A stretch of 32,000 nucleotides of DNA from Candidatus Harpocratesius repetitus (GTDB taxonomy: Archaea; Asgardarchaeota; Lokiarchaeia; Sigyniarchaeales; Promethearchaeaceae). This document shows, piece after piece, positions 1-32,000 of this stretch; position 1 is the stretch's first letter; each line of letters opens with the position of its first letter. The notes under the pieces were generated by a model. It worked only from the letters and a program-made list of their open reading frames with translations, did not search any database and was not told where the DNA came from. A program made the translations under genes and the position numbers. The DNA is taken from contig JAIZWK010000001.1 of the NCBI GenBank assembly GCA_021498095.1, positions 2,190,001-2,222,000 of the forward strand. The letters are read 5' to 3'.

Positions 1-579
1 ATCTACTGTTGCAAGGATTAAAATTTTACGAGAATTTATTGATTGTTTTGTTATTTTATCTAATAAATCTAATCGAACTGCATTATCTTCTTCTAAAATG
101 AAAATAAAGTACTTTGCAATATCAGTTTGGGGATTTGCACCTCGGGGAAATATTCTAAAATGTATATCATCTCCATAACCCAATCGCACAATATAACCTC
201 GTTGACGTAGATCTCGATATACTAAATATCGGATCCAGATTTGCGGATCATCTTCTGCAATTTTAGTAAGTATTTGATCGCTACGAATCTGATTTCCATC
301 GTTTGTATGAATTTTGAGTCGATTTCGCTCAACAAGTAGCAATGCTTCAATTATACTTAATTCCAATCTACTATCTGGTAAAAGTTCGCCAAAATAATTT
401 TTTTCATGTAATATTTGTGCAGTTGGTGAATTATCTATTAATACTTTGTTGTTTGTCCAAAGACCAGTCAAAATTTCAATTTCTAAAGATTGAGAAGTGC
501 TTTTATTTTCAACAATTGATTCTTCCTTTTCGTTAAGATAAATATCTTCTTGTGGAAGATTGAATTTATGGGGGAACAT
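1..579 (-). CDS. endA: tRNA-splicing (intron) endonuclease subunit, 3'-truncated by the window edge; probably the non-catalytic (beta) subunit
   Basis: Not in the ORF track. I translated the minus strand from ATG at 579-577 with no stop to base 1: MFPHKF...LELSIIEALLLVER...YLVYRDLRQRGYIVRLGYGDDIHFRIFPRGANPQTDIAKY...SRKILILATVD. This matches archaeal EndA (YLVYxDLRxRGY, FRxxxRG, RKxLxxAxVD). SD-like GAGGA lies at 592-588. Confidence 0.9.
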   Translation of the reverse strand, partial: MFPHKFNLPQEDIYLNEKEESIVENKSTSQSLEIEILTGLWTNNKVLIDNSPTAQILHEKNYFGELLPDSRLELSIIEALLLVERNRLKIHTNDGNQIRSDQILTKIAEDDPQIWIRYLVYRDLRQRGYIVRLGYGDDIHFRIFPRGANPQTDIAKYFIFILEEDNAVRLDLLDKITKQSINSRKILILATVD

Positions 580-776
580 TCCAAATATCCTCAAATTTTT
601 CTTATTTACTCGCATATTCCAGTTAAATTACAAAATAAAAAAGGAGACAATTGCAAAAAAGTTTGTGATTTAAATTTGTTATTGATAATTCCCACAAAAT
701 TCCATCATTTTATTAAAATAAGCAAGAGATCAAAATTCCTCAAAATTTTTAAATAATTAATTCAAAAATTAAACAA

Positions 777-1823
777 ATGTCGAATTTTGATCTGAAACGA
801 AAGGAATATATTCAAAAGCTTTTTCCTACCGGAATTCCTCCGTTATGGTGTCCTCCACTAACTCATTATCGATCAGATAAAAGTATTGATTTTGAGCGAA
901 TGAAGAAACATATAAACCATATCGCACCTTATATCAACTCTTTTTTGATTCCAGGGAGTACTGGAGATGGATGGGAGATTAATTTTGAAGAATATAAGCA
1001 AATTCTGCAATTTATTTTCAAAGATTTCACACCTGAATGCGAAATTAACGTTTTAATTGGTTTATTACGAACCGAACCTGAAGAAATGCAGAAATTTTTG
1101 GATTATGCGATTCAGTTTTTGCATGAAAATAAAATAAAAACAGATATCGATCAATATACACCATCTCGATTTAAGGGATTCGTTTTATGTGCTCCAAAAG
1201 GGAAGGATTTATCCCAAGATGAAATAAGTAAGGTAATAATTCCTATATTAGAAAAAAACTACCCAATTGTTCTTTATCAACTTCCCCAAATCACAGAAAA
1301 TGAATTAAGTCCTACCTTGATAAGTGAGTTAGCTGCTAAATATCCTAACTTTTACATGATGAAAGATTCAAGCGGCCAAGATAAGGTGGCAAATGCTGGA
1401 CTAGATTATCATGGTGTTGTCCTTTTACGAGGTGCAGAAGCTGATTATCATAAGCATTTAAAAGCATCTGGAGGCGTCTATGATGGATTCTTATTAAGTA
1501 CCGGAAATACTTTTGCAAAAGAACTGAGACTTATTGTAGATAATATATTATCTGGGGAAACATCTAAAGCAGAGGCAGAGTCTATTTCTTTAACGCAAGT
1601 AATTAATCAAGTTTTTGAAATCGCAGCAAAAATTCCATTTGGGAATGCCTTTACGAATTCAAATAAGTTATTGGACCATATATTTGCATATGGAAATGAA
1701 TGGTTAAAAGCCGAAAGACCCTTAACACATGCTGGAGAAAATCTCTCTGAAGATACTTTGCTAAAGGTTGATGAAATTTTAAAGAATAGTCCTTATTACC
1801 CAAAAAAAGGTTATATTATGTAA
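777..1823 (+). CDS. Dihydrodipicolinate synthase (DHDPS/NAL) superfamily Schiff-base aldolase/lyase, substrate unknown
   Basis: PPLTHY (PxxTP-like), GSTGD (GxTGE-like carboxylate motif), LYQLP (catalytic Tyr) and MKDSSG (Schiff-base Lys). The DapA-specific Arg after the Tyr motif is absent. Confidence 0.8.
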   Translation: MSNFDLKRKEYIQKLFPTGIPPLWCPPLTHYRSDKSIDFERMKKHINHIAPYINSFLIPGSTGDGWEINFEEYKQILQFIFKDFTPECEINVLIGLLRTEPEEMQKFLDYAIQFLHENKIKTDIDQYTPSRFKGFVLCAPKGKDLSQDEISKVIIPILEKNYPIVLYQLPQITENELSPTLISELAAKYPNFYMMKDSSGQDKVANAGLDYHGVVLLRGAEADYHKHLKASGGVYDGFLLSTGNTFAKELRLIVDNILSGETSKAEAESISLTQVINQVFEIAAKIPFGNAFTNSNKLLDHIFAYGNEWLKAERPLTHAGENLSEDTLLKVDEILKNSPYYPKKGYIM

Positions 1824-1849
1824 GATTTTTTTTTAATGAGGTGAAAAAA

Positions 1850-3106
1850 ATGAGTTTACAGAATAAATTACGAATTTCAGAAGAAAGTGTTAAAACAATC
1901 AATGATTTTTTGCTGGACCCTGCAAATCCATTAATCCAAAAATTTTTAGATGTTGTGGAAAAATATGGAGGTCCTGAAGCAATTAATGAAAAAGCTGCCA
2001 AAGCGCGTCAATTAGATCATCTAATGGATCAGTTAAAAGCAAAAAATTCTCCATACATAAAAGATTTAGAATGGTTAATTGAACAGCGCGACTCAGGGAA
2101 ATTTATCAAGCTTGAAGATTATTATCGAAAAATTCTTGGTGATAATTATAACCCCGATTCTATGAAGAAAGATTTTGCAGTAACCTTAGAATTAAGCGCT
2201 TTGCAATATTTTCCTTTTCTAATCGAACAAGCGAAACAAGCAATCGAAAAACAAGAACTCATGCCTGGAAGAATCATTCGTGTGCGAAAAATGAAAGAAC
2301 AAGAATCAGATGATGACATTCTCGCTGTAGCCGCTGCAATGAATATAATTGGTGCATCATATGTAGAGACTCTTGATACTAAAGGTACAGATGGATCAAA
2401 TATCCATTTAGGGGGTCCTGAAACAATTACTGGTTATTTTGGAGGTGTTGGACAACCTAATGATTATCCTATTAAATGGATTGATGAATTTCTTTATTAC
2501 TATACCACATATGGTGTTCGACAAGTATTAAACGTAAATCCTGGAACAGTATTATTAGGATATTTCTTGCATAAGATTGGTGTGGATATAGAATTTAAAA
2601 TCTCAGTTTACATGGGGAATGATAATCCATACAGCGTACTTTGGACATTATTGACCGCCAAACTTTTCACTCGCGAAGATGGAACCACCTCGTTAATCGG
2701 ATTTAATTTCTCCAATTCCGTGAATAATGAAACCATTGAACTTAGTGCCGTTCCAAGAAAAGCCTTTGGATTGGAAGATGTAGTTCGTTTCGAACATCAT
2801 ATTACAGAAACCTATAAATCAATTGTTCGCCAACCCTACAATCGCCGGGATGAGCTTGTAGAAGTTGCTGCGAAAGTTAGAAATATTAGTGCAAAGCATG
2901 AAGGTGCCGATCCTGAGATTGATGAGAAACGTGAGCATCCATCAGATATTTTAGATTATTTTATGGATAAGGAAGATGTTCTCAAGCAAAACTTGATGGA
3001 TAAATTGCTTCGAAATTATTTAGATAAACATGAAGCAATTGCAAAAACCGCCAATGCATTAATAAAAAATAATATTCCAGTAATTCCAGCTAAAAATCTT
3101 CATTAA
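1850..3106 (+). CDS. Uncharacterised soluble protein (418 aa), probably an enzyme, co-transcribed with the DHDPS-like gene
   Basis: Long ORF with motif-dense Gly/His/acidic segments (ETLDTKGTDGSNIHLGG, GYFGGVGQPNDYP, RFEHHITE, KHEG). Start moved from GTG 1841 to ATG 1850 because GAGGTGA at 1838-1844 is an SD site overlapping the GTG. Confidence 0.8.
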   Translation: MSLQNKLRISEESVKTINDFLLDPANPLIQKFLDVVEKYGGPEAINEKAAKARQLDHLMDQLKAKNSPYIKDLEWLIEQRDSGKFIKLEDYYRKILGDNYNPDSMKKDFAVTLELSALQYFPFLIEQAKQAIEKQELMPGRIIRVRKMKEQESDDDILAVAAAMNIIGASYVETLDTKGTDGSNIHLGGPETITGYFGGVGQPNDYPIKWIDEFLYYYTTYGVRQVLNVNPGTVLLGYFLHKIGVDIEFKISVYMGNDNPYSVLWTLLTAKLFTREDGTTSLIGFNFSNSVNNETIELSAVPRKAFGLEDVVRFEHHITETYKSIVRQPYNRRDELVEVAAKVRNISAKHEGADPEIDEKREHPSDILDYFMDKEDVLKQNLMDKLLRNYLDKHEAIAKTANALIKNNIPVIPAKNLH

Positions 3107-3193
3107 TTGATATGGGAAGATTTTTATTTTTTTTATTTTTCGATAGATTCATAATCTTAACCGAATTGCATTTATTAGGAGTATAAGAAGTGC

Positions 3194-4558
3194 ATGCGAA
3201 AGGATTATTTTTTAGTAGGGTTGGGTTTTCGATTTATTATGCTATTTTTTTTTATCCAATTAAACGAAGTAAATCACTATAATGATGCATCATTAATTAT
3301 CTATAAAGCTTTTCTTCATTTATTGGATTGTGAAAATCCTTATTCTTTTATCTATGAACTCCCATGGGGAACTGGGACATTCACTCAACCCTTCAATTAT
3401 GGACCTATGATTTTTTTTATATATTTACCCGCAATGTTGCTCCCTATTTGGTATCATGATTTATGGATTGGAATGGCTGTTATGATTAATTTATACAGTT
3501 TTGGCATTGCAGAAATACTTTCCCGTATAGGTTCTCAAGATTTATCTTTTCAAGTTAATTCAACTTTATCCATTACTGATAAAGATCCTCACAAAAATCG
3601 TTTATTATATTATGGAGGGTTGTTTTTTTGGATGCTCCCTTTTGGAACCACAGTAATTTCTGTTTTTATTTATGCTCCCATATTTTTATGTACATTAGCT
3701 TTTATTTATAGAAAATATCCATTAATAGCAGGTTTTTTCTTGATGAACGCAGCCTTAAGTTATCAATTAGTTCTCTTATTCGTTCCTATTTTTGGAATAT
3801 ATTACCTAAAGCAGAATTGGAATGCTACTTTAAAATTTGTTATTGGTTGTATTCCAGCGTTATTAACCTTGTGTTTTTTCATTCTCTGGCAATTTCCTGC
3901 TGGAACCATTGATAGTTTATTTCTCTATACATCTAGAATGCCTTATATAAAGTGTGAAAACTGTGGAAATGATCTTGATAAATGGTCCATTTTTTCCATC
4001 CCCCATCTCTTATATGTATTGAGTGGTGGAGTGACTCAAATTGGTAATTATTTTCGCTTAGGTGTAATAATTGTTTTAGGAATTTATTGTTGTATTTTAT
4101 TATTTAAAAAAGAAACCAATAATCAACTTGCGATTACAATAATTAAATATCAAATTTTAACTACCATTCTTTTTACTCTCTCAACTAATTATGGGCAAGT
4201 TCACTATTTATTTTTCCTTTTTGTTCCATTACTGTATCTATTTCAATATTTTAAACCCGATTTTCAAAAAAATAGGCTTATTAAAGAAAGAGAAGTAAAA
4301 ACAATTAAAAAATGGAAGATTTTTCAAATTGGAAATGAAAACTTCTCAATTTTTACTATTTTAATGATAATTGTGCTTGGTATTTTTTTGTTTTTTGGAT
4401 TATTTATGATTTATTTGTTAAAACCAGATATTTTTTATGAAGGAAAATTAGATGGTTTGCTTAATCATCTTTGGTTAAAATGGGGGTCCTTTTCAATCGG
4501 AGTTGTTTGTATTTTATGTGGTTTTTTCGTCTACAAACAAGAAAAGACTGTAAGCTAA
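3194..4558 (+). CDS. Multi-pass membrane protein, GT-C fold glycosyltransferase-like (GT87/DUF2029/PIG-M-like)
   Basis: About 10 or more hydrophobic segments. The first loop carries an acidic residue (HYNDA) followed by ENPY...PFNYGP, resembling the NPY...FxYPP pattern of GT87-like lipid-linked sugar transferases. Confidence 0.55.
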   Translation: MRKDYFLVGLGFRFIMLFFFIQLNEVNHYNDASLIIYKAFLHLLDCENPYSFIYELPWGTGTFTQPFNYGPMIFFIYLPAMLLPIWYHDLWIGMAVMINLYSFGIAEILSRIGSQDLSFQVNSTLSITDKDPHKNRLLYYGGLFFWMLPFGTTVISVFIYAPIFLCTLAFIYRKYPLIAGFFLMNAALSYQLVLLFVPIFGIYYLKQNWNATLKFVIGCIPALLTLCFFILWQFPAGTIDSLFLYTSRMPYIKCENCGNDLDKWSIFSIPHLLYVLSGGVTQIGNYFRLGVIIVLGIYCCILLFKKETNNQLAITIIKYQILTTILFTLSTNYGQVHYLFFLFVPLLYLFQYFKPDFQKNRLIKEREVKTIKKWKIFQIGNENFSIFTILMIIVLGIFLFFGLFMIYLLKPDIFYEGKLDGLLNHLWLKWGSFSIGVVCILCGFFVYKQEKTVS

Positions 4559-4583
4559 AATTTAAAGAAAAATACTTAAGGAA

Positions 4584-5456
4584 ATGAAAAAAATGGCTAT
4601 AGAAATATCAGAAGAATCTATGAAAAATGCACATTTTACCTTCTCTCTTATTATCATAAATATTTTGATTTTTATTATTGTAAATCTCATTTCAGGTTCA
4701 AATGTTGTATTATTTTTAGCTCAGTCAAATCATCTTATTGTTCATGGCCAAGAATTATGGGGACTCTTTACATCCATGTTTATACATGCTGATGCAGCCC
4801 ATTTGATTTTTAATATGATTTCATTATTCATTTTTGGAATATTTGTCGAGAATAATTATCCAAAATGGCAGTTCCTTCTTGTATATTTGATTTCTGGATT
4901 AATTGGATCAGTATTTTCATTTCTTTATTATCTTATTATTTCTCAAGGTATTTACTATCCAATTTATGGATTAGGAAGTTCAGGTGCTATATATGGTTTA
5001 ATGGCTGCTGCATTTGTTAAAATCCCCAGATCGAATTATTATATGTACATTTTTGGGATAATCTTTGTACTATATCGTATATTAAGTTCATTAGATAATT
5101 GGGCGCATATTTTTGGATTTGTAAGTGGATTTCTCATGGCGCGGATATTTGTACATCAAAAATATCATAATTTATCAAGATTTCAGAAAAAAACAGAGAA
5201 CTATGGGGAAGAATTTCGTAAAGAAGAGCCAAAATCATCAGAACGAAAAATTTTTAATCGTTTTTGTATAATTCTGCAAATTAATAATCCAATTTCTATC
5301 AATATTATGGCTAATTATTTACAGTTAACTGAAATGGATTTAATGAAGCGTTTAGTTGTTTGGAAAGAAAGATTACCGTTTCTAATTAAAAGGAATAAAA
5401 TAATCATTCCTAATATGGATGAATTTCTCCTTGCACTTGAACGGTTCCCCTCTTAA
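4584..5456 (+). CDS. Rhomboid intramembrane serine protease with a C-terminal soluble winged-helix/PCI-like domain
   Basis: LFTSMFIH...HLIFNM (HxxxN), GSSG (GxSG catalytic Ser) and NWAHIFG (catalytic His). About 70 extra helical residues follow a charged linker. The start could also be ATG 4593. Confidence 0.9.
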   Translation: MKKMAIEISEESMKNAHFTFSLIIINILIFIIVNLISGSNVVLFLAQSNHLIVHGQELWGLFTSMFIHADAAHLIFNMISLFIFGIFVENNYPKWQFLLVYLISGLIGSVFSFLYYLIISQGIYYPIYGLGSSGAIYGLMAAAFVKIPRSNYYMYIFGIIFVLYRILSSLDNWAHIFGFVSGFLMARIFVHQKYHNLSRFQKKTENYGEEFRKEEPKSSERKIFNRFCIILQINNPISINIMANYLQLTEMDLMKRLVVWKERLPFLIKRNKIIIPNMDEFLLALERFPS

Positions 5457-5479
5457 ACTATGGGTCCTTATAATCATAT

Positions 5480-6988
5480 ATGGTACTAGAACACTTAAAA
5501 CCACAAATCGTATGGGAAATTTTTGAGAATCTATTTCTTGCAACTCCCCATGAATCAAAGCATGAAGAACCAATTCGAAAAAAAATAAAGGATTGGATTG
5601 ATTCAGTTGTAAAACCCAAAATTCCTGCTATTACTATTGATGAAGATGAGATTGGAAATCTCTTTATTTCTGTTCCTGCCTCACCAGGATATGAAAAGGT
5701 TCAACCCTTACTTTTACAAGGGCACATGGATATGGTTTGCGTTTCTAATGAGCCCTTTGATTTTCAAACCAATTCCATCACTCCTGAAATTGAACCTAAT
5801 GGAGAATGGATTACTGCCCATGGGACTTCTTTAGGCGCAGATAATGGAATTGGGGTTTCTATGGCCCTTGCTCTTCTAATCGATCCGGACTCTGATTTTA
5901 AACATGGACCTTTGGAAATTTTGATTACAGTGGATGAAGAAACAGGGTTAACTGGTGCTTTCGAATTAGATATTGAAAAATTCAAAATTAAAAGTCGGGC
6001 AATGTTAAATGTGGATTCTGAAGAACTGGGTGTAATAACCATTGGTTCAGCAGGTGGTGGGGATTCAAAATTAGAGAAAAGACTTACTAAATTTTCAGAT
6101 TTTTCTAAATTTGATACATTTTTCACTTTAAATATCAGTGGTTTGATTGGTGGCCATTCTGGGGGTGATATTCATTTACCAAGGGCAAATGCTAATAAAT
6201 TAATCGCACGGATGTTAAGCAAACTTGTTATTGCCAAAGTACCATTTGTAATAACTAAATGGAACGGTGGTACAAAACACAATGCGATTACACGCAATTC
6301 AGAAATTGTATTTGGGATTCAAAAAGAGTATGAGGATCAAATGAATAAAATTTTAATTAATGAAAAGAATGCTCTTTTTTCCTATTATCAACATGGTGAA
6401 AATCCATTTGAACCAAATCTTTCAATAACTATAACATCAACGACACCCCAACCCTATTTTTCACCTGAAGAAAGTGCTTTAATTATTACCACTGGAAATT
6501 TAATTCCTAGTCGAGCAATTGTCCTTTCACCAACAATTCCAGGTTTGACAGAAACATCAAATAATTTTGCTATTGTAAAAACTACAGATTCTGGAATTAT
6601 ATTCCACTTATCCAGCAGAAGTTCAGTGCAAGCAGATCTCGAATGGATTCGGGATCAACTCGAACAATTAGCTTCAATTACAAAATGGCATTATATCCGA
6701 GAGAAAGCTTATCCAGGATGGAACCCTGATCCTCAGAGCTCATTTTTAGCTTATGTTAAGAAGATATATATGCAAGAACTCGGCAAAGAAGTGGGTGTTG
6801 GTGCAGTTCATGGTGGATTGGAAACTGGACTGATAGGAGCTAAAATTCCAGGAATGAAAATGGTTGCAATTGGACCAGATATTCATAATCCACATTCTCC
6901 TGATGAACGAGTAAATATACACAGTGTGGAAAAAATGTATCAGATTATAAAAAGTATTATTAAGGATTTCAAATCATATAATTCTTAG
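5480..6988 (+). CDS. pepD: Aminoacyl-histidine dipeptidase (PepD, peptidase M20C)
   Basis: Metal-ligand and family motifs QGHMDMVC, LGADNGIG, DEETG, NVDSEE, GGHSG, HGGLETG and HSPDE; 502 aa. Confidence 0.92.
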   Translation: MVLEHLKPQIVWEIFENLFLATPHESKHEEPIRKKIKDWIDSVVKPKIPAITIDEDEIGNLFISVPASPGYEKVQPLLLQGHMDMVCVSNEPFDFQTNSITPEIEPNGEWITAHGTSLGADNGIGVSMALALLIDPDSDFKHGPLEILITVDEETGLTGAFELDIEKFKIKSRAMLNVDSEELGVITIGSAGGGDSKLEKRLTKFSDFSKFDTFFTLNISGLIGGHSGGDIHLPRANANKLIARMLSKLVIAKVPFVITKWNGGTKHNAITRNSEIVFGIQKEYEDQMNKILINEKNALFSYYQHGENPFEPNLSITITSTTPQPYFSPEESALIITTGNLIPSRAIVLSPTIPGLTETSNNFAIVKTTDSGIIFHLSSRSSVQADLEWIRDQLEQLASITKWHYIREKAYPGWNPDPQSSFLAYVKKIYMQELGKEVGVGAVHGGLETGLIGAKIPGMKMVAIGPDIHNPHSPDERVNIHSVEKMYQIIKSIIKDFKSYNS

Positions 6989-7049
6989 AATAAATGAAAA
7001 AAGAGAGATATTTTGTTCTTTACAACTAATCTCTCAGTGTTGTATTTTT

Positions 7050-8306
7050 TTAATTTTTAATCTCTTCTTTTACTTGGTTTTTTGAACTTTCTGTGTCATT
7101 AATTGAATAGCTTTTGAGTAACCAAGGTATAATAATAACACTAAAGTATAGGGTAAACGCTATCAGTAATGACTGCATAGGAGACAATCCAAATATGTAT
7201 AATCCATCCAAACCAAGTCCAATTAAGAGTGCTAAGCCACTATAAACCAAATTTAATGCAAAATTAATAATCGATAATACAGTTGCTCGCTTGTTTGATG
7301 GGATATGATCATTGGTGTATTTGTCCAAAACTGTCCATGTATAATCCCTTGTAAAGAATAAAATGAATAAGAAAATAATACTAAAGGGTTGCATGAAAAT
7401 AGCCATTAACAAGAACATAACTGTAAAGACTCCTGTAATTAGGAAAAGAGATCCTTTTTCTCCTAATTTTTGTTCAATTTTATAGCGTAATGGACCGAAG
7501 AAACCTATCACACCTCGAGTAAATGCAAATATTAAGCCGAAATATATTATTGGTACTCCAGATTGCTTAAGATAGGGCTGTTCCATAATATTTACAAAAA
7601 CCATAGGAATCATTAGAACTAAAATATTGAAAAACAACAAAAATCTCACAATTTTTGATTTCCAGGTAAAAGATAGAGAGTGTGTAATTAACTGGAATTG
7701 AGCTGCAATAGATTTCTGGTTTTCTGATTCATTTGGCTCGATCATACTAAAGATAAATATTGCTGCAATCAAGCTTGCAATACCGTGAAGATAAAAGGGT
7801 AGTGATATATTAATGGAATATGTTACTCCACCTAAGATTGAAGAAAGAATAATTGAAAATGCAGTAAAAAGATCACGCCTACCAATATATTTAATATATT
7901 GTGATTCTCTTCCTAATTCTTTGAGAGTATCATAAAAAAGAGCTCTTTCTGCTCCAGAGATAAGTGAGTCACTTAATCCTAATAAGATTCCTGCAATAAA
8001 ATATACCCAGAATTCTGTTGAAAATGCAATCATAAATAAACTGAATCCCCAAATAGAGAATCCCAAACCAGTTGATAATTTTCGTCCAAATATGTCTGCA
8101 AATGCACCACTGGGAATATCAGTGAGTATTACAATAACTGCTACTATAGATTCAATTGCGCCCATTTGTAAATATGATAATCCACGATCTTGAAAATAAA
8201 TAATTCCAACAGGCATAGAAATCCATAAATTCCGGAATATCATTGCTAAAAAATATTTCGGAATGTTCTTTTCCAACTTTTGTTGAGAATACTGTTTATT
8301 CTCCAT
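7050..8306 (-). CDS. MFS transporter
   Basis: 418 aa with about 12 TM segments, motif A-like DIPSGAFADIFGRK, and SGAERALFYDTL typical of MFS_1 exporters. Confidence 0.9.
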   Translation of the reverse strand: MENKQYSQQKLEKNIPKYFLAMIFRNLWISMPVGIIYFQDRGLSYLQMGAIESIVAVIVILTDIPSGAFADIFGRKLSTGLGFSIWGFSLFMIAFSTEFWVYFIAGILLGLSDSLISGAERALFYDTLKELGRESQYIKYIGRRDLFTAFSIILSSILGGVTYSINISLPFYLHGIASLIAAIFIFSMIEPNESENQKSIAAQFQLITHSLSFTWKSKIVRFLLFFNILVLMIPMVFVNIMEQPYLKQSGVPIIYFGLIFAFTRGVIGFFGPLRYKIEQKLGEKGSLFLITGVFTVMFLLMAIFMQPFSIIFLFILFFTRDYTWTVLDKYTNDHIPSNKRATVLSIINFALNLVYSGLALLIGLGLDGLYIFGLSPMQSLLIAFTLYFSVIIIPWLLKSYSINDTESSKNQVKEEIKN

Positions 8307-8477
8307 AATATTTGTATAAATCTTTGGAAATATTTATACAAAACGATTTTTGAGAAGGTTTTCTTAGATTTTTCATTTATTTTTTATAGTTCTTTCATTG
8401 ATCAATTTTGTCCTTTTTTTTGAAACAAAAATGATTACTTTTTTAATTAGCGTTAATTACATAATTATTGACATAGG

Positions 8478-9278
8478 ATGACAAAAAAAGGAGAACAAAT
8501 TCAATCTCAAATATTGCGATTTTTAGAAAGAAATCCTGATGGGCTCCGAATTGGCCAACTTACCGAACTTTTAGGGGTTTCGAGGAATTCTGTTTATCGA
8601 TATTTGAATATTCTTGTAGAAAAGGATTTAGTTCGAAAACAACCTAATAAATTGTGGGTTTTAACAACTCCTCTAAAACCACAGACTATTTTAGGATATC
8701 AATACCATGCTCTATTACAAGGACTGTGTCATATTGGGGGAAATTTATGGGATATAAAAACTGAAAAAGGTAGGTCAAATTTCAAAGAATTAGGTAAATG
8801 GATTTCACCACGTATGAAGGAATCTACCAAATTGGATTTAGAAGAATTAAAACAAAAGACTCATTTTTTACAGGATATTCTTGAATTTGGTATGAAATTA
8901 GTAGATGAAGCTAGTTCAGTTGAGCAATTTACAACAAGTTTTTCTTTAGACGCAAATGGATTTCCTAATGAAAATACTAATCTTGCTGCTGTTGTCAGTT
9001 TTCAAGGTGGTTATGTACAGACATCAAAAGTTCATGGTAATGGGTTTGCGCATTATTATATTATAGCTGGAATTATTGAAAGAAGTATGGAACAAATTAT
9101 TCCTGCAATTTATGGAGGTAGAGTTTATGTAGATATTTTGAATATGGATGAAGAAAATCAGCATGTCGAGCTAGGACTCTATGTAATTTTTGATAAAGTA
9201 ACACCCTTTATTGATCCATATACAAAACGACGAATTCCTTTTCCACAGCGTGAGATTCGCCTCCATGGGCATTATTAA
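8478..9278 (+). CDS. Winged-HTH transcriptional regulator with a C-terminal V4R/HNOB-like putative ligand-binding domain
   Basis: N-terminal ILRFL...LRIGQLTELLGVSRNSVYRYLNILVEKDLV is a clear HTH. The C-terminal FKELGKWI...YIIAGIIERSM pattern resembles V4R-type folds (weaker call). Confidence 0.7.
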   Translation: MTKKGEQIQSQILRFLERNPDGLRIGQLTELLGVSRNSVYRYLNILVEKDLVRKQPNKLWVLTTPLKPQTILGYQYHALLQGLCHIGGNLWDIKTEKGRSNFKELGKWISPRMKESTKLDLEELKQKTHFLQDILEFGMKLVDEASSVEQFTTSFSLDANGFPNENTNLAAVVSFQGGYVQTSKVHGNGFAHYYIIAGIIERSMEQIIPAIYGGRVYVDILNMDEENQHVELGLYVIFDKVTPFIDPYTKRRIPFPQREIRLHGHY

Positions 9279-9376
9279 TTAAAGTATTAGTAATTAGAAT
9301 AAAATATAATGATTTTTTTTTCTAAATTAAAATAATTCCTAGAAAAAACATCAAAAATTGAAAGAGAAGAAAAAGA

Positions 9377-9403
9377 GTGGGAGAATGTGTGAAGTTCTCC
9401 CAC
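9377..9403. repeat. Perfect 9-bp inverted repeat (hairpin) in the convergent intergenic region; possible terminator or ncRNA stem
   Basis: GTGGGAGAA (9377-9385), a 9-nt loop, then TTCTCCCAC (9395-9403). On the minus strand it is followed by a pyrimidine-rich tract (TCTTTTTCTTCTCTTT). Confidence 0.7.
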
Positions 9404-9653
9404 AAGAGCTATGGATGTGTGATGATAGATTTACTTAGTGGAGCTTTTTTGCAGTTCAACTTTAGTTCTATAATTTATTTTATTATAATTTCAAATTAGA
9501 AAATGCACACTATTTTGATCTTCTCTGAATATGATCGATTTATCTTGAAATATAAATTTTAAATCCAGATAATAAAAGAATGAAACGATAAACGAATAAA
9601 ACAAAAAAAAAGAACAAACCAATTTTTCAATTATAGTCACAAAATGGTCGTGC

Positions 9654-12158
9654 TTAAATAAACAATGTCATATTAGAACGATCAGAAGCGCCTAACATTG
9701 TTGCTACGCCACCAATTTCTACACCATCAATAAGTTCTTCTTTTTTAATTCCCATTAAATCCATGGTCATTTGACAGGCGATTAATTTAACTCCATTCTT
9801 TTGAGCAGATTGAATCAGTTCTCTTAAAGATGCAATATTTTGAGATTTCATTAAGTACTTTATAAGTTTTGTTCCCAAACCGCCCATATTCATTTGAGAA
9901 AGTGATAATTTATCTGAACCACGTGGCATCATTTTACCAAACAGTCTTCCAATAAATGATTTATTTACCCGCACTTTTTTCGGTTTACGCAGTATATTTA
10001 ATCCCCAGAAGGTGAAAAACATATTTACTTCTTTTCCCATGGCTACTGCACCGTTGGCAATAATAAATGAAGCAATTGCTTTATCAAAATCACTACTAAA
10101 CACGATCATATTCTTTGCATCAGGAAATTCAAAACCCAATGATGGAATAGCAGATTTCGGCTTGGGAATTTCTTTTTTCAAAAACGCTGTTATTTTACCT
10201 GCTTCTCTATCAATTTTCAACAACTTGTTTTGAGTTGTTTCTGCCCAAATTTTAATATCATTATAAAACCCAGGATCTGTGGCAGTGACCTTCAAAACTT
10301 CGCCCGTATTTAAACTTTTAATATGTTCTGCTACACGCATAATTGGTCCTGGACAGGCAAGCCCACATGCATCTATTTCAATGGAACTTTGAGAATCGGG
10401 AATTTCATCTGATTTACTAACTTGTGTTTGCACTGCATGAATTACATCATCTACGTGAATACTGAGATCATCAAAAATTCCTTCATTTGATTGCTTTTCT
10501 AGGACAATTTTATACGCTTTATATCCACCGCTTAAATTTTTAACTTGAAATCCATTTTGAACGAGAATTCGAGATGCATAATACCCTCTTTGACCTGCTT
10601 GACAGTAGACCCAAATTTCCTTATTTTTATCTAATTCATTCATTCGATCTCTAAGTTCATCTAAAGGAATGTGGAGAGACTCTGGAATTGCACCAAGCTT
10701 TACTTCTTCATTTGTTCTAATATCTAATAGAATAACTTTTTTGAAATCAATGGAATTCATATCCTCTGGATAGAACACATCCATATCTCCCTTTAAAATG
10801 TTGGATGCCACAAACCCTGCAATATTTACTGGATCTTTAGCACTGGAGTATGGTGGTGCATATGCTAATTCCAATTCTTCTAAATCAAAGACTGTTAAGC
10901 CCATTCTCAGTGCTGTCGCCAATACATCAATTCGTTTATCTACTCCTTCATACCCAACGATTTGACATCCTAATATTTTTCCATTTTCAGGAGAGAAAAG
11001 TAGTTTTATTGCCATTGGAATTGCATTTGGATAATATCCTGCATGAGAAGAATTTTGAGTATATGATTTTCGATAGGGAATATTAAATCGACGTAATGTT
11101 TTTTCATTATTTCCTGTAGTAGCGATAGTTAAATCGAATATTTTTGCAATAGAAGTACCTTGAGTTCCTTTGTATATTTCTTTTTTACCTGCAATATTAT
11201 TCGCTGCGATTCTTCCTTGTTTATTTGCTGGTCCCGCTAAAGGTATTAGTGTATTTTTTTTATTAACTAAATCTTTTACTTCAATAGCATCACCAATAGC
11301 ATATATATCGGGATCAGATGTTTGAAGGTATTCATTAACGAGAATTCCACCTCTTTCACCAATTGTCAATCCAGCTTCTTCTGCTAGTTTTCTTTCTGGT
11401 TTTACACCTATGCCTAAAATCACTATATTAGTTTCAATAATCTTTCCACTTTGCAATTCAACGCGAATAATTGTATCTGAGACCTTTTCAAAAGCTTTTA
11501 CTCCATCGGAAAGATATAATTCCACTTCATGCTGTTTTAAATGTTGATGTACATAAGCTGCCATTTCTGGATCAAGTGGTGCCATTACTTGTGGTGCCAG
11601 TTCATTTACTGTGACTTTTAATCCTGCGTGAGCCAGGTTTTCTGCCATTTCTAAGCCAATAAATCCTCCTCCTATAACTGTAGCGTGAATCGGGTGGTTA
11701 TTTTCGATGTATCTTTTAATTGCCCGCATATCTGGAATATTTCGTAATGTAAAAATATTTGATGCATTGATACCAAGAATTGGGGGCCGAAGTGGTTGTG
11801 CTCCAGGGCTGAGAATTAGTTTATCATATTGTTCTTCATATTCGTTATTATTTGTCAAATCTTTTAATAGAATTGATTTTTTTAGTGGATTTATCGAGAT
11901 TGCTTCTGTTTTAATCCGAACATCAATATTAAAATTCTTTCGCAAGTTGTCAGGCGTTTCTACCAATAATTTTTCTTCATCTTTAATGACATCTCCAATA
12001 TGATAAGGAAGCCCACAATTAGCAAATGAAATATATTCTCCACGTTCGATCATGATGATATTTGCATGTTCATCCACACGACGTAAACGAACCGCAGCAG
12101 ATGCTCCTCCTGCGACTCCTCCAATTACAATGTATGTTTGTTTAGACATTGCTTTCAC
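9654..12158 (-). CDS. cdr: CoA-disulfide/persulfide reductase fused to rhodanese, TusA/SirA and DsrE-like domains
   Basis: GGVAGGA (FAD), SFANCGLPY (CoADR redox Cys), GGGFIGLE (NADH), LAYAPPY, rhodanese YCQAGQRG, TusA DACGLACPGP, and DsrE-like FFTFWGL...IACQMTMD. The start may be 12149 (MSKQ). Confidence 0.92.
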   Translation of the reverse strand: MKAMSKQTYIVIGGVAGGASAAVRLRRVDEHANIIMIERGEYISFANCGLPYHIGDVIKDEEKLLVETPDNLRKNFNIDVRIKTEAISINPLKKSILLKDLTNNNEYEEQYDKLILSPGAQPLRPPILGINASNIFTLRNIPDMRAIKRYIENNHPIHATVIGGGFIGLEMAENLAHAGLKVTVNELAPQVMAPLDPEMAAYVHQHLKQHEVELYLSDGVKAFEKVSDTIIRVELQSGKIIETNIVILGIGVKPERKLAEEAGLTIGERGGILVNEYLQTSDPDIYAIGDAIEVKDLVNKKNTLIPLAGPANKQGRIAANNIAGKKEIYKGTQGTSIAKIFDLTIATTGNNEKTLRRFNIPYRKSYTQNSSHAGYYPNAIPMAIKLLFSPENGKILGCQIVGYEGVDKRIDVLATALRMGLTVFDLEELELAYAPPYSSAKDPVNIAGFVASNILKGDMDVFYPEDMNSIDFKKVILLDIRTNEEVKLGAIPESLHIPLDELRDRMNELDKNKEIWVYCQAGQRGYYASRILVQNGFQVKNLSGGYKAYKIVLEKQSNEGIFDDLSIHVDDVIHAVQTQVSKSDEIPDSQSSIEIDACGLACPGPIMRVAEHIKSLNTGEVLKVTATDPGFYNDIKIWAETTQNKLLKIDREAGKITAFLKKEIPKPKSAIPSLGFEFPDAKNMIVFSSDFDKAIASFIIANGAVAMGKEVNMFFTFWGLNILRKPKKVRVNKSFIGRLFGKMMPRGSDKLSLSQMNMGGLGTKLIKYLMKSQNIASLRELIQSAQKNGVKLIACQMTMDLMGIKKEELIDGVEIGGVATMLGASDRSNMTLFI

Positions 12159-12510
12159 TTTTTAAAATAAAGAGAGTATATTTAAGTAAAAAAAGCAATT
12201 TTTCTACTTAGGTTTTGCTATTATAATGCACAACTAAAACCTTATGATAACTTTACTTCAATTGGTATACATTTTTTTAAGACAGAGACAAAATTTTGAT
12301 GGAATTGATCGATTTATAACATATATCAAATAAAAATTGATCATTTTGTTAATACATCAGAAAAAAATTAAATAAAATTTTCATGGAATGAAAATCGATA
12401 AACTAGAAATCTTTTTTTGAAAATTATAATTTATAAGTGAAAAAAAAGTTAAGTATACTCTTTTAATGCTATTCTTATTCGTATAGATGGTACTGATAAA
12501 GATAATTAAG

Positions 12511-13503
12511 TTATTCTATAGAAGGATAGGCGCCTGCACACCCTAATACTTCCTTATTTTTACGTTTCATCATCTTTATTAACTCATCTCGAGCTGGACC
12601 TAAGTACTTGCGTGGATCAAACACTTTGGGCTTCTCATTGAAGATTTTCCGGATAATTGCAGTAACAACCAGCCGACCATCAGAATCAATGTTAACTTTT
12701 GCCACTCCATATTTAGTCGCTTCACGAATTTGATCTTCGCGCACACCAAAGGCTTTCTCCAAATTACCTCCATTATCATTAATCATTTTAACATATTCTT
12801 GAAGGACTGAGGAAGATCCATGTAAAACAATTGGATATTTGCGCCCTAATTTTTGCTGAATTTCTTTTAAAATATCAATCCGTAGTGGAGGGACATCTTC
12901 GATGCGATCAACTTTAAATTTATATGCACCATGAGAAGTTCCAATTGAGATTGCCAGGCTGTCACATCCTGTTCGGTTAACAAAATCAACGACCTTATCT
13001 GGATCTGTGTATGTGCTCTCTTCTGCATGAACATCATCTTCAATTCCTGCTAAAACACCTAATTCTGCTTCAACTGAGACACCACGGGCATGAGCATATT
13101 CCACTACTTGTTTTGTTATTTTGATGTTTTCTTCATAAGGTAGGTGAGATCCATCATACATTACGCTCGAAAATCCTGAATCAATGCAAGATTTACAAAT
13201 CTCAAAATCTCCTCCATGATCTAAATGTAATGCGATGGGGATCTCCGATTTTAATTCTTCACGGACCATTTTTACTGCCCCATGCGCCATATAGATTAAC
13301 ATCGTTGAATTTGCGTAAGCACGAGCACCTTTTGAAACTTGTAGAATCACTGGAGATCCACTTTGTGCACAAGCTGTAACAATTGCTTGGAGTTGTTCCA
13401 TATTGTTAAAATTGTATCCAGGAACTGCATAACCTTCATTTAATGCTTTTTCAAACATTGCCTTGGTGTTTGAAAGACCCAATTCTTCGTATTTAAATGG
13501 CAT
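12511..13503 (-). CDS. fba: Class II (metal-dependent) fructose-1,6-bisphosphate aldolase
   Basis: AVPGYNFNNMEQ, LHLDHG, SSVMYDGSH, VEAELG, IGTSHGAYKF, VLHGSSS, KVNIDSD and FDPRKYL. Confidence 0.95.
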   Translation of the reverse strand: MPFKYEELGLSNTKAMFEKALNEGYAVPGYNFNNMEQLQAIVTACAQSGSPVILQVSKGARAYANSTMLIYMAHGAVKMVREELKSEIPIALHLDHGGDFEICKSCIDSGFSSVMYDGSHLPYEENIKITKQVVEYAHARGVSVEAELGVLAGIEDDVHAEESTYTDPDKVVDFVNRTGCDSLAISIGTSHGAYKFKVDRIEDVPPLRIDILKEIQQKLGRKYPIVLHGSSSVLQEYVKMINDNGGNLEKAFGVREDQIREATKYGVAKVNIDSDGRLVVTAIIRKIFNEKPKVFDPRKYLGPARDELIKMMKRKNKEVLGCAGAYPSIE

Positions 13504-13556
13504 AATACAAAATATGTGTTCATTCCATTTGAATTTAGGGGTTGATATGTTTCTTG

Positions 13557-14042
13557 TTATAATATAAGCGAAAACTCGTTTTTAGAATTGAAATAGAACA
13601 GATGGGAGTTACAACTACAATCAGAGCTCCCAAATTTAGGAATTGAACAATCTGCATAGTTTTGTAATATTTGAGCAAAATCACATTCATAGCGATCAGT
13701 CGAAGGAAAAATGAACAATTTTTCTATAATCAACACTGAAGGAGAACATTGAAGAAAATAATCAATATGCCAATGAACTTTTTTCTGAGCAGCAGGTTTC
13801 ACATGACGGAGTAATCGGTGGTATAAGCGACCTTTCAAAGCCGATCCCACATAAATATATCTTCCTGGTTTGAAAATTAGTTCACCCAGCGCGCCAACTT
13901 TAATTTTTTTTGGATAAGATAAATTCATTAATAATAGATATGTTCCTGATATTTTAGGAAATTCTTTAGAACTCATAATCTTATAGGAGAAATAATTTTC
14001 ACTTTGTGATAACTTTTCTGATTCAATATAGAAGTATTTCAT
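13557..14042 (-). CDS. GIY-YIG (Uri) superfamily endonuclease, DUF123 type
   Basis: GTYLL...YIYVGSA...RLLRH...HWHIDYFL...EC...FGSSDCSCNSHLF. Confidence 0.85.
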   Translation of the reverse strand: MKYFYIESEKLSQSENYFSYKIMSSKEFPKISGTYLLLMNLSYPKKIKVGALGELIFKPGRYIYVGSALKGRLYHRLLRHVKPAAQKKVHWHIDYFLQCSPSVLIIEKLFIFPSTDRYECDFAQILQNYADCSIPKFGSSDCSCNSHLFYFNSKNEFSLIL

Positions 14043-14166
14043 TTAGAGTAATTCTTTGTGATTCTGAGATATTCACCAATATTATATTATAATTATTTTT
14101 TACTGTTGAAGTGTCATAATTTTTCAATTTCTCGCAGTTCTTAAAGTAATTCTAATCTATATTAAT

Positions 14167-14174
14167 GGAGGTGA
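14167..14174 (+). promoter_or_regulatory. Shine-Dalgarno site GGAGGTGA
   Basis: Exact GGAGGTGA ending 6 nt before ATG 14181. Confidence 0.8.
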
Positions 14175-14180
14175 AATTCT

Positions 14181-14540
14181 ATGGTGTTATCGAAACCGAA
14201 ACAGAAAAATCAAAGTGCTGTTCTGGAAGATGATCTTGAAATTCAAAGGAATTTAGGAAAATTTATCGAAAATTTTGATAATTTTCAGTCAGGAAAAGAG
14301 GGTAAAAAAGAAAAAATTGCAAAACAAAAAAAATCAATCAATCTTTCAATATATTCAACCGAAGAACTTAAGCGATTAAGGAAAAAAGATTTGGTCAAGT
14401 TGATATTTCAAGTAAATTGCCAATTCGTGGATCGTTTCTTCCGAAAAGATTATTTCTCTAAATTAATCAAATTATCTAAAGAAGAACTGGAAAAAATGGC
14501 ATTTCACTTAAATCAACAAGCAGATTTCTTATTACTTTAG
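14181..14540 (+). CDS. Small hypothetical helical protein
   Basis: 119-aa ORF with a strong SD site that fills an otherwise empty gap; no confident family. Confidence 0.7.
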   Translation: MVLSKPKQKNQSAVLEDDLEIQRNLGKFIENFDNFQSGKEGKKEKIAKQKKSINLSIYSTEELKRLRKKDLVKLIFQVNCQFVDRFFRKDYFSKLIKLSKEELEKMAFHLNQQADFLLL

Positions 14541-14647
14541 AATTAATGCATCGATCAAGGTTATTTCTTTTAGGTTAAATGCAGAATCTACTTTACCAAG
14601 GCAAGTGAATGCTCATTTGTCCTTTTTTTTCAAAGTATTTTCGATAT

Positions 14648-16009
14648 TTATTTTAAATTCTTTCGAGCAATATTGGCAGCAATAAGAATAGGATCCCAAA
14701 CTGGAGCAAATGGAGGTGCGTAACTTAAGTCAAGTTTTTGAATATCTTCAATTTTCATATGAGCTGCTAAAGCTGTAGCCAAGACATCAATTTTTTTTGC
14801 TCCTAATGGACTGGGTGCTGTAATTTCTGCACCTAATAGGTGGTGAGTGCTTCTATCATAGATAAGCATTACCGACATTTTTTGAGCATTTGGATAATAG
14901 TGTGCTATTTCATTATTGGTAATTAATGTGGATCCAACATCAAATTCTGCAGATTTCGCCTGATTTTCAGAAATTCCCGTACGGGCACAATAAAGATCAA
15001 ATACCTTAAAAATTGCAGTGCCGACCACTCCTCCGAATGGATCAGTTGGTTTTCCAGCAATATGTTCTCCTGCAATTCGACCTTGTTTATTTGCTATAGG
15101 TGCTAAGGGTAGGTAGATATTTTTTTTCAAAATTGTGTGATAAGATGTTGCACAATCACCTGCTGCATAGACATTTTCTATATTTGTCCTGCCGAATTCG
15201 TCAATGACAATTGCTCCATTTGGTAACATCTCCAATTTCGAATTACGAAACATATCTGTGGCGGGAAGAACTCCTATTGATAACTGAACCGCATCTGTAG
15301 TAATTGATTCTCCATTATTTAAAACTACCTTAAGTTTATTCTCAGAAATTATTTCAACATTTTGAACCCGAACTCTAAGTCTTATTTGTATATGGTGCTT
15401 TTCTAATTCTTTTTGAATAAATTCCTGACTTTTTGAATCAAAATTTAATCTCGGACCAATAAGGATAATGTTTTTTACTCCTTGTGCCTCATATGCTTCT
15501 ATCATTTCCAATCCGATGTAACCGCTCCCAATTACCACAACATTCTCGATTGGAGTACTGGTTAAGAATTGTTTTAACTTCTTGGCATGTTCTAATGTAT
15601 GAACTCGAAAAACTCTTGGATGATGTAATATTTTATCCGTTATATTAATTTTTTTGATGTTTGATTTTCCGCCAACAGCAATAACAAGATAATCGTAATT
15701 TTTCGTGAATTCTGTTCTAGATTCTAATTTTTTTATTAAAACTTGTTTTTTATCAAAATCTACATTAGTTACCTCATGAAAGAGATGGACAGGTATTTTA
15801 CGTTTTTTTTCCAAGATTTCTGGAGTTAAAGTCATTAATTTATCTATTTTTTTCACACTATCGGCTACATAATAGGGAATTCCACAAGATCCATATGATA
15901 TATATTCTCCTTTTTCATAAACATCAATATCCCAGTCTGCATGAGCTTTACGAATAGCACTTGCTGCACTTAGACCCGCTGGATTTCCTCCAATTATAAT
16001 TACTTTCAT
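14648..16009 (-). CDS. FAD-dependent NADH oxidase / CoA-disulfide reductase family flavoprotein
   Basis: IIGGNPAGLSAA, SYGSCGIPYY (single redox Cys), GSGYIGLE, YAAGDC and LSYAPPFAPVWDP. Confidence 0.9.
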   Translation of the reverse strand: MKVIIIGGNPAGLSAASAIRKAHADWDIDVYEKGEYISYGSCGIPYYVADSVKKIDKLMTLTPEILEKKRKIPVHLFHEVTNVDFDKKQVLIKKLESRTEFTKNYDYLVIAVGGKSNIKKINITDKILHHPRVFRVHTLEHAKKLKQFLTSTPIENVVVIGSGYIGLEMIEAYEAQGVKNIILIGPRLNFDSKSQEFIQKELEKHHIQIRLRVRVQNVEIISENKLKVVLNNGESITTDAVQLSIGVLPATDMFRNSKLEMLPNGAIVIDEFGRTNIENVYAAGDCATSYHTILKKNIYLPLAPIANKQGRIAGEHIAGKPTDPFGGVVGTAIFKVFDLYCARTGISENQAKSAEFDVGSTLITNNEIAHYYPNAQKMSVMLIYDRSTHHLLGAEITAPSPLGAKKIDVLATALAAHMKIEDIQKLDLSYAPPFAPVWDPILIAANIARKNLK

Positions 16010-16086
16010 TTTATTTACCTTTTTTTAGTAATTTGTTGTAGTATTTGAAATTTTTATTGTTTTTATTTCATTATTTAGCTATGAAT

Positions 16087-16587
16087 TTATTCCTGTACAA
16101 TAATAATATATTCATTAGTGATTTTTGATTTAATTGAATTTCCTAATGCACATCTTTTTTCTGCAATTTCTAGCACTTTTCTGGCTTTTCTTTCACGAGT
16201 TTTAGGTGGAACTATTAGTGTAATTTTCTGGTGAATTTCAGTTAATCGTTTAACATCATCAATCTCTTCTAAATTTCCTTCTGTTTCAATTTTGATTGAT
16301 TCATATTTTAAATTAGAATTAGTAGCAACTACACTGAATGTAGTATATAAACAACCTGAAACTGCACCTAAGAATAGATCTTCGGGAGTATAGCACACAT
16401 TTTTTCCATCTTCATTCGTTGGGCCACCATAAACTATGGGTAATTGAATTGAAATCGGTTCAATATTATCTGCTACAAATAAAGTATTTACACGTTTAAG
16501 GAGATTTTCTGATTTTCTATCTTCTTCTCTCTGCTTCAAAGTAATATGGAATTTCATAGTATCACTGGGAGCGTAAATAATACACAA
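16087..16587 (-). CDS. OsmC/Ohr family protein (putative peroxiredoxin)
   Basis: YTPEDLFLGAVSGCLYTT (first Cys) and AEKRCALGNSI (second Cys). The true start may be the downstream MKFHIT. Confidence 0.85.
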   Translation of the reverse strand: MCIIYAPSDTMKFHITLKQREEDRKSENLLKRVNTLFVADNIEPISIQLPIVYGGPTNEDGKNVCYTPEDLFLGAVSGCLYTTFSVVATNSNLKYESIKIETEGNLEEIDDVKRLTEIHQKITLIVPPKTRERKARKVLEIAEKRCALGNSIKSKITNEYIIIVQE

Positions 16588-16773
16588 TATATGAAAATTA
16601 CTTTTTTAATTTATAAATATTAAAAAAATTAATAGTTTAAGACTATTTTTAGGAATGAAGGATCAATTAAGAGAAGCCTTATTTTTTAAATTATTTCAAT
16701 ATTATCGTTCAAAAAAATCTCATTGACAATTTCATTGAAGTTTTAGAGCAAAACATACACTATTCTAAAACTT

Positions 16774-17169
16774 ATGACAAAGAAAAGCAAGGATATACAT
16801 AAATTGATATTTTTTATAAAACTCTCAAACTGGCAAAAATATGCTTTCCGCAGTTACAGTTGCTATAAAGGAAATACAAGACTATTTGTGACAAAAGTTT
16901 TATTAAATAATCTGGCGAAGAATATTAATAGTAGGATTAAGACTCGTGTGCATTTAACTGTTCCTAAAACACCTGAGGGTTTAGAACAGCGATTTCAGGG
17001 ATATATTACAGTCATAAATGAACCCGAAATCTTAGGAATTACCATTGTTCTGCACCGATTTAGCCCAAAAATTCTCTCTAATGAGTGGAATAATTCAGAA
17101 ATTAAACAATTATTTCAATTAAACGAAAAATGGGGGAAAAAAATTCAAACCGAAGTGTCAGTGAATTGA
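16774..17169 (+). CDS. Hypothetical protein
   Basis: 131-aa ORF occupying a gap with no overlapping gene; no recognisable motif. Confidence 0.55.
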   Translation: MTKKSKDIHKLIFFIKLSNWQKYAFRSYSCYKGNTRLFVTKVLLNNLAKNINSRIKTRVHLTVPKTPEGLEQRFQGYITVINEPEILGITIVLHRFSPKILSNEWNNSEIKQLFQLNEKWGKKIQTEVSVN

Positions 17170-17309
17170 TCCTTCGTAATTAAAAATAGCCTAGTTTAAT
17201 CATATTTCGTAAAAAAAATCTAATGAAATTAATCTATTTTTTCTGAATATATAATAATTTTGGAAAAAATTTTATTAATCACGTTCGATTTTTTAAAAGC
17301 GAGTCAACA

Positions 17310-18200
17310 ATGGGCTTTAATTATGCAAATGATCCTAAAGAACGATACCCAATTGTTAAATGGGACATAATCTTTAATATAGTATTCTTTTCTGCTTGGC
17401 TATGGTATACAGATAAGATATATCTACAAATCTTGGCTGTATTTCTTTTTCTTCAAGTGTATGTGGCATCATACTACATTTTTCATTATTATAAAATATG
17501 GATACCTTTATTGTTAACTGGAATTGCTTTCATGCTTTGGTTTGTTTTCATAATTTCTCAACCATTTTTAATTCCTGTTGCTCGAGATGCCTTTTTATTT
17601 ATTTGTATTGCTTCTTCAATTTATGCAGGATTTAGTTATATTATTAAGGAGAAGAACTATAGAGCATATTTAAAAGCAATTGGTCCACAACCTTGTCCTA
17701 TTTGTGGTATGGAAAAATGGAAACATGTAATTCACTTAGGTCAAGACATGTGTAAAGATTGTTTTGAAAAACTTGCAACTTCTCAAGTTTATTATCACAA
17801 TTCACTTGTTTATCAGTGGGATTCTGATGTATTATTGTTTTTAGAAAAAGAATTGAAGAAAGAAATTCCCCTTTTAGACCCAGTCTTAAATTACACGAAT
17901 CCAAAAGATATTAATCCAGATGAATTATTTGGTTTTGTTCTTGAAGATCGTAATATTTCACGTCTCTATTTGAATAACCAAAACTTAAAACATTTACCCC
18001 CATTTATTGGATTACTAATTGATCTTAAAGAGATTCATGTAAAGAATAACAAACTTGCCACTCTTCCTGTTTCTATCATTGATTTGGTAAATTTGAAGAT
18101 TCTAGACTACCGGAAAAACCCAATAAAATATCGTTCAGGAAACTTAGAACGTTCTCTCTTGAGTTTGACTAAAAGGCGTTGTAATATTTTAGAAGATTAA
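17310..18200 (+). CDS. Membrane protein with about 4 TM helices, a C4 zinc finger and C-terminal leucine-rich repeats
   Basis: Hydrophobic N-terminal ~110 aa; CPIC-x17-CKDC; LRR units RLYLNNQNLKHLPPFIGLL / LKEIHVKNNKLATLPVSIIDL / LKILDYRKNPI. Confidence 0.8.
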   Translation: MGFNYANDPKERYPIVKWDIIFNIVFFSAWLWYTDKIYLQILAVFLFLQVYVASYYIFHYYKIWIPLLLTGIAFMLWFVFIISQPFLIPVARDAFLFICIASSIYAGFSYIIKEKNYRAYLKAIGPQPCPICGMEKWKHVIHLGQDMCKDCFEKLATSQVYYHNSLVYQWDSDVLLFLEKELKKEIPLLDPVLNYTNPKDINPDELFGFVLEDRNISRLYLNNQNLKHLPPFIGLLIDLKEIHVKNNKLATLPVSIIDLVNLKILDYRKNPIKYRSGNLERSLLSLTKRRCNILED

Positions 18201-18288
18201 CTTTATTTTATTATTTTTTAATCTTATCATCATTAACAACACGTAAAAGAAGATAGAAAAGAAAAAAAAGTTATTAATTTGATTTTTT

Positions 18289-19032
18289 TTATTGTTTTGC
18301 TTGGTTAGCCACTTTATTCGTTGCTTTTTCGATTTCAGCTTGATCGCCCAAATAATAATGTTTAATGGGTTTAATATTTTCATCCAATTCATAAACAAGT
18401 GGAAATCCAGTTGGAATATTTAAATGAGGTATGTCTTTTTCACTTACATTATCCAAATATTTTACAATTGCTCTTAGACTGTTACCGTGAGCAACAATTA
18501 ATATTTGCTTGTTTTCTTTAATCATTGGGACAATAGTTTCATTCCAATAGGGTAAAACCCTTGCGACTACATCTTTCAAACATTCAGTTGCAGGAAGGTC
18601 TTCTTTTTGTAAATTTTGATATTTTAATTCATGGCTTGGATGACGTTCATCTGAAATTTCCAAAGGTGGCGGAGGAACATCATAACTTCTTCTCCAAATA
18701 AAAACTTGCTCTTGTCCATGCTTTTTTGCGGTTTCTGATTTGTTTAATCCTTGTAATGCCCCGTAATGACGCTCATTAAGCCGCCAATGGCGTATTACAG
18801 GGAGCCACATTATATCTAACTCATCCATCACAATCCACATTGTACGGATGGCACGTTTTAAAACTGAAGTAAAAATAATATCAAATGTAAAACCTTCTTG
18901 TTTTAGAAGCTGTCCTGCGCGCTTGGCTTCTTCATACCCGTTGGTGGATAAATCAACATCTGTCCAACCAGTAAATCGGTTTTCGAGATTCCAAAGACTT
19001 TCTCCATGACGCAAAAATACTATTCTAAACAT
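18289..19032 (-). CDS. gpmA: 2,3-bisphosphoglycerate-dependent phosphoglycerate mutase
   Basis: [52 protein letters not shown] and LNIPTG. Confidence 0.97.
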
Positions 19033-19182
19033 TGTATGTCTAAATAATGTAAAAAGAACATGATTTTATACATTGCTAGTTAAAATTGATTAATATTTTA
19101 AATCAGTATAGGTTAATTTATCCTATAAATAAGAATTATTTTTCATATTTAATTTAAGTAAATCATTTAATTGGTTTAAATT

Positions 19183-20133
19183 ATGCAAGACATAGCTTTA
19201 AACAGAGAGAATCTTTCACAATCATCTGGAAATATTAAATCTTTTTTACTTTTTCTTTATTTAAGTGAATATTTTGTTTTTGCGTTTTTATTCGATAATC
19301 CAATCATTTTGGTTCTTTTATTTATATTACTTATTATTATTATTTGCATTTTTAAAATTCAAAAAAAAATTGCTATGTTATCCAGAATGATTTTAATTAT
19401 TTCACTTTTTATGATGTTGATCAGTACATTGTTGAATCCAAGTGGAGATCATGTGATTTTTAGTTTATGGGAGCCAAAGCACTTTTTTCCTATAATAAAC
19501 ATAACAATCGAAAATCTTGTTGGAACAGGAATAAATATTCTTCGTTTATGTATTGTATTATATTGCTTTGGGATATTCAATATTCTTATTGATAATGATG
19601 ATTTACTACGAATTTTAATGAAACTCCATATTCCTCATAAAATTATCCTATTAATTACTCTTTCTTTGAAATTTTTTCCATTATTAAATCGAGATTTTAA
19701 CCATCTGCAAGATATTAATAAACTTCGAAGATATTCAATAGAACCTAATAAAAAAAATCGCAGAAGCGACATAAGGATTAAGGGGGAAATCTTACTTCCA
19801 TTACTGACAAATTCGCTAGAAAGATCAATTCAAATCGCTCAAGCTCTTGACGTCAGAGCTTTTGGTTATAGTAAAAAAAGAACCAATTTCTTTCAATATA
19901 AAATTAGTAAATTTGACATTATAGCGATTATAAATTTAATTCTCTTAGGAAGCGGAGTTATTCATCTTTGGATAATTGGATTGTTGGAATTTTCTGTATA
20001 TCCGAGCATTTCCTCAAGTATTTTAACACAGTTGGATTTATTTACAATATTATTCTTATTTGTTCTAAATCTCTTTTTAATTTTATATTTCTCATTCTCA
20101 AAAAAAGATTTTCAGGAGGAATTTAATGATTAA
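19183..20133 (+). CDS. ecfT: ECF transporter transmembrane component (EcfT/CbiQ family)
   Basis: Multi-TM protein with SLKFFP...RR and SLERSIQIAQALDVRAF coupling-helix motifs; overlaps the ATPase start. Confidence 0.85.
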   Translation: MQDIALNRENLSQSSGNIKSFLLFLYLSEYFVFAFLFDNPIILVLLFILLIIIICIFKIQKKIAMLSRMILIISLFMMLISTLLNPSGDHVIFSLWEPKHFFPIINITIENLVGTGINILRLCIVLYCFGIFNILIDNDDLLRILMKLHIPHKIILLITLSLKFFPLLNRDFNHLQDINKLRRYSIEPNKKNRRSDIRIKGEILLPLLTNSLERSIQIAQALDVRAFGYSKKRTNFFQYKISKFDIIAIINLILLGSGVIHLWIIGLLEFSVYPSISSSILTQLDLFTILFLFVLNLFLILYFSFSKKDFQEEFND

Positions 20134-21874
20134 AATATCAAATTTTACTTTTCAATATAATTCTAGTCCAAACCCAATATTAACTAATATAAATCTAAAA
20201 ATCAAATCTGGTGAATTTGTTCTTCTCTTAGGTTCTTCTGGAAGTGGAAAATCGACTTTATTACGTGCATTAAATGGACTAATTCCACATTTTTTTGGTG
20301 GAATATATAAAGGTGAAATTATTATTGATGATAAGAATCCAATTCAATATCCTCCAAATCAATTAGCTCAAAAAATTGGTTATATCTTTCAGAATCCTGA
20401 TAATCAGTTATTAATGGAAAAAGTTTTCTCTGAATTGATATTTGGACTGGAAAATCTGGGCTTTTCCCGAGATGTAATCGAAGATCGAGTTAAATACCAA
20501 ATTTCCCGATTCAATTTGGTTCCTATATTAAATCAAAAAACATATAATTTATCTGGAGGACAAAAGCAAATTGTAGCATTAGCCTCAATTTTAGCTATGT
20601 CTCCTAAGATTTTACTTTTAGATGAGCCAACATCTGAGTTAGATCCATTTGCGCGCGCTCATTTTCTACAGAATCTTTTCAATTTACATGCAACACACCA
20701 ATACACAATAATTATGATCGAACATAATATAGAACATGTAATTGATTATATTGATCGTATCATATATTTAGAACATGGTAAAATTATTTTCAATGGAATT
20801 CCTAAACAATTTTTTAACCAATTTGCAGAAAATTCTATGATCCCTACGACTTCCCTAATCAAATTAGCTTATCAAGTCAAAAAATATGAGAATAGGAATA
20901 ATAATTATTTGAAAAATGAATATCTTCCTCTCAATACACAGCAGTTTTCATCTGAATTTTCAGACTTTTTTCTCGCAAGACAGGAAAAAATTTTATTTAA
21001 TTTCCAGAACCCCTTAAATTATAAGCAAGAATGCAATAATTCAACAAATTACCGTTTAAATGTGAAAAATCTTGAATTATCATATACTTTAACTATCCCT
21101 ATTCTACAGAATATTTCATTTTCTGGTTGTTCTCATGAAATAATTTGTATTATGGGTAAAAATGGGTGTGGTAAAACCACATTATTAAAATCTATTGCTG
21201 GTTTAATCCATCCGACTAATGGAACAATTAAAATTAGTATAGATAAAAAAGAAAATGCTTCAGATTTCCAATCAACATCGCAAATTAGTCTTGTATTTCA
21301 AAATCCTTCCATTCAATTTTATCGAGATAGTGTATATGAAGAATTAGATGCGCAATTACTTCCTTTTTGCAATTCTAAATTAGAGCGTGATAAAAGAATT
21401 GAAAATATTCTAGATTTTTTCGATCTTAAACAATTTAAACTTCAATATCCTCGTTATTTATCATTAGGAGAACAACAAAGATTAGCGTTAGGTTGTGCAT
21501 TAATTACAGAACCTGCAATTTTATTACTTGATGAACCCACTCATGGAATGGATCAAAAACAAAAAGTTCGTCTACTTCAATATATTGAAAGAATTAAGGA
21601 AAAAGGATGTCTAATTTTAATTGCTACCCACGATTTAGAGTTAGTTTCATCTATTGCATCAAAAATTCTGTATTTAGAAGATAAAAAGATTAAATGGCAA
21701 GGAATTCCACAAGAAATTCTCCCTTATTATACTCCATTTACTACTGAAATCAACTCTGCCATGAATCTTATTTTTCAACGACCGACCCCTTTTTTAACAG
21801 TAGAGAACGTTATTGAAGTATTCATGGATGATGCAAAAGAATGTTTTGAGCAGAATGTAATGGATGTGTTGTAA
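20126..21874 (+). CDS. ECF transporter fused duplicated ATPase (A-A')
   Basis: Two ABC cassettes: GSSGSGKS / FQNP / LSGGQ / LLLDEPT / IEH and GKNGCGKTT / FQNP / LSLGEQ / LLLDEPT / ATH. Confidence 0.93.
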   Translation: MIKISNFTFQYNSSPNPILTNINLKIKSGEFVLLLGSSGSGKSTLLRALNGLIPHFFGGIYKGEIIIDDKNPIQYPPNQLAQKIGYIFQNPDNQLLMEKVFSELIFGLENLGFSRDVIEDRVKYQISRFNLVPILNQKTYNLSGGQKQIVALASILAMSPKILLLDEPTSELDPFARAHFLQNLFNLHATHQYTIIMIEHNIEHVIDYIDRIIYLEHGKIIFNGIPKQFFNQFAENSMIPTTSLIKLAYQVKKYENRNNNYLKNEYLPLNTQQFSSEFSDFFLARQEKILFNFQNPLNYKQECNNSTNYRLNVKNLELSYTLTIPILQNISFSGCSHEIICIMGKNGCGKTTLLKSIAGLIHPTNGTIKISIDKKENASDFQSTSQISLVFQNPSIQFYRDSVYEELDAQLLPFCNSKLERDKRIENILDFFDLKQFKLQYPRYLSLGEQQRLALGCALITEPAILLLDEPTHGMDQKQKVRLLQYIERIKEKGCLILIATHDLELVSSIASKILYLEDKKIKWQGIPQEILPYYTPFTTEINSAMNLIFQRPTPFLTVENVIEVFMDDAKECFEQNVMDVL

Positions 21875-21875
21875 T

Positions 21876-22607
21876 ATGAAGAAATCGAGAATAATTCTTT
21901 TCCTTTTAGTTATATATAGTATTTGTTTGCTCGTTTTCCAAGATTTAATAACATGGCGTTTTCTTGGTAGTAAAAATTCTATCTTTGGGATTTTGATAAA
22001 CGTATTCATTATCTTTTTCTTTCTAATCATGGGAGTATATTTCCATTTAGAAGAAAGTACTCTCTCTTCGAAAGAGATTACATTAATCGCCATCTATAGT
22101 GCTTTTACCGCTCTTGCCAGGGTACCATTTGTGGCTTTACCAAGTGTTCAACCTTGCTCTTTTCTAATATTTGTTTCTGGTATTGTATTTGGATCATTTA
22201 TTGGTTTTATGATAGGAGCAAATACTGCCATTTTATCAAATATGTTTTTAGGACAGGGTCCATGGACAATTTATCAAATTATTGCTTGGGGTTTTGTTGG
22301 GATTGTTGGTGGATTATGTCACCCTTTGCATCGTAAACTATATATCAAAAAATATTTGTATTTTCTAGCCATTTTAATTTTCATTTTAGGATTTATTTAT
22401 GGTGGTATAATGAATATATGGTCTTGGCTCTTAAACCCCCCTTTGACCTTAACTTCATTTTTAGTATTGTATCTTTCAAGTTTTCCATTTGATTTGGCAC
22501 ATGCAATCTCTAATTTCACGTTTTTTATTTACTTTGGGGAGAAAACCATAAATATACTAAATCGATATCATGATCGATTTTATCTGCAAATGAATCAGGA
22601 AAAATAA
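21876..22607 (+). CDS. ECF transporter S component, CbrT-like (predicted cobalamin/corrinoid)
   Basis: ARVPFVALPSVQP...SNMFLGQGPWTIYQIIAWG...PFDLAHAISN. The ATG at 21876, 1 nt after the ATPase stop, is preferred to the track start at 21864. The substrate is inferred. Confidence 0.8.
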   Translation: MKKSRIILFLLVIYSICLLVFQDLITWRFLGSKNSIFGILINVFIIFFFLIMGVYFHLEESTLSSKEITLIAIYSAFTALARVPFVALPSVQPCSFLIFVSGIVFGSFIGFMIGANTAILSNMFLGQGPWTIYQIIAWGFVGIVGGLCHPLHRKLYIKKYLYFLAILIFILGFIYGGIMNIWSWLLNPPLTLTSFLVLYLSSFPFDLAHAISNFTFFIYFGEKTINILNRYHDRFYLQMNQEK

Positions 22608-22663
22608 TTCCAAAATTTTTTATTTAGATAAAATTATCTTTCCGTTATTAGTCGTATTTTATC

Positions 22664-22670
22664 GAGGTGA
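22664..22670 (+). promoter_or_regulatory. Shine-Dalgarno site GAGGTGA preceding a TTG start
   Basis: GAGGTGA ends 4 nt before TTG 22675. Confidence 0.65.
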
Positions 22671-22674
22671 GTTT

Positions 22675-23871
22675 TTGAATAATCAATCTTCAAAATTATC
22701 TAAAATTGTATTTATCTTACTAATGATTTCATTTGCTAATGGCTTTTTCTTTGGTTTTCTTTATTCTAATGAGGGTGATTTACGAAATAATCATAAAATT
22801 GAACATCTAAATTCAGAAAATATAAATAAAATGATCCAATCCCCTCTAAAAGCAGATTTAGATAATCCAATAATCGCTGATCATAGAATTGCAAATATAG
22901 TTCGCTTAGATCAAATTCCTGAAACAGCTATTGAGCAGGCTAAACAAGCTCTTCATATTGCTTATCAACACACTTCACATGGATCACAAATTATTAGTGG
23001 TATGAATTATCTTCCAAATTTTAAGGAAAATAATGGGGGAACTCTCGGTTTGTACGCATGGAATGATGGACCTTTAGAAGGGGCTCTTGATATTGATGAT
23101 TACTTTGCAGATGGGGGGGATTTAGGTCATTTAGGTGATTTAACGTGGGCAGAACAAACTAGAACATATTTAGATGATTCTAATCATGCAGATGTTAATG
23201 TAATTATGTGGTCTTGGTGTGGTGGCGTCTCCGATAACACAGAAGAAGGAATAAATACTTATCTAAATGAAATGAATTCACTTGAAAATGAATATCCAAA
23301 TGTTTTATTTATTTATATGACAGGTCACGCAGATGGCTCAGGTCTTGAAGGTAATTTACATATAAGAAACCAACAAATTCGAGATTACTGCATAGCTAAT
23401 AACAAAATTCTCTATGATTTCTATGATATTGAATGTTACAATCCTGATGGAGATTATTTTGGTGATAAATATATGACAGATGCTTGCGACTACGATTCCG
23501 ATGGAGATACATACCCAGATTCAAATTGGGCAGAAGAATGGCAAGAAAATCACACAAAAGATATTGAGTGGTACGAGTGTAGTCCTGCCCACGCTTCAAC
23601 CGCTCATGTAATGGGTAATATGAAAGCATATGCAGCATGGTGGCTTTTTTCAGTTCTTGCAGGATGGAATTCAACTATAACATCAACAACTACTTCTTCA
23701 AGCAGTTCATCAACTTCATCTGATTCAACTAATGATACAAGTAACTCACAAAATGCTGATACATCTGATAATTTATTTGATAATAAACCTGTGATAATTG
23801 GTTTGGGATTTACTATGGGGATGTTTGTTCTTTTGGGAGGTGTGTATAGCTTAATAAAGAAAAATTGGTAA
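22675..23871 (+). CDS. Secreted/surface protein with an SGNH-hydrolase-like domain, Ser/Thr linker and C-terminal membrane anchor
   Basis: N-terminal hydrophobic signal/TM; HTSHGSQ, MWSWCG, IYMTGH, DFYDIE and a DxDxDG loop (DYDSDG); TTTSSSSSSTSS linker; final TM followed by KKNW. The SGNH call is tentative. Confidence 0.7.
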   Translation: MNNQSSKLSKIVFILLMISFANGFFFGFLYSNEGDLRNNHKIEHLNSENINKMIQSPLKADLDNPIIADHRIANIVRLDQIPETAIEQAKQALHIAYQHTSHGSQIISGMNYLPNFKENNGGTLGLYAWNDGPLEGALDIDDYFADGGDLGHLGDLTWAEQTRTYLDDSNHADVNVIMWSWCGGVSDNTEEGINTYLNEMNSLENEYPNVLFIYMTGHADGSGLEGNLHIRNQQIRDYCIANNKILYDFYDIECYNPDGDYFGDKYMTDACDYDSDGDTYPDSNWAEEWQENHTKDIEWYECSPAHASTAHVMGNMKAYAAWWLFSVLAGWNSTITSTTTSSSSSSTSSDSTNDTSNSQNADTSDNLFDNKPVIIGLGFTMGMFVLLGGVYSLIKKNW

Positions 23872-23914
23872 AAAAACAAAAATAAATAGTAAACAAATGA
23901 AGAAAAATTGCATT

Positions 23915-25255
<1,341 letters not shown>

Positions 25256-25462
25256 TTAAAAAACCGATAAAATTTAAGATTTTTCACAGTAATTTCATTA
25301 CTCTAAATACTAAAAGAAATCTAAACCAACAGCAGAAAAAATCAAACACTAAATTTTATATGTTAAAATAATCAAATCTTAAATAATAATTAATTTGGAT
25401 ATACATTAGATCAGGATTAAATGTGATCATCTTAATAAATTTTATAATCGATTGTAAACGAG

Positions 25463-26242
25463 ATGTTTCGTGTGGTTAAAGATAAACTTAATCAAATCAT
25501 TAAATTTCTTTCAGAAGGAATGGATGAACTATCTGATACTTTAGAATCAACTGCCAAAGCAATCAATGCATTTCAAAAATCTTTAGTTAAGGTAAAAAAA
25601 GATCTGAAGCGAGTAAAGGAAATAAAAAACAAAGAAGGAACTACGGCAGTTACAGTGGAAAAAACTGCACCCTTATTAGGGAGATCAAAAGGTAAAGAAG
25701 CTGCAAAAGAGAAAGCTGCCTCGCTTTTATTTAATATGCTTTCTGGTGGAAAAGCGGAGATATCTTCGACTTCTCCAGCTACTGTTTCAAGTTCATCTGC
25801 AGTTAAGACACCTTCTGGATCGCCAAAAGCTGGATCTCCAAGTGGACCACCTAAAGCAGGACCTCCAAGTGGACCACCTAAAGCAGGACCTCCAAGTGGA
25901 CCACCAAAAGGACCTCCAAGTGGACCACCATCAAGTCCTCCTGGAGGAATGCCTGCACCTCCAAAAATGCCTCCCGCAGCATCAAAAGGTTTACCTGCAC
26001 CTCCAAAAATGCCTCCTTCAGGACCTCCTAAAACTGGGCCTTCAGCTCCACCTAGTGGTTTGCCAAAACCTCCAAGTGTTCCTCCTACAAGTCCCCCAAA
26101 AATTACTCCTCCAAGTGCACCTCCATCAGCATCAAGTACAGCTCCAAGTACAGCAGCAGCTTCAAATGCTGGATTAGGAGGTTTGAGGGAGGAAATGTTA
26201 AAGGAATTAGATAGGCTTAAAAAAATAATGCGAGGAACTTAA
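25463..26242 (+). CDS. Proline-rich protein: N-terminal coiled coil, Pro/Gly/Ser repeats and a C-terminal amphipathic helix
   Basis: aa ~4-55 form a heptad-like helix; aa ~117-222 contain GPPSGPPKA and PAPPKMPP repeats; the protein ends LREEMLKELDRLKKIMRGT. Confidence 0.85.
   Translation: MFRVVKDKLNQIIKFLSEGMDELSDTLESTAKAINAFQKSLVKVKKDLKRVKEIKNKEGTTAVTVEKTAPLLGRSKGKEAAKEKAASLLFNMLSGGKAEISSTSPATVSSSSAVKTPSGSPKAGSPSGPPKAGPPSGPPKAGPPSGPPKGPPSGPPSSPPGGMPAPPKMPPAASKGLPAPPKMPPSGPPKTGPSAPPSGLPKPPSVPPTSPPKITPPSAPPSASSTAPSTAAASNAGLGGLREEMLKELDRLKKIMRGT
25832..25930 (+). repeat. In-frame tandem repeat, 27-nt unit GGACCTCCAAGTGGACCACCTAAAGCA (GPPSGPPKA)
   Basis: Units 25832-25858 (1 mismatch), 25859-25885, 25886-25909 (24 nt) and 25910-25930 (21 nt). 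Confidence 0.95.
25952..26016 (+). repeat. In-frame direct repeat, 23 nt identical (PAPPKMPP twice)
   Basis: CCTGCACCTCCAAAAATGCCTCC at 25952-25974 and 25994-26016. Confidence 0.9.
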
Positions 26243-26248
26243 TTAAAA

Positions 26249-29134
26249 TCATTTAATTCTTTTCTTTTTTATTCTCATTTCGATTATTTTCTGAAGATCT
26301 CTATGAAATTGTTGAATTTGTACAGAACATTCAAGAATTGAAAGAATTTTCTGATCTAACTTAATTTTTTCTTTTCTTTGAATATCTTGACTAACTGGTA
26401 AGAATTCGATTTTTAGAATGTTTTGGGATAACGCTATCAATTCTTTTTTCTGAGAAACAGTTAATTTTTCAATTTTTAAAATCATTATTTTTGCTATATC
26501 GAAACTTGCAGTATCGAGAGCTCCACCTCCAAAATTAGTTCTGCCATGCAATTCTATGCTAAAAGGAAATAGTGAAGATAATAAAATAGCTATAACTAAA
26601 TTTCTATCGTTAGAATATAAAGGAAAAAGATCTAACTGATAAAATGTATTATTTGCAATAATATCTGGTTTAGTAAGAACGACTCGAAAAGTATCATTGA
26701 ATATCTTTTGAATATAAATATTTTGATAAATTTTGGTTTTTGATTTTTTAGAAATATCATTCAACTGGCTTTTTTCGGTTTTTGGTTTAAGACAATACCA
26801 TGAATTTGGATCTTTCTTATATTTTTGATGAAATGATGCTAGATTATTGATACCTTGGATAATTCTTCCCCGATTTGCACCTTTTTTGATTGTAATTCTT
26901 TTTGATTCAGCATATTCAATATATTCCAAGGTATGATAAAATCCTTGCTGTTTAAGTTCCATTTTAGTCAAATTTGTATAGAAAAGATATGTATTTAGAT
27001 CCTTATTATCAAGTAATGGAATATTTACCTGTTTAGGAGATAATAAAAATGGACGAAGAACTTGATCTTCAAGAATAAAAGTATCCCCATAACCATTTTT
27101 ATAAGAATTATCTGAAACTTTTCTTAACACAAAAAAATCGTTGCAGTTAGTTGTGATTCCTCTTGTAATTTTTCCGTAATCGCCCAAATATGCCAATTTT
27201 GAACCCAAAAGACTTCTAAAAACAAAAAAACTTTTGGGTGCAATAAAAAAGTAATTTCCCCATTGATATCCTTGATAAATAATATCAGATATATTTGGTC
27301 TAATTCTGTTTTCGTTTTTTCTTTCGTTCGTCCAATTAAACATAGTCATTGAAGAGATCTGGATTAATCTATAGGACATATCTTTAGAATTTATTATGGA
27401 CCACTTACTAAAAGAATTAGAATTGTTAGTATGGTTTTTAATTAAATAGGGACTTTGATTTTTTATTTTAATTTGATTCCACAATTCTTGGGAAAGAATT
27501 AGTTGAAGGAATGGCTTGAAATCTTGAAAATCTAATAAATGAAATGGTTTGTTCCAGCGAATAAAAGAATTATTTACTTCAAATGTTGGAAGAAGGAATT
27601 TTTCTTCTTTGTTTTTTCTTATTTTACTAAAAAATGATATTACTGTATTGATCTCTGCAAATTTGAACGAACGGGCTGAATTATCAGCTATTTGCCATAT
27701 TTTCATGAAACGGAGTAAAAATTCTTGAAATTGATAGCCATATTTAACATTCATCCATGAATTAGAAGTGATGAATGATAAAACACCGTAAGGGGATAAT
27801 AATTCGGCGCTATGCAGAAAAAAATACAGGCTGTAATCCATATGATTGTTGAAATCTATTTTAAATTGATTCTTGAATTGAATTAATTTTTTGTTTAATT
27901 TATCTCTATATTGCTCAGGAGAAAGAAAAGGTATGCTTCGCATATCACGCAAGTCTCGATGGCGAATGTATGGAGGATTACCAATTATAAGATCAAATTT
28001 AATAGATTTATTTGGTAATTTTTCATTGAATTCAAATAAATAATCTGCTTGAATTAAATGGACAGAATGATTAATAAATTCTTGAATTTGATTGAGATTT
28101 CTCTCAAATATCAAGAATAATACGCACCAAATTCTAAAATTAGTTATATAAAGTGCAGTTAAACGTAAATCGCATCCGAATATTTGAAAATTTTTTAATA
28201 ATTCATGATAATCTTTAGGATTATTAAATGAGGGGATAATAAATTTCATTAATTGGAGAAATCTAATAATAAAGGCGCCAGATCCACAAGATGGATCTAA
28301 AACATTAAATGAATTTGATAGAAATAATCCTTCTTTATTAAAATTTTGATTTGAAAGTATTTTTTTTCTAAAATTCATGATTTCATTTTGGTTAATTATA
28401 AATTCATTATCATGTTTTGATTGAAAAACGCGTTGAAATAATAAAATAATCCATTTTTCTGCATTAATTCGCGTATTTTTTGTGAATTTATCCGAAATAT
28501 TCAAAATGTAATATACTAAACTAAATAGAATCGAATATGATACTTCTGCCAATGGAGAGAAAAATGTTCCACTATGAGCTAGATCTTGCTCTTCATTTAG
28601 AATTATATGTTGATAAAAGTAATCTAAAAATGCAGGAGTTATTTTAGTTGTAGAATTCGAGTTATTTTTATGTAAATCAGAAGATTCTTTTATATTATAT
28701 ATAATCGATGATTTTTGTAATTTTTGAAAGCCTTTAACTATATCTGAATTAACAAAAATCGGTTGTTCTTCTTTATTTTCATGTTTTTGATACTGAAATA
28801 TCTCTGGAAGTACATCCTTCTCACAATGGAATATATCTGAAAGTTCTTTTTCGAATGCCTGTTCATTAACAAGATAAAGTTGATCAAGATTTGATTGATC
28901 CTGTTTCTCGAAAAGAATTGAAATAATATTTCGAGAATTCTTTTGGGATTGCAATTTTTGATGCTTTGTTGACTTCAAAATCATAAAACCCACAAATCTT
29001 AAGAAGAATAGATTAATTCGATCTATATTTTGCTTTATGATCAAAGTTTTATCTATACTCACATTCATCCTTTGAAAATTAATCCATTTTTTACGGATAG
29101 TATCAAGTTGTTGGATCCATTCCCTAATATCCAT
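26249..29134 (-). CDS. Large N6-adenine DNA methyltransferase, Eco57I/Type IIG-like, with a C-terminal target-recognition region
   Basis: VLDPSCGSGAF (SAM motif I), IIGNPPYIRH (motif IV), SGTFFSP (YTP-like), FITSNSW and RGITT...FF; 961 aa. Confidence 0.85.
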   Translation of the reverse strand: MDIREWIQQLDTIRKKWINFQRMNVSIDKTLIIKQNIDRINLFFLRFVGFMILKSTKHQKLQSQKNSRNIISILFEKQDQSNLDQLYLVNEQAFEKELSDIFHCEKDVLPEIFQYQKHENKEEQPIFVNSDIVKGFQKLQKSSIIYNIKESSDLHKNNSNSTTKITPAFLDYFYQHIILNEEQDLAHSGTFFSPLAEVSYSILFSLVYYILNISDKFTKNTRINAEKWIILLFQRVFQSKHDNEFIINQNEIMNFRKKILSNQNFNKEGLFLSNSFNVLDPSCGSGAFIIRFLQLMKFIIPSFNNPKDYHELLKNFQIFGCDLRLTALYITNFRIWCVLFLIFERNLNQIQEFINHSVHLIQADYLFEFNEKLPNKSIKFDLIIGNPPYIRHRDLRDMRSIPFLSPEQYRDKLNKKLIQFKNQFKIDFNNHMDYSLYFFLHSAELLSPYGVLSFITSNSWMNVKYGYQFQEFLLRFMKIWQIADNSARSFKFAEINTVISFFSKIRKNKEEKFLLPTFEVNNSFIRWNKPFHLLDFQDFKPFLQLILSQELWNQIKIKNQSPYLIKNHTNNSNSFSKWSIINSKDMSYRLIQISSMTMFNWTNERKNENRIRPNISDIIYQGYQWGNYFFIAPKSFFVFRSLLGSKLAYLGDYGKITRGITTNCNDFFVLRKVSDNSYKNGYGDTFILEDQVLRPFLLSPKQVNIPLLDNKDLNTYLFYTNLTKMELKQQGFYHTLEYIEYAESKRITIKKGANRGRIIQGINNLASFHQKYKKDPNSWYCLKPKTEKSQLNDISKKSKTKIYQNIYIQKIFNDTFRVVLTKPDIIANNTFYQLDLFPLYSNDRNLVIAILLSSLFPFSIELHGRTNFGGGALDTASFDIAKIMILKIEKLTVSQKKELIALSQNILKIEFLPVSQDIQRKEKIKLDQKILSILECSVQIQQFHRDLQKIIEMRIKKKRIK

Positions 29135-29260
29135 ATAATTTCATAGGTATATAGCTTTCTTTAAAAATATCTTTTTTTCTTGTTTTAATATTTCATTAGA
29201 AAATTCTTATTCCGTTTTAATTTAGAATTCTAAAATTTGATGTGATTAAAAATTTAAAGG

Positions 29261-30769
29261 ATGATACCCAACAAAATACAAATGGACTCACCACTTTCTA
29301 TATCTAAAACAATTGTTGAACCTGAATCTTTTCATACTCTGTTTTATCCTAAATCCATTGCAATTATTGGCGCATCTAAAAATCTTATTGGTGGAAGTAA
29401 ATATTATATTGCGTTAAAATCATCAAGATATATTCCAGATAAGGGGAAAGTCTATTTAATTAATCCAAAAATTGATACTCTTTTTGGAGAACCCGTTTAT
29501 CCAAGCATCTTAGATCCTAAAGTTCCAAAACCGATTGATCTGGCGATTATTGCAGTTTCAGCTGCTATTGTTCCTAAAATTCTATTGGAATGTCATACTA
29601 ATGTTAAGTTTGCAGTGATATATGCATCTGGTTTTGGAGAAGCAGGAAATGAAGAATTGGATAGAAATCTTAAAGAAGTTATTGCTCAAATCGATACTCG
29701 AGTAATTGGTCCAAATGGTTTAGGAATATTAAATCCTTATTCAAAAGTTCAAATCTACCCAGATTGGGCTCCATATAAAGGAAATTTATCGTATATTGCC
29801 CAATCAGGGGGAACAATGGCTCGTTTATATTTATGTTTAGGTCCATTAGGTATTGGATTTCATAATGTTGTATCCATTGGAAATGCTTATGATATTTCCA
29901 TAGCTGAACTAATCTCATATTTTAATAAAGATTCTCGAACTAAAACCATTGCACTTTACTTAGAATCAGTTCCTAATGGACGAGAATTTATGCAAATTGC
30001 GAGAAAAATAACTCCCAACAAACCGATTGTGTTATGGAAAGGGGGACAATCAGAAAGAGGAATAACGGCAACTTTTTCTCATACTGGAGGAATGGCTGGA
30101 AGATACGATGTTTGGAAGGCAATGTGTAAGCAATCTGGAATAATACTGGCGGATCATTTTGAATTATTCCAAGATTTAGTTCAAACAATATGTGTCCGAC
30201 CATCGCTGCCTAATGGATTACGGGTTGCGATATTAGTAGCTGGTGGTGGAATAGGTGTTGAATTTACGGACACTTTTGAAAAATTCGGATTGGAAATTCC
30301 TGATTTTGATCCAGAAACGGTCCAAACCTTATCTGAAATCTTTCCTCATGTTAATACTAATTTTAAAAATCCTGTGGATTTAGGAGAATGGGGTTATAAT
30401 CCTGTATTATTTGAAAAAGCACTAGATGCTGTTGTGAAAGATAAAAATGTGGATATTGTAGTTTTCGTTCGAGAACCTGAACGATTTAGAATAATATCAG
30501 AATTACTCAATATTCCTGATGCACAAAAAGAAACAATTGATTCATTAGCAAGAATTGCGAAAAAGACAGAAAAACCATTATTCTGCAATCCTAGTATGAA
30601 TAAAGATGATACCGAATCTTATAAACTGCGACATGAATTTCAAATTGCTATGATTAAAGCAGGTATACCTGTAATAAATTATATGTTAAATATTCCAAAA
30701 ATAATATTACAACTTTGGAATTATCGTAAATTCCTAAAACATGAAATTTTTGATAAAAATATTACTTAA
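29261..30769 (+). CDS. NDP-forming acyl/acetate-CoA synthetase (ACD) alpha subunit
   Basis: SIAIIGAS (CoA-binding), YASGFGEAG, IGPNGLG, IAQSG, SIGN, YLES, and SHTG with the phosphorylated His; no ATP-grasp domain. Confidence 0.9.
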   Translation: MIPNKIQMDSPLSISKTIVEPESFHTLFYPKSIAIIGASKNLIGGSKYYIALKSSRYIPDKGKVYLINPKIDTLFGEPVYPSILDPKVPKPIDLAIIAVSAAIVPKILLECHTNVKFAVIYASGFGEAGNEELDRNLKEVIAQIDTRVIGPNGLGILNPYSKVQIYPDWAPYKGNLSYIAQSGGTMARLYLCLGPLGIGFHNVVSIGNAYDISIAELISYFNKDSRTKTIALYLESVPNGREFMQIARKITPNKPIVLWKGGQSERGITATFSHTGGMAGRYDVWKAMCKQSGIILADHFELFQDLVQTICVRPSLPNGLRVAILVAGGGIGVEFTDTFEKFGLEIPDFDPETVQTLSEIFPHVNTNFKNPVDLGEWGYNPVLFEKALDAVVKDKNVDIVVFVREPERFRIISELLNIPDAQKETIDSLARIAKKTEKPLFCNPSMNKDDTESYKLRHEFQIAMIKAGIPVINYMLNIPKIILQLWNYRKFLKHEIFDKNIT

Positions 30770-30771
30770 AA

Positions 30772-31698
30772 TTAGACATATATTGGATCTGGTTCAATAC
30801 CCGGGCTGATTAATAATTTCATTGTTTTTTTTAAGATATTAATACTATTCTTCATTTCTAATGAAACTTGTTCAGGAGATTTCCACACTACATACAATGG
30901 GTACGTCTTACCTTTTTTCTTTATAAAAAATTTAGAAAAATATATTTTACAATCATTGATATTGATTTCTAATTCGCTAATGATATTCAGTGATTCATCG
31001 ATTTTTTGCAGATAAAATAAGATTTGATTATTTAATTCTCTATCAATGTAGATATTTTCTGAGAAAATTGCACCTACTTGATAGAAATTAGAGGTAAAGA
31101 GAAATATTTCGTTAATTTTCCAATTAGATGCAAAATTTCTCAATAACATCTTTACTGGTTGTCTATATTCCATTTCTTCAAATATCGGATCCGAAAAGGC
31201 TGATATAATTGAGATTGGATGCTTGATTGATGTGTTGAAAAATTGATATTTAAAATTTTTTGAATCAAATAAATCTATAATCTTTTTTTGATAAGTAGAA
31301 GCTATTTTATTATATTTTGAAGAATTAGGCTCATCAAATTTATGAAAAAAAATAGAAAACATTTGGAGATGAGATAAATTAGAATTTCTGATTAGTTGAT
31401 TTATAAAATGAATGTTTTCTTGAAATCGTTCTTCATCTTGGATATCAATAACTAAAATAGCTAATTCAACATTATTTAATTCCGATTTTTCATTTTGAAT
31501 AATAAATTCGCGAAAATGAATTTGGCCTGGATAATCCGAAATTATTAAATGATTTCCAAGAAATTCAGAAAAATAGTGCTCGATATTGGTAGTAGGAATA
31601 TTATTGAAATAAGATTGGTAATCACCTCTTAAAATATGGATAATTGATGTCTTTCCTGCATTATCTAATCCTAAAAGAGCTATTTTTTCTAGAGCCAA
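30772..31698 (-). CDS. Small Ras-superfamily GTPase (Arf/Rag-like) with a C-terminal roadblock/longin-like domain
   Basis: G1 GLDNAGKT, G2 PTT, G3 DYPGQ, G4 HKFD, G5 TSI...SIISAFS, then a ~130-aa C-terminal alpha/beta region; TTG start. Confidence 0.9.
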   Translation of the reverse strand: MALEKIALLGLDNAGKTSIIHILRGDYQSYFNNIPTTNIEHYFSEFLGNHLIISDYPGQIHFREFIIQNEKSELNNVELAILVIDIQDEERFQENIHFINQLIRNSNLSHLQMFSIFFHKFDEPNSSKYNKIASTYQKKIIDLFDSKNFKYQFFNTSIKHPISIISAFSDPIFEEMEYRQPVKMLLRNFASNWKINEIFLFTSNFYQVGAIFSENIYIDRELNNQILFYLQKIDESLNIISELEININDCKIYFSKFFIKKKGKTYPLYVVWKSPEQVSLEMKNSINILKKTMKLLISPGIEPDPIYV

Positions 31699-31859
31699 TT
31701 TTGATTACCAAATATATATAGGAATAATTAGAATTTTAATGAAAGTTCTTGCAAATATTCCAAATATAATTCCAAATTCTTAATAAACTTCCAAATTCAT
31801 AATATATTTTCAGATATGCATACAAATAATGAAAAAAAAAGAATGAAAATGGAATATTA

Positions 31860-32000
31860 TTAGCGATTACTCTCATATTCAGAAAAGAGTGTTGTAAATA
31901 TCTCAGGAATTAGTCGCATTTTTTCAGGTGTTTCTACGTATGCAATCCGCATTTGAGTCTTTCCTGGATTATTCTCAGGATCTTCAACGCTATAAAATCC
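31860..32000 (-). CDS. C-terminal fragment of a class I/II PLP-dependent aminotransferase (5' part outside the window)
   Basis: Not in the ORF track. The minus strand reads GFYSVEDPENNPGKTQMRIAYVETPEKMRLIPEIFTTLFSEYESNR*, with TAA at 31862-31860. GFY...G...RIAYV is typical of the end of AspC-like aminotransferases. Confidence 0.7.
   Translation of the reverse strand, partial: GFYSVEDPENNPGKTQMRIAYVETPEKMRLIPEIFTTLFSEYESNR

Follow-up and report, generated by a model that had tools for sequence, protein, structure and literature searches.

Ena/VASP proteins are built from an EVH1 domain, a Pro-rich region, GAB/FAB and a tetramerisation coil (PF08776), and the WH2 motif consists of a short helix followed by an extended linker and then a non-helical LKK[TV], binding in the barbed-end cleft of actin monomers. 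CdvA, from Crenarchaeota, has a membrane-binding domain, a coiled coil, a disordered linker and a C-terminal ESCRT-III-binding peptide (PF18822). The bacterial protein ZipA has a transmembrane (TM) segment, a P/Q-rich linker and an FtsZ-binding domain, and SspB is a dimer with a flexible linker and a ClpX-binding C-terminal peptide. The MIM1 motif, in turn, binds the helix 2/3 groove of the MIT domain. The closest relatives that eukaryotes are known to have are the Asgard archaea; to our knowledge, no CdvA has been recognised in them and no membrane tether has been described for their actin or ESCRT machines.

The gene analysed here, located in a 32,000-nucleotide stretch of an Asgard genome (the window), encodes a real, conserved and previously undescribed Asgard-archaeal protein, which the preliminary description had taken for a candidate Ena/VASP- or WH2-like actin regulator. 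We consider it likely that the protein has a tether-and-dock architecture. The N-terminal coil would oligomerise and, with the product of a partner gene (c0), take over the localising role from a membrane anchor, the Pro-rich tract would be an extended flexible tether whose length drifts by gain and loss of repeats, and the invariant C-terminal helix (the tail) would be a short motif that docks onto a conserved partner shared by all tail-bearing lineages. The whole explanation, a soluble tether-and-dock adaptor with the MIT domain of Vps4 as candidate docking site, is the best that we can offer and is put forward tentatively. With similar reserve, the protein and its TM-anchored orthologues may be the missing Asgard membrane link, acting either as a CdvA-like positioner of ESCRT-III/Vps4 or as the first membrane-to-Lokiactin tether; were this true, the place of the membrane anchor would have been taken, in the Loki, Odin and Hermod lineages, by a new two-protein module for localisation formed with c0. 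A single-copy protein whose end helix is almost invariant across the phylum, and which either carries a membrane anchor or goes together with a dedicated small partner, gives a concrete and cheap handle on how the actin and ESCRT machines are positioned at the membrane. New in this work are the pan-Asgard tail, the TM-anchored orthologues, the c0 partner gene and the resemblance of the tail to MIM1, as are the findings that the spacer has no conserved composition and that an actin paralog is linked in a single family.

Architecture and conservation of the protein

The open reading frame (ORF) at 25463-26242 runs on the plus strand from ATG to TAA and encodes 259 aa, with the following features:

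25463..26242, plus strand: whole gene, ORF of 259 aa, soluble ('type A') form of a putative pan-Asgard tethered docking-helix protein
25466..25633, plus strand: N-terminal long helix, aa 2-57 (AlphaFold2 helix, pLDDT about 96)
25694..25750, plus strand: short conserved helix, aa 78-96, motif AAxxLFxxLSGG (AlphaFold2 helix at 78-93)
25751..26170, plus strand: Pro/Ser/Ala/Gly-rich disordered spacer, aa 97-236, about 140 aa (pLDDT 41-66)
25826..25929, plus strand: 27-bp tandem DNA repeat, KAGPPSGPP units (Tandem Repeats Finder, 4.0 copies, 93% matches)
25991..26017, plus strand: conserved LPxPPK(M/L)PP core inside the spacer, aa 177-185 (mean column identity 0.76)
26174..26233, plus strand: putative C-terminal docking helix, aa 238-257, GLxxLR[DE]EMLxELxRLKKIMRG (AlphaFold2, pLDDT about 90)

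All 54 homologues found are annotated as hypothetical, and the gene is single-copy in 34 of 41 relatives. The Atlas cluster has 357 members, all from Promethearchaeota, and corresponds to no Pfam family; the protein family is Asgard-specific and vertically inherited. The AlphaFold2 model, built from a 22-sequence alignment, predicts three helices with disordered sequence between them, and all three are conserved across the 54 homologues. Averaged over columns, identity reaches 0.84 in the tail, 0.61 in the N-terminal helix and 0.45 in the spacer, and judged from these alignments the conservation of the helices is well above chance. The architecture of coil, Pro-rich tract and terminal helix that had first been noticed is borne out by the predicted helices and by a spacer (aa 97-236) consisting of 34% P, 20% S, 13% A and 11% G. 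The terminal helix (LREEMLKELDRLKKI, aa 241-255, nt 26183-26227) likewise lies where it had been placed, and its conservation among orthologues, proposed as a check at that time, is found.

The N-terminal helix is coiled-coil-like, its profile matching in the PDB only designed antiparallel coiled coils (E 9.5e-8), and would serve as an oligomerisation and c0-binding module; it is confined to lineages that also carry c0. A search for fused forms with the N-terminal profile, in which 8,000 candidates were scored, retrieved only stand-alone members of 172-249 aa. In the short helix, which includes KAASLLFNMLSG (predicted helix 78-93), L89 and L93 are invariant and A86 and F90 nearly so, and no other ORF of the genome matches the LFxxLSGG helix.

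The spacer differs in length and composition between orthologues, and the 27-bp repeat is a recent length expansion of it. Among the tail-bearing orthologues the spacers are GPP-, PT- or E/K/V-rich, and it is this lack of a conserved composition that argues for a tether and against a conserved profilin site; since the spacers of other Asgard lineages are PT-rich or E/K/V-rich, a profilin-recruiting tract of the FH1/VASP type has not been conserved. The longest proline run in the 259-aa protein is 2, in agreement with the earlier remark that runs of at least three are absent, and PPPP is present in some homologues; a profilin-binding polyproline tract conserved in the family was not found. Within the spacer, the core region (0.76 vs 0.45 for the whole spacer) has P184 and P189 invariant and P181 and P185 nearly so. 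Its LPxPPK(M/L)PP sequence fits the phi-P-x-phi-P core pattern of MIM2 defined in PMC8970359, a likeness of reduced weight because chance matches to this pattern come cheaply in Pro-rich sequence. Two PSAP/PTAP motifs (aa 193 and 217) were also considered as ESCRT-I ligands and were judged compositional, their positions being not conserved and the motifs absent from 8 of the 54 homologues.

Comparison with VASP, WH2 and actin-binding systems

The combination of a coil, a proline-rich tract and an LKK helix is tempting to over-read, and does not amount to descent from VASP or WH2. Membership in VASP_tetra (PF08776) or WH2 (PF02205) failed in every test run: neither profile, whose use had been recommended at the outset, matched at E<=10 (whole protein, aa 225-259 and aa 75-100), the PDB searches gave no VASP, WH2-protein or thymosin chain among their matches, and phmmer with aa 215-259 against all PDB chains returned no VASP entry. 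At the level of sequence, a detectable relationship to VASP or WH2 is absent. Of the preliminary description, the modular reading stands, with a coil for oligomerisation, a Pro-rich tract that is flexible and an end helix that has a function, whereas the kinship of the terminal helix with the Mena/VASP tetramerisation coil is not supported. Nor is the idea of LKKI as a WH2 motif with a shortened linker: LKKI lies inside the continuous predicted helix 238-257, with no extended linker, and LKK comes three residues sooner after the MLxxL helix core than it does in WH2.

What remains is a set of local likenesses. As in Ena/VASP, an apparently oligomerising coil is combined with a flexible Pro-rich region and short, presumably functional helices, and EEMLKELDRLKK locally resembles the VASP coil; however, the module order is reversed, the coil being N-terminal here, the spacer composition is not conserved, and EVH1 is missing, as had been recognised (there is no Pfam domain and the N-terminus is a single long helix). 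Features in common with the WH2 proteins (WASP, WAVE, WIP, thymosin beta-4) are an amphipathic helix of short length and a motif of the LKK(I/V/T) type, and the LFxxLSGG helix resembles the LLxxIxxG part of WH2, but no LKKV-like motif follows the latter helix in the homologue alignment.

By analogy with VASP tetramerisation, the terminal helix could also be a self-association module which bundles the tether ends and has no foreign partner, a reading that we consider very improbable. Conservation of both faces is what a buried homo-oligomeric bundle would be expected to show, hydrophobic residues recur at 241, 245, 249, 252 and 256, and the resemblance to the VASP coil pointed out earlier is gapless. 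Nevertheless, about 20 residues are short for a stable autonomous coiled coil, neither VASP_tetra nor a VASP chain in the PDB was matched, and the long N-terminal coil would already serve oligomerisation; the helix-like copies in otherwise unrelated proteins (described below) are a better fit to a docking motif.

Alternatively, the protein could be an actin-cytoskeleton adaptor, which keeps the function first proposed for it but drops the homology; its end helix, and perhaps the LFxxLSGG helix, would bind Lokiactin, as monomers or as filaments, or a protein that itself binds actin. The TM-anchored orthologues (type B) would then tether actin to the membrane and type A would tether it to a c0-defined site, in the manner of Ena/VASP, ActA or a membrane-actin linker. 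We regard this as unlikely. In the six genera of family f3, the gene is read in the same direction as a downstream PIG-L gene, an actin paralog (PF00022, about 290-304 bits) and a winged-helix-like gene. This paralog has stayed on the replicon of the gene in G000 (C1:2259716-2260804) and in G004, at distances of 44 kb and 71 kb, but the linkage is seen in this one family only, within a wholly syntenic block that includes a topoisomerase and a PRTase, and it concerns a paralog and not the main Lokiactin (G000:C1:377031-378140). Actins are most divergent in the four tail-less families f13, f19, f22 and f25 (363-398 bits vs about 440 or more elsewhere); these families may, however, simply be fast evolvers, and f19 keeps actin without having the protein. 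The near-invariance of the tail fits a highly conserved partner such as actin; its helix closes with LKK(I), and the WH2-like motifs known from Asgard archaea are atypical (e.g. LVDV/LKDV in gelsolins). Against this, there is no WH2 or VASP_tetra signal, LKKI is modelled within a continuous helix, the composition of the spacer varies, and searches of four Loki-family genomes (E<=5) did not turn up the tail on genes for gelsolins or GTPases. In a Lokiactin co-immunoprecipitation from L. ossiferum (bioRxiv 10.1101/2025.11.30.690169), the top ~20 enriched tags, which are not matched to sequences, include none near the 0062x expected for the homologue, which is encoded on the minus strand at G010:C1:729373-730245, and no entry among those listed has its expected molecular weight (26.80 or 29.08 kDa); this speaks neither for nor against actin.

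Membrane-anchored orthologues and the partner gene c0

The tail is by far not limited to the soluble form of the protein. In the 54 homologues it is invariant at L241, R242, E244, M245, E248, R251, K253 and I255, and along aa 238-257 variation occurs only at positions 247 and 250. The tail profile was matched in 98 of 121 Asgard genomes, with one significant match per genome in the four Loki-family genomes, and there is essentially one tail-bearing gene per genome; a search of a 5.8-billion-protein set with the tail region gave 34 candidates and 2 matches. In most other Asgard lineages, the tail ends an orthologue with an N-terminal TM helix, a cytoplasmic coiled coil and a spacer (type B), such TM-anchored carriers being present in families f6, f7, f9, f15-f18 and f24. 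Type A and type B align in hhalign over the tail only (probability 98.6%, E 1.2e-15), and their last 20-25 residues are a homologous module common to both.

The soluble form always co-occurs with c0, an orphan gene of about 90 aa, and usually adjoins it: the two are adjacent in 14 loci from five families, in three relative orientations, and 24 kb apart in this genome. The phyletic profile of c0 is that of type A (f1, f3, f5, f10, f14, f21 and f23), and a search for c0 in the type-B families did not find it. Its predicted fold is confident (pLDDT 92.7). Structure searches assigned no fold (best E 0.14 with Foldseek against the PDB, best Z 4.5 with VIA-align wide), the ESM Atlas gave a TM score of 0.65 only to parts of large unrelated proteins, and sequence searches of Pfam and the PDB gave no match. 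An exhaustive profile search retrieved 26 small stand-alone clusters of c0 and no fusions. On the basis of the genomics, c0 may bind the N-terminal part of type A.

Type B is the form in which the likeness to CdvA is most apparent, with a membrane end, a coiled coil, a linker and a terminal peptide that would dock. The CdvA peptide is, however, a beta-strand binding the winged helix of CdvB, whereas here it is a helix; the present family has no PRC barrel, and homology is unsupported by the PF18822 scores. Of 14 type-B proteins, one matched the CdvA-like coiled coil (PF18822), with 20.3 bits against a cut-off of 30, which was taken for a chance coiled-coil match; type A gave no match to this profile. 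ZipA and SspB are alike in that an anchored or oligomeric body offers a binding element on a long flexible spacer, but they are bacterial and unrelated in sequence, and the binding element here would be a 20-residue helix.

Candidate partners of the terminal helix

The near-invariant end helix most likely docks onto another protein. A partner common to all tail-bearing lineages cannot be c0, nor can it be the N-terminus of the protein itself. Among candidate docking sites, the MIT domain of Vps4 is the most concrete; on this reading the protein would concentrate or regulate the ESCRT ATPase at a site fixed by its N-terminal end. This candidate, a doubtful one, is chosen because of the MIM1-like skeleton of the tail, its C-terminal position behind a phi-P-x-phi-P linker and its absence from family f19.

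The protein is not itself an ESCRT-III subunit, as the Snf7 core (PF03357) has no match in it and the four Snf7 genes of this genome are located elsewhere. The C-termini of these four (DLEKELARLRKK, DLEAEIKKLKQ, DLEKEIHKLKE and ALKKEIEKLKK) can be compared with EMLKELDRLKKI here. The pattern E[IL]x[KR]L[KR][KQE], derivable from the ESCRT-III tails alone, occurs within the last 25 residues of 2 of about 3,847 other ORFs, one of which is the present protein, and the same skeleton is seen in ESCRT-III tails of 17 further genomes. The MIM1 consensus (D/E)xxLxxRLxxL(K/R) can be read in the tail if M is allowed in place of the first L and E in place of R, and this E is also present in all Asgard ESCRT-III tails examined. 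Asgard MIM1 and MIM2 motifs have been described (PMC7240154, Lu et al. 2020; PMC8970359). In the MIM1 tails of ESCRT-III (Vps2/24/46 class), as in the present tail, a short and apparently amphipathic helix follows a disordered linker and closes the protein; both show the skeleton [DE]-phi-x-x-E-[IL]-x-[KR]-L-[KR] and have a phi-P-x-phi-P motif further upstream. The present tail differs in belonging to a protein with no Snf7 core and in being longer, with both faces conserved and family-specific L241, R242, L246, I255 and M256. In favour of the resemblance, the four ESCRT-III tails of this genome rank 19, 197, 331 and 355 of 3,851 against the family tail profile. The likeness is at the motif level only: a tail profile search of the proteome does not retrieve ESCRT-III, and against the full profile these proteins score below zero.

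The phyletic evidence for Vps4 is mixed. Family f19 (5 genomes), the one Asgard family without ESCRT-III and Vps4, has actin and lacks Snf7, MIT and the tail. Family f22 (7 genomes) and four single-genome families, however, keep ESCRT-III with no tail detected, which argues against the Vps4 MIT reading; in f22, the conserved rpiA position has no type-B-like gene. Neither actin nor ESCRT-III correlates cleanly with the tail across genomes, and co-variation of the tail with ESCRT-III tails across lineages gave no clear signal. The predicted complex of Vps4 MIT (aa 1-80; gene G000:C1:1847531-1848757) with the tail (aa 225-259) had ipSAE values of 0.04 and 0.09 (mark 0.32), which is not evidence either way. 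The helix is conserved around about 260 degrees of its circumference (including L241, R242, E244, L246, I255 and M256), more than a one-face MIM1 needs, which counts against Vps4 MIT.

It is quite possible, though short of probable, that the tail docks onto another conserved Asgard hub, neither Vps4 nor actin, such as a trafficking component (a Sec23/24-like coat, a longin/roadblock protein or a small GTPase) or another AAA+ N-domain, the protein being a membrane or scaffold receptor for this machinery. The motif match, phyletic profiles and synteny are all indirect and none singles out MIT or actin, and a helix conserved on both faces points to a deep groove or to a site used by several partners. 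Synteny, on the other hand, points to no specific partner and gives no functional clue: what lies beside the type-B genes is housekeeping (rpiA, a T2SSE-like ATPase, a tRNA-intron endonuclease, HycI and IF-2B), and the same holds for the neighbourhoods in Odin, f14 and f23 (NUDIX, LysRS, an HflX-type GTPase, ECF transporter parts and a weak longin match). Further carriers of the helix are few and lineage-restricted. A 179-aa small GTPase has the fifth-best tail-like C-terminus in the genome, but at 7.7 bits the match is weak, and it could simply represent the last helix that a GTPase fold normally has. The further carriers are a family of about 151 aa in f3, with an internal ILRDEMLEELNHLKEVI helix, and a Sec23/24-like protein (Sec23_trunk 33.7 bits, Sec23_BS 36.3 bits), which has the tail-like helix LSGLKSEMLNELNRLKSIG.

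The type-A gene, its product and its conservation

The soluble type-A protein was modelled with AlphaFold2 from a 22-sequence alignment, and the gene and its product show the following features (nucleotide positions in the window, residue positions in the protein).

25463-26242, + strand: type-A gene, 259 aa, open from ATG to TAA
aa 2-57: long N-terminal helix (AlphaFold2, pLDDT about 96)
aa 78-93: short helix (AlphaFold2)
aa 238-257: C-terminal tail helix (AlphaFold2, pLDDT about 90)
aa 241-255 (26183-26227): terminal-helix sequence LREEMLKELDRLKKI
25826-25929: 27-bp tandem repeat in four copies, within the coding DNA of the disordered tract

Everything between the three helices is predicted to be disordered, and the tract from aa 97 to 236 is 34% proline. 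The preliminary description had listed an N-terminal coil, a short helix, a Pro-rich region and a terminal helix, all of which are confirmed by the reading frame, the AlphaFold2 model and the composition; its placement of the terminal helix was exact, and its caveat that runs of three or more prolines are absent is borne out (the longest run in this genome's protein is two). A 143-aa ORF with LQVDH repeats, read within the Pro-rich region but in a different frame (25746-26177, + strand), was rejected as a gene, being a by-product of repetitive CCA/CCT-rich DNA.

The type-A gene is real and conserved. We found 54 homologues (with taxon labels including Promethearchaeota and Lokiarchaeia), all 54 annotated as hypothetical, and exactly one copy is present in 34 of 41 related genomes; the literature searched holds no description of the family. 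The conservation of the terminal helix among orthologues, on which the earlier reading was to stand or fall, is high: mean column identity is 0.84 in the tail, 0.64 in the short helix, 0.61 in the N-terminal helix and 0.45 in the spacer. Variation in the tail is confined to positions 247 and 250, with L241, R242, E244, M245, E248, R251, K253 and I255 invariant, and the spacer has one standout conserved motif, LPxPPK(M/L)PP (aa 177-185).

Relation to VASP and WH2 proteins

The protein had been proposed to be an Ena/VASP/WH2-like actin regulator, based on a resemblance of the terminal helix to the VASP tetramerisation coil and of its LKKI end to a WH2 motif. Neither kinship survived: Pfam searches at E<=10, with the whole protein or with either helix alone, returned no VASP_tetra or WH2 match, and searches of all PDB chains (phmmer with the tail, and the whole-family profile) returned no VASP, WH2 or thymosin chain, the only matches being designed coiled coils aligned to the N-terminal helix. 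Additionally, LKKI sits within one continuous predicted helix and Pfam detects no EVH1 domain, an absence already conceded at the outset, and membership in VASP_tetra or WH2 is therefore rejected. The known WH2-like motifs of Asgard archaea are the LVDV/LKDV linkers of gelsolins, which are unrelated to the type-A tail helix. What stands is an analogy of architecture with Ena/VASP-type regulators. A tail serving purely for self-association, as a tetramerisation coil would, is very unlikely.

The tail helix in type-A and type-B proteins

Of 201 Asgard genomes, 65 gave a match to the N-terminal profile (A3), namely those of the Loki order and of three other families (the Odinarchaeum group with genomes of 1.3-1.4 Mb, a Hermod-labelled group and one more). 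The tail-only profile (A5) was matched in 98 of 121 genomes. In families f6, f7, f9 (Thor-labelled), f15-f18 and f24 the tail is carried by a type-B protein of 254-558 aa (alignment A6). Its N-terminus bears a transmembrane helix with basic residues behind it; then come a conserved block of coiled coil, a spacer whose composition differs markedly (GPP-, PT- or E/K/V-rich) and, at the C-terminus, the same tail helix. By the positive-inside rule, these basic residues suggest that the remainder of the protein should be cytoplasmic. The two types align over the last 25 columns only (profile-profile comparison, 98.6%, E 1.2e-15) and, since there is essentially one tail-bearing gene per genome, they look like orthologous replacements with different means of N-terminal anchoring. 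Across seven families, the type-B gene adjoins rpiA at 15 of the 16 loci, a position in an old housekeeping block which indicates vertical inheritance; the housekeeping neighbours in these 16 loci offer no clue to function.

In four Loki-family genomes, searched at E<=5, the tail helix was found on no further proteins, gelsolins and GTPases included. Tail-like helices were seen in a 555-aa Sec23/24-like protein with zinc ribbon, trunk and beta-sandwich (L146:3365-5029, - strand, G021:C44), where LSGLKSEMLNELNRLKSIG lies at the place at which the helical domain would follow, and inside a family of about 151 aa without a Pfam family (L147:5866-6318, + strand, G031:C134), in which ILRDEMLEELNHLKEVI accompanies a Cys-rich C-terminal half and which has frames of about 155 aa in nine other f3 genomes. 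A protein of about 1,090 aa, seen in two Loki genomes (G000:C1:3042503-3045787, + strand, in the present genome, and G011:C1 near 1901163), contains an incomplete internal version of the tail motif, SALRDEMLKEN, with weak matches (E 0.04 in the ORF-set hmmsearch; 0.06 and 1.6, respectively, in the genome search).

The type-A gene has a candidate partner in c0, an ORF of 74-98 aa which directly adjoins it in 14 loci of five families, in convergent, divergent and co-directional arrangements.

G000:C1:2240546-2240818 (L098:4544-4807), - strand: c0 of this genome, about 88 aa, single-copy, 24 kb downstream of the type-A gene and 18.5 kb past the window's end

Its phyletic profile coincides with that of type A (f1, f3, f5, f10, f14, f21 and f23), and in type-B families it was not found, except in 1 of 17 in f9. 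As the tail is common to lineages without c0, the latter would be expected to act on the N-terminal part, which is peculiar to type A, judging from this genomic distribution. The predicted fold of c0 is confident (pLDDT 92.7, pTM 0.83), a small alpha/beta arrangement of helix, strand, helix and three strands, for which structure and sequence searches gave no convincing relative; among 1.84 billion proteins, its relatives form only 26 small stand-alone representative clusters.

The best supported reading of both types is a tether-and-dock adaptor made up of three functional parts: the N-terminal end would localise and oligomerise (through the membrane anchor in type B, through the coil plus c0 in type A), the spacer would be a flexible tether whose length drifts via repeat expansion, and the invariant tail helix would dock onto a partner common to the phylum.

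Candidate docking partners and other genes of the window

The window spans G000:C1:2190001-2222000 in the genome of an Asgard archaeon belonging to the Lokiarchaeia. This genome (closed, 4.36 Mb, about 30% GC) encodes four Snf7/ESCRT-III proteins and one Vps4 with an MIT domain. The ESCRT-III C-termini (DLEKELARLRKK, DLEAEIKKLKQ, DLEKEIHKLKE and ALKKEIEKLKK) can be compared with the type-A tail EMLKELDRLKKI, and LPxVP-type motifs lie about 20 residues upstream of their tails; type A has LPAPP upstream of its own. Of 3,851 non-overlapping ORFs, 6 show the pattern E[IL]x[KR]L[KR][KQE] in their last 25 residues: those of the four ESCRT-III proteins, type A and one other. The pattern is derivable from the ESCRT-III tails by themselves; as it was chosen after the resemblance was seen, the count is indicative only. 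The same skeleton occurs in the ESCRT-III tails of five relatives and 12 more distant Asgard families; published work interprets such tails as MIM1-like and assigns the proline motifs to a MIM2-like class (PMC7240154, PMC8970359). At the motif level, the tail helix appears to resemble the Asgard MIM1. However, ESCRT-III tails do not have many of the residues conserved in type A, the tail profile does not retrieve them from this proteome, and on a 15-column tail scoring matrix they rank 19, 197, 331 and 355 of 3,851, with negative scores. We consider docking onto the Vps4 MIT domain rather doubtful.

Two tail-less families were compared.

f19 (5 genomes: G059, G069, G086, G109, G127): tail, ESCRT-III and MIT not found; actin present
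f22 (7 genomes): tail not found; ESCRT-III present; actin present, divergent

In f19, a single genus with genomes 75-83% complete, neither Snf7 nor MIT, nor c0, nor the tail helix was found; in f22 there is no type-B-like gene beside rpiA. The four tail-less families (f13, f19, f22, f25) have the most divergent actins and may be fast evolvers. The phyletic comparison singles out neither Vps4 MIT nor actin as the partner, and another hub is a fair contender, if tentatively held. New in this work are the transmembrane-anchored orthologues, the candidate partner c0 and the motif-level agreement with ESCRT-III tails of the same genome, together with the joint absence of tail, ESCRT-III and Vps4 MIT in f19.

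In the present genome, actin itself occurs as a eukaryote-type protein (436 bits to PF00022) with two paralogs. In f3 (six genera), downstream of the type-A gene come PIG-L, an actin paralog distinct from the main Lokiactin, and a winged-helix-like gene (111-148 aa).

L018:5577-6692, - strand: second actin paralog, f3 example, clustered with the PIG-L deacetylase and winged-helix-like genes
C1:2259716-2260804, + strand: its ortholog in the present genome, 44 kb from the type-A gene

Against PF00022, these paralogs reach about 260-304 bits (about 290-304 in the f3 cluster), and the main Lokiactin about 443. The f3 block is syntenic as a whole, topoisomerase and PRTase included, and beyond f3 PIG-L alone of these neighbours recurs, in f2. 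The linkage is suggestive at best, and actin or an actin regulator is an unlikely partner of the tail.

Among the other genes of the window is that of a Gtr1/RagA-like small GTPase (30772-31698, - strand, 68.9 bits). This is one of the eukaryotic signature proteins typical of Asgard archaea, and its C-terminus has no tail helix. A 398-aa protein without a Pfam family (22675-23871, + strand), with N- and C-terminal hydrophobic segments and a Ser/Thr-rich stalk, looks like a surface-anchored protein. Convergent to the type-A gene is one whose 961-aa product contains an Eco57I-type methylase domain (26249-29134, - strand, 82.7 bits) and which, with purA (23915-25237, - strand), is a conserved neighbour of type A in the close family f1.
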